A stretch of 64,000 bases of DNA. It comes from Longimicrobiales bacterium. GTDB lineage: Bacteria > Gemmatimonadota > Gemmatimonadetes > Longimicrobiales > Gaopeijiaceae. The position numbers were made by a program, and so were the translations under genes. The notes beneath the pieces are model-generated. The model was not told where the DNA came from and did not search any database. It worked only from the letters and a program-made list of their open reading frames with translations. The stretch spans positions 2,304,001 to 2,368,000 of the forward strand of contig OZ241869.1 in NCBI GenBank assembly GCA_965202805.1, given 5' to 3'. Position 1 is the first letter of the stretch, and each line of letters begins with the position of its first letter. Below, piece by piece: positions 1 to 64,000 of the stretch.

Positions 1-37
1 GTCGAGGCGCCTCGGGGCGGATGACCGGGAGGACCCT

Positions 38-2335
38 ATGACCGGTCTCCAATCGCAAGGAGAAGCCATGCTCAAGCCGACATCCGATACATACGGCCGG
101 TGCGAACTTCCGACGCGCGCAACCCATTCCCGAGATGAGTTCGATGGGCAATCCCGGGATTTGCCCCGCCTGCGCGGCGGACTGTTGCTCATTCCCTTCG
201 CGGTGCTGGGGCTCGCATGCGGGAGCCCCTATCCACCGCCGCCGGAAACCGCACGGGAGCCCGTCGTCGACACCCTGCACGGCGTCGTCTTCACGGACCC
301 GTACCGCTGGCTGGAGGACCAGGACAGCCCGGAGACGCGGGCCTGGATCGCCGGGCAGAACGCGTATGCCGAGCAGATCGTGGGCGAGTCGGAGCTGCGC
401 ACCGGGCTGGAGGCGCGCCTGCGCGAGCTGATGGAAGCGCCCGGGCCGGTGTACCCGCAGCGACAGGGTGAATTCGAGTACTTCTCCTTCCGGCGGGCCG
501 AGCGCGAGGTGGGCGCGATCTACCGGCGGCCAGCGCCGGAGGAGCCCGATGACGGCCCGTTTGACGCGACTGCCGACTACGAGGTGGTGATCGACCCGCT
601 GGATCTGCGGGCGGACGGCACCACCAGCGTCGCGATTCAGGCAATGGAATCCAATTCCAGCTGGACCTGGGCACCGGGCGTCGACCCGGCCGACACTGTC
701 GGTATTCGTCCCCCCGGGCGCGCGCTGATGGCGTACTCGATCCGGGACGGCGGCCGCGACGAGGTGGAGATCCGGATCCGCGACCTCGTCACCGGCGAAG
801 ACCTTCCCGACCGGCTGCCGACGGCGCTCTACAGCAGCGTCTCCTTTGCCGACGGCGGAAGCGTCCTCTACTACGTCCGCCGATCCCGCCGGACGGGCCC
901 TCGCGTCTACCGCCACGTCGTCGGCACCGACATCTCGGAGGATGTCGAGCTGTTCGGCGCGGGCATCGGGCCCACCGCCTTCGTCAACGCCTCAAGGGCG
1001 GGGGACGACCACCTCATCTACACGGTGCAGCACGGCTGGGCGCGCACCGACGTCTACCTTCACGACGTGCGGGCAGGCACGGAACCGGTTCCGCTGGTGG
1101 TCGGGGCGCCCGCCCGCTTCCGGACCCGCTGGATGGAGGGCGAGATCTACCTGCTCACCAACCTGGATGCGCCCCTGAACCGGGTGGTGGCCGTGAGGCC
1201 GGAGGCCCCGGCTCCAGGCCAGTGGCGCGAGGTCATCCCGGAGGGCGAGGATCTGCTGACGGGATATCAGTTCATCGGCGGCGACATCTTCGCCGACTAT
1301 CTGCACGACGTGAGCAGCCGCATCGTGCGGTACGGCCCGGACGGCGCGCTGAAGGGCGAGATCCCCATCCCCGAGCATCATGTGGCGTCGCTGCGCGGCC
1401 ATGGAGAGGGCGTTGCCCTGCTGTCCCTCACTTCGCTGCTCACGCCCCAGACCGTGCTCACACTCGACCTCGAGACGCTGGAGACGGAGGAATGGCGACC
1501 CTCCCCCGTGCCCTTCGACGGAAGCGCCTTCGAGATGAAGCAGGTGTGGTACACCTCCGCGGACGGGACCCAGGCGCCGATGTACCTGGCGCATCGCCGG
1601 GGACTCGAGCTGAACGGCAAGATCCCTGCCCTGCTTTACGGCTACGGCGGATTCAACGTGAGCCTGCTGCCGCGGTTCGATGCCCGCGCCGCCGTCTGGA
1701 TGGAGCAGGGCGGCGTGTATGCGATGGCGACGCTGCGCGGAGGAGGCGAGTTCGGAGAGGAGTGGCACCGGGACGGGATGCTTGAGAACAAGCCCAACGT
1801 CTTCGCCGACTTCATCGCCGCCGCCGAGTGGCTGGTCGAGAACGGCTACACCAACCCGGACAGGCTCGCCATCCGCGGCGCGAGCAACGGCGGGCTGCTG
1901 GTGGCGAGCGCCCTGACGCAGCGGCCGGATCTCTTCCGGGCCGTCTTCTGCGGCCTCCCCGACCTGGACATGGTGCGCTTCTACCAGTTCACCGAGACCA
2001 ACAACATGCCGGCGCTGCTCGAGTACGGGAACGCGGCCATCGCGGAGGAGTTCGAGGTGATCCGCACCTTCTCGCCCTACCAGAACGTGCGCGACGGGGT
2101 GGACTACCCGGCAGTGATGCTCACGCAGGGCGATCTGGACACGCGCGTGCCGCCGCTCCAGGCCCGCAAGATGGCGGCGCGGTTACAGGCGGCCACCGGT
2201 TCCGGATTGCCGGTGATCCTCGACTACGACGAGCGCACCGGCCACGCCGGCGGCCGCACCTTCAGCCGCAACGTGCGCAACGCGGCCATGGAACTGGCGT
2301 TCCTGCTGCAGCAGCTGGGGGCGGGGGAGGGATAG
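38..2335 (+). CDS. Prolyl oligopeptidase family (S9A) serine peptidase, probable lipoprotein; true start may be downstream of 38
   Basis: DPYRWLED N-terminal motif, LLYGYGGF, RGGGEFG, catalytic GASNGG (Ser), DTRV (Asp), GHAGG (His); lipobox-like LGLAC. Confidence 0.93.
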   Translation: MTGLQSQGEAMLKPTSDTYGRCELPTRATHSRDEFDGQSRDLPRLRGGLLLIPFAVLGLACGSPYPPPPETAREPVVDTLHGVVFTDPYRWLEDQDSPETRAWIAGQNAYAEQIVGESELRTGLEARLRELMEAPGPVYPQRQGEFEYFSFRRAEREVGAIYRRPAPEEPDDGPFDATADYEVVIDPLDLRADGTTSVAIQAMESNSSWTWAPGVDPADTVGIRPPGRALMAYSIRDGGRDEVEIRIRDLVTGEDLPDRLPTALYSSVSFADGGSVLYYVRRSRRTGPRVYRHVVGTDISEDVELFGAGIGPTAFVNASRAGDDHLIYTVQHGWARTDVYLHDVRAGTEPVPLVVGAPARFRTRWMEGEIYLLTNLDAPLNRVVAVRPEAPAPGQWREVIPEGEDLLTGYQFIGGDIFADYLHDVSSRIVRYGPDGALKGEIPIPEHHVASLRGHGEGVALLSLTSLLTPQTVLTLDLETLETEEWRPSPVPFDGSAFEMKQVWYTSADGTQAPMYLAHRRGLELNGKIPALLYGYGGFNVSLLPRFDARAAVWMEQGGVYAMATLRGGGEFGEEWHRDGMLENKPNVFADFIAAAEWLVENGYTNPDRLAIRGASNGGLLVASALTQRPDLFRAVFCGLPDLDMVRFYQFTETNNMPALLEYGNAAIAEEFEVIRTFSPYQNVRDGVDYPAVMLTQGDLDTRVPPLQARKMAARLQAATGSGLPVILDYDERTGHAGGRTFSRNVRNAAMELAFLLQQLGAGEG

Positions 2336-2419
2336 CCATCCGAGGTTCCGCAGCCGCAGCCAGCGGCCCGCTCTCACGGTTGGTAGTGGTGGGCATACCC
2401 TGTGTCATGGTCATAATGC

Positions 2420-2665
2420 GCTCGCCGTCGATCCTGTCGAGCGGCCAGAGTTGCACGCGCTCCACGTCGAATTCGTCCGTCATCAGGCCGAGAATGTAGT
2501 CCTCGCCGATCTCGAAGACATCCAGACCGGGCGGTGTTTCGACAAATCCCTGAACGCGGCCGTCCGCGTCGAAGACGGTCCAGACGTTCCGATCCTGGCC
2601 CGGGTACCTGTATTCCTGCACCCAGAGATGCCCCAGTGGATCCGGCTGCAGTGCCTCGAAGGCGA
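2420..2665 (-). pseudogene. C-terminal remnant of a 6-bladed beta-propeller protein (coordinates approximate)
   Basis: Minus frame reads AFEALQPDPLGHLWVQEYRYPG...WTVFDADGRVQGFVETPPGLDVFEIGEDYILG...DEFDVERVQLWPLDR, the typical last blades of this family; no N-terminal part or signal peptide, and the frame runs on into the convergent peptidase gene. Confidence 0.7.
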
Positions 2666-2880
2666 CTGAGGGTTCTTTCTGGCGGTTTTCTGGCTTCGTT
2701 GGGTAGTCTTGCCGTCGCCGGCAAGGGGAACTGCCGCGCCCTGCGCCCGGGCGATGAGCGCATACATCCGCGGGTGTCGGTCAGGCGCCGGCCCCACGTC
2801 CTGGGACAGCAGCTCCGATCCCCGGAAGCAGGCGATATTCAAGTAGGCTTCGGCACTCAAGAGAAGGGTAGATCAGCCCG

Positions 2881-3354
2881 GTGTCCGACAATCCCCGTCA
2901 AACGGCTTCGGACCGCGTCTTCGCCGCCAGTCAGTGGGTGCCGACCCCGCTGGACGAGGCGTTTGCGTTCTTCGCCGACCCGTGGAACCTGGAGCGCATC
3001 ACCCCGCCCTTCCTGCGCTTCCGCATCGTCACGCCCGCGCCGATCAGGATGGGGGCGGGAACGCTGATCGACTATCGTCTGCGGCTGCGCGGGATTCCGG
3101 TCCGCTGGCGCACGGAGATCACCGCCTGGGACCCTCCCCGGGGGTTCACCGACGTGCAGTTGCGCGGCCCTTACCGGAAGTGGGTCCATCGCCATGACTT
3201 CGTGGAGGAGAACGGAGGCACCCGGGTTGATGACACCGTGATCTACGCAGTTCCGGGAGGCGCGCTGGTGGACCGGCTGATCGTTCGGCCGGACCTGGAA
3301 CGGATTTTCGGGTATCGGCGCAAGGCGATCCGGGAGCTGTTGGGAGGGCCTTAG
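2881..3354 (+). CDS. SRPBCC (polyketide cyclase/START-like) family protein
   Basis: FAFFADPWNLERITPP, WRTEITAWDPP, FTDVQLRGPYRKWVHRH, IFGYR motifs. Confidence 0.85.
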   Translation: MSDNPRQTASDRVFAASQWVPTPLDEAFAFFADPWNLERITPPFLRFRIVTPAPIRMGAGTLIDYRLRLRGIPVRWRTEITAWDPPRGFTDVQLRGPYRKWVHRHDFVEENGGTRVDDTVIYAVPGGALVDRLIVRPDLERIFGYRRKAIRELLGGP

Positions 3355-3457
3355 GCTCTGACTCAGGTCGATTGGCGTGGGAACCCGTTTCGGAGCCTGC
3401 CCGGCGGGCGTATCCTGTTTCTGTCCTCCGCCGATCCCTTCACGGCCCGGGGTGCCC

Positions 3458-4273
3458 GTGCACCAGCCGCCACCTCTCCTCGAACTCAACGATCTCACCC
3501 TGCGCTTCGGGGGCGTAACCGCGCTCTCCGGTCTCAGCATGGAGGTTCGCGAGGGAGAGTTGCTGGCTCTCATCGGCCCCAACGGCGCAGGGAAGACCAG
3601 CGTCCTCAACTGCATTTCGGGTCTCTATCGTGCGCAGGAAGGGAGCATCACCCTGACCGGCCGCGAGGGAACTCGGCACGCCCTCGACCGCCTGCCGCCG
3701 CACCGAATCGCGGCGCTGGGCGTCGCGCGCACCTTCCAGAACATCGAGCTCTTCAAGCATATGACGGTGCTCGACAACCTCATGCTGGGCCGCCACGTGC
3801 ACATGAAGGGAGGCGTGCTCAGCGGCGGGATCCACCTGGGTCGCCAGCGCCGCAGGGAAATCGAGCACCGCCGCTGCGTGGAGGAGGTCATCGACTTCAT
3901 GAACCTGGAGCCGCTGCGGAGCGCGGTGGTGGGAAGTCTGGCGTATGGCAACCAGCGGTTGGTGGAGATGGCGCGTGCGCTGGCTCTCGATCCCCATGTC
4001 CTCCTCCTGGACGAGCCCACGGCCGGCATGAACGCGGAGGAAAAGGAGTCGATGGCGCGCTTCATTCTCGACGTGCACGAGGAGCGGGGCGTCACAGTGG
4101 TGGTGATCGACCATGACATCAACGTGGTCATGGACATCGCCGACCGGGTCGTGGTGCTCGATTTCGGCAGGCGGATCGCGCAGGGGAGTCCGGAGCAGGT
4201 GAGGAATGACGCGGCGGTGATCGAAGCCTACCTGGGGCACGCGAGGGATGAGAGCGAGCCTGTGCCCCGCTGA
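3458..4273 (+). CDS. Branched-chain amino acid (HAAT) ABC transporter ATP-binding protein, LivG-like; start 3452 or 3458
   Basis: Walker A GPNGAGKT, ARTFQN, LLLDEPTAG, VIEAYLG. Confidence 0.92.
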   Translation: MHQPPPLLELNDLTLRFGGVTALSGLSMEVREGELLALIGPNGAGKTSVLNCISGLYRAQEGSITLTGREGTRHALDRLPPHRIAALGVARTFQNIELFKHMTVLDNLMLGRHVHMKGGVLSGGIHLGRQRRREIEHRRCVEEVIDFMNLEPLRSAVVGSLAYGNQRLVEMARALALDPHVLLLDEPTAGMNAEEKESMARFILDVHEERGVTVVVIDHDINVVMDIADRVVVLDFGRRIAQGSPEQVRNDAAVIEAYLGHARDESEPVPR

Positions 4274-4583
4274 TTCGGGCGAACCCGGAGTGGGACCTGG
4301 CGCCGGGGGAGCTTCAGCCGCCAGGTTTTGGGCGGGCTTCGAGTGCCTTCCGAAGCTGTCCGGCGACTGCCTCGGGGGTGGCCGGCGTCCGGTGTGGTCG
4401 GCAATGTCCGGTACACCCGGCCCGCCAATTGCATCGCATCAATCGGGGCGCCGTGGCAACGGAGCCAGGTTTCGGCCGCTGGGAGTAATCCGGAACTGCC
4501 TGTTGTCGCCGTCTTGCCGCGCAATCGTCCCTGCGCGTGGACGGTTGCGCGGCAGATCGACCACGCGGAGAGGGAGCAGGACG

Positions 4584-6464
4584 ATGGACGATCACGACAA
4601 ACGCGAAAGCGTCCGGCGAGCGATGTCGATCGGCCTCGCCGCCGTAGTGCTGTTCGCCACATGCAGTGATCCGACGGGTCCAGTGGACGGGGATCCGACG
4701 GGTCCAGTGGACGGGGATCCGACGGATCAGCCCAGACCGGCACTGCCGGCAGCGCTCCTGTTTTCGGCGGACACCGTGAACCTGGTCGCCGAAGACGCCA
4801 GCTCGCTGTCCTACGCGGGGACCGTCGTCCTTTCCAACACCGGGCAGGTTGCGGTCGGCCCGGTCGTGCTCTCCGGGCGCGCGGCCACGAGCGGGGATGT
4901 GAGCGTGCCGCGCATCGTGCCGAAGGCCTCGCCGTCGGAGATTCCGACGCTCAACGTGGGGGCGCGGGCGACCGTCTCGATCACGGTCACCGTGCCTGCG
5001 ATCACGTTGGCGGGTGCGTATGAAGCCATGCTCCAGGCGGGCGCCGCCGAGGCGGGTGCGGTTCTCGGCCTGCGGTTCGATGTGCCCGAGCGAGCCGCGG
5101 CCGTTGACGGCACGCACGTCACGGTCTCGGCGGGGAGCGGGAGCGTCCGGCAGGGCGACGTGGTTCGGTACGCGGCACAGGTCCGGGACAGCGCGGGCGC
5201 GGTGGTCGAGGGGGCGGATGTCGCGTGGTCCGTGACGCCGGCGGGCGGCGGGATGTTCGACGCCGAGGGTCGGTTCGTCCCCTACGCCGCCGGCGAAGTC
5301 GAGGTCGTCGCCCGGACCGCGGTCACGAAGGACGGCACCGTGCGCATGGCTACGGCCGGCATGCCGGTCACGGTTCGCCCGCGCGGCGTTCACGGCTCGC
5401 TGCGCAAGGTGGGCGAAGGCCGCGTCGGCGCCCGCCACACCTCCGATCTCTGGGTCCACGGCGACTACGCCTACACGGGCACCTGGGGCACCCGCGAGGG
5501 GGAGGTCGGCAACCAGCTCTACGCCTGGACTCTGGACGGCCAGGGCATGCCCACGCTCTCCGACTCGATCACGGTGGACGCGCGCACGGTGAACGATGTC
5601 AAGATCCGGGCCGACGGCCGCCTGGGCGTGCTCACGCACGAGGACGGAGACGCGACCGATGGCGGGCGCAACGGGGTCACGTTCTTCGACCTGGCCGACC
5701 CGGCCCATCCGCGCGTCGTCAGCCGTTTCTCGACCGGCCTGGAGCCGGGAGTCCACAACGCGTGGCTGGAGGGCGACCATGCCTATCTGGTCGTGGACGG
5801 CGTGGGCAGCGGCCTGCGCATCCTGGACATCTCCGACCCGGCCTCCCCGCGGGTGGCCGCGAGCTTCTACGGCGGCTCCAGCTTCCTTCACGATGTCTAC
5901 GTGCGCGACGGACTCGCCTTCCTGTCGCACTGGGACGCGGGGCTCATCATCCTTGATGTGGGCAACGGCATGGCGGGCGGGTCGCCCGCCAACCCGGTCG
6001 AGGTGAGCCGCCTTTCGGACCTGGGCGGCGAGACCCACAACGTCTGGTACTGGCCCGAGGCCGGCTACGCCTTCGTGGGCGAGGAGCAGTTCGGGCACTC
6101 GAAGGGACCGTCGGGGATCATGCATGTAGTGGATCTGAGCGACATATTGCGCCCGCGCGAGGTGGCCACCTACGAGGTCCCGGGCGCCACCTCGCACAAC
6201 TACTGGCTGGACGAGGAGGCGGGCACGCTCTACCTGGCCTGGTACGAACAGGGGGTGCGGATGCTGGACGTCACGGGCGAACTGATGGGCCGGCTCGAGC
6301 GGCAGGGCCGCGAAGCCGCCTTCATCCGGTACGCGGGGGAGGCCGAGGACTGCCTGTGGGATCCCGGGGCGACCTGCGCATGGGCGCCCCAGCTGCACGG
6401 CAACGGCAAGCTGTACGCCTCGGACATGAACCACGGACTGGTCGTGCTGGAGCCCGGCCGGTGA
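4584..6464 (+). CDS. Secreted lipoprotein with Ig-like domains and an LVIVD-repeat beta-propeller; start 4584 or 4623
   Basis: Purine-rich RBS before ATG 4584; hydrophobic signal ending LFATC; SDLWVHGDYAYTGTW, VHNAWL, LRILDISDP, HDVYVRDG, LIILDV, THNVW blades. Confidence 0.75.
   Translation: MDDHDKRESVRRAMSIGLAAVVLFATCSDPTGPVDGDPTGPVDGDPTDQPRPALPAALLFSADTVNLVAEDASSLSYAGTVVLSNTGQVAVGPVVLSGRAATSGDVSVPRIVPKASPSEIPTLNVGARATVSITVTVPAITLAGAYEAMLQAGAAEAGAVLGLRFDVPERAAAVDGTHVTVSAGSGSVRQGDVVRYAAQVRDSAGAVVEGADVAWSVTPAGGGMFDAEGRFVPYAAGEVEVVARTAVTKDGTVRMATAGMPVTVRPRGVHGSLRKVGEGRVGARHTSDLWVHGDYAYTGTWGTREGEVGNQLYAWTLDGQGMPTLSDSITVDARTVNDVKIRADGRLGVLTHEDGDATDGGRNGVTFFDLADPAHPRVVSRFSTGLEPGVHNAWLEGDHAYLVVDGVGSGLRILDISDPASPRVAASFYGGSSFLHDVYVRDGLAFLSHWDAGLIILDVGNGMAGGSPANPVEVSRLSDLGGETHNVWYWPEAGYAFVGEEQFGHSKGPSGIMHVVDLSDILRPREVATYEVPGATSHNYWLDEEAGTLYLAWYEQGVRMLDVTGELMGRLERQGREAAFIRYAGEAEDCLWDPGATCAWAPQLHGNGKLYASDMNHGLVVLEPGR
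4668..4725 (+). repeat. 24-bp in-frame tandem repeat (about 2.4 copies) encoding DPTGPVDG
   Basis: GATCCGACGGGTCCAGTGGACGGG at 4668 and 4692, partial third copy at 4716. Confidence 0.95.
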
Positions 6465-6511
6465 GGCGGTGGCGCGGCTGGCCGGTGCCGCATGGAACCG
6501 GCGCTGGCGCC

Positions 6512-7561
6512 ATGCCGCGCCGACTCGCCACCCTCGTTCCGCTGCTGTTGACGGTCGCTTGCGGCCGTTCCCCTGATCGTCCAGACGAGGACGCCCCGCG
6601 CCTGTACGTGACGTCCGGGTTCACGGACGAGATCCACGTGCTGGACGCCCGCGACGGTACGGGCCTGCGCACGATCTCGATCGACCGCCGCCGCACCGAG
6701 ACCGACGAGCCCCACGGCGTGACCGTCTCCCGCGACGGCCGCCACTGGTACGCGACGCTCGCCCACGGCCACCCCACCCTGTGGAAGTACGAGACCGACG
6801 GCGACCGGCTGGTCGGACGCCTCGAGCTGGATATCCCGGGCGCGGCGCGGGTGGAACTCACGCCCGACGGCGGCCGCGCCTTCATTCCGGACTACTGGAG
6901 GGGCGGCCTCGGGAAGGAGAGCAGCGTGGCCGTGGTGGACGTCCACGACCTGACCGTGGCGGCCATGCCGGTCGTCTGCCCCGCTCCCCACCACGCCGCC
7001 GTCGACCCGCCCGGGACGCGGGTCGCCGTGACCTGCTCGCTGTCCGATGAGATCGTCCTGATGGACGCGGGCTCGGCAACGACGCTGACCCGTTTTCCCG
7101 CCGGACCCGCAGCCGGAACGGCGCGCTACACGCCCATGAACGCCGCGTGGAGCCCCGACGGTGCCCGCTTCCACGTCACCATGGCCGGAACCGGCGAGGT
7201 GCGGACGTTCTCCCGGACCGGAGACCCTGAAGGCGTGGTCGCGGTCGGTCGGGGCCCGGCCCAGATCGCGGGATCGGAGGATGGACGGGTGCTGGTGGTG
7301 GCCAACCGACTGGGCGGCTCGGTCTCGGTGCTCGACCCGGCCAACCTGACGGAGGTGCGCCGCATCGAGCTGCCCGGGGCGGCGTTCCCGCACGGAGTCG
7401 CCCTCGATCCCGCTGGCGAGATCGCCTACGTGACCTGGGAGGGCCGGGTGGGCGAGTCCGGTGGGGTTGCCGCCCTTCGGATCGGCACGGGGGACGTGTT
7501 GTGGAGGCGCGAGGTCGGCGTCATGACCCTCGGCGTGGCGTACCTCGCCGGCCGCCCCTGA
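6512..7561 (+). CDS. YncE/YVTN-type beta-propeller lipoprotein
   Basis: Signal LLLTVAC; repeated blades PHGVTVSRDGRHWY, LTPDGGRAF, WSPDGARF, VANRLGGSVSVLD, PHGVALDP. Confidence 0.8.
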   Translation: MPRRLATLVPLLLTVACGRSPDRPDEDAPRLYVTSGFTDEIHVLDARDGTGLRTISIDRRRTETDEPHGVTVSRDGRHWYATLAHGHPTLWKYETDGDRLVGRLELDIPGAARVELTPDGGRAFIPDYWRGGLGKESSVAVVDVHDLTVAAMPVVCPAPHHAAVDPPGTRVAVTCSLSDEIVLMDAGSATTLTRFPAGPAAGTARYTPMNAAWSPDGARFHVTMAGTGEVRTFSRTGDPEGVVAVGRGPAQIAGSEDGRVLVVANRLGGSVSVLDPANLTEVRRIELPGAAFPHGVALDPAGEIAYVTWEGRVGESGGVAALRIGTGDVLWRREVGVMTLGVAYLAGRP

Positions 7562-7666
7562 CAATCCCGGGACTCGAGCAGAGACCCCGGTTTTCGCGGC
7601 GGGGGCGTCGTCCTTATCGTACCCCTGCCCGCCTCCGGTCCATAACGCTCGCCCCCCGGCCACGCC

Positions 7667-9634
7667 GTGCCCACAGCACACACTCCCGACACCCTCCCCG
7701 GCCTGCTCGCCCACCACGCCGCCAGGCGCCCCGGCCAGGTCGCGCTGCGCGAGAAGGAGTTCGGCATCTGGCAGGAGATCACCTGGACGGAATACCTCGG
7801 CAGGGTGAGCGCCTTCTCGCTCGGACTCTCGGAGCTGGGCGTCGAGCGGGGGGACCGGATCGCGATCGTCGGGGACAACCGGCCCGAGTGGACGATCGCC
7901 GAGCTCGCGGCCCAGGCCGGAGGCGTCCTGCCTCTCGGGCTCTACCAGGACTCGATCGCGGGCGAGCTGGCGAGGATGCTCGAGGCCGCCGAGGCGCGCG
8001 TCATCGTCGCCGAGGACCAGGAGCAGGTCGACAAGGTGCTGGAGGTCCGCGACCAGGTGCCCGGACTCGAGTACATCATCTACTACGATTCCCGGGGGAT
8101 GTACGGCTACGAGGCCCCCGGACTCATGTCCTTCGAGGAGGTCGAGGCGCTGGGCGATCGCGCGCACCGCCGTTCGCCGGAGGAATTCGGCCGCAGGGTC
8201 GCGGCCCTCAAGCCCGGCGACATCGCGCTCCTGTGCACGACGTCGGGCACCACCAGCATACCCAAGCTGGCCATGCTCTCCCACGAGAACCTGATCGCCA
8301 TGGCGGCGCAGCTGCGCACCGTGGACGCGATGAACCCGGGGGACGAGTTCGTTTCGTTTCTGCCCCTGGCCTGGATCGGGGAACAGATGATCGGCGTGGC
8401 CAGCGCGCTGCTGGCGGGGTTCACGGTCAACTTCCCCGAGGAGGCGGCCACGGCGCGCATGGACATGCGCGAGATCGGCCCGGCCTTCCTCATGTCGCCC
8501 CCGCGCATCTGGGAGAACATGGTCTCCGACGTACAGGTCATGGCCGAGGACACCACCCGCCTCAAACGGTGGTTCTACGGCTGGGCCATGAAGCAGGGCG
8601 CGGCGACCGCCGAAGCGCGGTTCCGGGGAAGGCGCATCGGTCCGGTCCGGCGCCTGGGCCACCGACTCGCGGACTGGACGGTCTTCCATCCCATCCGCGA
8701 CCAGCTCGGGCTCAGCCGGGTGCGGCGCGCGTACACGGGAGGGGCGGCCCTCGGGCCCGATGTCTTTCGATTCTACCACGCCATCGGCGTCAACCTGAAG
8801 CAGCTCTACGGCCAGACCGAGGTGTCGGGGATTTCGGTGGTGCACCGGGACGGCGACATCCGCTTCCAGACGGTGGGCCTGCCGCTGCCCCGGACCGAGA
8901 TCCGGATCTCGGACGATGGAGAGATTCTCTGTCGCGGTCCGGCGGTGTTCCAGGGGTACTTCCGCAATCCGGCGGCCACCGGGGAGGCGCTCGACGGCAG
9001 CTGGCTGCACTCGGGCGATGCCGGCTATTTCGACGACGATGGCCACCTGGTGGTGATCGACCGGCTGGCCGACGTGATGCGCCTCGCCGACGGGACCCAC
9101 TTCTCCCCGCAGTTCGTCGAGAACAAGCTCAAGTTCAGCCCCCACATCCGCGAGGCGGTTGTCTTCGGAGGCGAGGCCGGCGACGACGCCACGGGAGCGT
9201 CCGGGCCGGGCCCGCCGGGCGCGGGATCCGCGGGTGCCCGGTTCGTCACCGCGATGATCGCCATCGACATGGAGAACGCGGGGCAGTGGGCGGAGCGCCA
9301 CCGCATCGCCTACACCACCTTCACCGACCTGGCCCGGCGGCCCGAGGTGTACGCTCTCGTCCGCGCGCATGTGGCCGAGGTGAACGAGGAACTGCCCGAC
9401 GCCGCCCGCATCCACCGCTTCCTGCTGCTGCACAAGGAGCTGCACGCCGACGACGCGGAGCTGACCCGCACGCGCAAGGTCCGCCGCCGCCACATCACCG
9501 ACCGCTTCGCGGAGATCATCGAGGCCTTGCAGGGCGAAGCCGATTCGGTCACGGTGGCGACCGAGATCACCTACCAGGACGGTCGCACCGCGGCGGTCGA
9601 GCACGAACTGCGCATCGAGACGATGGACCGCTGA
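7667..9634 (+). CDS. Long-chain fatty acyl-CoA synthetase (AMP-binding, FAA1-like)
   Basis: LREKEFGIWQ, TTSGTTSIPK, YGQTE, WLHSGDAG, ENKLKFSP, ELTRTRKVRR. Confidence 0.92.
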   Translation: MPTAHTPDTLPGLLAHHAARRPGQVALREKEFGIWQEITWTEYLGRVSAFSLGLSELGVERGDRIAIVGDNRPEWTIAELAAQAGGVLPLGLYQDSIAGELARMLEAAEARVIVAEDQEQVDKVLEVRDQVPGLEYIIYYDSRGMYGYEAPGLMSFEEVEALGDRAHRRSPEEFGRRVAALKPGDIALLCTTSGTTSIPKLAMLSHENLIAMAAQLRTVDAMNPGDEFVSFLPLAWIGEQMIGVASALLAGFTVNFPEEAATARMDMREIGPAFLMSPPRIWENMVSDVQVMAEDTTRLKRWFYGWAMKQGAATAEARFRGRRIGPVRRLGHRLADWTVFHPIRDQLGLSRVRRAYTGGAALGPDVFRFYHAIGVNLKQLYGQTEVSGISVVHRDGDIRFQTVGLPLPRTEIRISDDGEILCRGPAVFQGYFRNPAATGEALDGSWLHSGDAGYFDDDGHLVVIDRLADVMRLADGTHFSPQFVENKLKFSPHIREAVVFGGEAGDDATGASGPGPPGAGSAGARFVTAMIAIDMENAGQWAERHRIAYTTFTDLARRPEVYALVRAHVAEVNEELPDAARIHRFLLLHKELHADDAELTRTRKVRRRHITDRFAEIIEALQGEADSVTVATEITYQDGRTAAVEHELRIETMDR

Positions 9635-9638
9635 TTCC

Positions 9639-10511
9639 ATGGACATCTTCCTGCAACTGACCGTCTCCGGACTCAGCACGGGGATGATCTACGCCCTGGC
9701 GGCGGCCGGGTTCGTGGTCATCTACAAGGCCAGCGACGTCATCAACTTCGCCCAGGGCGACCTGCTCCTGCTGGGGACCTACCTGATCTTCTTCGCCGTC
9801 GCCCAGACCGGGCTGCCGTGGAGCCTCGGGGTGTTGGTGACCGTGCTGTTGGCGGTCGCGGTGGCCCTGGCCGTCGAGCGCCTGGTGCTTCGTCCCCTTG
9901 TGGGCGAGCCCATCATCTCGATGATCATGGTGACCATCGGGCTGTCGTCGGTGCTCAGGGGAGCCATCAATGCCATCTGGGGCCCCAACCCGCGCTCGTT
10001 CGAGTCCTTCCTGTCCGCGGGCGACATCGTCATCGGGCCCGCGGTGCTCTCGGCGGCGCGCGTGCTCTCCATTCCCATCGCTCTGGCCGTGCTCGCGGCG
10101 CTCGGGCTCTTCTTCCGCCACACCCGCGACGGCATCGCCATGCGCGCCATCGCCGACGACCAGCAGGCGGCGCTCAGCATGGGAATCAGCATCCCGCGCG
10201 TGTTCGGGGTGGCCTGGGGGATGGCGGCCGCCTCAGCCGCGATCGGGGGGATCATGCTGGGCAACATCGTGGGGGTGAGCCCCAACGTGGCGGCCATCGG
10301 GCTGCGGGTCTTTCCCGTCGTCATCCTGGGCGGGCTGGACTCGATCGCGGGGGCGGTTGTCGGTGGCGCCATCATCGGGCTCCTCGAGGTCTACGTCGGC
10401 TTCTATGTCGGTCACGGGCTCAACCTGGTGGTGCCCTATCTGGTGCTCATCCTGGTGCTGATGGTCCGGCCCTACGGGCTCTTCGGGAAGGAGATCATCG
10501 AGCGCGTATGA
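9639..10511 (+). CDS. HAAT ABC transporter permease, LivH-like
   Basis: GMIYAL...INFAQG, GIAMRAIADDQ, VILGGLDS, RPYGLFG; multiple hydrophobic helices. Confidence 0.92.
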   Translation: MDIFLQLTVSGLSTGMIYALAAAGFVVIYKASDVINFAQGDLLLLGTYLIFFAVAQTGLPWSLGVLVTVLLAVAVALAVERLVLRPLVGEPIISMIMVTIGLSSVLRGAINAIWGPNPRSFESFLSAGDIVIGPAVLSAARVLSIPIALAVLAALGLFFRHTRDGIAMRAIADDQQAALSMGISIPRVFGVAWGMAAASAAIGGIMLGNIVGVSPNVAAIGLRVFPVVILGGLDSIAGAVVGGAIIGLLEVYVGFYVGHGLNLVVPYLVLILVLMVRPYGLFGKEIIERV

Positions 10512-10608
10512 GGACGGCACGACGGGTCGATGGGCGGGCGGCATCCATGCGATATGGGCGCGCCGGGACGGCCATCGGAGCGCGCCGCGGGGGCGAGAGG
10601 ATGTCCCG

Positions 10609-11682
10609 GTGAGCATGGAGTGCGGGGTCTTCCACACCCGCTACGAGTCGGACATGGGGCTCCGCCCGCGGCCCGCGCAGCGCATCCGGCTCGCGGTTCT
10701 CGCCCTGTTCGTACTCGTTCTTCCGTTCGTGGCCAGCAGCTACTGGCTGGACCTGGCCAACCAGGTGGCCATCGCCACCGTAGGCGCCATCGGCTTGAAC
10801 ATCCTCGTGGGCCATACCGGCCAGATCTCGCTGGGTCAGGGCGCCTTCATGGCGATCGGGGCCTACACCGCCGGGCTGTTGACCCTCAACTTCGGGGTTC
10901 CGTGGGGCGCGAGCGTGTTCTGCGCGTGCATCCTCACCGCCTTGGCGGGCACCTTCTTCGGGCTCCCTTCCCTGCGCCTCAAGGGCCTCTACCTCGCCAT
11001 CGCCACCCTGGCCGCACAGGAGATCGTGGAGTGGGGCATGACCCACTGGACGGCGGTCACGGGCGGAACCGAGGCCATCGTCCTGCCCGCCCCCCGCATC
11101 TTCGGCGTTCGCCTGAACAGCACCTTCAATTTCTACTGGGTCGCCGTGCTCACGGCGGCGGGCACCGCGCTCTTCGCCGCCAACCTCTTCCGCAGCCGGA
11201 TCGGCCGCGCCTTCGAGGCGGTGCGCGACCAGGACGTCGCGGCGAGCGTCATCGGGGTCGATGTCTTCCGCACCAAGCTGCTGGCCTTCGCCACTTCGTC
11301 GTTCTTCGTCGGGCTCGCGGGGGCGATGATCGCCTTCTACCGCAACATCATCACCTGGGAGCGATTCACGCTGAACACCAGCATCGTCTACCTGGCGATG
11401 ATCATCGTCGGGGGCCTGGGCTCGATTCGCGGATCGTTTCTGGGTGCGGCGCTGATCACGCTGCTGCCCGCCATGATCACGAACGTGGGGCGGGCGATCC
11501 AGGATACCGCTCCCCAGGCGGCTTCCCTTCTCCCCTACGCGCAGCAGGCGGTGTTCGGGATCGTGATCATCCTCTTCCTCATCTTCGAGCCCCGGGGACT
11601 GTCCAAACTATGGGAGAACGTGAAAGACTACTTTCATGTGTGGCCGTTTGCGTACCGGCGCGGCGAGAGTCGGGCCAGCTGA
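10609..11682 (+). CDS. HAAT ABC transporter permease, LivM-like
   Basis: GLNILVGHTGQISLGQGAF, LRLKGLYLAIATLA, GRAFEAVRD, IVGGLGS, EPRGL. Confidence 0.92.
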   Translation: MSMECGVFHTRYESDMGLRPRPAQRIRLAVLALFVLVLPFVASSYWLDLANQVAIATVGAIGLNILVGHTGQISLGQGAFMAIGAYTAGLLTLNFGVPWGASVFCACILTALAGTFFGLPSLRLKGLYLAIATLAAQEIVEWGMTHWTAVTGGTEAIVLPAPRIFGVRLNSTFNFYWVAVLTAAGTALFAANLFRSRIGRAFEAVRDQDVAASVIGVDVFRTKLLAFATSSFFVGLAGAMIAFYRNIITWERFTLNTSIVYLAMIIVGGLGSIRGSFLGAALITLLPAMITNVGRAIQDTAPQAASLLPYAQQAVFGIVIILFLIFEPRGLSKLWENVKDYFHVWPFAYRRGESRAS

Positions 11683-11694
11683 AGGACGGAGATC

Positions 11695-13038
11695 ATGAGA
11701 AAGATGAGCGGGATAAAAGGGGTACAGGTCGGGATTGGACGATGGGCGGCGGGATTGGCCGACGTGCTGGCGGGCGAGCGGACGAAAACACCGATGACGG
11801 AACGGGCGAAGGCGTTGGCCATGGGACCGGGGAAGGCATGGACGACGCAGCGGGCGAAGGCGTCAGCAAGGGCGTTGGCCGCGGGCGCTGCGATGCTCGT
11901 GTGCGTCGCCTGCGGGGGCGCCGGCGCCGACACGGACGACAACAGCATCAAGGTGGGGGCCATCTTCGACCTCACCGGACCCACGGCCGACGTGGGCACC
12001 GACTACGGTGACGGGGTGCGCGGCTTCGCCGACTGGACCAACGCGCGGGGCGGCATCGAGGGGCGTCCCATCGACCTCATCTTCCAGGACTACGGATACC
12101 AGGTCGACCGCGCCGAGCAGCTCTACAGCCAGTTCGTTAACGAGGGCGCCGTGATCTTCATGGGATGGGGCACGGGCGACACCGAGGCCCTGCGCATGCG
12201 CATCGCCGAGGACGAGATCCCGTTCAGCTCCGCGTCCCTCTCGCATCGCCTGGGGGATCCGGCGGAGGCCCCGTACAACTTCCTGCTGGCCACGACCTAC
12301 AGCGACCAGTTCCGCATCGCCCTCGACTGGATCGCCCGGAACCACGGCGAGGGAACGCCCATCGTCGCGCTGATGCACAACGCGAGCCCCTTCGGGCTGT
12401 CCCCGGCGAATCAGGGCGGGATCGAGTTCGCCCGGGCGCGGGGCATCGACCTCACGCTCTACGAGATGCCGCGCGGGGCGGTGGACTTCACCGCCGAGTT
12501 CTCGCGCATCCGCCAGAGCGGCGCCCATTACGTCGTGTTCCAGAATACCTCCGGACCGGCCGCGGTGGCGCTCCAGAACGCGCGCAGCCTGGGGCTGGAC
12601 GTCACCTTCTTCTGCCTGAACTGGTGCTCGAACGCCCAGGTGGTGCAGTTGGCGGGAGACGCGGCGGAGGGCCTGATGGGGACGATGCCGTACGCGCCGC
12701 TGAGCGTGGATGTACCCGGCACGCGCGTCATCCGGGAGTACCTGGAGTCGAAGGGTGAGTCCGCCGAGGAGAAGACGAACGCGTACACGCAGGGCTGGTG
12801 GACGTTCGCGGCGTTCGCCGAGGGGATGCGGCGGGTGCTCGCGGCTGGCCGGGAACTCACCGGCGCGAACATCAAGGCTGCCCTGGAGACGCTGTCCGAC
12901 TACGACATGGGCGGGGTGACCGCGCCCGTGACCCTCACGCCCACGGACCACCGCGGGTCCAGGGGACTGCGCATCTTCCGGGTCGAGGACGGGGCCTGGG
13001 TTCCGTTCACGGACTTCGTCCAGGCGCCGGCGTCCTGA
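11695..13038 (+). CDS. HAAT ABC transporter substrate-binding lipoprotein (Peripla_BP_6-like); start uncertain
   Basis: Lipobox VCVAC; IKVGAIFDLTGPTA, NARGGIEG, GWGTGDTEAL; position in operon. Confidence 0.88.
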   Translation: MRKMSGIKGVQVGIGRWAAGLADVLAGERTKTPMTERAKALAMGPGKAWTTQRAKASARALAAGAAMLVCVACGGAGADTDDNSIKVGAIFDLTGPTADVGTDYGDGVRGFADWTNARGGIEGRPIDLIFQDYGYQVDRAEQLYSQFVNEGAVIFMGWGTGDTEALRMRIAEDEIPFSSASLSHRLGDPAEAPYNFLLATTYSDQFRIALDWIARNHGEGTPIVALMHNASPFGLSPANQGGIEFARARGIDLTLYEMPRGAVDFTAEFSRIRQSGAHYVVFQNTSGPAAVALQNARSLGLDVTFFCLNWCSNAQVVQLAGDAAEGLMGTMPYAPLSVDVPGTRVIREYLESKGESAEEKTNAYTQGWWTFAAFAEGMRRVLAAGRELTGANIKAALETLSDYDMGGVTAPVTLTPTDHRGSRGLRIFRVEDGAWVPFTDFVQAPAS

Positions 13039-13048
13039 GGGCGCCGGG

Positions 13049-13936
13049 ATGACGGATTCGGCCGCTGGACGCGGAGCCGCGTCGTCGTCGAATGGCCGGT
13101 CGGACGCGGCTCGTTCCTCGGCGCACCGCGCGGGCGCGGACGCGCCGCTCCTCGGTCTCAACAACATCGAGGTCCTCTACGACGACGTGATCCTCGTGCT
13201 GCGGGGGTTGTCGCTGGAGGTGGCCGAGGGGCGCATCGCGGCCCTTCTGGGATCCAACGGCGCGGGCAAGACCACGACCCTGAAGGCCATCTCGGGGCTG
13301 CTGTATGTGGAGGACGGCGAGGTCAGCGACGGGACCATCGTCTTCGACGGCGAGGAAATCCAGGGGATGGACGCCCACCGCATCGTGGAAAAGGGCGTCT
13401 TCCAGGTGCTCGAGGGGCGGCGGGTGTTCGAACACCTCACCGTGCGCGAGAACCTGCTGGCCGGGGGTTACACGCGCGGGACGCGCGGGCTGAACGCCGA
13501 GGCGGACAAGGTCTACCACTACTTCCCGGCGCTTGCGGAGCGGCGCGGGCAGCTCGCGGGCCATCTCTCGGGCGGCGAGCAGCAGATGCTGGCGCTGGGA
13601 CGGGCGCTCATGGCTTCGCCGCGCATGATGCTGCTCGACGAGCCCTCGCTCGGGCTGGCTCCGATGCTGGTCGAGAGCATCTTCGAGATCGTGCAGCGCA
13701 TCAATCGCGAGGAAGGGACCACGATTCTGCTGGTGGAGCAGAACGCGCGCATCGCGCTTTCGGTCGCCGACTACGGCTACATCATGGAGGGGGGACGGGT
13801 GGTGCTCGAAGGCGCCGCGGAGGAACTGCGCACCAATGAGGACGTCAAGGAGTTCTACCTGGGGCTGGGCGAGGGCGGGCGGCGGTCGTACCGGGACGTG
13901 AAGCACTACCGGCGGCGGAAGCGGTGGCTTTCGTGA
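13049..13936 (+). CDS. HAAT ABC transporter ATP-binding protein, LivF-like
   Basis: GSNGAGKTT, LSGGEQQM, LLDEPSLGLAP, LLVEQNA, DVKEFYLG...YRRRKRW. Confidence 0.93.
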   Translation: MTDSAAGRGAASSSNGRSDAARSSAHRAGADAPLLGLNNIEVLYDDVILVLRGLSLEVAEGRIAALLGSNGAGKTTTLKAISGLLYVEDGEVSDGTIVFDGEEIQGMDAHRIVEKGVFQVLEGRRVFEHLTVRENLLAGGYTRGTRGLNAEADKVYHYFPALAERRGQLAGHLSGGEQQMLALGRALMASPRMMLLDEPSLGLAPMLVESIFEIVQRINREEGTTILLVEQNARIALSVADYGYIMEGGRVVLEGAAEELRTNEDVKEFYLGLGEGGRRSYRDVKHYRRRKRWLS

Positions 13937-14026
13937 GAGCGCGGGCGTCGTGACCGGCGCACCCGGCTCGCGCCGGAGCGACGAGCGTCTTGACCGAGGC
14001 GGCGACCCTCGCCTTCCCACTGCAGC

Positions 14027-15262
14027 ATGGAGGCGCCCATCGTGACGGGCAGACCGACGGACTGGGACGCGCTACAGGACCGGCTGGCGGCGCGCGCCGT
14101 TGCCTGGGGGACCGAGCGGAGCAGGGAAATCCGGCGGCGGCTGAAGGGCGCCGGGATGTCGGCAGGGGACGTCGCGGGGTTGGCGGACCTGCGGGCGATT
14201 CCGGTTCTGGCCAAGGACGACCTGCCCGCCCTGCAGGCCGCCGATCCGCCTTTCGCGGGGATGCTCGCGGTGGCATCCGGCTCGCTCGCGCGCATCTACC
14301 GCTCGCCGGGGCCGATCAACGACCCGCAGGGGGCCGGCAACGACTTCTGGCGGTTCGCTCCGGCCTTGCGGGCCGCCGGCTTCCGCCCCGGCGATGTGGT
14401 GTTGAACAGCTTCTCGTACCACCTGACGCCGGGCGGTCTGATGCTCGACGGGGGACTGCGCGCAGCCGGATGCGCGGTGATTCCGGGTGGCGTGGCGGCC
14501 ACGACCGCCCAGATCGAGGCGGCGCGCGCGGCGGGCGCGACCGGCTACACCGGCACGCCCCAGTTCCTGCTTGCCCTGCTCGAGCGGGCCGCGGAGTCGG
14601 GCGGACCGCTCGGGTTCGAGCGCGCACTGGTGACGGGCGCACCCCTGCCGCCCTCGTTGCGCGCCCGCCTCCAGGACGGCTTCGGCGTGGACGTCTACCA
14701 GGCCTACGCCGCCGCGGACACCGGGCTGATCGGCTACGAGTGCGCGGAGAAGGACGGGTGGCACGTGGCCCCCAGGGTGGTGGTCGAGGTGCTGGTCCCC
14801 GGGGACGACCGCCCGGCCGCGGAGGGGGAGGCGGGGCAGGTGGTGGTCACCAGCCCGAACGAGGTCTACCCGCTGGTGCGGTTCGGCACCGGCGACCTGT
14901 CCGCGTGGAAGCGCGCGCCCTGTCCGTCCGGCCGCCCCGGCCCCCGCCTGACGGGCTTCCTGGGCAGGGTGGGCGAGGGGGTCAAGGTGCGGGGGATGTT
15001 CGTGCACCCCCGCGAACTGGCCGCGGTGCTGGGGTCCGATCCGGCGGTGACGCGCCACCAGGCGGTGGTGTCCGCCGACGGCGCGCAGGACGTGTTCACC
15101 GTGCGGGTCGAGGCGGCACCCGGGGCCGTGGTCGAGGCCACCACGCTGGCCGCCCGCATCCGCGAGGCCGTGAAGATCCGCCCGGTCGTGGAGGTGGTGG
15201 GGCCGGGGGGCATCCCGGACGACGCGCGGCCGCTGGTGGACGCCCGAAGGGAACAGGGTTGA
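14027..15262 (+). CDS. Phenylacetate-CoA ligase family (PaaK-like) adenylate-forming protein
   Basis: SPGPINDP, NSFSYHLTPGG, GYTGTPQFL, YPLVRFGTGDLS, KVRGMFVHP. Confidence 0.85.
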   Translation: MEAPIVTGRPTDWDALQDRLAARAVAWGTERSREIRRRLKGAGMSAGDVAGLADLRAIPVLAKDDLPALQAADPPFAGMLAVASGSLARIYRSPGPINDPQGAGNDFWRFAPALRAAGFRPGDVVLNSFSYHLTPGGLMLDGGLRAAGCAVIPGGVAATTAQIEAARAAGATGYTGTPQFLLALLERAAESGGPLGFERALVTGAPLPPSLRARLQDGFGVDVYQAYAAADTGLIGYECAEKDGWHVAPRVVVEVLVPGDDRPAAEGEAGQVVVTSPNEVYPLVRFGTGDLSAWKRAPCPSGRPGPRLTGFLGRVGEGVKVRGMFVHPRELAAVLGSDPAVTRHQAVVSADGAQDVFTVRVEAAPGAVVEATTLAARIREAVKIRPVVEVVGPGGIPDDARPLVDARREQG

Positions 15263-15465
15263 GGCTGCCATCCGGCTTGCGCGGTTCGGCCATACCGGCC
15301 AAGAGTTGGAGGTCGCCAAGCCGAACGGGAACCAGTGCGGACTTCCGATCCAGACCCTCCCGGCAGCCGGCTTCGCCCTCTCCTGAGTGTTGGCACCGGG
15401 ATGCAGGGGTGGCCGGTCAACGGCCTGCCCCCACCGGGCGGTTTCCCATGCATGGAGTCGCTTCC

Positions 15466-17739
15466 ATGACGGTTCGTGCGCCTCTCGACGGCATCCGCCG
15501 GCATCCGCTGGCGCTCGTACTGTGTCTTGCGGTCGCCCCCGCGCTCGCCATCCCCCAGGTCTACGCGCAGGAGCCGGAGCAAGCGACCGTGTTCGAGGGC
15601 GATGTGCGCGACGCGGGCACCGGTGAACCCCTGTCAGGAGCGCACGTGTCGGTGGTCGGCAGGGAAACCAGGGCGGTCACCCGCGGGGACGGGACCTTCC
15701 ACCTGACCGGGCTGCCCGCGGGTGTGCACATCCTGCGAGCCGATCGTCTGGGGTACCGGGGCGTGACCGTGGTGGTAACCGTGGGGAGCGTGCGCGCGCG
15801 CCGGGCGGTGGCAGAGTCGGCGGAGGTCGTGATCGAGTTGGTGCCGTCTCCCATTGCGGTGGAGGGCCTGGTGGTGACGGCGACGATCAGCGAGCGCGCC
15901 GCGGCCGAGGCGCTCCGACCGGTCAGCGTCATGGCGGGCGATGTCCTGCAGCGCCAGATGACGGCGACCGTGGCGGGCACCCTGGCGTCAATTCCGGGGA
16001 TAGCCGCCGCCAGGACGGGTCCGTCGGTCGCGCAACCGGTGATCCGGGGACTGGGCGGGGACAGGGTGCTGATGCTCGAGGACGGGACCGCAGTCGGGGA
16101 TGCCTCCAACTCGGGCTCGGACCACGCCACCGCACTCGATCCGTCGTCGGCTCGGCGCATCGAGGTCGTGCGGGGTCCCGGGGCGCTTCTCTACGGGGGC
16201 AACGCGCTGGGCGGCGTCATCAACGTCATCCGCGACGAGATCCCGTCTGCCGCGCCGCACAACCTGACGGGCGCGGCGACACTGCAGACCCAGACGGCAA
16301 CCGGCTCGCTGGCCGGCAGCGCGTCAGCCGTAGTTGCCATCGCGGAGAGCGTGCCGCTGCGCGTGGAGGCGACCGCCCGGACGGCGGGAGACCTGAAGAC
16401 CCCCGGCGGCACGCTTCTCAATACCGACGGCGAACTGTGGATCGGGGGTGCGGGGACGGCCTACGTGGCCGATTGGGGTCGCCTGGGGGCGTCCTCTCGC
16501 GGCTACCGCAACTACTACGGCATCCCGGGCGGCTTCGTGGGCGGGCACGGCGAGGGGGTGCGGATCGAAATGGAGCGGGTCGCATCGAAGTTCCGGACCG
16601 TGGTCGACGAGCCAATCGGGCCCTTCCACAATCTCCGCTTCGACGCGACCCACAACTGGTACACGCACCGCGAACTCGAAGCACCGGACATTGTGGGCAC
16701 GGTCTTCGACCAACAAGGCGCGAGCGCGGACATCCTGGGTCGGCATGGGAGGTGGGGACCGTTCACGGGGGGCGCGATGGGCGGCCGGGCGTCCTGGGAG
16801 GACTTCGGATACGGGGGCTCCCTGTACACGCCGGACACGCGTCGGCTCAAGGCGGCGCTGTACCTGCTCGAGGAGATCGACCTGGGCTCCTTCCAGATCG
16901 AGTCGGGGCTGCGCTACGACTGGACCCTGACCGATCCGGGGGAAGACCGGGTTTCGGACATCGGTGAGATCCGCGACCGCCGATTCCCCTCCCTGTCAGG
17001 GTCGTTGGGTGTCCTTCACAAGTCCGCCTCGGGGCTGGTGCTCGGCGCCAGCGTTGTCCGGGCGTTCCGCGCACCCGACGTCACCGAACTCTATTCGGAA
17101 GGACCGCATCTTGCGGCCTACGTCTTCGAAGTCGGCAACCCGTCTCTGGAGGGCGAGGTCGGAAGGGGGATCGATGTCTTCGCCCGTTTCGAGTCCGACC
17201 GGATCAGGGCCGAGGTGACCGGCTTCCACAACGACATCACGAACCACATCTACGGGGAGGCCACGGGCCGCCTGAGCCGCGTGCGCCTTCCCATTTACCA
17301 ATTCCATGGCAACGACGCCGTGTTCAGCGGCTTCGAGGCCGGCGTCGACGTTGACGCCGGGCGGGGGCTGGCGCTGGAGGGAGTGGCCTCGGCGGTGAAC
17401 GGCCGTCTAAAGGGGACCGGTCAGCCTCTGCCTCTCATTCCTCCACTCAAGGGACATTTGGCCGTGAAGTACGAGAAGCCGTCATGGTATCTCCGGGCGG
17501 AGGCCGAGATGGCGGACCTGCAGGACAGGGTTGGTGAATTCGAGACGCCGACGCGTGGGTACACCGTCTTCAACGCCGCAGCGGGGATGCGGGTTACGCT
17601 CGGCGGACGTCTGAACGTCCTGACCGTCAACCTCGTCAACGCCATGAATGCCGAGTACCGCAACCACCTTTCCCGGGTGAAAGAGATCATGCCGGAGGCC
17701 GGACGGAGTCTGAACGTCAGCTATCGGGTGGTGTTCTGA
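15466..17739 (+). CDS. TonB-dependent receptor with N-terminal carboxypeptidase-regulatory-like domain, probably metal uptake (the 13990 start in the ORF track is an artefact)
   Basis: GGAG before ATG 15466; signal peptide; plug PVIRGLGGDRV, SDHA, IEVVRGPGALLYGGNALGGVINV; C-terminal GRSLNVSYRVVF. Confidence 0.92.
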   Translation: MTVRAPLDGIRRHPLALVLCLAVAPALAIPQVYAQEPEQATVFEGDVRDAGTGEPLSGAHVSVVGRETRAVTRGDGTFHLTGLPAGVHILRADRLGYRGVTVVVTVGSVRARRAVAESAEVVIELVPSPIAVEGLVVTATISERAAAEALRPVSVMAGDVLQRQMTATVAGTLASIPGIAAARTGPSVAQPVIRGLGGDRVLMLEDGTAVGDASNSGSDHATALDPSSARRIEVVRGPGALLYGGNALGGVINVIRDEIPSAAPHNLTGAATLQTQTATGSLAGSASAVVAIAESVPLRVEATARTAGDLKTPGGTLLNTDGELWIGGAGTAYVADWGRLGASSRGYRNYYGIPGGFVGGHGEGVRIEMERVASKFRTVVDEPIGPFHNLRFDATHNWYTHRELEAPDIVGTVFDQQGASADILGRHGRWGPFTGGAMGGRASWEDFGYGGSLYTPDTRRLKAALYLLEEIDLGSFQIESGLRYDWTLTDPGEDRVSDIGEIRDRRFPSLSGSLGVLHKSASGLVLGASVVRAFRAPDVTELYSEGPHLAAYVFEVGNPSLEGEVGRGIDVFARFESDRIRAEVTGFHNDITNHIYGEATGRLSRVRLPIYQFHGNDAVFSGFEAGVDVDAGRGLALEGVASAVNGRLKGTGQPLPLIPPLKGHLAVKYEKPSWYLRAEAEMADLQDRVGEFETPTRGYTVFNAAAGMRVTLGGRLNVLTVNLVNAMNAEYRNHLSRVKEIMPEAGRSLNVSYRVVF

Positions 17740-17761
17740 CGCGCGCATACGCGAGCTTCAG

Positions 17762-18868
17762 CTAACGCGCCAGCCAGGCACTGAAGCGCTCGTTGAGTTC
17801 GTCCTGGCTGTCGACCCAGAACGCCCAATCGTAACGAAGCGCACGATCCACGTTGCCCGCACTGGCCGGCATGTGGGGCGCCATGTCAACCCCTGCGACT
17901 ACATGGGTCGTCACCAGCGGCATGCCGGATCTGCGCGCCGGGGAATAGGAGATGCGGCGGCCGATCCGCGCCAGAGACTCGGCGCTGGTGCTGAAGGCCA
18001 CGTATTCAAGTGCCTCTTCCAGCCTCGGTGTACCCGCGACGATCCCGGTCTGACCCACGTCCAGCAACTGCCCGTCCCAAACGATCACGAACGGTTGGTC
18101 CTCCAGGATCTGGGCATTGAAGATGCGGCCGTTGTACGCCGTGCTCATGACCACTTCCCCGTCAGCCAGCAACTGCGGTGGCTGGGCGCCCGCCTGCCAC
18201 CACACCACCTCGTCCTTGATCGTTTCGAGCCTGGCAAAGGCCCGGTCCAGGCCCCCCGCGGTCCTCAACGTGGCGTACACCTCGTCGAGCGGCACGCCAT
18301 CGGCAATCAGGGCGAACTCCAGGTTCACCTGCGGCACCCGCCGCATCCCGCGGCGGCCCGGGAACCTCTCCAGGTCGAAGAAATCCGCCATGGTGGCGGG
18401 CTTCCCGCCCGGGAAGTTCTCATCGTTGTACGCATACACGGTCGACCAGTACAGATTGCTCACCCCGCACTCGGTCTGGCTCTCGGCCACGAAGTCGTCG
18501 GCCGCGAGAGTCCCGTCGGGTCCGGGAGGCAGATCGTCGATGTCGATCGGCTCGAGCAGCCCCTCGTCGCAACCGCGCACGGCATCCGCGATTTCCAGGT
18601 CGACCACATCCCAGTGGATGTTGTCGATGTCCACCTGGGCCCGGATCTCGGCCAGACCGCCGTTGTAGGTCGCCATGCTGACACGGATGCCGGTCGCCTC
18701 GGTGAAGGGAATGTTGGCGCCCTCGTTGACGGCACGACCGTAGGAGCCTCCCCAGGACACGACGGTGATCGACTGCCCGGCGACGGTGACGAGCGGGACG
18801 CCGGAAAGGAGCGCAGCGAGCGCCGGGATGGTCACCGCCAGACAACGTCTCCCGAACCCCTGTCTCAT
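17762..18868 (-). CDS. PotD/PotF-like ABC substrate-binding protein (polyamine/amine family), no permease genes alongside
   Basis: AGGAG before ATG 18868; ITVVSWGGSY, WDVVD, LEFALIADGV, QLLADGEV...AYNGR, RFSAWLA. Confidence 0.9.
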   Translation of the reverse strand: MRQGFGRRCLAVTIPALAALLSGVPLVTVAGQSITVVSWGGSYGRAVNEGANIPFTEATGIRVSMATYNGGLAEIRAQVDIDNIHWDVVDLEIADAVRGCDEGLLEPIDIDDLPPGPDGTLAADDFVAESQTECGVSNLYWSTVYAYNDENFPGGKPATMADFFDLERFPGRRGMRRVPQVNLEFALIADGVPLDEVYATLRTAGGLDRAFARLETIKDEVVWWQAGAQPPQLLADGEVVMSTAYNGRIFNAQILEDQPFVIVWDGQLLDVGQTGIVAGTPRLEEALEYVAFSTSAESLARIGRRISYSPARRSGMPLVTTHVVAGVDMAPHMPASAGNVDRALRYDWAFWVDSQDELNERFSAWLAR

Positions 18869-19043
18869 TCCGCTTCTCCTTGGTGGGTGAGTGCACGGCA
18901 ATCGTCGGCGACCACGGGAAGATACCATGTCGCGCGGGCTTGCGGCGACCGCGGTCCCCGGCGCGGCTCGGCAACGGGTATGGACCGCCGCGGGCACCAC
19001 GCCGTACCTTGAGCCCAGATTGGTCCGAACCCCGGAGGTTGCG

Positions 19044-20135
19044 ATGAAACGCCGTATCCCACCCCGCGCGCATCCGGCTCTCAGGTTGATCGCCGCGGGC
19101 TTCCTCGCTCTGGCTCTCTCGTTCCCCCTGGCCGCGGTCGCCCCCGCGGCGGCCCAGTCGGGCGAGGTTCGCATCGTCCAGACGAATTCGGCGGGCGACA
19201 ACGTGCACATCATCGACCCGGTCACGAACGAGGTCGTGCACATCCTCGAGGGGATCCCGAAGGCGCACGGCGTCGCGGCGCAGCCGGACGGGAGCGTCCT
19301 CTATTTCAGCAACGAGATCCACCGCACGCTGGAGATCGTGCCGACGGACGTCATGAAGGTCACGGAGCGCATCCCGCTCTCCGGACGGCCGCACAACGTC
19401 GCGATCAGCAACGACGGCCGGAAGGTCTACGTCGCGATCATCCAGGATTGCAGTTGCGTCGATGTCGTGGACCTCGCGAAGGGCGAGGTCGTCAAGTCGA
19501 TCGCTACGCTGGGGACGGTGCACAACGTGTTCATGTCGCCCGACGGGCGGCACGTCGCGGCGGGGATGATCGGCGCGCGCACCCTGACCATCATCGACAC
19601 CTCGATCGACGAGGCCATCTGGTCGCTCCATTTCAGCGGTCGCACCACGGGCGGCTACGCGGACGGGGGCGTGCGGCCCATGGCGTTCGAGACCCATCCG
19701 GACGGCTCGACGAAGCGCCTGTTCATCCAGATCTCCAACTTCCACGGCGTCTACGTGGTGGACTTCGCGCAGCGGAAGGTCGTCGAGAAGCTGGACATGC
19801 CGAGCCTCCCGATCTCGCGCGTGACCAACGACGCGCTCCAGGGATCGCCGGGCCACGGGCTCGCGGTCTCGCCGGACGGACGCCAGCTCTGGTCGACGAG
19901 CAAGCCCAACGGGCACGTCTATGCGTGGTCGCTGCCGGATCTCGAATACCTCGGGGGCGTCGAGGTCGGCTACATCCCCGACTGGCTGACGATGACACCC
20001 GACAGCCGCTACCTGTACGTGGCGAACGCCGGCTCGAACGACGTTTCGGTCGTCGATACGCAGGAGATGAAGGAGATCGCCCGCATTCCGGTGGGCCAGG
20101 TGCCGAAGCGCAACAAGACGGTGGTGTTCCCGTGA
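19044..20135 (+). CDS. Secreted YVTN/YncE-type beta-propeller protein
   Basis: GGAGG RBS; signal ending AAAQ; QTNSAGDNVHIIDP, PHNVAISNDG, PGHGLAVSPDG, PDWLTMTPD, IPVGQVPKRN. Confidence 0.85.
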   Translation: MKRRIPPRAHPALRLIAAGFLALALSFPLAAVAPAAAQSGEVRIVQTNSAGDNVHIIDPVTNEVVHILEGIPKAHGVAAQPDGSVLYFSNEIHRTLEIVPTDVMKVTERIPLSGRPHNVAISNDGRKVYVAIIQDCSCVDVVDLAKGEVVKSIATLGTVHNVFMSPDGRHVAAGMIGARTLTIIDTSIDEAIWSLHFSGRTTGGYADGGVRPMAFETHPDGSTKRLFIQISNFHGVYVVDFAQRKVVEKLDMPSLPISRVTNDALQGSPGHGLAVSPDGRQLWSTSKPNGHVYAWSLPDLEYLGGVEVGYIPDWLTMTPDSRYLYVANAGSNDVSVVDTQEMKEIARIPVGQVPKRNKTVVFP

Positions 20136-21073
20136 GCCGCGCGCCCGCACGGTTCGTGACGGAGCGGTCCGGCCCGGACGCATCGCCCGCTGAATGTGGC
20201 GGGAGTCCGGTTCGGAGACTGCCGGCGGGTGCGACCCTCGGGCGGTCCGGCCTCGCGGTTGCCATCGCGCTGATCGCGTCGATCCCCGGTGCCGGCGAGG
20301 CCACGGGCCAGACGCCGCTGAGCTTCGAGGACTACCGCGAAACGGTCGAGCCGATCTTCCTGGCCGACCGGGGCGGATGGGGTCCCGGACGTGCGCCCTG
20401 CGCCACCTGCCACGCCGAGCAGGGCACGCCCCTGCGCCTGCAGCGGCTCCGCGAGACCGCCGAGGGAGAGGTCTTCTGGTCGGAAGAGGATTCCCGCAGA
20501 AACTTCGAGGTCGTCTCCCGCCTGGTCACGCCCGGGGATCCGGACCGCAGCCGGCTCCTGAGGCAGCCCCTCGTGGAGTCGGCCGGCGGTTCGCCACTCC
20601 ACGTGGGCGGGAAGTTCTTCGAATCGAAGGAGGACCCGGAATGGCGCGCGATGGCCGACTGGGTCGCAGCGGCGGATCCCGTCGATCCTTCCTTCGGACC
20701 GCGTCTGGACGCCGACTTCTTCCGTGACTGCGTGCAGCGGGTCTTCCTCGACAAGCGCCCCGGCGACGTGGAGTGCGTGCACTGTCACGCGTCCGGCGTG
20801 CGCGGCTTCGCCCCGCCCGTCCCCGAGGGCCGCGACTTCTGGAACGAGGAGGAGACACGGCGCAACTACGCGATCGCACGCCGCTACGTGGAGCCCGGCG
20901 AGCCGATGATGAGCCGTCTCCTGACGCATCCGCTCGCGCCCGCGGCAGGAGGCGACTACTTCCACGGCGGCCCCCGGCGCTGGGCATCGACCGAGGACCC
21001 CGAGTGGCAGATGCTGGCCGCCTGGGTCCGCGGCGAGACCCCCGCATGTGTGGTCGGCGAGGGCGATCGCTGA
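20132..21073 (+). CDS. Secreted di-heme c-type cytochrome made of two homologous domains
   Basis: GTGA overlap with upstream stop; CATCH and CVHCH motifs; both halves share W-x-EE-x2-RRN, PG-x-P-x2-SRLL-x2-PL, H-(x)-GG and DPEW-x2-[ML]A-x-WV. Confidence 0.8.
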   Translation: MSRAPARFVTERSGPDASPAECGGSPVRRLPAGATLGRSGLAVAIALIASIPGAGEATGQTPLSFEDYRETVEPIFLADRGGWGPGRAPCATCHAEQGTPLRLQRLRETAEGEVFWSEEDSRRNFEVVSRLVTPGDPDRSRLLRQPLVESAGGSPLHVGGKFFESKEDPEWRAMADWVAAADPVDPSFGPRLDADFFRDCVQRVFLDKRPGDVECVHCHASGVRGFAPPVPEGRDFWNEEETRRNYAIARRYVEPGEPMMSRLLTHPLAPAAGGDYFHGGPRRWASTEDPEWQMLAAWVRGETPACVVGEGDR

Positions 21074-21093
21074 CGCAACTGGCTAACGCAACC

Positions 21094-21140
21094 CTGACGT
21101 AACGTCAGTCTTGCAAAAGCCGCCCCGTTTGCATTGCAAA
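21094..21140. promoter_or_regulatory. Palindromes in an AT-richer leader upstream of the AAA-DUF4143 gene
   Basis: CTGACGT-A-ACGTCAG (21094-21108) and TTTGCA-T-TGCAAA (21128-21140). Confidence 0.45.
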
Positions 21141-21250
21141 ATAGGGCACAGTGATGTTGTTTTCCTGATCATAACACCGTTGCCAACTTGGACTCGACGG
21201 CATAGCATACAAGAGATCCATCTCCATCATGCCTTGCTCGCCCCGATGAC

Positions 21251-22591
21251 ATGCAACGTGATTTCGAAGACTCCAGGTACTCTGAACCCGCCGGCGGCGA
21301 GGAAACCCTGGCGTCCCGCGCCAGGGGGGAGGCCGGCCCTGGAAGCTACCGGCCACGGATCGCGGATCGAGAACTGAGTGCGCGCCTGGCATCGGCGGGG
21401 GCGGTGGTCGTCGAGGGCCCCAGAGCTTGTGGCAAGACATGGACCGCTCGCCAGATTGCGCGCAGCGAAGTGCTTCTCGATGTGGACGACGAAGCTCGCC
21501 GCCTGGCGAGGCTCGAGCCTGCCGAACTCCTGGCAGGTCGAACGCCCCGCCTGATCGACGAATGGCAGTTGGAGCCCCACCTCTGGAACCATGTGCGCCG
21601 GGCAGTGGACGATCGCCAGGCCAAGTCACAGTTCATCCTCACCGGTTCCGCGGTGCCACCTGATGCCATAACGCGCCATACCGGCGCGGGTCGTTTCAGC
21701 CGGCTGCGCCTGAGGCCCATGTCCCTGGCCGAACTGGGATACGCCACAGGCGCGATATCGCTGGGCGCCGCTCTCAGGGGTGAGCGCGTCAGAAGTCCGG
21801 CAGCTCACTTCTCCGCCCGTGAAGTGGCGGAGCTCCTCTGTGTCGGTGGCTGGCCGGGACACCTCCTCTCCCCGGCCAATGAAGCCCGGCTCGCCAACCG
21901 GGATTACCTGGCCAAAGTGTGCCGGGTCGATGTCGCCCGCGCCAACGGCGTGCGGCACGATCCCGAGAACGTGGACCGGGTGCTGCAGTCCCTGGCTCGC
22001 AACACTGCAACCTGCGCATCTCTCGCTACGATCGCGTCCGATGTCGCCGGACCCGATCCCCGGCCGGCCCACCGCACGGCTCGAAGCTATCTGACGGCCC
22101 TCGAGCGCCTCATGCTGGTGGAGGATCAGCCGCCCTGGGCACCCCACCTGCGTTCCCGCTCACGGCTCAGATCCGCGCCGAAGCGCCATTTCGTGGATCC
22201 GTCACTGGCGGTGGCTGCGCTGCGCGCGGACGCGGATCATCTGATGAAGGACATCGGCTGGTTCGGATTCCTGTTCGAATCGATGGTCGTGCGGGACCTG
22301 CGCGTTTATGCGCAGGCGGTCGACGCGCGGGTCTACCATTATCGGGACAACACCGGCCTGGAGGTGGATGCGATCGTCGACGCGGGCATGGGCCGCTGGT
22401 CGGCCTTCGAAGTCAAGCTGGGCACCACCCGCGTCGATGCGGCCGCCCGGACCCTCCTCAAGTTCGCGAACCGGGTGGACACGGATCGCTGTGGCAAGCC
22501 TTCCGCGCTGGGCGTCATCGTCCACAGCGGCTACGGGTACACGCGCAGTGACGGGGTGGCCGTGATCCCAATCGGAGCCCTTGGACCGTAA
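21251..22591 (+). CDS. AAA+ ATPase with C-terminal DUF4143 (PD-(D/E)xK-like) domain
   Basis: YRPRIAD, Walker A GPRACGKT, LIDEWQ, FILTGSA, HTGAGR, LFESMV, YHYRD...EVDAI, FEVKLG. Confidence 0.9.
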   Translation: MQRDFEDSRYSEPAGGEETLASRARGEAGPGSYRPRIADRELSARLASAGAVVVEGPRACGKTWTARQIARSEVLLDVDDEARRLARLEPAELLAGRTPRLIDEWQLEPHLWNHVRRAVDDRQAKSQFILTGSAVPPDAITRHTGAGRFSRLRLRPMSLAELGYATGAISLGAALRGERVRSPAAHFSAREVAELLCVGGWPGHLLSPANEARLANRDYLAKVCRVDVARANGVRHDPENVDRVLQSLARNTATCASLATIASDVAGPDPRPAHRTARSYLTALERLMLVEDQPPWAPHLRSRSRLRSAPKRHFVDPSLAVAALRADADHLMKDIGWFGFLFESMVVRDLRVYAQAVDARVYHYRDNTGLEVDAIVDAGMGRWSAFEVKLGTTRVDAAARTLLKFANRVDTDRCGKPSALGVIVHSGYGYTRSDGVAVIPIGALGP

Positions 22592-22615
22592 CCGGCCAGG
22601 GGGGGTCGCGGCGCA

Positions 22616-22636
22616 CCACCCTGAAGGGCGGACTGC
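22616..22636 (-). repeat. Possible degenerate GTAG-family REP-like hairpin
   Basis: Minus strand GCAG-T-CCGCCC-TTCA-GGGTGG; further hairpins follow at 22649-22673 and 22678-22694; single copy in the window. Confidence 0.3.
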
Positions 22637-22726
22637 ACGCTCGTCCGTGTGCCGGATCGCTTGCGTCCGGCACGGGGACCGGATCAATTCCGGTTCCGCA
22701 CCGACATGCACCCGATGGAACGGTGA

Positions 22727-23875
22727 ATGGCGTCTCTCCACGATGAGCTGCGGGCCGGCGTCCGGTCGCTCTGCGCCCGCTTCGACAACGACTACTGGCG
22801 CGCCTCGGACGAAGCCCGCGCCTACCCGCACGAGTTCGTCGACGCGCTGACCGAGGCGGGCTACCTGGCGTGCCTCATCCCCGAGGAGTACGGGGGGATG
22901 GGGCTGGGCATCCGGGAAGCCAGCGTCATCCTGGAGGAGATCAATCGCTCCGGTGCGAACTCCGCCGCCTGTCACGCGCAGATGTACACGATGGGCACCG
23001 TGCTCCGGCACGGCTCGGAGGAGCAGAAGCGACGCTACCTCCCCGGCATCGCCGCCGGCGAACTCCGGCTGCAGGCCTTCGCGGTGACCGAACCCGACGC
23101 CGGCTCCGACACCACCCGCATCCGCACCTTCGCCGAGAGACGCGGGCGCCGGTATGTCGTCACGGGACAGAAGGTCTTCATCTCCCGCGTGCGCCAGTCC
23201 GATCTCATGATCCTGCTGGCGCGCACCACGCCGCTGGCCGAGGTGGAGAAGCGTACCGGCGGGCTCTCGGTGTTCATCGTGGACCTGCGCGATGCCGGCG
23301 ATGCCGTCCGCGCAAATCCCATCGACACCATGATCAATCACGAGAGCTGCGAGGTCTTCTTCGACGGCCTCGAGGTGCCGGCCGGGAATCGGATCGGAGA
23401 GGAGGGGCGCGGCTTCCGCTACATCATGTCGGGGATGAACGCGGAACGCATTCTGCTGGCTTCGGAGTCGGTGGGGGACGGGCTCTACTTCGTGGACCGG
23501 GCATCCGAGTACGCCCGCTCCCGGCGCGTCTTCGACCGGCCCATCGGAGCCAACCAGGGCGTGCAGTTCCCGATCGCCGACGCTTACATGGATGTGCGCG
23601 CGGCAGCTGCGGTGCGGGACGAGGCGGCGCGGGCCTTCGACGCGGGCGAGACCCGCGGAGAAGGTCCCAACATGGCCAAGTACCTGGCGTCGCGCGCGGC
23701 CTGGAAGGCGGCCAACACCGCCATGGACGCCTTCGGCGGCTGGGGAATGGCCGCCGAATACGGAATCGAGCGCAAGTTCCGCGAAGCCCGCCTGTACCTG
23801 ATCGCCCCGGTCGCGAACAACCTCGTGCTCAGCCATGTGGCCACGCATGTGCTGGGCATGCCGAGATCCTTCTAG
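22727..23875 (+). CDS. Acyl-CoA dehydrogenase
   Basis: IPEEYGGMG, CHAQMYTMG, VTEPDAGSD, GQKVFISR, MNAERI, RPIGANQGVQF, ERKFREARLY, LGMPRSF. Confidence 0.93.
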   Translation: MASLHDELRAGVRSLCARFDNDYWRASDEARAYPHEFVDALTEAGYLACLIPEEYGGMGLGIREASVILEEINRSGANSAACHAQMYTMGTVLRHGSEEQKRRYLPGIAAGELRLQAFAVTEPDAGSDTTRIRTFAERRGRRYVVTGQKVFISRVRQSDLMILLARTTPLAEVEKRTGGLSVFIVDLRDAGDAVRANPIDTMINHESCEVFFDGLEVPAGNRIGEEGRGFRYIMSGMNAERILLASESVGDGLYFVDRASEYARSRRVFDRPIGANQGVQFPIADAYMDVRAAAAVRDEAARAFDAGETRGEGPNMAKYLASRAAWKAANTAMDAFGGWGMAAEYGIERKFREARLYLIAPVANNLVLSHVATHVLGMPRSF

Positions 23876-23887
23876 GGGCGGCGAACG

Positions 23888-24808
23888 ATGAATGACGGGG
23901 CACGTTCAGCGGAAGGGGCGGGGGCGGCCGGGCACTCCCATGCGCGGCTGGGCTGCCGTTCGATCCTGTTCGTTCCGGGATACCGTCCGGACCGCTTCGG
24001 CAAGGCGCTGGCGGCCGGGGCGGACGCCGTGTGCATCGACCTGGAGGACGCGGTGCCTCCGCCTCGGAAGGTGGTGGCGCGTGAAGCGGCCGTGCGGTTC
24101 CTGGCAGAGCGGCGGGCCGAGGGGCCCCGGAACGCCGCCGGCCCGCCCCACCTCATCATTCGCATCAACGACCCCGAGACGGACCTGGGACGAGCGGACG
24201 CGGAAGCGCTCGGCGGCACTCGCCAGCCCGACGCGTTCATGATCCCCAAGGTCAGGACCGCTGCCGGGCTGCGCCGCGCGGCCCGGCTTCTCAGCGACGG
24301 TGCGCCGCTCTTTGCCCTCATCGAGACGGCGCTCGGACTGGAAAACGCGGTCGCCATCGGGCAGGCGTCACCAGCCGTCGCCGGGCTGGTTTTCGGCGGC
24401 TTCGATCTGGCCATCGAGTTGCGCGCCGACCCCAGTTGGGAACCGCTGCTCTACGCGCGCTCGCGCGTGGTCCATGCCGCCGCGCTGAGCGGACTCGACG
24501 CCATCGACATGCCGTCCGTCGATTTCGGTGAGATGAGCGGCCTGCGCGAGGAGGCCGGCAGGGTCCGTCTCCTGGGATTTGCCGGAAAGATGGCCATCCA
24601 TCCGGCGCAGCTTCCGGTCATCCACGAGGTGTTTACCCCGTCGGAGCTTGAGGTCGAGCGAGCCCGCCGCATTCTGGACGCCGACAGGGAGGCCGGAGGC
24701 GGCGCGGTCGCACTTGAGGGCCGCATGGTGGACCGGCCGGTCGCCGAGGTGGCGAGGCGCGTGCTGGCCCGGGCGCGCGCGGCCGCCGACCGGGGCGCGG
24801 CCAGGTGA
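23888..24808 (+). CDS. CitE/HpcH-family CoA-ester lyase (citramalyl-/malyl-CoA lyase-like)
   Basis: RSILFVPG, IDLEDAV, IRIN, IPKV, LIETALG, GGFDL, GFAGKMAIHPAQ, GRMVDRP. Confidence 0.9.
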   Translation: MNDGARSAEGAGAAGHSHARLGCRSILFVPGYRPDRFGKALAAGADAVCIDLEDAVPPPRKVVAREAAVRFLAERRAEGPRNAAGPPHLIIRINDPETDLGRADAEALGGTRQPDAFMIPKVRTAAGLRRAARLLSDGAPLFALIETALGLENAVAIGQASPAVAGLVFGGFDLAIELRADPSWEPLLYARSRVVHAAALSGLDAIDMPSVDFGEMSGLREEAGRVRLLGFAGKMAIHPAQLPVIHEVFTPSELEVERARRILDADREAGGGAVALEGRMVDRPVAEVARRVLARARAAADRGAAR

Positions 24809-24857
24809 GGGACACATCCATCCCGGTCCGGGACCGCATCAACCGCGGAGTGTGCGC

Positions 24858-25844
24858 GTGAGCAACGCACCGAACCCGGCCGGGAAGCCCCCGCACACCA
24901 GGGTCCGCACGGATGGGCTGACGCCCGGGCCCGCCCAGGCCATGCTCGGTCTGCTCGACCGCGATCCGCTGGGCATCGCGGAGGGCGACACCCTCCCGCT
25001 GGGATGGCACTGGCTCTACTTCAGACAGCCCCGCCGCGCTTCCCGCCTAGCGCGCGACGGACACGAGGTGCGCGGGGACTTCATGCCCGACGTCGACCTG
25101 CCCCGCCGCATGTGGGCGGGGGGAACGCTCCGGTCGCTCCATCCGGTTTCGCTCGGTGAGTCGGCGCAACTCAGGTCGAGGATCGTGAGCGTCGCCGAGA
25201 AGCACGGTAGGAGCGGCCGGCTCGTATTCGTGACCGTGGGCCACGCGGTCCTGCAGGGGGATCGCCGGTGCGTGGAGGAGGAGCAGGTGATCGTCTACCG
25301 GGAACCCGCGCCGCGCGCGGCCGCTGCGACCACCGGGCAGAAGTCCGCCCCGCAGAAGGCCACAACGTCCGGCCAGGGCGGCGGCGCAGCCCATCCGGCG
25401 GGCGCGGACGGGGTGGCGAGCAGCGGCGGCGGGGACGCGAGAGGGACCCGCAAGTCCGGTGGCCGCCGCGAACCCGCGCCGGAATGGTCCGAGACCTTCC
25501 TCCCCACCACGGTCACCCTCTTCCAGTTCTCGGCCCTGACCTACAACGGCCACCGCATCCACTACGACCATCCCTACGTCACGCAGCAGGAAGGCTATCC
25601 CGGCCTCCTGGTGCACGGGCCGCTGACCGCGCTTCTCCTCCTGGATGCCGCCCAGCGATACGCACCCGCCCCGGTGTCGTGCTTCCGCTACCGGGCGCTG
25701 GCACCGCTCTTCGTGGACCAGCCGATCACGCTCGCCGGCCAGGCGGCTCCGGCTCCTGCGGCCGAATCCGGATCGCCGAAAGAGCGCGTCGTTCAGGCGC
25801 TGGGGCCATCCGGCGCGGTGGCGATGCGCGGGTGGGTGAGCTGA
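24858..25844 (+). CDS. Double hot-dog hydratase, itaconyl-CoA / mesaconyl-C4-CoA hydratase-like
   Basis: GGAG before GTG 24858; LPLGWHWLYF, LARDGH, LPRRMWAGG, GRSGRLVFV, FSALTYNGHRIHYDHPY, GLLVHGPL. Confidence 0.85.
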   Translation: MSNAPNPAGKPPHTRVRTDGLTPGPAQAMLGLLDRDPLGIAEGDTLPLGWHWLYFRQPRRASRLARDGHEVRGDFMPDVDLPRRMWAGGTLRSLHPVSLGESAQLRSRIVSVAEKHGRSGRLVFVTVGHAVLQGDRRCVEEEQVIVYREPAPRAAAATTGQKSAPQKATTSGQGGGAAHPAGADGVASSGGGDARGTRKSGGRREPAPEWSETFLPTTVTLFQFSALTYNGHRIHYDHPYVTQQEGYPGLLVHGPLTALLLLDAAQRYAPAPVSCFRYRALAPLFVDQPITLAGQAAPAPAAESGSPKERVVQALGPSGAVAMRGWVS

Positions 25845-25853
25845 CAGGCATCG

Positions 25854-26093
25854 TCAGCTCCCGGCTACCTCCTTCGCCCGTGCGATCAGCGCCTCGGCGG
25901 AGTCGCACTCAATGACCGCATCGGCGACGGCCTCGATGCGGGCGGGGTCGGAAATGCCTTCGAGGATCGGGCGCAGCCGCGCCTCGGCGCCGATTCCAAA
26001 CCTGCGGCCGACCAAGCGGTGCACCAGCCGCCGCTGTCCCTGGTCCACCTTCCCCTCTATCCACTGGTCAATGCGGTCGAGCATCGTCGTCAT
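25854..26093 (-). CDS. Putative intragenic small protein (RpnS-like, 79 aa), in frame within the rpn gene
   Basis: AAGGGAGAGAAC-ATG at 26093, at the start of the variable C-terminal domain. Confidence 0.55.
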   Translation of the reverse strand: MTTMLDRIDQWIEGKVDQGQRRLVHRLVGRRFGIGAEARLRPILEGISDPARIEAVADAVIECDSAEALIARAKEVAGS

Positions 26094-26810
26094 GTTCTCT
26101 CCCTTCGGAGACCCGGTCCAGATTCTTATTGGCGGTCCGGTCAAGCCGAGCCGGCGCCGCACGTCCAGGTTGATCCAGGCCTCCAGACGCGCCGCAAGCT
26201 CGGGCTCTCCCGACTGGTCCGCCCACTGCCCGAGCGCCCGCACCGCCTCGCCGAGGTCGCCCTCGGAGCTCGCCCGCTCGAATCTCGCCAGCGCGGCGAT
26301 CATGTTGTCGGTCGACATCCCGACCGGATCGAGCCGCTGCAGATCCACCAGAAGATACCGATGGCTCGGAACCACGCCAACCAGCGGATCGGGGACCGGG
26401 CCCATAAGCCCCCGGATGTCGGTGGGTGCGGTCCAGGGCCGGGCGCCGTTGTAGACCACGACGGGTATCGTGAGCGGGTACTCGCCCCGTGGACCGAGCG
26501 CGTCGCTTCCGAGCGCGTTCATGATGCGCACCCAGTAGTCCACCATGCGTAGCGCCATGCGCCGGTCCACAGTGGACTGGAATTCGAGCAGCACGAACAG
26601 ATAGACCCAGCCCTTCCCGGCGGCGTGGACGCGCCAGAGCATGTCGGCGTGGCGCTGGTCCAGGTGCTCGGTGACGAAGCTGGCGGGCAGCCGCTCCAGC
26701 GTGGCGAGGTCGAGATGGCGCGTGGCGCCCCGGACGAGCGCCCGCAGCGTGTCGGCCACCGCGCGCTTCTCGGCGAAGAAGCTCTTGTAGGCGGCGTCGT
26801 GTTTCGGCGC
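25854..26810 (-). CDS. Rpn/YhgA-like recombination-promoting nuclease (Transposase_31 family); no canonical start upstream of the conserved N-terminus, first GTG at 26759
   Basis: In-frame KHDAAYKSFF upstream of the track start; LERLPASFV, ADMLWRV, LLEFQSTVD, MALRM, PVVVYNG-x3-W. Confidence 0.85.
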   Translation of the reverse strand, partial: APKHDAAYKSFFAEKRAVADTLRALVRGATRHLDLATLERLPASFVTEHLDQRHADMLWRVHAAGKGWVYLFVLLEFQSTVDRRMALRMVDYWVRIMNALGSDALGPRGEYPLTIPVVVYNGARPWTAPTDIRGLMGPVPDPLVGVVPSHRYLLVDLQRLDPVGMSTDNMIAALARFERASSEGDLGEAVRALGQWADQSGEPELAARLEAWINLDVRRRLGLTGPPIRIWTGSPKGENMTTMLDRIDQWIEGKVDQGQRRLVHRLVGRRFGIGAEARLRPILEGISDPARIEAVADAVIECDSAEALIARAKEVAGS

Positions 26811-26878
26811 CTCCCACCGGCGCGGTCGCGGTGAGGGGGTGGATGACCTGACGGCCCCCGCGCGGGCTCTCCGCTACC

Positions 26879-27277
26879 TCATCCTCCCCGGGCCATCCCC
26901 ACCTGAACGATCCGGGGCTGATCCACCCCCGCGACCCCCACATACCGGAAGACCGCCGCGTCGAGTTCACGGGACCGGGGCTGCTGAACGACGACCGACT
27001 CGGTGCCCAGCAGGAGCGACGCGAACGGCGCCGCCTGGCTGTCAGCCCCGGGTTCGTCCGGAAACGTGAACTCCAGGTCGCCGCTCCCGAACACGATCCG
27101 TCCGTGCTCGTCGGTGACCCAGATCTCCGAGATCCCCGAATCGCGCGCGACCTGCGCGAGCGCGCCGTCGATCTCCTTCTTTCCCATCCCTGATCGGAGC
27201 GCGGCGTCAAGGTAGCGGGCCGCGAGCATTGCAGCGGCCACCATCGCCTTCTCCTGATCACTGCGGCCTTCAGCCAT
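26879..27277 (-). CDS. Stand-alone PDC/Cache-like sensor domain protein (132 aa)
   Basis: GGAG before ATG 27277; ISEIWVTDEHGRIV...FRYVGVAGVDQPRIVQVG resembles PDC sensor modules; no transmembrane or output domain. Confidence 0.6.
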   Translation of the reverse strand: MAEGRSDQEKAMVAAAMLAARYLDAALRSGMGKKEIDGALAQVARDSGISEIWVTDEHGRIVFGSGDLEFTFPDEPGADSQAAPFASLLLGTESVVVQQPRSRELDAAVFRYVGVAGVDQPRIVQVGMARGG

Positions 27278-27387
27278 GGATCGATCTCCAGTAGTCGGTG
27301 GTGTGAGGGGAGCAAATGAGCATCCGCTGAAGTGCGTACGCCAACTTTGCATTGTCGAACGCCAGCTCTTGCACTGCAACCCTTCAA

Positions 27388-27404
27388 GATATCTATTGTA
27401 TATC
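27388..27404. promoter_or_regulatory. Probable mazEF autoregulatory operator
   Basis: AT-rich inverted repeat GATAT-CTATTGT-ATATC just upstream of the GAGGAGG RBS of mazE. Confidence 0.55.
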
Positions 27405-27425
27405 CCTTTCGCAGAGGAGGACACC

Positions 27426-27665
27426 ATGGGTTCCCGCTCACACATCGCCAGGTGGGGGAGCAGCCTGGCCATCCGCATTCCCAAGCCGGTCGCAGAGCAA
27501 TGGGGCGTCCGCGAGGGTTCGAGGATCGAAATGGTGCCCCGGGGCGATCAGCTCGTGATGAGCAAGAGAGCCTATGATCTGACCGACTTGCTGGCCCGGA
27601 TGTCGCCGGAGACACTCCACGGCGAGATCGACACCGGACCCGCGCAGGGTAGAGAGGAGTGGTAG
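27426..27665 (+). CDS. mazE: AbrB/MazE antitoxin
   Basis: GAGGAGG RBS; RWGSSLAIRIPK, YDLTDLLA, HGEIDTGPAQGREEW. Confidence 0.92.
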   Translation: MGSRSHIARWGSSLAIRIPKPVAEQWGVREGSRIEMVPRGDQLVMSKRAYDLTDLLARMSPETLHGEIDTGPAQGREEW

Positions 27666-28006
27666 AGGGTCCAAACCCGCCGGACACCGGGCACATCGTC
27701 TGGATGGCCTTCACGCCCCAGGCTGGTCACGAGCAGGCCGGGCGCCGTCCCGCGCTGGTGCTCAGCCCCGAGGAGTACAACAGCAGGAGTGGCCTGGCGC
27801 TTTTCTGTCCGATTACATCCAGCCGGAAGGGCTATCCGTTCGAAGTGGTGCTGCCGGCGACGGGCAGGGTCACCGGCGTAGTCCTGGCCGACCAGATCAA
27901 GAGCCTGGACTGGCGGGCCAGACGAGCTCGATTCGCGTGCAAGGCCCCATCAACGGCCGTCAGCGAAGTCCTGGCCAAGGTCTCGGTGCTTCTGGGCCAC
28001 CCGTAA
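27659..28006 (+). CDS. mazF: MazF/PemK endoribonuclease toxin
   Basis: FTPQAGHEQAGRRPALVLSP, CPITS-x2-KGYPFEV, LADQIKSLDWRAR; overlaps the mazE stop. Confidence 0.95.
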   Translation: MVEGPNPPDTGHIVWMAFTPQAGHEQAGRRPALVLSPEEYNSRSGLALFCPITSSRKGYPFEVVLPATGRVTGVVLADQIKSLDWRARRARFACKAPSTAVSEVLAKVSVLLGHP

Positions 28007-28019
28007 GCATGTCACCCCC

Positions 28020-29360
28020 TCACTCCAGCCCCATCGCCAGCGCCACCCAGATGGCCACCATCCCGATCGCCACCAGCCCCAGGTAGAGCGGGAAGGTGTG
28101 GCGGATCCAGTCCTCGTAGCGGATCTTCGCCGACGCCAGGATCGCCATCAGCGCGCCGTTGGTGGGGGTCAGCAGCTCGCACAGCCCCGCCCCGTACTGG
28201 TACGCCAGCACGGTGACCTGGCGCGACATGCCGAGCAGGTCGGAGAGGGGCACCAGTACCGGCATGGTCAGCACCGCCTGCCCGCTCACGCTGGGGACGG
28301 GCACGTGGATCGCCACCTGGGCCGCCACCATCCCGAAGGCGGAAGCCAGCACGGGGAGGCCCTCCAGGGGCGTGAACAGCCCGTGCACGATGGTATCCAC
28401 CACCCGGCCGTCCTGGAGCACCACGTAGATCGCCCGTGCGAACCCGATCAGCAGGGCGGCGAAGGTCATCTCGCGGAAGCCGCGCAGGTAGGCCTCGGTC
28501 GTGCCGCCCAGGCGCAGCCCGGCCAGAAGGCCCACGATCACCCCCATGATGAAGAAGGCACCGGAGAGTTCGTTGAACCCCCAGCCCCATTGCGTCATCC
28601 CCACCACGGCCAGGACGAAGGTCGCTCCCACCAGGCCCAGGATCCCCCAGTCGGACGGGCGCATGCCCTCGGCCCCTTCTTCGGCCACCGCCTCGGCGGG
28701 TCCGCGCGTGCGCCGCGCATAGCGCATGGTCATCCCGACCCAGAAGGTCAGCGCGAGCAGCAGGAACACGATCCGGAACGCCGCGCCCGACGCCAGCGGC
28801 AGTTCGGCGAGCCGTTGCGCGATCTGCACCTGGAAGGGGTTGATGGGGCTGAAGGCGGAGCCCACGAACGCCGCACCCGCGCTCATCGCCACCGCGACCA
28901 TCGCGTTGAAGCCGATCCTGCGGGTGAGGATCAGCAGCACGGGGATCAGCGGGATGATCTCCTCCTGCAGGTTCTGGACGACACCGCCGACGGCGAAGGG
29001 GACCGACACCACCGGGATGATGAGCAGATCCCGCCCGTGCAGCGCCCGGGTCAGCGACGTCACTCCCCGCCGGAGCGCGCCGGTCGCGTCCACAACGGTG
29101 AAGGCGCCCCCGATCAGGAAGACGAGGAAGATGATCTCGGCCGCGTCCGCCATCCCGCGCGGCAGCGCAACCATGGCGTCGAACAGGTTCACCGGGTTGG
29201 GCTCCACCTCCTCGTAGGTGCCCGCGACCACCACGACGCGCCCGGTCGCCTCGTCGTCGCGGCGCTCGTACTCGCCGGCGGGGAGCAGGTAGCTGGCGGC
29301 CGCAGCGAGAATCACGCCGGCCATCAGCAGGACCAGTGGATGCGGAACCCGAAGCTTCAT
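28020..29360 (-). CDS. YfcC/DcuC-like (IT superfamily) transporter
   Basis: VPHPLVL, PAGEYER, FLIGGAF, SPINPF, VPSVSGQAVLTMP, LAYQYGAG; many hydrophobic helices. Confidence 0.88.
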   Translation of the reverse strand: MKLRVPHPLVLLMAGVILAAAASYLLPAGEYERRDDEATGRVVVVAGTYEEVEPNPVNLFDAMVALPRGMADAAEIIFLVFLIGGAFTVVDATGALRRGVTSLTRALHGRDLLIIPVVSVPFAVGGVVQNLQEEIIPLIPVLLILTRRIGFNAMVAVAMSAGAAFVGSAFSPINPFQVQIAQRLAELPLASGAAFRIVFLLLALTFWVGMTMRYARRTRGPAEAVAEEGAEGMRPSDWGILGLVGATFVLAVVGMTQWGWGFNELSGAFFIMGVIVGLLAGLRLGGTTEAYLRGFREMTFAALLIGFARAIYVVLQDGRVVDTIVHGLFTPLEGLPVLASAFGMVAAQVAIHVPVPSVSGQAVLTMPVLVPLSDLLGMSRQVTVLAYQYGAGLCELLTPTNGALMAILASAKIRYEDWIRHTFPLYLGLVAIGMVAIWVALAMGLE

Positions 29361-30085
29361 GGCGTCTGCCTCCTCTCCATCCACTGAACCAGCTCGGCCT
29401 GCGCGACGATCAGCACATGGCCCTGTCCCGGAAGGATCTCGAGCGTGACGTCCGCCCCGGCATCCCGCAGGCGCTCCGCCGTGGATTCCGAGCCGTCGAC
29501 CCAGCGGGTGTCGCCCTCGCCCACCATCATCCAGACGGACATCCCGGAGAGCGGCTCGAGCGACTCCTCGCCCGCGTAGCGGCCCGGCATGGCGATGATG
29601 CCTCCGACCCGGTCCGGCACCGCGAGCGCCGCGTGGAAGACCCCGATCCCGCCCGCGGACGCGCCCGTCATGACGATATCATCCGCCGCACCGGCGAAGT
29701 TCTCGTCGATCCAGCCCATCACGGCGGACATCACGGCTGCGGCATCCTCCTCCAGGCCCGGCCCGTAGGTCTCCACGCCGACGACCGCGTATCCCGCCGC
29801 CGGCGCCGCCTGGTCCCAGTAGGAGTCGATCAGCCCCAGCAGGAGGCTCGCGTCCCCCGCGCCCCACGGGAACGCCACTACGACGCCCCTGGGCGTGGCC
29901 TCCGGGCGCACGACGGCGATGCTCACGCCGGCCCCCGACTCCATCGGCAGCCGGATCCACTCCGGGCCCTGCGGCAGGTCGGGTCCGGCGCCGCCCTCGG
30001 CCGCGCAGGCGAGCGCGAGCGTCACCAGGGAGGCCGCAAGCGCACCGCCGGGAGGCACCGTCCGGGTCTGGCACGTTCTGGTCAT
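29357..30085 (-). CDS. Secreted alpha/beta-hydrolase (esterase-like) lipoprotein
   Basis: Lipobox LALAC; nucleophile GASAGG, VGEGD, GQGH; stop overlaps the yfcC start. Confidence 0.7.
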   Translation of the reverse strand: MTRTCQTRTVPPGGALAASLVTLALACAAEGGAGPDLPQGPEWIRLPMESGAGVSIAVVRPEATPRGVVVAFPWGAGDASLLLGLIDSYWDQAAPAAGYAVVGVETYGPGLEEDAAAVMSAVMGWIDENFAGAADDIVMTGASAGGIGVFHAALAVPDRVGGIIAMPGRYAGEESLEPLSGMSVWMMVGEGDTRWVDGSESTAERLRDAGADVTLEILPGQGHVLIVAQAELVQWMERRQTP

Positions 30086-30104
30086 CGGTTTCCGCTTCCG
30101 CGCT

Positions 30105-30147
30105 GTTGTTCCGGGGTGCCCGGGGCGGTTGTTCCGGCGTGCCCGGG
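30105..30147. repeat. 20-bp direct repeat, 2 copies, 23-bp period
   Basis: GTTGTTCCGGGGTGCCCGGG (30105) and GTTGTTCCGGCGTGCCCGGG (30128). Confidence 0.8.
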
Positions 30148-30237
30148 ATGGCACCTCTGGAGATAGGGCGCGGGCAGCTTGCCGAGCAAGGTCGATCCAT
30201 GCGTCCCGCGACGCAGCCCGACGTTCCCGCGCTGCGC

Positions 30238-31293
30238 CTACTCCCGGCCGCGCCGGCGCCGGAGCGACTCCCGCCGCTGGCGATAGCTCGCGTATGCCCG
30301 GGGATGGTCCTCGTTGGCGCGCGTGGGCTCGGAGAAGGCGGTCAGGTGCACGGCGGTCTCCCGATGGACGAGGGCCCCTGCGATCGCGCCCCTCGCCACG
30401 ACCCCCACGTCATGCCCCAGCGCGACGGCCGGGTGGACATCGAACGCCCCCTCCCGCAGACGGTCGACGAAGGCGCGCGCGTGCTTCCGCCGGGGCGCCC
30501 GGTCGCGGGCGGTCGGCCGCTCCATCGCGTCGATCGCGTAGCTGCGCACCAGCTTGGGAAGGAAGGCCGCGAAGGTCTCGTGCCTGTCGAAGAGATCCAT
30601 GCCGAACTGCCGGGCGCCGGTAACGAAGATGGCGCCGATCTGACCGTCAATCAGGGACAGCTTCTCGACGTAGTCGTCCAGCGTGGCCCCGTGGCGCTCG
30701 TAGATCGCGCTCATCGCCTGGGTCGGGGAGTGCACCTCCATGCGGGCGGCCTTCTCGCTCAGGGCATCCCAGACCGCGCCCTGGTCGGAGCGCCGGGTCC
30801 CCGTGGTGCGGATCGATGCCTGCACGCTGTGGAGTCGGGCCGCGCGCCCGCGGCTGTTCTGCACTCGCTCGGTCACGTCGAAGTCGGGCTGGCTGTAGCC
30901 CCAGCGCCCGGCCTCCACGCACGACACCGGGATGGTCGTGGTGCGCTCGGCCGGAACCAGCAGGGTGAGGTTGGCGATCCGGTTCTGCTTGGCGCCCACC
31001 AGCTCCTCGCCATCGACGATGAGCACGTCGGCATCGGACCGGTTCTTGACCAGGAGATTGGGCACGCTGCCCCCCTTGTCCACTTCCCGGACCGACACCA
31101 GCCCGGTGCGCAGGCCCTCCTCAAGGAGCAGGTAGCGGACGGAACTCACCAGATCCGACGTCAGCGGGAAGACGGTCAGGCCGGCGAAGTGCGCGGGCGC
31201 TCCGATCGAGAGGCTGGAGAGCGCGGTCCTGGCGCTGTCGATGGGGGTTTCGGTGGTGTGGGCGTCGGATTCGGCAGGGGGCGGATGGCGCAT
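30238..31293 (-). CDS. ARPP-1 / DUF6569 family protein
   Basis: AAGGAG before ATG 31293; LTVFPL, GSVPNL, DGEELVGAKQNR, IPVSCVEAGRW, DQGAVW, KLVRSYAIDA. Confidence 0.8.
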   Translation of the reverse strand: MRHPPPAESDAHTTETPIDSARTALSSLSIGAPAHFAGLTVFPLTSDLVSSVRYLLLEEGLRTGLVSVREVDKGGSVPNLLVKNRSDADVLIVDGEELVGAKQNRIANLTLLVPAERTTTIPVSCVEAGRWGYSQPDFDVTERVQNSRGRAARLHSVQASIRTTGTRRSDQGAVWDALSEKAARMEVHSPTQAMSAIYERHGATLDDYVEKLSLIDGQIGAIFVTGARQFGMDLFDRHETFAAFLPKLVRSYAIDAMERPTARDRAPRRKHARAFVDRLREGAFDVHPAVALGHDVGVVARGAIAGALVHRETAVHLTAFSEPTRANEDHPRAYASYRQRRESLRRRRGRE

Positions 31294-31310
31294 GATCGTC
31301 TCTCCTTTTA

Positions 31311-31400
31311 TGTTGTCAGTAATCACCAGTTGATATCAGTATAAGAGACCAGCTGGCGCATGTCAACAGTAGTCATCAGCTAATAGCAGTAAACGACAGC
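31311..31400. repeat. Helically phased 10-bp direct-repeat array (7 in-phase copies)
   Basis: CAG[T/C] starting at 31317, 31327, 31337, 31367, 31377, 31387 and 31397 in an AT-rich intergenic region. Confidence 0.85.
31338..31366 (-). promoter_or_regulatory. Near-consensus sigma70 promoter for the ARPP-1 gene
   Basis: Minus strand TTGACA (31366-31361), 17-nt spacer, TATACT (31343-31338). Confidence 0.85.
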
Positions 31401-31443
31401 ACAAGGCGGAAACCAGGGACGCCACCGGCCTGAGAGGCAGAGA

Positions 31444-32268
31444 ATGGGCAGCTACACCACGAACGAGCTGGAGCGCGACACCGGCTTCGGGCGGAGGACC
31501 ATCGCCTACTACGTACAGGAGGGCCTGCTGCCCCGGGTCGGCCGGCGCGGGCCGCGCACCCGCTATCCCGAACTGGTGCGGGATCGCCTGCTCTTCATGC
31601 GGCGCGTACGCGAGGCGGAGGCCGAGAGCGAGATCCGGCCCGTTTCCCTGAGCAGCCTGCGCGAGCTGTTCCAGGCCCTGCCCCGCGGGCTGGTCGCAAG
31701 CGTCGCCGCCGGGGAAACCCCGATCACCCCCGACATCGTTTCGCTCTCATCCGTCGAGCAACGTTCCATGGTAGACCGCGTGGCCGCGCTCAGGGCACGG
31801 CTCCTGGACGCGCGGCCCGGGCCGGCCGCCAAGTCCCCGATTGCCCGCGTCTACGAGGGCGAGAGGCTGGAACTCCGGGCGCCAGCGCTCCCGGACTGGG
31901 CGGGCGAGGAATCTGACGCGTACCCGGCAGCCCCGCAGGCACCGCGATTCGGGTTGGAGGACGATGCCGTGGACGAGGCCGTGCGCCGGCCCCGGAGCGC
32001 CGAGACAGCGGGCGAGGACGCCGATACCCTCGCGCATCAACTGTCCTGGGTGCTGAATGAGCTTCGCTCTCCCGCCCGCCGCGAACGCGCCGCGGACGCA
32101 GTCGACACCTGGTCGCAGGTCGAGGTCACCTCCGACATCCGGCTCTCGGTCCGGGGAATGGCGGACGAGGACGCGTTCCTTCTGCGCGTCGCCGGGCGCC
32201 TGCTGCGGCAGGTGCTCGAGAGCCACAGCCCGTTGGAGGAACGAAGCTCGGACGAGCTTGAGGAGTAG
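31444..32268 (+). CDS. MerR-like HTH DNA-binding protein with uncharacterised C-terminus
   Basis: YTTNELERDTGFGRRTIAYYVQEGLLP...TRYPE N-terminal wHTH; C-terminal WSQVEVTSDIRLSVR; no Cys metal-sensing motif. Confidence 0.8.
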   Translation: MGSYTTNELERDTGFGRRTIAYYVQEGLLPRVGRRGPRTRYPELVRDRLLFMRRVREAEAESEIRPVSLSSLRELFQALPRGLVASVAAGETPITPDIVSLSSVEQRSMVDRVAALRARLLDARPGPAAKSPIARVYEGERLELRAPALPDWAGEESDAYPAAPQAPRFGLEDDAVDEAVRRPRSAETAGEDADTLAHQLSWVLNELRSPARRERAADAVDTWSQVEVTSDIRLSVRGMADEDAFLLRVAGRLLRQVLESHSPLEERSSDELEE

Positions 32269-32304
32269 GCGCAGCACGGCGGCGGCAGACGGGGGCTGCA
32301 GGCC

Positions 32305-33225
32305 GTGGAGGCGAGCCGCGGACGGGCCGCAATCGTCGTGGAGGGCGCCTGCCGGGCGATCGGCCTGGATTCCCGCGATGTCCTGAGCGTACGGCCGGTC
32401 GGGGGCGGCTGCATCAACCAGGGCACCGCGCTTCGCACCACCCGCGGCGACTTCTTCCTGAAGTGGAACCGGCGGGCGGATCACCGCTTCTTCGCCGTGG
32501 AGGCCGAGGGTCTGGCGGCGCTGGGGGCCTCGGACGCCGTGCGGGTGCCGTCCGTCGTCGCCGCAAGCGGGCCCGGGGACGAGGTCGCCTGGCTGCTGCT
32601 CGAATGGATCGAGGAGGGCCGGGCCGGCAGATCGGGGTGGATGCGGCTGGGCCGGGAGTTGGCCGCGCTGCACCGGGATGTGGGTCCCGGAGGGCCGGGG
32701 GGCCCCTTTGGTTGGAGCGGCGACAACCTGATCGGGTCGCTGCCCCAGCCCAACGGGTGGAGCGACGACTGGGCCGGCTTCTGGGCCGAGCGCCGCATCC
32801 TTCCGCTGACGCGGGAGCTGCGCGCGCGGGGCACGTTCCCGGCGGCCCGGGCAGCCGTGGTCGAAGCGGTGGCGGAGCACGCGGACGAACTCCTCGGTCC
32901 GGCGGCGGCGTCGGACGGCCCTTCCCTGCTCCACGGCGACCTCTGGTCCGGCAACGTGCTCTTCGCCCGCGACGGCGCACCCGTGCTCATCGACCCGGCC
33001 GTGTACGTCGGGCACCGCGAGGTGGACCTGGCCATGGCCGACCTGTTCGGCGGCTTTTCCGGAGCCTTCCGCGAGGCCTACGAGGACGCCTGGCCTCTCC
33101 AGCCCGGCTACCTGCGGCGGCGGCCGGCCTACCAGCTCTACCCGCTGCTGGTGCACGCGCGGCTCTTCGGGGGCGGCTACGCGGCGGCGTCGGTGGCTGC
33201 GGCCAGGGCGGCGCTGGGGGGATAG
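32305..33225 (+). CDS. Fructosamine kinase family protein
   Basis: VGGGCIN, FFLK, EAEGL, DNLIGSLPQPN, LLHGDLWSGN, IDPAVYVGHREVDLAM, YQLYPLLVH. Confidence 0.92.
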   Translation: MEASRGRAAIVVEGACRAIGLDSRDVLSVRPVGGGCINQGTALRTTRGDFFLKWNRRADHRFFAVEAEGLAALGASDAVRVPSVVAASGPGDEVAWLLLEWIEEGRAGRSGWMRLGRELAALHRDVGPGGPGGPFGWSGDNLIGSLPQPNGWSDDWAGFWAERRILPLTRELRARGTFPAARAAVVEAVAEHADELLGPAAASDGPSLLHGDLWSGNVLFARDGAPVLIDPAVYVGHREVDLAMADLFGGFSGAFREAYEDAWPLQPGYLRRRPAYQLYPLLVHARLFGGGYAAASVAAARAALGG

Positions 33226-33323
33226 GGCGGGCGCGCCGGACGCCGTCCCGTTCGTGCGGTGCCAGAGTCAGAGTTGCATGCTAAGGCAGGCACGGAGGGC
33301 GGGCTGCTCGTCCGAAAGGAGGC

Positions 33324-34622
33324 ATGATGTACGTGAAGTGGCGGGGAACGATGTGCGCAACCTGGAGAGGAAGGAAGCGCCCGAAGCGGATGGCGGCGGT
33401 CTTGCTGACGGGCCTGCTCGCCTCAGGGCCGGCTGCGCTCGAGGGACAGGACGGGATCCGGCGGATGACGCTCGCGGAAGCGCTGGACGCCTTCGCCGAG
33501 AACAGCCCCGCGCTGCGCATCGCGCGGGCCGAGGCGGCGGAGATTGCGGGACGCGCACGCCAGTACCGCAGCTACGCCAACCCCGCCGTCTCGCTCCTGC
33601 GCGAGGATCTGGGTTACTCGGGCGAAGACTACTGGGAAACGACCGCGGGGCTGATGCAGCGGATCGAATGGCCCGGTCGCACCACCGCCCGCGGCGCGGC
33701 CGCCCGCCATGCCATCACCGGGGCCGGCGCCCGGTTCCGTGCCGATTCCCTGCAACTGGTCTACGACGTTCGCGAGGCCTATGTGGCCGCCTGGCTCGCG
33801 GAGGAGGCGGAACGCACCATCGGACAGGCCGCGGAGATGATCCAGGTGGTGACGCGCGCGGCGGAGCAGCGCCTCGAGGCCGGCGACATCTCGGGGTACG
33901 AGACCCGTCGGCTGCGGCTCGGCCGGATTCAGGCCGAGAAGGATGAGGCGGACGCGGAGCTCCGGACCCGTGCCGCGCGCCGGCTGCTGGCGTCCCTGGT
34001 CCTGCCGCAGATTTCCCCGCAGGAGCTGGGACCCGCTGATGCGATTACGGGCCTTCCGCCCACCATCACCGCCGGAATCGCCCTCGACGCCCTCTCCCGC
34101 CGTCCCGATCTGGAGGCCGCCGCGCGCGAACTCGACGCCGCCCGGGCCCGGCACCGGGTCGCGAACCTGGAGTGGGTGCCCGATCCGACGCTGAGCCTGG
34201 CGTACAAGGAGCACGCCGACGGCTTCAAGGGCGCCATGCTCGGGGTGGACCTGCCGCTGCCCATCTTCAACCGGGCCGGGGGCGCCCGGGAGGAAGCCGC
34301 CGCGCGCGAATCGGCGGCCACCTCGAGCCTCGAGCTTCTGCGGCGCCGGGCCGAACTCGACCTGGTGGACGCGTCCGACCGGTATTCGGTCGCGCGCGAG
34401 CGTCTGGAGGTCACGGGCGAGGGGATCATGGCCGAGGCCGGGGTTCTACTCTCGGCGGCACGGGTGGCGTACGATGAGGGCGAGATGACGCTGGTGGAGT
34501 TCCTGGACGCGACCGGGGCCTTCCGGGATGCCCGCCTGAGCGCGCTCGCGCTGCGGGCGGAAGCCTGGATCGCCTGGTACAACCTGCTGCGCGCCATGGG
34601 TGCCCCCGGGGAGGAGTCATGA
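33324..34622 (+). CDS. TolC-family outer membrane factor (CzcC-like)
   Basis: AAGGAGG RBS; signal peptide; RRPDL, LPLPIFNR, AYDEGEMTLVEFLDA; first gene of an RND operon. Confidence 0.88.
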   Translation: MMYVKWRGTMCATWRGRKRPKRMAAVLLTGLLASGPAALEGQDGIRRMTLAEALDAFAENSPALRIARAEAAEIAGRARQYRSYANPAVSLLREDLGYSGEDYWETTAGLMQRIEWPGRTTARGAAARHAITGAGARFRADSLQLVYDVREAYVAAWLAEEAERTIGQAAEMIQVVTRAAEQRLEAGDISGYETRRLRLGRIQAEKDEADAELRTRAARRLLASLVLPQISPQELGPADAITGLPPTITAGIALDALSRRPDLEAAARELDAARARHRVANLEWVPDPTLSLAYKEHADGFKGAMLGVDLPLPIFNRAGGAREEAAARESAATSSLELLRRRAELDLVDASDRYSVARERLEVTGEGIMAEAGVLLSAARVAYDEGEMTLVEFLDATGAFRDARLSALALRAEAWIAWYNLLRAMGAPGEES

Positions 34623-36151
34623 TGGGGGGAGTCGGGATTGCGATGGCGGGCCGGGCCAGGATCACGCTGGTGTCCGGAATTGCCGCGGCGCTTTGCTGCA
34701 TCGCCTGCAGTCCGGGCGCGGACGGTCTTCCGCCGGAGGCCGATCCGGTCTTCGCCGGGGGCGCGGTGGTGACCCACTGGACCGACGCGCTGGAGCTCTT
34801 CGTCGAGTATCCGCCGCACGTTCGCGGGCTGGCGGGCGACGTGTGGGCGATCCACCTCACCTGGCTCGCCGACTGGTCGCCGGTCGAGGAAGGCAGCCTG
34901 ACGCTGGCGCTGGAAGGGCCGGGAGGCGCGCGCGAGGAGATCGTGATGCCCGCACCCAGCCGGTCGGGCGTCTTCACGACGGCGCCGGTGCTGCCGGTGG
35001 CGGGAATGTGGCGCGCCGACTTCACGCTTTCCGCCCGCGGCCGGGAATACCCGGTCCCGGTGGGCGAGCTCGAGGTCTTCGAGAGCGTCGACGCCCTGGT
35101 CCTGGAAGAAGACGTCGGGGCCCCGGGTCTGATCACGCTGCTGAAGGAGCAGCAGTGGGTGATGCCCTTCGGCGTGGCCGCCGCGGAGGAGCGCAGCATC
35201 CCCCGTTCGATTCCGGCGGCGGGAGAGATCGCCGCGCCCGCCGACGGCCTCGCGCACGTCTCCGTGCCGGTCACCGGGCTGGTGGTGGTGCAGGGTCCCA
35301 CGCCCGCCCCGGGGGATGCGGTCGCCGCGGGGCAGACGCTCGCCCTGATCGCCCCCACCAGCCTGGACGACTCGTTCGCGCGCATGCAGGTGCGGGTGGC
35401 GCACGCGGAGCGGGAAGCGGCGCGCGCGGAGCGGCTGTTCGCCGCCGAGGCCATCCCGGAACGCCGCCTGCTGGAGGCGCGGCACGAACTGGAGGTGGCG
35501 CGCGCGGCCTTCGCGGCCGTGGGCGGCATCCAGGCGCCGGAGGGCGATGAGGCCGCGCACCTCTATGCGCTGCGGAGCCCAATCGGCGGCGTCCTCTCCG
35601 AACGCCATGTCGCCCCCGGGGAGCAGGTGGAAGCCGGCGCGCATGCCTTCACGGTGGTCGATCCCGCGACGCTCTGGTTCATCGCCCGGCTGCCGGCACG
35701 CGAGGCCGCGGGGGCGGGTGGGGTGCGGGAGGCCTGGTTCACGGTCGAGGGGGCGGACGCGACCTACACGACCGACCGGGTGGTCTCCACCGGCACCGTC
35801 ATCGACCCGGAGACCCGCACCCTGCCGCTGCGCTTCGCCGTCGCCAACCCGGAAGGCCGGCTCAAGGTGGGCATGCTGGCCGAGGGGCGGCTGCTCACGG
35901 GAGAGCCGGTGACCGGTGTCGCCGTGCCGTCCGAGGCGATTCAGGACGAGGACGGGCTCGGGGTCGTCTACGTCGAAGTCGGCGGCGAGAGCTTCCAGCG
36001 CCGGGTGGTGGAGCGGGGGCCCTCCGACGGCGCCTGGACCCTCGTCACCGGCGTGGCGATCGGCGAGAAGGTGGTCACAACCGGCGCCTATCAGGTGTTC
36101 CTCGCGTCGCTCGGCGACGCCGAACTCGCCGATCACGGGCACACGCATTGA
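34619..36151 (+). CDS. RND efflux periplasmic adaptor (CzcB-like)
   Basis: THWTDALELFVEYP, LLKEQQW, LRSPIGG, IDPETRTL, GEKVVTTGAY, His-rich end DHGHTH. Confidence 0.88.
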   Translation: MMGGVGIAMAGRARITLVSGIAAALCCIACSPGADGLPPEADPVFAGGAVVTHWTDALELFVEYPPHVRGLAGDVWAIHLTWLADWSPVEEGSLTLALEGPGGAREEIVMPAPSRSGVFTTAPVLPVAGMWRADFTLSARGREYPVPVGELEVFESVDALVLEEDVGAPGLITLLKEQQWVMPFGVAAAEERSIPRSIPAAGEIAAPADGLAHVSVPVTGLVVVQGPTPAPGDAVAAGQTLALIAPTSLDDSFARMQVRVAHAEREAARAERLFAAEAIPERRLLEARHELEVARAAFAAVGGIQAPEGDEAAHLYALRSPIGGVLSERHVAPGEQVEAGAHAFTVVDPATLWFIARLPAREAAGAGGVREAWFTVEGADATYTTDRVVSTGTVIDPETRTLPLRFAVANPEGRLKVGMLAEGRLLTGEPVTGVAVPSEAIQDEDGLGVVYVEVGGESFQRRVVERGPSDGAWTLVTGVAIGEKVVTTGAYQVFLASLGDAELADHGHTH

Positions 36152-36164
36152 CGGATACCGGCTG

Positions 36165-39100
36165 ATGTCCCCGACGCCCGCCGGGCGGGACGAGAGCGGC
36201 ATTCTCGACGCGGTGGTCGGTGCGTCGCTCCGGCACCGGCTGCTCACCGTCGGCGCCGCGGCGGTTGCGCTCGCGGGCGGGGGATGGGTCGCGGCGACCC
36301 TCCCCGTCGATGTCTTTCCGGATCTCACCGCCCCTACCGTCACGGTGCTCACGGACGCCCACGGCCTGGCGCCCGAAGAGGTCGAGAGCCTGGTGACCTT
36401 CCCCCTCGAAACCGCCGTCAACGGAGCCCCGGGCGTGCGCCGGGTGCGGTCCAGTTCGGCGCAGGGCATCAGCATCGTCTGGGTGGACTTCGACTGGGGC
36501 ACGGATCTGTTCCGCGCGCGCCAGATCGTGAACGAGCGGCTACAGCTCGCCGTGACGCAATTCCCCGACGACGTGACGGCTCCCGTCCTCGCCCCGGTCA
36601 GCTCGATCATGGGCGAGATTCTGCTCGTCGGCATGACCGCGCCGGAGGCACAGCTCATGGAAGCCCGCACCGCCGCGGACTGGACGGTGCGGCGCCGGCT
36701 GCTGGCCGTGCCGGGCGTGTCGCAGGTGATTCCCATCGGGGGCGAGGTGCGCCAGTACCAGATCCTGGTCGATCCCGGCCGGATGCGGGCGTACGGGATC
36801 GCGCTGGACGAGGTTCTCGCCGCCGCGGCCGCATCGAACCGCAACGTGTCGGGCGGAGTCTACCGATCCGGAGGCCGGGAGGTCCTCATCCGGGGCCTCG
36901 GACGCGCGCGCGGCCTGGAGGAGATCGGCCTCACCGTGGTCGCGGTGCGCGACGGCGTGCCCGTGCTGATCGAGGACGTCGCCGACGTGCGCATCGGCCC
37001 GAAGATCCGCTTCGGGACGGCCGCGGTGAATGCCGAGCCGGCCGTCATCCTCTCGATTCAGAAACAGCCGGGCGCCAACACGCTGGAGCTCACGGAGCGC
37101 GTGGACGCCGAACTGGACGCCATCGAGGCCGAGCTCCCCGCGGGCGTCTCGTTCGCGCGGGCCATCTTCCGCCAGGCCGACTTCATCTCGCTGGCCGTGG
37201 AGAACGTGGTGGAGGCGCTCCGCGATGGGGCGGTGCTCGTCATCGTCATCCTGTTCCTCTTCCTCTGGAACCTGCGCACGACGGTCATTTCCGTTCTGGC
37301 GATTCCCCTGTCGCTCGCGCTGGCCGTTCTCGCCCTGCTCCTGCTCGGGGGCACGATCAACACGATGACCCTGGGGGGGATGGCGATCGCCATCGGCGCC
37401 CTGGTCGACGACGCCATCATCTTCGTGGAGAACGCCTACCGGCGGCTGCGCGGCAACCGGCAGCAGCCGGAGGACATGCGGCAGCCGACCCTGCCGCTGA
37501 TCCGCTACGCCGCACGCGAAATGCGCGACCCGATCGTCAACGCGACCCTCATCATCACCGTCGTGTTCGTGCCGCTCTTCTTCCTGTCCGGGGTGGAGGG
37601 CCGCATGCTGCGCCCGCTCGGCCAGGCCTACATCGTGGCCATTCTGGCCTCCCTGCTGGTGGCGGTCACCGTGACCCCGGTGCTCTGTTCCCTGCTCCTG
37701 TCGGAGGATCGCTCGCTGGCGAAGAAGCAGGAACCCTGGCTGCTGCGCGGCGTGCAGCGCCTCTACGGAAACCTGCTGGAATGGACCCTGCGCCGCTCGG
37801 GTGTCGTGGTGGCGGGGGCGGGTGTGCTGCTGCTGGGCACGCTGGCGCTGATCCCCTCGCTGGGCGGCGAGTTCCTGCCCCCGTTCCGGGAAGGTTCGCT
37901 GACCATCTCGGTGGTCAGCCTGCCGGGGACCTCGCTGGCGGAGTCGGACGGGATCGGAGCACGGGTGGAACGGCGCCTGCTGGACCATCCCGCGGTGGTC
38001 TCCACCTCGCGGCGGACCGGGCGGGCGGATCTGGACGAGCACGCACAGGGTTCCAACGCCTCCGAGATCGACGCGCGGCTCGACCTGACCGGGCACGAGC
38101 TGGACGACGTGCTGGCGGAACTGCGCGACGGCCTCGGCGGCTTTCCGGGCACCAACGTCACGGTGGGTCAGCCCATCGGACACCGCATCGATCACATGCT
38201 CTCCGGGACGCGCGCCGCCATCGCGGTGAACCTGTTCGGACCGGAGCTGCAGCCCCTGCGCGACATCGCGGCGCAGATCGAGACCGTCGCCGGCCAGGTC
38301 CCCGGCCTGGTGGACATCTCCGTCGAACGGCAGGCGGACGTGCCGCAACTCCAGGTCCGCGCCGACCGTCGCGCCATGGCCCGCTACGGCGTCACCCCGG
38401 GATCGCTGGCGGCCGCGGTGGACGTCGCGTTCCAGGGAGAGGAGGTCTCGCTGATCCGGGAGGGCCAGCGCGCCTTCGACCTGGTCGTGCGCTACGCCGA
38501 CGAGCATCGTGCGGACGCGGACGCCATCGGGGGCACGCTGGTCTCGACGCCCGCGGGTGCGACGGTCCCGCTCTCGCAGCTCGCAGCCATCGTGCCGGCC
38601 CGGGGCCCCAACACCATCAGCCGCGAAAACGTCCAGAGGAAGATCGCGATCAGCGCCAACGTGGCAGACCGCGACGTGGTCGGCGCGGTGACGGAGCTTC
38701 AGGAGAGGGTCGCGGCGGAGGTGGCGCTGCCGCAGGGGTACTCGCTTCAGTACGGCGGACAGTTCGAGAGCGGACAGGCGGCCACCCGGCGCATCACCGT
38801 GCTCTCGTTCTTCTCGATCGCCGCGATCTTCCTGGTCCTGCTGCGGGCCTTCGGCGACGCCCGCACGGCGCTGCTTCTCATGGCCAACCTGCCCCTGGCC
38901 CTCGCGGGCGGCGTCGCCACGGTGATGCTCATCGGCGGCACCATCAACGTCGCCACCCTGGTCGGCTTCATCACCCTCTTCGGCATCGCCGTGCGCAACG
39001 GCATCCTGCTGGTCAGCCGCTACCAGCACCTGTGCGGGCACGGTCTTCCGCTCCCGGGCGCCATCCGGCGAGGGTCGACGGAGCGCCTCAGCCCCATCGT

Positions 39101-39290
39101 GATGACCGCGCTCACCACGGGCCTGGCGCTGATCCCGCTGGCGCTCGGCATCGGCGAACCCGGTAAGGAGATTCAGGCTCCGCTCGCGGTGGTGGTGCTC
39201 GGCGGCCTGATCACATCGACCTTCCTCAACATGTTCGTCATTCCCGCGCTCTTCCTGCGGTATGGGCGGTTCGGAAGGGAGGCGCCGTAA
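36165..39290 (+). CDS. Heavy-metal efflux RND permease (CzcA/NccA-like, probably divalent cations)
   Basis: PVDVFPDL, GLAPEEVE, GALVDDAII, SGVEGRM, DEHA and HRIDH motifs, RLSPIVMTA; lacks the CusA Met triad. Confidence 0.92.
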   Translation: MSPTPAGRDESGILDAVVGASLRHRLLTVGAAAVALAGGGWVAATLPVDVFPDLTAPTVTVLTDAHGLAPEEVESLVTFPLETAVNGAPGVRRVRSSSAQGISIVWVDFDWGTDLFRARQIVNERLQLAVTQFPDDVTAPVLAPVSSIMGEILLVGMTAPEAQLMEARTAADWTVRRRLLAVPGVSQVIPIGGEVRQYQILVDPGRMRAYGIALDEVLAAAAASNRNVSGGVYRSGGREVLIRGLGRARGLEEIGLTVVAVRDGVPVLIEDVADVRIGPKIRFGTAAVNAEPAVILSIQKQPGANTLELTERVDAELDAIEAELPAGVSFARAIFRQADFISLAVENVVEALRDGAVLVIVILFLFLWNLRTTVISVLAIPLSLALAVLALLLLGGTINTMTLGGMAIAIGALVDDAIIFVENAYRRLRGNRQQPEDMRQPTLPLIRYAAREMRDPIVNATLIITVVFVPLFFLSGVEGRMLRPLGQAYIVAILASLLVAVTVTPVLCSLLLSEDRSLAKKQEPWLLRGVQRLYGNLLEWTLRRSGVVVAGAGVLLLGTLALIPSLGGEFLPPFREGSLTISVVSLPGTSLAESDGIGARVERRLLDHPAVVSTSRRTGRADLDEHAQGSNASEIDARLDLTGHELDDVLAELRDGLGGFPGTNVTVGQPIGHRIDHMLSGTRAAIAVNLFGPELQPLRDIAAQIETVAGQVPGLVDISVERQADVPQLQVRADRRAMARYGVTPGSLAAAVDVAFQGEEVSLIREGQRAFDLVVRYADEHRADADAIGGTLVSTPAGATVPLSQLAAIVPARGPNTISRENVQRKIAISANVADRDVVGAVTELQERVAAEVALPQGYSLQYGGQFESGQAATRRITVLSFFSIAAIFLVLLRAFGDARTALLLMANLPLALAGGVATVMLIGGTINVATLVGFITLFGIAVRNGILLVSRYQHLCGHGLPLPGAIRRGSTERLSPIVMTALTTGLALIPLALGIGEPGKEIQAPLAVVVLGGLITSTFLNMFVIPALFLRYGRFGREAP

Positions 39291-39343
39291 GAGCGTCTTG
39301 CCAGCCCCGCGCTCGCTGCTCGCGCGGACTTGTCCACGGTCTG

Positions 39344-42300
39344 CTAATGCAGGACGTTGCTTGACCTGAGGTGGGCCATAACCGGGCCGATCATGAGCGG
39401 ACGGATGCGATAGCGGGACCGGGCGACGCCACCCCCTGCCGCTCTCTCGGCGGGCGGCTTCTCCGGGGCCGCGTCCCCAACCCCCTCGATCACGTCCGCG
39501 ACCTTCTCGATCACCCGGCTCTCCTCCAGTGACCGGAGGATGTGCAGGCTCTCGGGGGCCGCGGTTCGCGCGACTTCACAGTATTCGTCGACGGTCAGGG
39601 TTCCGTGGTCGAGGATGGCCTTGAGTGCGAAGCTCTGCGTCCGGTCCAGGTGCTCGATTCCCGAATCCAGCGTGCTCGGCGGTTGCACGACGAGGGTGCC
39701 CGGGGTCGACGTGAAGTCCGCCGTACGCAGCCAGTGGAAGAGCGCCAGGCGAACCGATCCCAGGGAGGCGCGGTGCAGGCGCTGGAAGTAGTCCGCCTCG
39801 ACGAGCAGTTCCTGCTTCTCCGCGCCCCGCAGCCGGCGCGTCCGCCGCCGCAACGCCGCGCGCCCGTCATCTGGTTCGGCGTAACGCAGCGGAAGGCCGC
39901 TCAGCCGGTGCCGGGCCAGAACGGCCTGCTTCAGCTCTTCGGGCGACAGCTCTCCCAGATTGACCCGCTCGATGTCGTGCACGAAGGCCGGCGCCCGCTT
40001 CTCGACCAGTTGCCAGGCCGACGAGGTCATGGCCGCGATCCAGAGCACCTTCGATTCGGTGCGCGACATGAAGGTCAGGAGCCGCTCGAACAGCCTGCTG
40101 CCCTGGGGCGTGCGCATGTGAAGATGTTCCGTCGCCTCCAGGATGACGAAGCCGGGAATCGTCCTGGGCGGCGCCTCCAGGACACGCTCCGCAAGGGAGT
40201 CGAGATCGCGCGCTTCCTCCAGACCCAGCCATCCGGCCAGACATTCCGCGAGACGTGCTTCTGCCGTGACACGGGTGGCGAACGTCCGCCGCACCCCACT
40301 CGGGATCGCTTCGGAAAGGCCGCTTGCCACGACATTCAGGAAACTGGTCACGCCCGCGCCGGGCGATGCGATGACGACCACGGACCTCGGCTCCGCGTGC
40401 GTTCGCCGGCCCCAGGCCGATCCCACTGCGGCCATCGCGTCTTCCCGTCCCGCCAGCAACCTCACGTCAGTCAGCGGCTCGAGCGAGAATAGGCGCCGGT
40501 ATACGACCGGGAGCGCGCGCGGGTACGCCTTCGCGTGCGCGAGGGAATCTTCGCGGCGACCGGCGGCGGCCCGGGGCGCCGGACCGAGACCCAGGCTCGC
40601 GCGCAGTTGGCGAAGGAGCGCCAGGGCCCACGATGCAGCCGTGGTGGCGCGGGCGCCGGCCTGAGCGGACAGCCGCCCCGTCCGGTTCAACGCCCGGGCG
40701 AACCCGACCGCGAGAACCGTGCGAGCTTCGAGATAGCCCGCCGTCATCCGGTCCGCGGTGACGTGCTCGATCAGCCGGCGCGAACCGCCGCCGATCTCGG
40801 CGGCGACCTTGTCTTTCGCCGCGACGAGGGCTTCGCGCAGAAGTTCGCGCGCTGCGGCGGCCTTGTTGCCGGCACGGGTGAGGGCGTTGACGACCAGCGC
40901 GGTGGGGTGCGGCGCGCCGGAATTGCGCCGATCATTCGTCTCCGCGACCGCGGCCTCGTAGCCGTATCCCGACACTTCCCGGAGCTCGGCCACCTCCAGG
41001 TGTGCCCGGCGCATGGCTTCGCGGATCGCAGAAGGCGCGGCGCGCATGCGTTCCCGGCGCAGGAGATCGAACGCATGGAGGAAGGTCTCGCGCAGGCGCA
41101 CGGTGCGGGGGTCGGCCCCCGGCTTTCGCGGGGTATCTCCGGGCGCGGGGATGTCGTGGAGGGCCAGGGCTCCCGGCATCCGCTCCCGAACCTGGTCCAG
41201 GGCGTGGATTCCCTCCTCCACCGTGCGGGTCAGCGCCTCCAACACGGCATCGGGTTCCGGCAGGCTGTCCTGGACGAGCGCGAGCGCCCGGCCGGTCCGT
41301 TGCCGCTCGGCCTCGAGCATCGCCGGCAGATCCGCGTCGTCGGCAGACAGGCTCTCCGCACGCTCCCTGCTTCGGTCCAGTTCGGCCGCGACGTCCGCCA
41401 GCACCGCATCCGCATTCCGGACGATGCGCGACCAGCCGCGCCGCAACTCGCCTAGAATCCCGTCGACGCCCCGCCGCATGGCAACCAGATTGCGGTACAG
41501 CTCCAGTCGAGCCGCGGCTCCCGCCGCCCAGGCGTCCCATTGCGCGGCCAGCTCCGGTTGGAGTCCGGCGCGCGGCCGGCTGGACGGAGGGTCCGCCGCG
41601 AAGGTGCCGGCCACCGCGACCGAGGCCGCGAGCAACTCCTCCAGGCGGCGGAAGTCGGCGCTCCGGGCGCTCCGGCAAGCCCATTCGGCCTCGTCGATGA
41701 GCGCCTGCAACTCGGCCCGAAACGCCGCCCCGGCGGTGTGGTGGATCCGTGCTTCGTCAGGCAGCTGCTCCTCCGCAGGGTCGGCGGTCCGCTCGGGGGC
41801 GTCCGCGGCACGGGCCGGCTGCAGCACCGCAGCGGCCCACCCGGAGCACGCGCGCTCGAGGTGCCCGAGCCATTCCGCTCGGTCGCGCTGGCTTTGCCTG
41901 AAGGCGGTCGCCTGCGCACGCAGCACCACCTGGTCGAGGTGCTGGCGGGCCAGCCGGGCCACCGGGACGCGGCGCATGCGGCCCCGCCACACCACCGGGC
42001 CGAGCAGGCGCGCGACGGCACGCTTGATCGTGCGGACGGTACCGACACCGGCGACGCGCGCGGCGGAGGACCGCGAAGCCGGCGCCTGGAGGATCGCCGG
42101 CAGCTGCGCCAGCGACGCCCGCGCCCCATCCGCGGTCGCGGCAAGCGATCGTTCGAGCGTGGTCGCGACCCTCGGTCGGGCCAGCACGACACGGAGAGGC
42201 TCGATGACCTCTTCCGAGACTGCATCGCGATACCGCGCCGGCGCCCCGGGCACATCCCCGCCCCTGTCGACGGCGCGCGCGTCCCGGCCTCCGTCCCCCG

Positions 42301-42619
42301 CGAGCCCTCCCCGTCCCCCACCGCTGCGACCGGCACCCTCCGTTCCCTCGACGGCGAGGGCGTCGAGTGCCCGCTCATGCGCACCCGCGGCGTCCTCCAG
42401 CGTCCGGCGAACGGGATGCCACGCTTTCTTTTCGTAGCGCCGCCAGGCCTCAGCGAAGGGCTCGTGCACCACTGCGGCAATGCGGGCGACGATGTCGGAG
42501 TCGCCGGAAACCCCAGGCCCGCTCCTGCTGTCGCTCGGCGGTGAAGAGACCGTCACCCGGGCGGCGTCCGCGGTATCCTGGCCGGGGACCTCGGGTCTCG
42601 TGCGCGAGTCTCCGTTCAT
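39344..42619 (-). CDS. Large helical protein with a C-terminal degenerate AAA+/P-loop domain
   Basis: LPVVYRRLF...LLAGRE, Walker A-like ASPGAGVTS lacking Lys, VILEATEHL, ARHRLSG, LFHWL; ATGA overlap with the mscS-family gene. Confidence 0.7.
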   Translation of the reverse strand: MNGDSRTRPEVPGQDTADAARVTVSSPPSDSRSGPGVSGDSDIVARIAAVVHEPFAEAWRRYEKKAWHPVRRTLEDAAGAHERALDALAVEGTEGAGRSGGGRGGLAGDGGRDARAVDRGGDVPGAPARYRDAVSEEVIEPLRVVLARPRVATTLERSLAATADGARASLAQLPAILQAPASRSSAARVAGVGTVRTIKRAVARLLGPVVWRGRMRRVPVARLARQHLDQVVLRAQATAFRQSQRDRAEWLGHLERACSGWAAAVLQPARAADAPERTADPAEEQLPDEARIHHTAGAAFRAELQALIDEAEWACRSARSADFRRLEELLAASVAVAGTFAADPPSSRPRAGLQPELAAQWDAWAAGAAARLELYRNLVAMRRGVDGILGELRRGWSRIVRNADAVLADVAAELDRSRERAESLSADDADLPAMLEAERQRTGRALALVQDSLPEPDAVLEALTRTVEEGIHALDQVRERMPGALALHDIPAPGDTPRKPGADPRTVRLRETFLHAFDLLRRERMRAAPSAIREAMRRAHLEVAELREVSGYGYEAAVAETNDRRNSGAPHPTALVVNALTRAGNKAAAARELLREALVAAKDKVAAEIGGGSRRLIEHVTADRMTAGYLEARTVLAVGFARALNRTGRLSAQAGARATTAASWALALLRQLRASLGLGPAPRAAAGRREDSLAHAKAYPRALPVVYRRLFSLEPLTDVRLLAGREDAMAAVGSAWGRRTHAEPRSVVVIASPGAGVTSFLNVVASGLSEAIPSGVRRTFATRVTAEARLAECLAGWLGLEEARDLDSLAERVLEAPPRTIPGFVILEATEHLHMRTPQGSRLFERLLTFMSRTESKVLWIAAMTSSAWQLVEKRAPAFVHDIERVNLGELSPEELKQAVLARHRLSGLPLRYAEPDDGRAALRRRTRRLRGAEKQELLVEADYFQRLHRASLGSVRLALFHWLRTADFTSTPGTLVVQPPSTLDSGIEHLDRTQSFALKAILDHGTLTVDEYCEVARTAAPESLHILRSLEESRVIEKVADVIEGVGDAAPEKPPAERAAGGGVARSRYRIRPLMIGPVMAHLRSSNVLH

Positions 42620-43914
42620 CCAGGTCTCCGCTCAGCCGAATCTCCGGCCTCCGCCGCTGCGACCATCGGATACCAGTCGCGTTCCGGCATGAGCCCCGCA
42701 GAGCGGAAGCCATCGCGGGCGCGCTCGGTGATGTCGCTCCGCATCAGGAACTCGAAGCGAGGGTCCAGCACGTAGGCCTTGACCCGTACGCGGGTGACGA
42801 AGGTGGTGCGGAATTCGTCTCCCACCAGGACTACGATGGGCTTGTTCAGGAAGACGTACTGGGAGGTGACGGCGGCCTCGAAGGCGATCTCCCTGGCCCT
42901 GCGTTCGTCCACGCGGCCGGGCAGATACAGATCGGTCACGACCTGGCAGTTCAACTGCCCGGCGTTGGCGTTGGCGACCTGCTCCTCGACGACCTGCGAG
43001 TTGGGCACGGTCACCAGGTTGTCGTCGGCGGTCACGATGCGCGTCGACCTGAGACCGATCGATACCACCTCTCCGTAGGTTCCCCCGACCGAGATCTTGT
43101 CGCCCACCTGGAAGGGCTGGTCGAAGACCACGATCAGGCCCCCCAACACGTTCTTGAGCAGGTCCTGCGCCGCGATGCCGAGCGCCAGGCCCAGCGCCGC
43201 ACTCGCCGCCAGCAGCCCCTGGGCGTCGACCCGGAACACGGTGCGCAGGATGAGGTAGGCCGCGATCCCCCACAGCGCCATGCGCGTGATGGGGATGAGC
43301 CACTTGATGGAGAGGCGACGCTTGACGCTCCGTTCGGCGAGCGTCTCAAGGATCCATGCCAGCGCCCGGATCAGGAAGTGAAAGACGACGATGACGATCA
43401 GCGACCAGAAGATGCCGACCCCGAGACTCCGGACCTCCTCGGTCGCCTCGTCCAGATCGAGGGCGGCGCCGGCGGTGTCGGCCTGGGCCGCGGCCGCTGT
43501 GCCGTCCTGCTCCATCGCGTCCAGGCGGGATAGTATCACTTGCTGCGCCGCAGTGATATCACTCAACTGGGCGGCGAGGGAATCGAGGGTCGGCTGGGAT
43601 GGGGATGCAACCTGCCCGGCACCCGCCTGCGGCTGAACGCCAGCCGCCGCAGCTGCTTCGGCTCCGGGGTCCGCGGCGGGGCCCGCGCCCGCTTCCGCCT
43701 GCTGTCCCGGTGCCGCTTCCGCCGGTTGCTCCGCTGCCGCGCCCGCCTCGGCGCCGGGGACGGCCGTCTGCTCCGTCCCCGTGATCACCACCGTGCCGGA
43801 CTCCGAGTCCGCCGGCACATCCGCGCACGCGGCGATGGCCAGCGGGAGCATGATACAGCCTGCGACGCGCGTGAGCAGCTTCGTGGCGTCGCCGTTCGTG
43901 TCTCGTGCGGCCAT
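42616..43914 (-). CDS. MscS-family mechanosensitive channel with a lipoprotein-like, low-complexity N-terminus
   Basis: GIAAQDLLKN, PFQVGDKI, GEVVSIGLRSTRI, VTVPNS; LAIAAC followed by an Ala/Gln/Pro-rich linker. Confidence 0.9.
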   Translation of the reverse strand: MAARDTNGDATKLLTRVAGCIMLPLAIAACADVPADSESGTVVITGTEQTAVPGAEAGAAAEQPAEAAPGQQAEAGAGPAADPGAEAAAAAGVQPQAGAGQVASPSQPTLDSLAAQLSDITAAQQVILSRLDAMEQDGTAAAAQADTAGAALDLDEATEEVRSLGVGIFWSLIVIVVFHFLIRALAWILETLAERSVKRRLSIKWLIPITRMALWGIAAYLILRTVFRVDAQGLLAASAALGLALGIAAQDLLKNVLGGLIVVFDQPFQVGDKISVGGTYGEVVSIGLRSTRIVTADDNLVTVPNSQVVEEQVANANAGQLNCQVVTDLYLPGRVDERRAREIAFEAAVTSQYVFLNKPIVVLVGDEFRTTFVTRVRVKAYVLDPRFEFLMRSDITERARDGFRSAGLMPERDWYPMVAAAEAGDSAERRPG

Positions 43915-44057
43915 CTACAGGAGGCGTCCCGGGTTGAGTTTGCGGAAACACTACATTATCGGCGTACCGGTCGCGCGCCTACCCCCGCCACTGATCCCCG
44001 CGACCGAACCCTGTGGAGTCGGCTGGGACGCGCGCGCCCGACGGCAGCGCGAACCCG

Positions 44058-47000
44058 TCAGACCGCGACAGCGCTGTCGCCCGGGTCCTCGGGCAGCCCG
44101 CGCGCCTTCCACAGGTAGTAGACCACCGGGAAGAGCAGAAGTACCACGGCGCCCGAAGTCACGACCCCTCCCACAAGGGGCGCCGCGATCCGCTTCATGA
44201 CGTCGGCTCCCGCGCCCGCGCTCCACATGATCGGCATCAGCCCCAGCACATCGGTTGCGATGGTCATCATGATCGGGCGGACGCGCTTGATGGATCCCGC
44301 CCGAATCGCCTGCGCGAGCGCCGCGCGATCGGTCAGCAGGCCGCGGTCGCGGTAGTCGTTGAGCGAGAGGTTCAGATAGAGCAGAAACACGATCGCGGTT
44401 TCGGCATAGAGGCCCGCCAGCGCGATGATCCCGATCCAGACGGCGATGGAGAGGTCGTAGTTCAGCGCCTGCAGCAGCCAGAACGAGCCGGCGACGGCAA
44501 ACGGAACGCCCAGCAGCACGAGGCAGGTCTCCGTCACGGATCTGTTGGTCAGGTAGATCAGAACGAAGATCAGAAGGAGGGTCATCGGAACCACGTACAT
44601 GAGGCGCCGCTGGGCGCGCTCGAGGTACTCGTACTGCCCGCTCCACGCGATCGTGTATCCCGGGGGAAGCGCGACCCCGGCCGCGACCGCCTCACGCGCG
44701 GACTCCACGTATCCGCCAATGTCCACATCGCGCAGGTCGACGTACACCCAGGCGTTGGGCTTCGCCCCCTCGCTCTTGATGCTCGGAGGACCGACCACGT
44801 ATTCCATGCCCGCCAGCTGTCCCAGCGGCACCTGGTGCCCCTGCGGCGTCGTCACCAGGACGGCGCGCAGCGCGGGCAGATCGTCCCGCAGTTCGCGGCT
44901 GTAGCGCAGGTTGACCGGATGGCGCGTGAGACCTTCCACCGTCGTCGTGACGTTCATCCCGCCGATCGCCGTCCGGACCACCTCCTGCACGTCCCTCACC
45001 GTGAGTCCGTGCCGGGCAATCGCCTCGCGATCGATGGCGAAATCGAGGTAGTTGCCGCCCATCACGCGGTCCGCGTACACGCTGGCGGTCCCGGGAACGT
45101 CCCGCAGCACCTCCTCGATCTCGCGCCCCAGCCTCTCCAGCTCGGCCAGATCGGGACCGGCGATCTTGACGCCGACGGGCGTGCGGATGCCCGTTGACAG
45201 CATGTCGATCCGGCTCCGGATGGGCATGGTCCAGGCGTTGGTCAGCCCCGGAATCTGCAGGGCGGCGTCGAGTTCCTCGATGAGGCGCTCGGGCGTCATC
45301 CCGGACCGCCACTGTTCGCGGGGCTTCAGGGCGATGGTCGTCTCGATCATGGACAGGGGCGCGGGATCGGTCGCCGTTTCGGCCCGCCCCACCTTGCCGA
45401 AGACATGCCGGACTTCGGGGAAGGTGTAGATGATCCGGTCGGTCTGCTGCAGGATCTCGCGCGCTTCGGTGATCGAGACCCCGGGGAGCGTCGTGGGCAT
45501 GTAGAGCAGATCGCCCTCCCAGAGCGGAGGCATGAACTCCGACCCCAGCCGCGACAGCGGCACGGCAGTCGCCGCCAGCCCCAGCACGGCAGCGGCAAGG
45601 ACCCACCTCCGAAACCGCAGAGCCAGCGAGAGAACCGGCCAATACGTCCGGGCCAGAAACCGGCCCAGCGGGGTGCGCGTCGGCGGGCGGATCCTGCCTC
45701 GCACCCAGTAGCCCACCAGCACCGGAACCAGCGTCACCGACAGGAGCGCGGCCGCCGCCATCGCGTAGGTCTTGGTGAACGCCAGGGGCTTGAACAGCCG
45801 GCCCTCCTGCGCTTCGAGGGTGAAGACCGGCATGAACGACACGGTGATCACCAGCAGCGCCAGGAACAGCGACGGACCCACTTCCCGCGCAGCGGACCCG
45901 ACGATCTCCCAGTGCGGCTTCCGGCCACCGTCCTGGGCGAGGCGCCGGTGGGCGTTCTCGACCATCACGATCCCCGCGTCGACCATCGTCCCGATCGCAA
46001 CCGCGATCCCGCCCAGGGACATGATGTTGAGCGTAAGGCCCTGCAGCCGCACCACGATCAGGGCCATCAGGATTCCCACCGGCAGCGCGATCACGGCCAC
46101 GAGCCCGCTGCGCAGGTGAAAGAGGAAGACGAGGCACACCAGGCCCACGATCACGAGCTGCTGCGCGAGGCTCATGCGGATGCTTCCCACCGCCCGGTCG
46201 ATCAGGCCGGTGCGGTCGTACGCCACCTCGATCTCCACGCCTTCCGGCAGGCCCGGCGTGATTTCCGCCAGCCTGTCCTTCACGTCCCGGATCACCTGCC
46301 GCGTATCCGCGCCGGACCGTACCACGACGATGCCGCCGACCGTCTCCCCTTCCCCGTTCCACTCGGCGAGTCCGCGGCGGCCCTCCGGCCCCAGGCTGAC
46401 GCGCGCGACATCCTCCAGCAGGATCGGCGTCCCGTCCGCGCTCACGCCGAGACCGATTCGGCGAATGTCGTCCACCGACTGGATGTAGCCGAGGCCCCGG
46501 ATCATGAACTCCCGCTCGGCGACCTCGATGAGGCCGCCCCCGACATCGCTGTTGCTCTCCTGGATGGCGGTGCGTATGGCGGAGATGGACAGATCGTATG
46601 CGCGCAGGCGATTCGGGTCGACCGTGATCTGGTACTGGCGCACGAAGCCGCCCACGCTGGCCACCTCCGAGACCCCGGGCACCGCGGTCAGCTCGTACCT
46701 GAGGAACCAGTCCTGGATCGCGCGCAGTTCCCCGAGGTCGTGGCGGTCGGACCGGAGCGCGTAGACGAAGGCCCAGCCGACGCCGGTGGCATCGGGCCCG
46801 AGCCGGGGCGTGACGCCCGCCGGCAGCTGCTCGGAAAGGGCGTTGAGGTACTCCAGGACCCGGCTTCTGGCCCAGTAGAGGTCGGTTCCGTCCTCGAAGA
46901 TGACGTACACGAACGACACTCCGAAGAACGAGTACGCGCGCACCACCTGCGCGAACGGCGCCGCCAGCATCTGGGTGGCGACCGGGTAGGTGACCTGGTC

Positions 47001-47186
47001 CTCCACGATGCGCGGCGCCTGGCCCGGATACTCCGTCTGGATGATGACCTGCACGTCCGAGAGATCCGGAATGGCGTCGATGGGCGTGCGGGACAGGGAG
47101 AAGACGCCCGCCACCACGACGGCCAGGGCGCCGACGAGGATCAGGGGCCGGTTTCTGATGGAGCCGTCGATGATGCGCGCGAACAT
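44058..47186 (-). CDS. cusA: Cu(I)/Ag(I) efflux RND permease
   Basis: DAIPDLSDVQVII, WARSRVLEYL, GPDATGVGW; Met triad motifs DLLYMP, APLSMIET, RIDMLSTG; MKRIAAP. Confidence 0.93.
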   Translation of the reverse strand: MFARIIDGSIRNRPLILVGALAVVVAGVFSLSRTPIDAIPDLSDVQVIIQTEYPGQAPRIVEDQVTYPVATQMLAAPFAQVVRAYSFFGVSFVYVIFEDGTDLYWARSRVLEYLNALSEQLPAGVTPRLGPDATGVGWAFVYALRSDRHDLGELRAIQDWFLRYELTAVPGVSEVASVGGFVRQYQITVDPNRLRAYDLSISAIRTAIQESNSDVGGGLIEVAEREFMIRGLGYIQSVDDIRRIGLGVSADGTPILLEDVARVSLGPEGRRGLAEWNGEGETVGGIVVVRSGADTRQVIRDVKDRLAEITPGLPEGVEIEVAYDRTGLIDRAVGSIRMSLAQQLVIVGLVCLVFLFHLRSGLVAVIALPVGILMALIVVRLQGLTLNIMSLGGIAVAIGTMVDAGIVMVENAHRRLAQDGGRKPHWEIVGSAAREVGPSLFLALLVITVSFMPVFTLEAQEGRLFKPLAFTKTYAMAAAALLSVTLVPVLVGYWVRGRIRPPTRTPLGRFLARTYWPVLSLALRFRRWVLAAAVLGLAATAVPLSRLGSEFMPPLWEGDLLYMPTTLPGVSITEAREILQQTDRIIYTFPEVRHVFGKVGRAETATDPAPLSMIETTIALKPREQWRSGMTPERLIEELDAALQIPGLTNAWTMPIRSRIDMLSTGIRTPVGVKIAGPDLAELERLGREIEEVLRDVPGTASVYADRVMGGNYLDFAIDREAIARHGLTVRDVQEVVRTAIGGMNVTTTVEGLTRHPVNLRYSRELRDDLPALRAVLVTTPQGHQVPLGQLAGMEYVVGPPSIKSEGAKPNAWVYVDLRDVDIGGYVESAREAVAAGVALPPGYTIAWSGQYEYLERAQRRLMYVVPMTLLLIFVLIYLTNRSVTETCLVLLGVPFAVAGSFWLLQALNYDLSIAVWIGIIALAGLYAETAIVFLLYLNLSLNDYRDRGLLTDRAALAQAIRAGSIKRVRPIMMTIATDVLGLMPIMWSAGAGADVMKRIAAPLVGGVVTSGAVVLLLFPVVYYLWKARGLPEDPGDSAVAV

Positions 47187-47199
47187 GAGCGGGCCTCCC

Positions 47200-48717
47200 T
47201 CAGCGCGAGGGACGGGTACCGGGGACCGCCCCGGGCATCGCTCCAGCCTCGCCCGGCGGGGGCCCGTGCGAGCCCGGCATCTCGCCACTCGAATCCGGCA
47301 TCTCTCGATGCGAGGCAGGCATCCCGGCGCCTGGCATCATCTCGTCCATACCGGGCTCCTCCCCGGACTCCGCGCCGCTCAAGAGCTGCGAGATCGCGGC
47401 CTTGAGGTTGGCGTCGGCGTCGATGAGGAACTGGGACGAAACCAGAACCTGCTCTCCCGGGGCCAGCCCGGACGTCACCTCCTGCATCCCTTCGCTCTCG
47501 GTTCCGAGCAGGACCTCGCGCGGCTCGAACACGCCGCCGCCCCTGGCCACGATCACGACGGCGCGCGTTCCGCTGTGAAGCACCGCCTCGGCGGCCACCA
47601 TCACGGCGTCGGATGCGCCCCCGCCCCGCGCCGTCACATCGACGTACATGCCGGGCCGGAGCCGGAGGTCGGCGTTGGCCACCTCCACGAACGCCGTGAG
47701 CGTCCGCGTCTGGGTATTCAGCGCGGGACGAAAGAAGAGGATGCGCCCGTCCCATTGCCGGCCCGGGAACGCGTCCGCCTCGATTTCCACGGCCTCGCCT
47801 TCGCCCACATGCCTGAGATCGTCCTCGTAGAACTCGGTCTCGGCCCAGAGCGTGGAGTGGTCGGCGACCTTCAGGACCGTCATCCCGGGTTCGATCCGCA
47901 GCCCCTCCATCGAGTCGCCCATCTTCTCGACGATGAAGCCGGTGGCGGGCGAAAAGACCCGCACCGTGCGCGCGACCGTCCCCGATTCGGCGAGCGCGTC
48001 GATCTGCGCCTCGGTCATGTCCCAGTAGAGCAGGCGCTCCCGGGTCGCCTCCAGGAGGGACTCCGCGCGCTCGATCGCCTCCGCGTAGGCCCCGCCGTCC
48101 CTCAGGCGGCGGAGGTAGTCCATCGCCCCCGTGAACTCGCGTTGGGTCGTGACCAGCTCCGGGCTGTAGATCTCGAAGAGCACATCGCCCCTTTCGACGG
48201 TCTCGCCCACGTTGTTGACGCTTGCCTTCTCGATCCAGCCCGCGTACTTGGTCTGGACCGAGACCACCCGCTCCTCGTTGTGCGCCAGGATGCCGACCGT
48301 GCGGATGAAGACGGGGAGCGAACCGCGCTGCACGTCGGCCGTGCGCACGGCGAAGTTCTGCAGGAAGCTCGGGCTCACCCGGACCTGGCCGTCCGCGAGG
48401 CCTTCGTCCTCGTAGACCGGCACCAGATCCATCCCCATCGGCGACTTGCCAGGGCGGTCCGACGTGTAGTTCGGGTCCATGGGCGCTCGCCAGTAGAGTA
48501 TCCTGCGCTCACCCCTGCCTCCGGAGGTCGCTGCATCGGCGCCGCCCGCTCCGGCTTCTCCCGGGGATGCGTGGTCCCCGCTCACTCCGGCTCCGGGCGG
48601 TGTCCCGGTCATGGGCTCGCCCGGCACGATGCGTATAAGAAGCAGCGTCCCGCCCGCGCCGATCACCGCGCCCAGCGCCACGATTGCCGCGAACTGAAAT
48701 CTCCTTGTGTTCCTCAT
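47200..48717 (-). CDS. cusB: CusB-like periplasmic adaptor with heavy-metal-binding domain and Met-rich C-terminal tail
   Basis: YWRAPMDP...KSPMGMDLVP, IYSPEL, LRPGMY, QFLIDA. Confidence 0.88.
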   Translation of the reverse strand: MRNTRRFQFAAIVALGAVIGAGGTLLLIRIVPGEPMTGTPPGAGVSGDHASPGEAGAGGADAATSGGRGERRILYWRAPMDPNYTSDRPGKSPMGMDLVPVYEDEGLADGQVRVSPSFLQNFAVRTADVQRGSLPVFIRTVGILAHNEERVVSVQTKYAGWIEKASVNNVGETVERGDVLFEIYSPELVTTQREFTGAMDYLRRLRDGGAYAEAIERAESLLEATRERLLYWDMTEAQIDALAESGTVARTVRVFSPATGFIVEKMGDSMEGLRIEPGMTVLKVADHSTLWAETEFYEDDLRHVGEGEAVEIEADAFPGRQWDGRILFFRPALNTQTRTLTAFVEVANADLRLRPGMYVDVTARGGGASDAVMVAAEAVLHSGTRAVVIVARGGGVFEPREVLLGTESEGMQEVTSGLAPGEQVLVSSQFLIDADANLKAAISQLLSGAESGEEPGMDEMMPGAGMPASHREMPDSSGEMPGSHGPPPGEAGAMPGAVPGTRPSR

Positions 48718-50057
48718 GATCCCTCCTCGTCCGGAGACGATGCTCCGTCCTCGGGAAAGGGCGATCCGATGGCCCGCTCCATGTCGGCCAGCGTCTTCAT
48801 GTAGTCGGCCCGCATGCGCGCGAGGCCGAGGCGGACGTCCAGCAGGACGGATTCGCTGTCCAGCAACTCCAGCACGCCCGTGACGCCCGCCGAGTACGCC
48901 TCCTCGGTCGCGCGCAGCGCCTGCTCCGCCTGGGGGAGCAACGCGCGTTCGAAGAGGGCCAGCTGCCCCTCGATGGTGGCAAGCCGGAACGCGGTCGAGC
49001 GGACGGCGAACGCCACCTCGTTGACCGCATCCCGGTACCCTTCCTCCGCGGCCGATAGGCGCGCGGCGGCTTCGCGCATGCCCGCGTCGTAGCTCGACCT
49101 GAAGACGGGAATGCTCGCGCCCAGGGTGAGGCTGTAGGTATCGCGTCCGTTGTCCGGGGGCGGATCGGTGCGGCCCGGATCGTCGCGCCGGTCGAGCACG
49201 CTCCCCCAGGCGACGCCGATGGAGAAGTCGGGCCGGTACCGGCGACGCGCGAGGCGCACCGCCCGCTGGCCGCTCTCGATCCGCAGGCGCGCCGATCTCA
49301 CCTCCGGCCTGACGCCGACGCCGGCCGCCCGCAACCGCTCATCGTCAACGCTCGCCAGCAGGGGCTCCCCGAGCTCGATTATCGGGATGGGGGCGTCCAC
49401 CGGCCGATTCGCGAGGATGTTGAGCGCCGCTTCGAAGTCGGTTCGCTGCTTAACAAGCGTTTGCCGTGAGCTGAGGACGCGTGTCACCTCCGCCTGGAGC
49501 TTGAGCACCGCCTGCTGCTGCCCGAAGCCCTGCGAGTAGCGAGCCTGCGCCAGGGTTTCGTAGTGGAGGAGGAGCTGTTCCTCTTCGCCGGTGATGCGGA
49601 GGGCTTCATCGAGGTACGCGAGGTCGTAGTAGGCCAGCTTGACCTGCCGCACGACTTCGGCCCTCTGTTCCCGATATGCCTCGCCGCGACTCTCGGCCTC
49701 GGCCTTGGCGATGTCCCTTCGGTCCGAAAGCGTCCCGAACCAGGGGAATGCCTGGCTGAGCGATACGCCCGACGTCTGCGGCCCAACCCGGGTCTGGGGG
49801 CCCCGCAGGTGTTGGGTGAAGGCAACCATCGGATTCGGCAGGGCTGCGGCCTGCGGGATGCGGGCGCGCGCGGCCTGCGCCTCCGAGAGCGCCCCGCGCA
49901 GGCGCGGGTTACTCTCCAGTGCGTCCGCGATGAGCGCGGCAAGCGTGGGATCGCCGTTGTTCGCATGGGTCGGCGTCTGCGCGGTGGCGCCCGCCGGGCC
50001 CAGGGGATCCGAGGTCGCGATTGCCAGCGCAACCGCCAGGATCCGCTTGATAGACAT
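48714..50057 (-). CDS. TolC-family outer membrane factor of the cus operon
   Basis: Signal peptide; ALPNP, SQAFPWFG, VKLAYYDL, YRPDF, ELLDSE; overlaps the cusB start. Confidence 0.88.
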   Translation of the reverse strand: MSIKRILAVALAIATSDPLGPAGATAQTPTHANNGDPTLAALIADALESNPRLRGALSEAQAARARIPQAAALPNPMVAFTQHLRGPQTRVGPQTSGVSLSQAFPWFGTLSDRRDIAKAEAESRGEAYREQRAEVVRQVKLAYYDLAYLDEALRITGEEEQLLLHYETLAQARYSQGFGQQQAVLKLQAEVTRVLSSRQTLVKQRTDFEAALNILANRPVDAPIPIIELGEPLLASVDDERLRAAGVGVRPEVRSARLRIESGQRAVRLARRRYRPDFSIGVAWGSVLDRRDDPGRTDPPPDNGRDTYSLTLGASIPVFRSSYDAGMREAAARLSAAEEGYRDAVNEVAFAVRSTAFRLATIEGQLALFERALLPQAEQALRATEEAYSAGVTGVLELLDSESVLLDVRLGLARMRADYMKTLADMERAIGSPFPEDGASSPDEEGS

Positions 50058-50254
50058 GTGTACCTCGCCATCAGGATGTCGACAGGTCCCGTGAGGGGAT
50101 GGCCGGGCGCGAGGCTGCGGTTCCGAAGGGAGCGGGACCGTGTGCTGCGCCGTACGGGCCCACGACCAACTGCGGGAAACGCCACCGGCGGGTGCGGCGG
50201 CGCGCGCGAGTCAGGCGGCCTTCACGGGTTGCGCCCCGAACGGAGCGCGGACGG

Positions 50255-50722
50255 TCAGGCGTGGTGGCGAGGCGGGGGCGTTTCCACGCCCATCGAGACC
50301 GCGACGGGGATGGGCGCGATGTAGAGGTTCGCCCGGACGGAAACGGCCGGGACGCGAGCCAGGATGGTCGCTCGCACGGTGCGCGCGGAGGCGGCGCCGC
50401 AGGACGCCAGGATCATCAGGCACCCGCCGCCGTCGCCGTGGTGCTCCCCGTGCGGGGCCGGCGTCGTGTCCCCGGTGGAGAGGTCGTGGTGGCGGGTGGC
50501 CGGCGGGGCGGGCGGGCGGGTCGGGTCGTGGTGCGCCGGCGCGCTCGCGTGGGGGTCGGGGTCGCCGGTGCGGTGCGCGGGATCGCCGGCCATGGGTGCG
50601 GAAGCGAACGTGCGCGGGGCGGCGTCGAGCATGGGCGTGGACGCACCCATGTCACAATGAACCGCGGCCAGTTGGGACCAGGACAGGGCCGCGAGGGCGA
50701 ACAGAGCTGCGGAGCGGCGCAT
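50255..50722 (-). CDS. His/Cys-rich small exported or leader protein upstream of cusCBA; start uncertain (50722-50761)
   Basis: N-terminal hydrophobic stretch, HCDM, many His, CLMILASC, C-terminal ETPPPR. Confidence 0.65.
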   Translation of the reverse strand: MRRSAALFALAALSWSQLAAVHCDMGASTPMLDAAPRTFASAPMAGDPAHRTGDPDPHASAPAHHDPTRPPAPPATRHHDLSTGDTTPAPHGEHHGDGGGCLMILASCGAASARTVRATILARVPAVSVRANLYIAPIPVAVSMGVETPPPRHHA

Positions 50723-50773
50723 GAGAGCAATGTGCATGGCGCAATGCCGGGGCGTCAACAAGGCCGCCCCGGG

Positions 50774-51361
50774 TCAGCCTCCGCCCCCCGGAAGGTACTT
50801 CGCCGGAATCGGGTGGTCGGGCCCCTCGCCGAGCCAGAAGATCGACACCAGCCACCAGCGCGACCCGTCGTTCATCAGTTGAATCGAGTTGATGCCGCGC
50901 GTGAACGGCTCGGGGTCGCTCGCGCTCCTGCGCGACTCGTAGGTGCTGAAGGCGTGCGCGATGACGCCGTACTCCTCGGTCACCCGATGGATCTCCACCT
51001 CGTGGAAGCCGTTGGCTTCGAGCGACGCGCCGGCCACCTCCGCGTACTCGTCGGGGGTGATCACTCTGCGCGCGTAGGCCGCGCCGGCGGCGGGACGTCC
51101 CACCGGGCTGAGGGTCGCGCCGGACACGAACAGCGACCGGAAGCGGTCCCAGTCGCGCGCCACGCCCGCGTCGCCGGAGATCACTTCGTAGAGGGCCGCG
51201 ATGATGGCGTCGATGGACGCGACGTCGTCCGGATCGGCGGCGGGCTGCTGCGCGGTGGCGGGGGTTGGCGCCCAGGCAGCCACGCCAGCCGCCACGACAA
51301 GGGTCGTTAGGCGTGCCAGGCAGAAGACACGGCCTGCAGGACGTGGGCGCGTAGCGGTCAT
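50774..51361 (-). CDS. Secreted NTF2-like hypothetical protein
   Basis: Signal peptide; DVASIDAIIAALYEVISG, RDWDRFRSLF, IAHAFSTYE, RGINSIQL, RWW-x-VSIFW. Confidence 0.75.
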   Translation of the reverse strand: MTATRPRPAGRVFCLARLTTLVVAAGVAAWAPTPATAQQPAADPDDVASIDAIIAALYEVISGDAGVARDWDRFRSLFVSGATLSPVGRPAAGAAYARRVITPDEYAEVAGASLEANGFHEVEIHRVTEEYGVIAHAFSTYESRRSASDPEPFTRGINSIQLMNDGSRWWLVSIFWLGEGPDHPIPAKYLPGGGG

Positions 51362-51407
51362 GGGTACCGGTCCGTGATGGGAACGCCGGGAGTCCGGCGG
51401 TTCGAGG

Positions 51408-52778
51408 CTACATGATCACCCGCCGCATGTACTGCCTGACCTTCTCCATGTACTTCTCGAAGAAGTACTTCTGGATGTCCATCATGTCGAGTTCGCGGCC
51501 CTGGATGTAGGCCTGCTCGATGTCGGTGGTCATGTCGAGCGGCGTGCCCGTCGTGATGAGGAAGGTCGCCTGCTTGCCCGGCTCCAGGGAGCCGACCCGG
51601 TCGTCGAGCCCCAGGAACTCCGCCGGGTTGATGGTCACCGCCTTCAACGCCTCGTCCTCGGGAAGCCCGAACGCAACCGCCACCCCCGCCTCAAAGGGCA
51701 GCCGGTTCGAGTACAGCGAGCCCGAGCCGCCGGAGATCGCGAAGCGGACGCCCGCCTCGTGCAGCCGCGCCGGCATCGAGTAGGCGCCGTCGTAGCCCTC
51801 GTAGTCCCGGCCGGGCGCGGCCATCGTCGATGTCAGGATCACCGGCACGTCCTCGGCGACCAGACGGTCCGCCACGTGGATGGCGTCGCGGCCGCCCCGG
51901 ATTACGATCCTGAGGTTCTCCTCCTGCGCCCAGGTGACGGCGTCGTTGATCTGCGCCGCGCCATCGGCCGCGACCACAACGGGAAGTTCCCCGTCGAAGA
52001 CCGGCATCATCGCCAGATAGCGGGAGTCGCTGCGCACCTCTTCGCCGGCGGCAACGGCGTCCCGGTAGGCCCGCGCCTCGGCGAAGAAGCCCTTGAGCTG
52101 CTGCACCTGCTCCTCGTAGCTCGGCGGTTCCTCCTGCGGCCCGAAGCGGAAGCCGCCGAAGCCGCGGAAGCGGCGGGGGTTCGGGTTCGGCCAGTTCACG
52201 TTGAGCGCGGCAGCCGACTGCATCGACATCTCCTCCCAGCTCCAGCCCTCGAGGGCCATCGCGGAAGACATGCCGGACACGAGTCCGCCGTCCGGCGTCG
52301 TGAGCGTCGTGAGCACGCCGGCCGAACGGGTCGTGCCGATGTGCCGGCTCTCGGCGTTCACCGCGATGTCCGCGCGCACATTCGGGTTGAAGTCCCCCAG
52401 CTCATTGATGTCGTTGGAGACCCCGACCGCCCCGATCTCGGCGATCCCCACGGTGCTGTAGGCGTCGATGAGCCCGGGATAGATGTGCTTCCCGGTCGCG
52501 TCGACCACGCGGGTCCCGTCCGGAATCTCCAGATCGGCGCCGACCGCCGTGATCATCCCGTTCTCGAAGAGGATGGTTCCGTTCTCGATGACACCGCTCG
52601 TCACCGTGTGAATGGTCGCTCCGCGCAGGGCCATCGGCTCGGCCTGCGGGGGGACCGTCATGCGGACCTGGGCCTCGATGGCCGCCGGCGCCCATGCCAG
52701 GAGCGCCAGCGCCGCGCAGGCGGCTCTTCCCGCCCGTGACCAGGTTCCCTTCATCGCCCGTCCCTCGATCGTCGTCAT
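51408..52778 (-). CDS. Secreted amidohydrolase-family protein with a degenerate metal site (the 55400 start in the ORF track is an artefact)
   Basis: TGATG overlap with the upstream gene; DATGKHIYPGLIDA(YST), ALKAVTINPA, VGSLEPGK. Confidence 0.85.
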   Translation of the reverse strand: MTTIEGRAMKGTWSRAGRAACAALALLAWAPAAIEAQVRMTVPPQAEPMALRGATIHTVTSGVIENGTILFENGMITAVGADLEIPDGTRVVDATGKHIYPGLIDAYSTVGIAEIGAVGVSNDINELGDFNPNVRADIAVNAESRHIGTTRSAGVLTTLTTPDGGLVSGMSSAMALEGWSWEEMSMQSAAALNVNWPNPNPRRFRGFGGFRFGPQEEPPSYEEQVQQLKGFFAEARAYRDAVAAGEEVRSDSRYLAMMPVFDGELPVVVAADGAAQINDAVTWAQEENLRIVIRGGRDAIHVADRLVAEDVPVILTSTMAAPGRDYEGYDGAYSMPARLHEAGVRFAISGGSGSLYSNRLPFEAGVAVAFGLPEDEALKAVTINPAEFLGLDDRVGSLEPGKQATFLITTGTPLDMTTDIEQAYIQGRELDMMDIQKYFFEKYMEKVRQYMRRVIM

Positions 52779-55777
52779 CAGTTTCTCTCCATCTGAGCGT
52801 TCCGGCCGCCGTTTTCCTCCACGGACAGGATGGCCTGGATCAGCTCTGTGCGTTCCTGTTCGATCCGGTCCCGCATGGCCGCGTCCTCCTCGAGCGAGAA
52901 GTACCGGCGGCCGTCGACCCACGTCTGCTCGGCGCGCGAGAACTGCGAGAGCGGGTTGCCGCTCCAGATCACGAAGTCGGCGTCCTTGCCGGCCTCCAGC
53001 GAACCGACCTGGTCGTGGATCGCCACTGCCTCCGCCGCCTGGTTGGTCACCGTCGACAACGCCTGCTCCGGGGTGAGCCCGGTGCGCAGCAGCTTGCCCG
53101 CCTCCCAGTTCATGCGGCTGGCGATCTCGCTGTTGTCGGAGTGCAGCGAAGTCACGACTCCCGCCTCGATCAGGATGCGGGCGTTGTACACCGTCGCGTC
53201 GTACGCCTCGAGCTTGAAGGCGCCCCAGTCGCTCCACACCACGGCCGCGACCCCCGACGCCGCGAGCTCGGGCGCGATCTTGTAGGCCTCGACCCCGTGC
53301 TGCAGCGTCTGGACCCGGAAGCCGAACTCCTCGGCCAGCCGGACCAGCGCGAGGAACTCGTCCGCGCGATAGCCGTGCGACGAGATGAGGAGCTCCTGGT
53401 CGAGGATGTCCAGAATCGCCTCCATGCGCAGGTCGCGCCGCGGAGGCAGCCCCTCCTGGTTCTCCTCCCATCGCTGCCACTCGCGCTCGTAGTCCCGCGC
53501 GGCCATGAAGTGGTCGCGGATGATCTCCTGCGTGCCCATGCGGGTGTCGGGATAGCGGCCCTGACGCCGCTTCGGGTTCTCGCCCAGGGCGAACTTCACC
53601 GTGCGGGGCGCGTTCTCCAACTTGAGATCCTCGGGCAGCGCCCCCCAGCGCATCTTCACGAAGACATTCTCGCCGCCGATGGGATTCGCGGAACCGTGCT
53701 TGATGTGCGCAGAGGTGAGCCCGCCGGCCAGCTGTCGGTACATCCAGATGTTGTTGTGGGTCACGACGTCGCCCATGCGCACCTCGGGGACGATCGCGAA
53801 GCCGCTTTCGTTCACCGCGCTGACGCCCGAGTGGATGTGCGGATCGATCATCCCCGGCGTGACGTGCTTGCCGGTCGCGTCGATCTCGACCGCGCCGCCG
53901 GGGGCGTCGAGATCCATGCCGACCGCTTCGACCGCCCCCGCGCGCACCAGGAGGTCGGCGCCTTCGAGGATGCCCTGCGGCCCCTGGGTCCAGACCGTCG
54001 CGTTGCGAACCACGACGGCGGCGGGCTGCTCCGGGATCGAGGTGCGCCCGTAATCCATCATGGGCCGGATGAAGGGCAGGTCGATCTCGGGCACCTCCAT
54101 CGCCACGGTACCGCGCGCCGGGCCCTCGAAGCCCTCGGTGCGGGTGCCGCGGAAGGACGGATCCGCCCCGTTGGGCAGTGAAGTCCATCCGTAGAAGTCG
54201 TCGCCGTGCACCGAACCCGACAGGAGCGCCATGCCCTGATAGCCGAGCACCTCGCCGTTGAAGCGGACGTCGAGGCGGCCGGTCTCGGCGATCGCGCTGG
54301 CCGATTCGAGCTCGACCCTTGCGCCGCCCGGCAGTTCGGGCCCCGTGCTGGCGATGTCGAGGTGGCCGCGCAGCCGGTTCAGCGGACCCTCCAGGACGAG
54401 AACGGCGTCGAAGCCCCACTCGTCGTCCGAGGCGATCTCCCAGCTTCCTCTTGGATCGATCTGGGCCGGGCGGGTCACGCCGTAGACCCTTCCCTGCACC
54501 CATACGTCGCGAACCGTCGCCTCCTCGGCGAAGAGATCGCCCTCGCTCACGATGAGGTTGGCCACCTTGCCCTCGGCGATGGTTCCGTGGGTCCGATCGA
54601 TCCCCAGCCAGGAGGCCGGCGTGGTGGTGAGCGCCGCCAGCGCATCGTCCGCCTCGAGCCCCCGCGCCACCGCGACGCGCAGATTGGGCAGAAACTCGTT
54701 CAGCGACGCAAGGCCGTCGGTCGTGATGGCGAAGCGGACCCCGGCGTCGGCCAGCTGCGCCGCGCTGGTCGGCGCCAGGTACCAGTGGCGCAGATCGGCG
54801 AGCGAGGCATCGAGCGCGGCCCCCGGATGGCCCACGTCGGGGGCGTCCGGGAAATCGAGCGGAACGATGAGGGGATCGCTGCGCCCGCGCAGCACGTCGA
54901 GGAGCCGGTACTCGAGACCGTTCCCACGGTACCACGCCTCGAGCCCGAACTCCGACGCGAGGCCATGCGCGCGCAGGTATTCCTCCTCGCTGCCCGTCTC
55001 GAAGATGACCGGCTGATCGCCGTCCGCCGCGTCTTCGAGCGCCGCCAGGGCTTCGCTGGTCTCCGGAGGCAGGAAGGCGCGGCCGCTCGACTCGTACGCA
55101 TTCCAGGCGCGCTCGTACCAGTCGGCATCCATGAACGTCTGCTTCATCAGCGCGATCGTGCCCATCGCGGAATTGGGATACGATCCGCCGAGCTCGAAGG
55201 AGCGCTGGAAGCCGATGGCCTGGGCGATGTCGGGGCGCAACACCCGGTCGCGCACGCCCTCGTCTCCGAGAGTGACCAGCGAGGCGGTGCCCCGGAAGAT
55301 GCCCTGCTTCGGGACCGCCAGCGCCGCGCCGAACCCCTGCGAGCGGAGCGCCGCGCGGCGGTCGGCGTCGTCCTGGAGGTTTCGCGTGGTGGAAAACCAA
55401 GCCCGCACCTGCGGATTCCAGTGCGTGGGGCCGATGTCACCGCCCTCCGGCACGTCGTCCATCCCCAGATCCGCGTGCGCGTCGATGAAGCCCGGGTACA
55501 CCGTGAGCCCGTCGAGATCCCACACGCGCGCGCCGGCCGGCGCGTCCCCGCCCCCGACCCCCTGGATGAGGCCATCGCGGATCACGATGGTCGCGTCGTC
55601 CATGACCTGCCCCGGCCCGGTCACCACCCGCGCCCCAACCAGGGCGTGGAACCCGGTGCCGTTGTCGCGCATGCCCTCCACCGGCTGGGTTCGGGTCGCC
55701 TGCTGGGCATCGACGCCCGTCGCCAGGACGGCCGCCAGCCCCATCGTGCCGAGTATTGCCTTCACGGAACCCCCCAT
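52778..55777 (-). CDS. Secreted two-domain amidohydrolase-family protein
   Basis: N-domain YPGFIDAHAD...GTIAEGKVAN; C-domain PGMIDPHIH, GSANPIGG, KFALGENPK, HGYRADE, GSLEAGKDAD. Confidence 0.88.
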   Translation of the reverse strand: MGGSVKAILGTMGLAAVLATGVDAQQATRTQPVEGMRDNGTGFHALVGARVVTGPGQVMDDATIVIRDGLIQGVGGGDAPAGARVWDLDGLTVYPGFIDAHADLGMDDVPEGGDIGPTHWNPQVRAWFSTTRNLQDDADRRAALRSQGFGAALAVPKQGIFRGTASLVTLGDEGVRDRVLRPDIAQAIGFQRSFELGGSYPNSAMGTIALMKQTFMDADWYERAWNAYESSGRAFLPPETSEALAALEDAADGDQPVIFETGSEEEYLRAHGLASEFGLEAWYRGNGLEYRLLDVLRGRSDPLIVPLDFPDAPDVGHPGAALDASLADLRHWYLAPTSAAQLADAGVRFAITTDGLASLNEFLPNLRVAVARGLEADDALAALTTTPASWLGIDRTHGTIAEGKVANLIVSEGDLFAEEATVRDVWVQGRVYGVTRPAQIDPRGSWEIASDDEWGFDAVLVLEGPLNRLRGHLDIASTGPELPGGARVELESASAIAETGRLDVRFNGEVLGYQGMALLSGSVHGDDFYGWTSLPNGADPSFRGTRTEGFEGPARGTVAMEVPEIDLPFIRPMMDYGRTSIPEQPAAVVVRNATVWTQGPQGILEGADLLVRAGAVEAVGMDLDAPGGAVEIDATGKHVTPGMIDPHIHSGVSAVNESGFAIVPEVRMGDVVTHNNIWMYRQLAGGLTSAHIKHGSANPIGGENVFVKMRWGALPEDLKLENAPRTVKFALGENPKRRQGRYPDTRMGTQEIIRDHFMAARDYEREWQRWEENQEGLPPRRDLRMEAILDILDQELLISSHGYRADEFLALVRLAEEFGFRVQTLQHGVEAYKIAPELAASGVAAVVWSDWGAFKLEAYDATVYNARILIEAGVVTSLHSDNSEIASRMNWEAGKLLRTGLTPEQALSTVTNQAAEAVAIHDQVGSLEAGKDADFVIWSGNPLSQFSRAEQTWVDGRRYFSLEEDAAMRDRIEQERTELIQAILSVEENGGRNAQMERN

Positions 55778-55884
55778 TTGTCACCCCTGCGTAGATCACC
55801 TCGTTTCCAAAAGCCCGACCGGTCCCTGTCCGAGCCCGACGGCGTGCGAGTAACCTTGATGACTACGCTTCCCACGGCGTCCGG

Positions 55885-57195
55885 TCAATCGGGGGTCCGG
55901 TCGTCGGAGGGCGCTCGAGATCGGCGCGGCAGGGTCCTGGGATCGGGGCCCGGCGCCCGGGCGGACCTGGGCAGCGTGTCGACGCCGACATCGGCTGCGG
56001 CCGCGGCGCGCGGGAGCGCAGCGCGGGCCTCAAGCCTCTCGATTGCGGCCGAGATCGCCTGACCCCTGGCCTCCCGTGAGTCGATGCCCCTGAGGACTTC
56101 GCGGAGCCGAGGCAACGCCTGCACGGCGTGGATTTCAGCGAGCGCGTTGGCCGCGTGCGTGGCAGCAGACCCATCGAGCGCGCCGCCCAGGGCGGCGATG
56201 ATCTCTCCCCCGTACCCACCGTCGTCCGCCTTGAGCGGTCCGCAGTCTCCGCCGAGGGCCGCGAGCACGGTGTCGGCCAGCTCCCCGGCGCCCAACTGCC
56301 GCAACGCCGTGCCGACCCTGGCCTGAATGGGCCGGCCGTCGGCCTCCCGGGTGTCTCCAAGCAGGGGGATCAGGTGGCCGATCGCATCCCCGTGCCGGAT
56401 CGCGGCGAGGGCCTCGATCGCCCGGGCCCTGAGCAGGGCGTCCTCGTCCCGGAGAACGGAAGCGAGGGCGGGAACGGCCTCGGGATCCCCGAGTCGCCCA
56501 AGCGCGGCTGCCGCGTCGCGTCGCGGCTCGTCCCCCTCCCAGAGGACAAGCTTGTCCTTGATCTCGCCTCCGGGCGCGTACAGGCGCCGGATGTGGATCC
56601 CGACATCGTCCTCGTAGGCCTCACCCTCGTGACAGACCTGCTGCAGCACTTCGGCGAAGAGGTCGAACAGGGTCCGGAGCTGCGCCAGATCCTTGATCAC
56701 CCCGGTCGACTGGAAGTGGAGTTCGTCCACGCCTGCGGGGAACTTGCTCAACCAGCCTTCATGCGCCTTGACGGACAGGCGAATCTTCGGCTGGGCATCG
56801 ATGAGGCGGCGGATTCTCTCGTTGTCGAAGAGCCGCCGCACGCGTCCGGGCGCATTGCCCTTGATCACGAAATCCTCGTCGAAGCGGGGATGGCCGACGT
56901 CGATGTCCTGCATGCCCAGCCCCTTCCCCAGCCCGCTGAAGAGGGTCGCCCGGTAAATCTCGAACCTGAAGCCCTCCGGATTGAAGTAGGGAGCGCGCAG
57001 CCGGGTGTAGGTCTGGCTCGACTTGCCGGTGCTCACCGTGAAGGTGTCGAGCGTGATGATCCAGTCGTCGGCGCGGGCCTGGACGGCGGATGCCGTGAAG
57101 AAGTCCCCTTCGTGGAACCGCCCGCCCACCTCCTGGGAGAGCTGCTGCCAGATCTCCTTCCGACTCGGGCCGAACAGGGACTTGAGGAAGCTCAT
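55885..57195 (-). CDS. Hypothetical protein: conserved N-terminal domain (DUF3137-like) fused to HEAT/PBS-lyase repeats
   Basis: LFGPSRKEIWQQL, ITLDT, YTRLRAP, GMQDIDVG-x2-RFD; repeats AAAALGRLGD, AIEALAAI, AANALAEI. Confidence 0.7.
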   Translation of the reverse strand: MSFLKSLFGPSRKEIWQQLSQEVGGRFHEGDFFTASAVQARADDWIITLDTFTVSTGKSSQTYTRLRAPYFNPEGFRFEIYRATLFSGLGKGLGMQDIDVGHPRFDEDFVIKGNAPGRVRRLFDNERIRRLIDAQPKIRLSVKAHEGWLSKFPAGVDELHFQSTGVIKDLAQLRTLFDLFAEVLQQVCHEGEAYEDDVGIHIRRLYAPGGEIKDKLVLWEGDEPRRDAAAALGRLGDPEAVPALASVLRDEDALLRARAIEALAAIRHGDAIGHLIPLLGDTREADGRPIQARVGTALRQLGAGELADTVLAALGGDCGPLKADDGGYGGEIIAALGGALDGSAATHAANALAEIHAVQALPRLREVLRGIDSREARGQAISAAIERLEARAALPRAAAAADVGVDTLPRSARAPGPDPRTLPRRSRAPSDDRTPD

Positions 57196-57250
57196 TCGGC
57201 GGACTCCCAGACGCTCATCGCGTCTTCGGCGCCCATCGCATCTTCGGGGC

Positions 57251-58843
57251 TCATCGCAACCGCACCACCGGGTGTCTGACCTCGAGGTCGGTCTTTCGCT
57301 GCAGATCGTGCACGGTAACGCACAGCCAGCGGTTCTCGTCAACCGAGTAGGTTACGCGCAGCCGGGGCGCCGCGCCCCGGCCGGCCGGGTTCAGCGGCAG
57401 CGCCGGATCCGCCTCGTTGAGGCACAGGCAGAACGCCCGTTCGCCCGCGGTCCCGGGCGTGAAATAGCGGGAGCCGTTGGGGCGCTCGGTCCACTCGACC
57501 GGACGCCCGGCCACGCGCCCGACCTCGCAGACGAAGAGGTTGATGTGCTGCTGGCCGTCGAAGCCGGGAGCGTAGTAGCGGGTCACGAAGTCGTCGACCG
57601 TCGGAAAGCAGGTGCCACCGGGGATGAGCAGCTCGTACTCGGCCTCTCCGCCATCGGCGGGCAGCAGTCGAAGCGCGTAGTCGTGGTAGATGAAGTCCTG
57701 TACGTGCGCGCCGCCCGCGTAGATGCACGCACCTCGCGCAACGCTGGCGAACGGGAGCCACTCGCGCACCTTCTCGCGGCCCAGCACGTCGCCCACGACG
57801 TTGCGGACTTCGGGAAGAAGGGTGGAGCCTCCCTCGAGGATCACGTCGTCGATCTCGCCCAGGCGCACGCCATGCCGGGTGAGCAGCTCGTTGAGCAGTG
57901 CGTCCAGAAGCTCCCGCATCCGCGCGTACAGCCCGTTTCCGGCGAGGATGTCGCGCAGGCCGTCGTAGTCCAGCCTCCCGAACGACTCGTTGCGGAAGGT
58001 GAAGTCGCCTTCGCTCCCCGCGCTGGCGAGCAGCTTCACCCGCTCGGCCTCCCACCTGAGCGCGACCTCCCATTCGGGCCAGTCGTGAAGCGCCGCCGGG
58101 ACGAACCGCTCCAGGATCCAGCCGTCGACATCGTCGCCGCCGAGCTCCACGGCCTGCTTCGCCAGCACCTCCGCCCGACCGGTCTCCATCGTGCGCGCGC
58201 CGTGGGTGCGCACCACCGCGGCCTCCATCGATCCGCCCCCGAAATCGAAGGCCACGAGGGTGGTGGGTCGTCCGACATCCACGCCGTAGCCGAGCGCGGC
58301 CGCGACGGGCTCGTCGAGCGTGCGGAACACGATCCCGGTCGGCTTGCCCCGGAGGCGCGCCCAGACGCGTTCCCACCAGCCCCGCCGCTTCAGACGCCGG
58401 ACAATCGCCTGCAGTTCGGCCCGGTACGTCTCGTAAAAACCGCTCGGCGTGGCGATGGTGATGTCGGCGACTTCTTCGTCGAACCGCGCCTCGAGGGTGC
58501 CGATGACCTGCCGCAGGAAAAGCGAAGCGATGTCCTGGGCGGTGAAGGCTCGCCCGTCCACGCGCGCCATCGCCCGGCCGCTCTCCATCCCGAGGTAGCG
58601 CTTGAAGCCGCGCACGAAGCCCGCGGCGCGTCCGTCCCAGTTGTAGGTGACGGCTTCCTGCCCGATCAGGACCTTCTCGCCCTCCCGGTCCATCACGCAT
58701 ACGCACGACGGCATGACGGGCGTCTGCGTAACGGGCTCGATCTTCGCGAGATCCGGCAGGTTCACGATGTGCGGCCGGCCCGACCGGTCTTCGCAAACGG
58801 TCGTGTTGGATGTGCCGAGATCGATGGCCCAGTGGGTTGGCAT
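57251..58843 (-). CDS. Atypical Hsp70-family (DnaK-like NBD) protein
   Basis: AIDLGTSNT, DEPVAAALGYG, FDFGGGS, LGGDDVD, EAERVK, LEGGSTLLP; non-canonical C-terminus without a helical lid. Confidence 0.88.
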   Translation of the reverse strand: MPTHWAIDLGTSNTTVCEDRSGRPHIVNLPDLAKIEPVTQTPVMPSCVCVMDREGEKVLIGQEAVTYNWDGRAAGFVRGFKRYLGMESGRAMARVDGRAFTAQDIASLFLRQVIGTLEARFDEEVADITIATPSGFYETYRAELQAIVRRLKRRGWWERVWARLRGKPTGIVFRTLDEPVAAALGYGVDVGRPTTLVAFDFGGGSMEAAVVRTHGARTMETGRAEVLAKQAVELGGDDVDGWILERFVPAALHDWPEWEVALRWEAERVKLLASAGSEGDFTFRNESFGRLDYDGLRDILAGNGLYARMRELLDALLNELLTRHGVRLGEIDDVILEGGSTLLPEVRNVVGDVLGREKVREWLPFASVARGACIYAGGAHVQDFIYHDYALRLLPADGGEAEYELLIPGGTCFPTVDDFVTRYYAPGFDGQQHINLFVCEVGRVAGRPVEWTERPNGSRYFTPGTAGERAFCLCLNEADPALPLNPAGRGAAPRLRVTYSVDENRWLCVTVHDLQRKTDLEVRHPVVRLR

Positions 58844-58939
58844 GGATTAATCCAGTGGCGGTCTCTTGAAGTGACACCTGCGGGTGTCGTGACGCATGAT
58901 GTCGGGTTCGCCGGACGCGCTCCGGGGAGTGACTGCCGC

Positions 58940-60166
58940 TCACCTCCACAATGCCCCGAGCGGCACGGCGTAGAGCCCCTCCCCGAACGCGGTGGTGTGA
59001 TCGCCGTCGTAGAGGAGCACGCCCATGCGGAACCGCTTCCCCGCCACGCGCCGGAAGCGCTTCAGCCCGGTGAAGTCCCGCGCGCGCAGCGAGGCCGCCG
59101 CCTTGACCTCAATCCCGTAGCATTCACCCGACACACTCTCCAGAACGACGTCCACCTCGATCTTGTCCTTGTCGCGATAGTGATGGAAGGCGAGAGGCTC
59201 CTCCACCCAGAGCGCCTGCTTTCTCAGTTCGTTGTACACGAAGGACTCCAGCAGAAACCCCAGATCGGCGGGGCTTCCGAGCAGCCGCCGCCGGTTGATC
59301 CCGCGCATCGCGCACATCATTCCGGTGTCGACGGCGTGCATCTTCGGCGTCTTGACCAGGCGCGTGAACTCGGAGGCGTGCCAGGCCGGAACCCGCTCCA
59401 CGAGAAAAAGCTGTTCCAGGAGAGCCAGGTACTTCCCCGCGGTGAGACGGTTCAGACCCAGCCTGCCCCCGAGGTCGGCCAGGTTGACCAGCCTTCCCGA
59501 GAGAACGGCGGTCAGCCGGAGCAGTCTGGTCATGGAGTCCAAATGACCGATCCCGGGCAGGTCTCTCAGATCCCGCTGGATGAGCGTGCTCACATATTGC
59601 CGGTACCAGGCGGCCACCCGTCGTTCGCTCGTCCGCGTCAGGGGCTCCGGAAAGCAGCCCGCTACAATCCGCCGCACCAGATGATCCCTGACCCGCACTT
59701 CCTCCGCTACGGGCGGTTCGCCCCTGAGAAGGGTGCCGAGAAAGGTCGGCTCACGGCCGGCGATTTCGCATTCCGACAGCGTGGCGAGCCGGACAGCCTC
59801 CATCCGTCCGACCAGCGCATCGGACACCCTGGGCCGGAGAAGCGCGTTGGCCGATCCGGTCAGCAGGAAGCGCCCCGGCGTCCGATTCTCGTCCACCGCC
59901 TGCTTGATTGCGAGCAGCGTCTCGGGCACCCGCTGAACTTCGTCGAGGGCAATCCTCTTCGGTGGAAGATTGCGGACGAAGCCGACGGGATCGGCGCGGG
60001 CCACCTCCGCCTGCGCGATGTCGTCGAAGGTGATGTATTCCCAGCTGGCGTCGATGAGGTCCTTCACCAGGGTTGTCTTTCCCACCTGCCGCGCACCCAT
60101 GACGAATACCACAGGTGTGTCGGCGAGCGCCTCGCGCACGAGGCGGGCGGTGAATCGTGGATAGAT
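58940..60166 (-). CDS. AAA+ ATPase with DUF4143 domain; apparent start ATC at 60166 (first canonical GTG at 60139)
   Basis: (I)YPRF N-terminus, GARQVGKTT, LDEVQR, FLLTGSA, LVKTPK, LLESFV, HYRDKDKIEVD, IEVKA. Confidence 0.88.
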   Translation of the reverse strand: MYPRFTARLVREALADTPVVFVMGARQVGKTTLVKDLIDASWEYITFDDIAQAEVARADPVGFVRNLPPKRIALDEVQRVPETLLAIKQAVDENRTPGRFLLTGSANALLRPRVSDALVGRMEAVRLATLSECEIAGREPTFLGTLLRGEPPVAEEVRVRDHLVRRIVAGCFPEPLTRTSERRVAAWYRQYVSTLIQRDLRDLPGIGHLDSMTRLLRLTAVLSGRLVNLADLGGRLGLNRLTAGKYLALLEQLFLVERVPAWHASEFTRLVKTPKMHAVDTGMMCAMRGINRRRLLGSPADLGFLLESFVYNELRKQALWVEEPLAFHHYRDKDKIEVDVVLESVSGECYGIEVKAAASLRARDFTGLKRFRRVAGKRFRMGVLLYDGDHTTAFGEGLYAVPLGALWR

Positions 60167-60239
60167 GACGGCGGGCTCCTGCGCGGGAGGAGGGCTCCGG
60201 AGGAGGCCGGAGGGCGGCGGTCGATCGTGAATCTATCAG

Positions 60240-60349
60240 CGTCCAATCGTTATTGAAAGGTCGTCCAATCGTTATTGAAAGGTCGTCCAATCGTTATCGA
60301 TACGCCGTCTAATCGTTAGTCACCGACCGTCCAATCGTCATCGCCGGGG
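60240..60349. repeat. 22-bp period direct-repeat array, 5 copies, core CGTCCAATCGTTA
   Basis: Units start at 60240, 60262, 60284, 60306 and 60328; the first two are identical, later ones keep the 13-bp core (at most 1 mismatch) and vary in the other 9 bp. Confidence 0.95.
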
Positions 60350-60468
60350 AACCGCAGCAGCTGTCGGGAAGGATCCACCCGGGGCCGCGGCATGTTGTTG
60401 CGGACGTGGCCCGTGGGATGACTACATTACATGCCCGCCGAACACCGCAGGTTACACCGAGCAAAGCC

Positions 60469-61104
60469 ATGATGCACAGGGCGAGACATGGATGGGTCGA
60501 GGTCGTCGCCGGCGTCATGTTCAGCGGCAAGTCCGAGGAGCTGATCCGGCGCGTGCGGCGCGCCCTTATCGCCGGACGGCGGGTGCAGCTCTTCAAGTCC
60601 CACCTGGACGACCGCTACGGCGGCCAGTTCCGCATCTCGTCCCACGACGGCCGCCAGATCGACGCCGAGCCCGTGTCCAACTCCGTGCAGCTCGCCGAAA
60701 AGGTCCGCCCGGAGACGCAGGTGCTCGCCATCGACGAAGCCCAGTTCCTGGACGACGGCATCTGCGAGGTTGTCGATGCGCTGGCCGATGCGGGGATGCG
60801 CGTGATCATCGCCGGCACCGACATGGACTTCCGCGGGGAGCCCTTCGGCCCCATGGGCCTGCTCCTGGCGCGCGCGGAGCGGATCGACAAGCTGAACGCC
60901 ATCTGCGTCGTGTGCGGCGATCCCGCGACGAGAAACCAGCGCCTCATCGACGGGAAGCCGGCGCCCGCGGAGGGCCCGACGATCCACGTCGGAGGCGCCG
61001 AGTCCTACGAGGCCCGCTGCCGCCGCTGCCATGAGGTGCCCAAGCGGGATCGGGCCCAGCGGGAGCTTTTGCCGAGGCGCGGGAAGGGATGGGAGGGGGT
61101 GTAG
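60469..61104 (+). CDS. tdk: Thymidine kinase
   Basis: GWVEVVAGVMFSGKSEELIRR, DDRY, IDEAQF, DMDFRGEPF, CVVC...YEARCRRCH zinc site. Confidence 0.96.
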   Translation: MMHRARHGWVEVVAGVMFSGKSEELIRRVRRALIAGRRVQLFKSHLDDRYGGQFRISSHDGRQIDAEPVSNSVQLAEKVRPETQVLAIDEAQFLDDGICEVVDALADAGMRVIIAGTDMDFRGEPFGPMGLLLARAERIDKLNAICVVCGDPATRNQRLIDGKPAPAEGPTIHVGGAESYEARCRRCHEVPKRDRAQRELLPRRGKGWEGV

Positions 61105-61107
61105 ACC

Positions 61108-61344
61108 ATGACACACGGCAGACTGAATCGACTCTCGTTTCCGGCGCAGATCCTGATGACCGCGATCATCGTGGCCGCCCTGGCCGGGGCCGCCCGCCTG
61201 GCGAGTTCCGAAGAAGACTCCAGGGCGTTCGACGAAGCGGCGGAGCAGACGCGGTTTCAGCTGGAAGGAGCTGCTCGCGGTGTCGAAGCGGCCGACCCCC
61301 CGGACGACGAGCGCCAGATGCCCGTGGAGCGTGAAGAGCCATGA
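61108..61344 (+). CDS. Small single-pass membrane protein, hypothetical
   Basis: GGAGGGG upstream; one hydrophobic helix followed by an acidic tail; ATGA overlap with the next gene. Confidence 0.55.
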   Translation: MTHGRLNRLSFPAQILMTAIIVAALAGAARLASSEEDSRAFDEAAEQTRFQLEGAARGVEAADPPDDERQMPVEREEP

Positions 61345-62222
61345 TCGACACGATCACGAGCGCGCTCAACTGGGACGCGGTCATGGGCTGGTTCTACATA
61401 TTGAACGACCTGAGCCTGGTGTACGTGATCGTCCCGTTCTTCTTCGTCGAACTCATTCGCTATGCGTATCTGAAGCGTTTGAGCCTCGACGTCATCGGCG
61501 ACTCGGTGGCGAACGTCATCACTTTCGTGTCGTTCGTGGCCATCGAGTACGCCCTCGGCATCCTCTTCGTCACGAAGCTCTACTTCTGGATCTACGCGAA
61601 CTTCAGCCTGGCTCACCTGTCCCTGAACTGGGTCACCATCGTGACCTGTGTGCTGCTGGCCGATCTCATGTACTACTGGGATCACCGCATGATGCACAGG
61701 ATCGGGGTCGGATGGGCCACGCACACGGTGCATCACAGTTCACCCCACTTCAACATGTCGGTGGCCTATCGCTTCGGCCCCCTCGACGCGGTCTTCCCGC
61801 TCCTCTTCTCATTCCCGATCGTCATGCTGGGGTATCACCCCATCCTGGTGCTGCTGTCCGAGATCCTGGTCCAGCAGTTCCAGGCGATCCTGCACACGGA
61901 GGCGATCCGAAAGCTGCCGCGCCCGGTCGAGTTTGTCTTCAACACGCCCTCTCATCACCGGGTGCACCACGGTTCGAACCTGCAGTACTGGGACAGGAAC
62001 TACGCGGGCATGCTCATCGTCTGGGATCGCATGTTCGGGACCTTCGAACCGGAGGTCGAGCCGGTCATGTACGGCATCGAGCAGCCGCTCAACTCGAACA
62101 ACCCCATCAAGGTGTTTCTGCACGGGATCCAGCGCCTGGCCGTCAAGTTCTTCCAGACGAAGGGAATGGGGAACAAGCTGCGCGTGTTGGTGAAGCCGCC
62201 GAGCTGGAGTGCGCCGGAGTAG
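61341..62222 (+). CDS. Sterol desaturase / fatty acid hydroxylase superfamily protein (alkylglycerol monooxygenase-like)
   Basis: His boxes YYWDHRMMH, WATHTVHHSS, HTE, TPSHHRVHHG; NYAG-x3-VWDRMFGTF. Confidence 0.9.
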   Translation: MIDTITSALNWDAVMGWFYILNDLSLVYVIVPFFFVELIRYAYLKRLSLDVIGDSVANVITFVSFVAIEYALGILFVTKLYFWIYANFSLAHLSLNWVTIVTCVLLADLMYYWDHRMMHRIGVGWATHTVHHSSPHFNMSVAYRFGPLDAVFPLLFSFPIVMLGYHPILVLLSEILVQQFQAILHTEAIRKLPRPVEFVFNTPSHHRVHHGSNLQYWDRNYAGMLIVWDRMFGTFEPEVEPVMYGIEQPLNSNNPIKVFLHGIQRLAVKFFQTKGMGNKLRVLVKPPSWSAPE

Positions 62223-62297
62223 GCGAGGTTACCCGCCCCCCTGCCCTGGCGAGGGGAGTCCAGGTATCCCGCCATGGCGGTTGGTAGCAGCCCTTCG

Positions 62298-63998
62298 CTA
62301 ACCCCCCGGCACCCGCAGAATCGGATACGACTCTCCCGCACGCAGCCGGTCCGCGAGGAAGCCCCAGTTGGCGAACCCGTCGTCGGACTGCGGCTCCAGC
62401 AGGCTGAACAGCAGGCGTCCCAGCGGCTGGTCGACCCGCGCGAGCATGTCCGCGGAATCCGGCGTGACCCGGGTCCTCTCGTAGCGCCCGAACACCGTTT
62501 GCTCGTTATGGCCCTGGAAGGGCTGCTCGGCCGTCCGTACCGAATCGATCCGGAACGCCTCCACATCCACGCGCACGGCCTCCGCCGGCTCGAGTGCAAC
62601 CCCATGCGCCGCGAGCCGCGTCAGGACCTCCTCCAGATCCGCGGGGACCAGGTAGGCCTCGGGGACCAGCTCCAGGAGGGTCGGCGCAAAGGTCCCGTAC
62701 TCGTACATCGGCGCGACGTATTGCGTATCGGTGCGCAGGAGCAGCGGGCGTCCGGTGAGCGGGTGCGCCTCCTCGATCGTGCCGCCCATGAGGATGTCGA
62801 CCGGCGCGGCCGAGCGCTCGGGTACGGCGCGGAGCGCCAGCGAATCGCCCACCACCGAGGCGGCATCGGCATCCGCCACGATGCTCCGCACCTCGCCCGC
62901 GTGCTCGTGCACGTAGTCCAGGATCTCCTCGACGAAGTACAGCGTGGCGAGCACCCGCTCCTCGAAGGACGCGTAGGAGTAGGCCTCGCTCAGGATGCCG
63001 ATCCGGTTGCGCAGGCCGAGGTAGTTGTTGTTGAACCGCGGGCGGTGGTCGAAGGTGTACCAGGCGGGCTCGCCCCCACCGCGCGCGAAGGCGTTCCCGT
63101 AGTAGTAGTACTCCCAGCCGTGCTTGTCCCGGATCTCCCCGGTCACGTGCGGAAGCAGCCCATCCCGGAGGAAGTCGTCGATTCGGGCCGGCGTGTTGGG
63201 GTGGAGCGGGGGCGAATAGGTGAGATGGTAGGCATGCTGGGTCCCGTTCGTCGTATGCAGATCGACGGCGACGTGCGGATCGTATTCGCTGAAGAGCCGC
63301 GCCACCGACCGCGCCTCGGGCGAGTCGAGCTTCATGTGATCGCGGTTCAGGTCGTAGCCCTGGGCGTTGGGCCGCTGCCCCATCCCGCCGATGGGCCCGT
63401 GCTGGCGGCCCCGGTTGGTGAGGGTCACCCGCTCGTTGCCGTCCGCGTTGTAGATGGGCCCGATCAGGAGCACCATCGACTCGCGCCATTCGCCGTGACG
63501 GCCGGCCATGAGGTCGCGGAGCAGCATCTGGAGCGCCTCCTTCCCGCACACTTCGCCCGCGTGGATGTTGCCCTGGAGATAGACGACCGTCCTGTCCGAA
63601 GCCCGCACCGAGGCCGGGCTCGCATCCTCGATGTCGCCCACTACCGCCAGGGGAAGCGCCCGCCCCTCGGTGCTGTAGCCGAACGTGGTGTAGTGGACCG
63701 ACGGCGAGCTGGCCGCCGCGCGCTGCAGGAAGTCGACGACATCGGCGTGGGAGCTGGTCTCGCGATAATCCGTGCGTTCCGCGCGCGTGAGAAAGGAATC
63801 GTCGGGGGCCGGGGCGCCGTCGCACGCCGAGAGCACGGCCGTGCAAGCCGCGAGCGCGCACGCGAGTGACCCCGACCGAGTGCGGGGAGGCGCCGGGGTG
63901 GCCCGCCGGGGACCCGAAGCTGCTCGTCCGGCTTCCGAAGCTGCTCGTCCCGTCTGCGAAGCCGCCCGTCCCGTCTGCGAAAGGGTTGCTTGTCCCGT
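62298..63998 (-). CDS. M14 zinc carboxypeptidase family lipoprotein, 5'-partial (frame stays open to the window edge)
   Basis: GNIHAGEVCGKE (HxxE), YNADG, DLNRD, DLHTTNG, LSE; lipobox VLSAC. Confidence 0.9.
   Translation of the reverse strand, partial: TGQATLSQTGRAASQTGRAASEAGRAASGPRRATPAPPRTRSGSLACALAACTAVLSACDGAPAPDDSFLTRAERTDYRETSSHADVVDFLQRAAASSPSVHYTTFGYSTEGRALPLAVVGDIEDASPASVRASDRTVVYLQGNIHAGEVCGKEALQMLLRDLMAGRHGEWRESMVLLIGPIYNADGNERVTLTNRGRQHGPIGGMGQRPNAQGYDLNRDHMKLDSPEARSVARLFSEYDPHVAVDLHTTNGTQHAYHLTYSPPLHPNTPARIDDFLRDGLLPHVTGEIRDKHGWEYYYYGNAFARGGGEPAWYTFDHRPRFNNNYLGLRNRIGILSEAYSYASFEERVLATLYFVEEILDYVHEHAGEVRSIVADADAASVVGDSLALRAVPERSAAPVDILMGGTIEEAHPLTGRPLLLRTDTQYVAPMYEYGTFAPTLLELVPEAYLVPADLEEVLTRLAAHGVALEPAEAVRVDVEAFRIDSVRTAEQPFQGHNEQTVFGRYERTRVTPDSADMLARVDQPLGRLLFSLLEPQSDDGFANWGFLADRLRAGESYPILRVPGG
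63915..63995. repeat. 21-bp in-frame degenerate tandem repeat (about 4 copies) in the N-terminus of the M14 gene
   Basis: CGAAGCTGCTCGTCC-like units at 63915, 63936, 63957 and 63978; encodes TGRAASQ-like units on the minus strand. Confidence 0.85.
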
Positions 63999-64000
63999 GT

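Follow-up and report, generated by a model that had tools for sequence, protein, structure and literature searches.

A phased direct-repeat array over back-to-back promoters as the likely dual operator of a new MerR-like repressor family

An array of phased 10-base repeats lies between an ARPP-1 gene and a divergently oriented MerR-like gene (merR) in a Longimicrobiales genome, and this array, which appears to cover two back-to-back promoters, is likely the dual operator of a new family of MerR-like repressors. As judged by sequence comparison, such repeats accompany the MerR-like gene in at least three bacterial phyla. A further 24 arrays, absent from the initial annotation of the region, are dispersed over the same genome, and we consider it probable that the divergent protein represses both genes from the home array and, in this genus, also binds about 24 dispersed arrays, which would give the likely repressor a second, chromosome-wide job. 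The window referred to below is the whole stretch of 64,000 nucleotides that was analysed, and the coordinates of its relevant features are collected in Table 1.

Table 1. Features of the merR/ARPP-1 region, in window coordinates
Feature	Position	Strand	Description
ARPP-1	30238..31293	-	351 aa from ATG at 31293; PF20208 E 1.5e-92; single copy in genome
AAGGAG, RBS-like hexamer	31302..31307	-	8 nt before ARPP-1 ATG; direct reading
Block A	31311..31340	+	three phased units; takes in the predicted start of ARPP-1 transcription, the 5' leader and some of the -10 bases
ARPP-1 promoter -10 TATACT	31338..31343	-	predicted; overlaps last 3 bases of unit 3
Block B	31361..31400	+	four phased units, including units 4 and 5
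ARPP-1 promoter -35 TTGACA	31361..31366	-	predicted; within unit 4
MerR-like gene	31444..32268	+	274 aa; MerR_1 PF13411 E 5.8e-5 over residues 4-57; single copy

The home array was found as the initial annotation had described it, in the units quoted there. Its seven CAG trinucleotides (31317, 31327, 31337, 31367, 31377, 31387 and 31397) share an identical phase modulo 10; in 5000 dinucleotide shuffles no 3-mer reached seven in-phase copies at any period from 8 to 13 (shuffle maximum 6), and no second place in the whole window reaches seven. By direct reading, all seven units fit the pattern Y-R-N-CAG-Y. An eighth CAG[T/C] copy at 31350 is off-phase, and the seventh unit is mostly CAC in close homologues. 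The proposed minus-strand promoter, TTGACA-17-TATACT, was likewise recovered: it matches the consensus at 11 of 12 positions, its two hexamers overlap units 4 and 3, and its start site is predicted near 31331. The flanking genes were also correctly named as ARPP-1 and a MerR-like gene whose product has no Cys. In distant homologues, unit 5 (31373-31378) reads TTGACA and is predicted to serve as the -35 of a merR promoter that gives leaderless messages; in the window, no merR promoter close to the consensus was found. The sole Rfam match in the region, a fluoride riboswitch below threshold (E 0.14), was taken as chance, and the DNA contigs matched to it were strain variants only.

The initial annotation had held that a conserved 10-11-bp periodicity in other merR/ARPP-1 pairs would support its reading, and such a periodicity was found. 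A divergent merR is present at 22 of 59 ARPP-1 loci from genomes, while a merR alignment yielded 80 metagenome loci, with a divergent ARPP-1 in 51, none in 18 and too short a sequence in 11. Within the phylum, the search gave a strong match (E below 1e-50) for 36 of 301 genomes and a weak match for 6; of the 30 loci retrieved, 28 have a divergent ARPP-1, and the other two look like errors in start placement. We counted phased pairs, defined as YRnCA[G/C] units 10 or 11 bp apart, with the pattern taken from the window units and close homologues. Of 37 dereplicated merR+ARPP-1 loci, 33 have such pairs (the other 4 have none), as against 0 of 32 ARPP-1 loci without this merR, and 28 of 32 still have them once the five closest relatives are removed; the loci are related, so these counts are not independent trials. 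Over the 37 loci there are 78 pairs against a shuffled mean of 1.6 (maximum 5 in 200 shuffles) and a single pair on the other strand. A motif-free periodicity test points the same way, with p≤0.05 at 24 of 37 loci with merR versus 5 of 32 without it. The pairs are kept in 8 of 12 merR loci that lack an intact ARPP-1 and in 6 of 7 truncated regions. Among array-less ARPP-1 loci, other regulators were seen (six XRE-type, three WYL and one distant MerR among 73 neighbours scanned). The named loci include Gemmatimonadota, Gammaproteobacteria and Ca. Sulfomarinibacter, the closest named relatives being Gemmatimonadota (Longimicrobiales) assemblies with ARPP-1 identities of up to 91%.

A weight matrix built from 36 regions gave W-N-T-Y-R-A-C-A-G-T-W, that is, a unit of about WNTYRACAGT, with adjacent units spaced by 10 bp in 53 cases and by 11 bp in 21. 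Matrix sites number 178 forward and 13 reverse and show no recurrent inverted spacing, and a palindromic site was rejected on these grounds. When the ARPP-1 promoter was anchored on unit 4, its spacer measured 16-18 bp in 29 of 31 loci, the other two being mis-anchored, which argues against activation of the classical MerR type; in one locus (L006), a 3-bp insertion is accompanied by a new -10 that restores a 17-bp spacer. Measured from unit 4, the block A units of homologues fall at -28 to -33, -38 to -43 and -48 to -53, and the two blocks are 28-33 bp apart. Because the -10 shares bases with unit 3 and the -35 with unit 4, this register is set by the promoter and provides no evidence for one continuous filament across the gap. 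On the merR side, a promoter with at least 8 of 12 matches and with unit 5 as its -35 was found in 22 of 40 anchored loci, a consensus promoter being absent from the window and 17 other loci; these promoters often lie 6-9 bases from the ATG or GTG, suggesting leaderless messages. Taken together, the merR-linked periodicity, the 16-18 bp spacer and the merR-side -35 in the next unit would make repression of both genes, as supposed in the initial annotation, the natural reading of the sequences.

The same annotation had pictured the protein as a polymer along one DNA face; the phased repeats are conserved in the homologues, but the register across the gap does not demonstrate continuity. This BldC/Xis-type arrangement, in which the winged-helix domains alone would polymerise head-to-tail over nine positions, bridging two empty ones and bending the DNA, we hold to be possible rather than probable. 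The strict one-strand polarity of the pairs (78 versus 1) would fit such a filament, as would the units that fill the promoter spacer in some homologues (at -11 in 5 of 29 and at -18 to -20 in 6 of 29), and the BldC paper describes two to four repeats one turn apart (PMC5859096, in part). However, the block distance varies and is tied to promoter spacing, 11-12 bp steps and skipped units occur, one clade has an inverted unit at the merR end (direct reading), and the protein is longer than a lone winged-helix domain by about 200 residues, which include a conserved C-terminal domain.

The model of the MerR-like protein comprises a confident winged HTH (residues ~1-60) with helices up to residue 122, a low-confidence linker (126-188) that is predicted to be disordered, and a conserved C-terminal domain (189-261, modelled as 81 residues) formed by a helix, a beta-hairpin and a helix. 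The family profile gathered 296 representatives at E≤1e-10. All 136 members scanned contain PF13411, placing them among the MerR-type winged HTH proteins, and none of the 136 has a Pfam match to an effector family or a B12-binding domain. The recognition helix and wing are 94-99% invariant across 264 proteins (R18, T19, Y22, Y23, G33-G36, R40 and Y41), in agreement with a single conserved DNA motif; 190 of the 264 have no Cys, and no Cys column is conserved. The fold matches are MerR-type domains at middling Z, with PbrR, SoxR, GlnR and CvkR at Z 7-8 (CvkR 7xn2: Z 8.0, rmsd 2.5 over 81), CbpM 3ucs at Z 8.3 (rmsd 3.9 over 96) and the RacA chain 5i41 at Z 6.1; BldC and CarH chains are absent among the fold matches listed, an absence that carries no weight, and Foldseek returned no match at E≤0.001 for the whole model. 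For the C-terminal domain no specific fold emerged (best Z 6.8, to helical hairpins), with Atlas leads only, all below 0.9, and the prediction of a complex of two full-length copies had too low a confidence to count either way. The domain also occurs in two distant MerR proteins adjoining ARPP-1 (L029 and L035), with other helices and no array. In the first of these (L029:1747-4999), the genes merR, VWA and ARPP-1 follow one another in this order on one strand, the distant MerR gene leading, and are preceded by a TTGACA...TATACT promoter without an array.

CarH and CarA bind DNA through a MerR-type domain. In Myxococcus, Thermus and Bacillus megaterium they are repressors on three to five tandem direct repeats (nnnnTnnACAn) on one DNA face, and these 11-bp repeats overlap the -35 or -10, sometimes between divergent promoters (PMC9304148, in part). 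The operator described here resembles theirs as a tandem direct repeat with a TnnACA core over promoter hexamers, and the CarH precedent, together with the occurrence of its TnnACA core in 93 of 179 units, supports a MerR-type reader. The initial annotation knew of no description of a switch such as it supposed, but that paper reports MerR-type repressors whose tandem direct repeats cover a -35; for the merR/ARPP-1 module itself, no description was found among the titles and beginnings of abstracts listed. Unlike in CarH/CarA, the period here is 10 bp more often than 11, the 136 members have no cobalamin-binding domain and end instead in the helix/hairpin/helix, the partner is ARPP-1 instead of carotenoid genes, and there are dispersed arrays away from promoters.

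BldC from Streptomyces, in turn, has 68 aa, consists of the domain only, and has 367 targets, with a degenerate site that the authors were unable to predict (PMC5859096 and PMC6428758, in part). The present family shares with it a MerR-like winged helix, a variable number of direct repeats one turn apart and many chromosomal sites, whereas it differs from this stand-alone wHTH of ~70 aa in its 274 aa with a conserved C-terminal domain and in its sharp, predictable motif and fixed partner gene. RacA from Bacillus subtilis, which occupies 25 chromosomal regions, combines a MerR-like N-domain, a divergent disordered linker and an oligomerising C-domain (PMC4914108, in part), a build that the MerR-like protein shares; its ram sites, however, are GC-rich palindromes clustered near the origin, unlike the direct repeats described here, for which neither origin clustering nor strand polarity is seen. 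In its build, then, the protein is closer to CarH/CarA or RacA than to the 68-aa BldC. With CvkR, a leaderless MerR-type repressor divergent from its target (PMC9938897, in part), it has the winged-helix fold and the divergent target in common. Both CvkR and classical MerR proteins differ from it in binding palindromes as symmetric dimers. Classical MerR activators act on promoter spacers of 19-20 bp and use Cys ligands; here there is neither such a spacer with a palindrome nor any Cys ligand. The module is unlike CarH/CarA and BldC in their defining domains, though it would work like them.

The ARPP-1 of the window retains the conserved Gln (in KQNR) and Cys (in VSCVE) of its family, present in 98% and 99%, respectively, of 92 alignment rows. 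Iyer et al. (2022; PMC9503650, in part) described the ARPP domain with these conserved residues, proposed that it acts on ribose moieties, and found it in the context of ARG systems, HIRAN, WYL and a deacetylase. As in their neighbourhoods, the domain is here linked to a one-component regulator, but in contrast to the ARG-centred conflict systems we found no ADP-ribosylglycohydrolase or phosphatase genes among the scanned window neighbours or among 86 neighbours of merR loci; the only ARG found lies beside a merR-less ARPP-1 (L054). The string "merr" occurs twice in the main text of that paper, including in an author name, and does not occur in the examined part of its supplement, elsewhere in which a mention of the module is possible. 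The neighbours of the module offer no clue to its signal. Some 3-5 kb away (window 25854-28006) lie a gene of the Rpn/YhgA-like type (Transposase_31) and a gene for a PemK-like toxin, the latter directly preceded by a probable antitoxin gene. The function of ARPP-1 rests on a computational proposal, PMC9503650 being the sole paper found on the domain; a dedicated regulator, a sharp operator and a near-consensus promoter would make that function testable, for instance through a reporter screen for the inducing stress.

In the mechanism that we propose, the MerR-like protein would line one face of the DNA, each 10-11 bp unit taking up a single winged-helix domain, and thereby repress both ARPP-1 and merR. 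Occupancy of block A would block the ARPP-1 -10 and start site, and occupancy of block B the two back-to-back -35 hexamers. The C-terminal domain, tethered by the flexible linker, may be the main source of cooperativity, in the manner of CarH/CarA, with BldC-like head-to-tail contacts also possible, and some signal would relieve repression and lead to strong ARPP-1 expression. With such a module, the small set of MerR-type proteins that recognise phased direct repeats would gain a new family.

Scanning the 4.02-Mb genome with the matrix revealed 21 arrays of at least three units, the home array included (off-phase steps gave 0, 1 and 0), and site pairs genome-wide peak at 10 and 20-22 bp; admitting steps of 10-12 bp adds four arrays, for a total of 25, namely the home array and 24 dispersed ones of 3-5 units each. 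All 25 lie outside genes as called by a codon model, some touching gene ends, although spacers make up 13% of the genome. Their neighbours are functionally unrelated (61 proteins scanned) and include thiS/thiG, acetyl-CoA synthetase, CTP synthase, a TRAP transporter, chlorite-dismutase/HemD, an ECF sigma factor, DnaE and amidohydrolases. The majority of the dispersed arrays have no consensus promoter. The spacers that hold arrays are co-directional in 18 cases, divergent in 4 and convergent in 3, much as expected by chance from the genome (66/21/13%); 8 of 24 arrays lie within 45 bp of a start codon versus 10.9 expected, and 15 of 24 are close to stop codons versus 11.0 expected, which reaches the 95th percentile only. 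With origin and terminus placed by GC skew, neither clustering (17 of 25 arrays in the terminus half, p 0.11) nor replication-strand polarity was significant. Promoter-type spacers are not enriched for the dispersed arrays, and for this reason we take the arrays to be sites that work independently of promoters; no other step of the argument is as weak. Roadblock, architectural and decoy sites are their candidate roles, and in the genus the MerR-like protein would likely occupy about 24 such arrays as roadblocks inside or after operons or as architectural sites. It is tempting to go further and suppose that a local ARPP-1 repressor was co-opted genus-wide, its operator being rebuilt at ~25 spacers irrespective of where promoters lie and bound there by cooperative patches of protein, which would serve as switchable transcription roadblocks or nucleoid organisers that are released by the ARPP-1-inducing signal, but this extension we regard as rather doubtful.

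The dispersed arrays follow the genus. For at least 18 of the 24, a strict two-unit pattern finds an array in the corresponding position of one or more of the genomes G123, G252, G163, G140 and G198 (one G123 array accounting for two of the 18), with flanks that are 80-96% identical and units whose wording has changed. The expansion is seen in 15 of 19 genus genomes, with 15-31 motif pairs each against 0-3 for a reversed-pattern control, the array-poor ones being G140 (5 pairs), G198 (3), G061 (1) and G142 (0). Both merR and ARPP-1 are present in 18 of the 19 and both are missing from G142; this co-loss of merR, ARPP-1 and arrays concerns one genome, 96% complete, with kin that are not independent. 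Of five spacers compared, none that could be located in G142, G061, G198 or G273 holds an array, and in G140 two of the five hold arrays with different wording. In a four-fragment tree, G061 pairs with G142 (support 87) and G140 with G198 (99); the backbone is weak (44, 63), so that gain and loss of the dispersed arrays are not told apart. Outside the genus, no genome of the 301 exceeds 11 pattern matches, merR carriers of other genera are nearly limited to the home array, and the six genomes from which the gammaproteobacterial and Sulfomarinibacter loci come have 1-3 matches. The expansion is therefore lineage-specific. Since G061, G140, G198 and other genera bear merR without it, merR is not sufficient, and another factor may be involved in the dispersed arrays. 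An operator with a single target in other lineages recurs in one genus at some two dozen conserved and apparently promoter-independent positions, and may offer a snapshot of a local repressor site becoming chromosome-wide.

That a different genus-wide regulator of the OmpR/PhoB or ArcA type binds the dispersed, and possibly the home, arrays as an ordinary regulon with non-consensus promoters seems to us improbable. ArcA sites do have extra direct repeats (PMC3798270, in part), many genomes with merR lack dispersed arrays, 13 of the 18 arrays with co-directional neighbours have the sense orientation (p 0.10), and several are found 25-45 bp ahead of a start codon. Yet the home array tracks merR across phyla and is the sole array in other genera, and neither the spacer classes nor the distances to start codons given above depart from the genome in the direction of promoters; moreover, no HTH_17 (BldC-like) protein is common to the genus.

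Far less credible is that the arrays are att-like recombination or insertion sites, with the MerR-like protein as an Xis-type factor, or scars of mobile elements. Two low-GC islands are bounded by arrays (G000 C1 372422-395741 and 1838799-1844150), the arrays at 1838799 and 1844120 sharing 77 bp at 88% and those at 372422 and 395701 sharing 43 bp at 86%, and a few arrays occur at places that are empty in G000 (L219, L263). Synteny breaks at array spacers (3/14, 5/17 and 3/15), however, are not above those at other spacers (35/139; 40/148, plus 23 unmapped), and this control led us to reject the idea of an insertion hotspot; in addition, the array flanks have no common element, and no relatives were found in viral contigs or plasmids. 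As for the content of the islands, one holds a DNA methylase and a likely restriction gene and the other an FkbH cluster. Least tenable of all, the repeats as a by-product of overlapping sigma-70 hexamers with no repressor bound would explain why units 4 and 5 coincide with -35 hexamers, why unit 3 coincides with a -10 and why the unit resembles TTGACA, but not why units 1-2 keep their phase downstream of the predicted start site, why ARPP-1 promoters without merR have no such units, or why most dispersed arrays have no consensus promoter.

Several minor observations concern individual loci. A merR with its array and only a 5' remnant of ARPP-1 was seen among L081, L083, L086, L090, L098, L102 and L111; L084 and L088 were grouped with these, and L084 has lost most of ARPP-1 along with part of the array, in a way that resembles recombination between units, or assembly collapse. 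A clade without ARPP-1 (L112, L116, L121, L122, L125 and L126) has an array upstream of merR whose last unit is inverted (TTGACTGTCAA), and L112, L120 and L121 carry, further upstream, a gene resembling XRE/S24 repressors. The 11 pattern matches of G284, which has no such merR, were rejected as an expansion, being mostly another repeat: a ~55-bp element with TGACAG...CTGTCA arms recurs every 400-800 bp on two contigs (L266, L270, L273, L275, L276 and L278-L281) in the manner of a cassette array and is unrelated to the operator. A separate family of dispersed repeats of 45-70 bp lies beside one array (G000 C1 near 757700, L176) and in at least 15 other places. Finally, in the spacer after a DUF4159 gene of G140 (L317), a diverged array is followed by five tandem units of ~20 bp.
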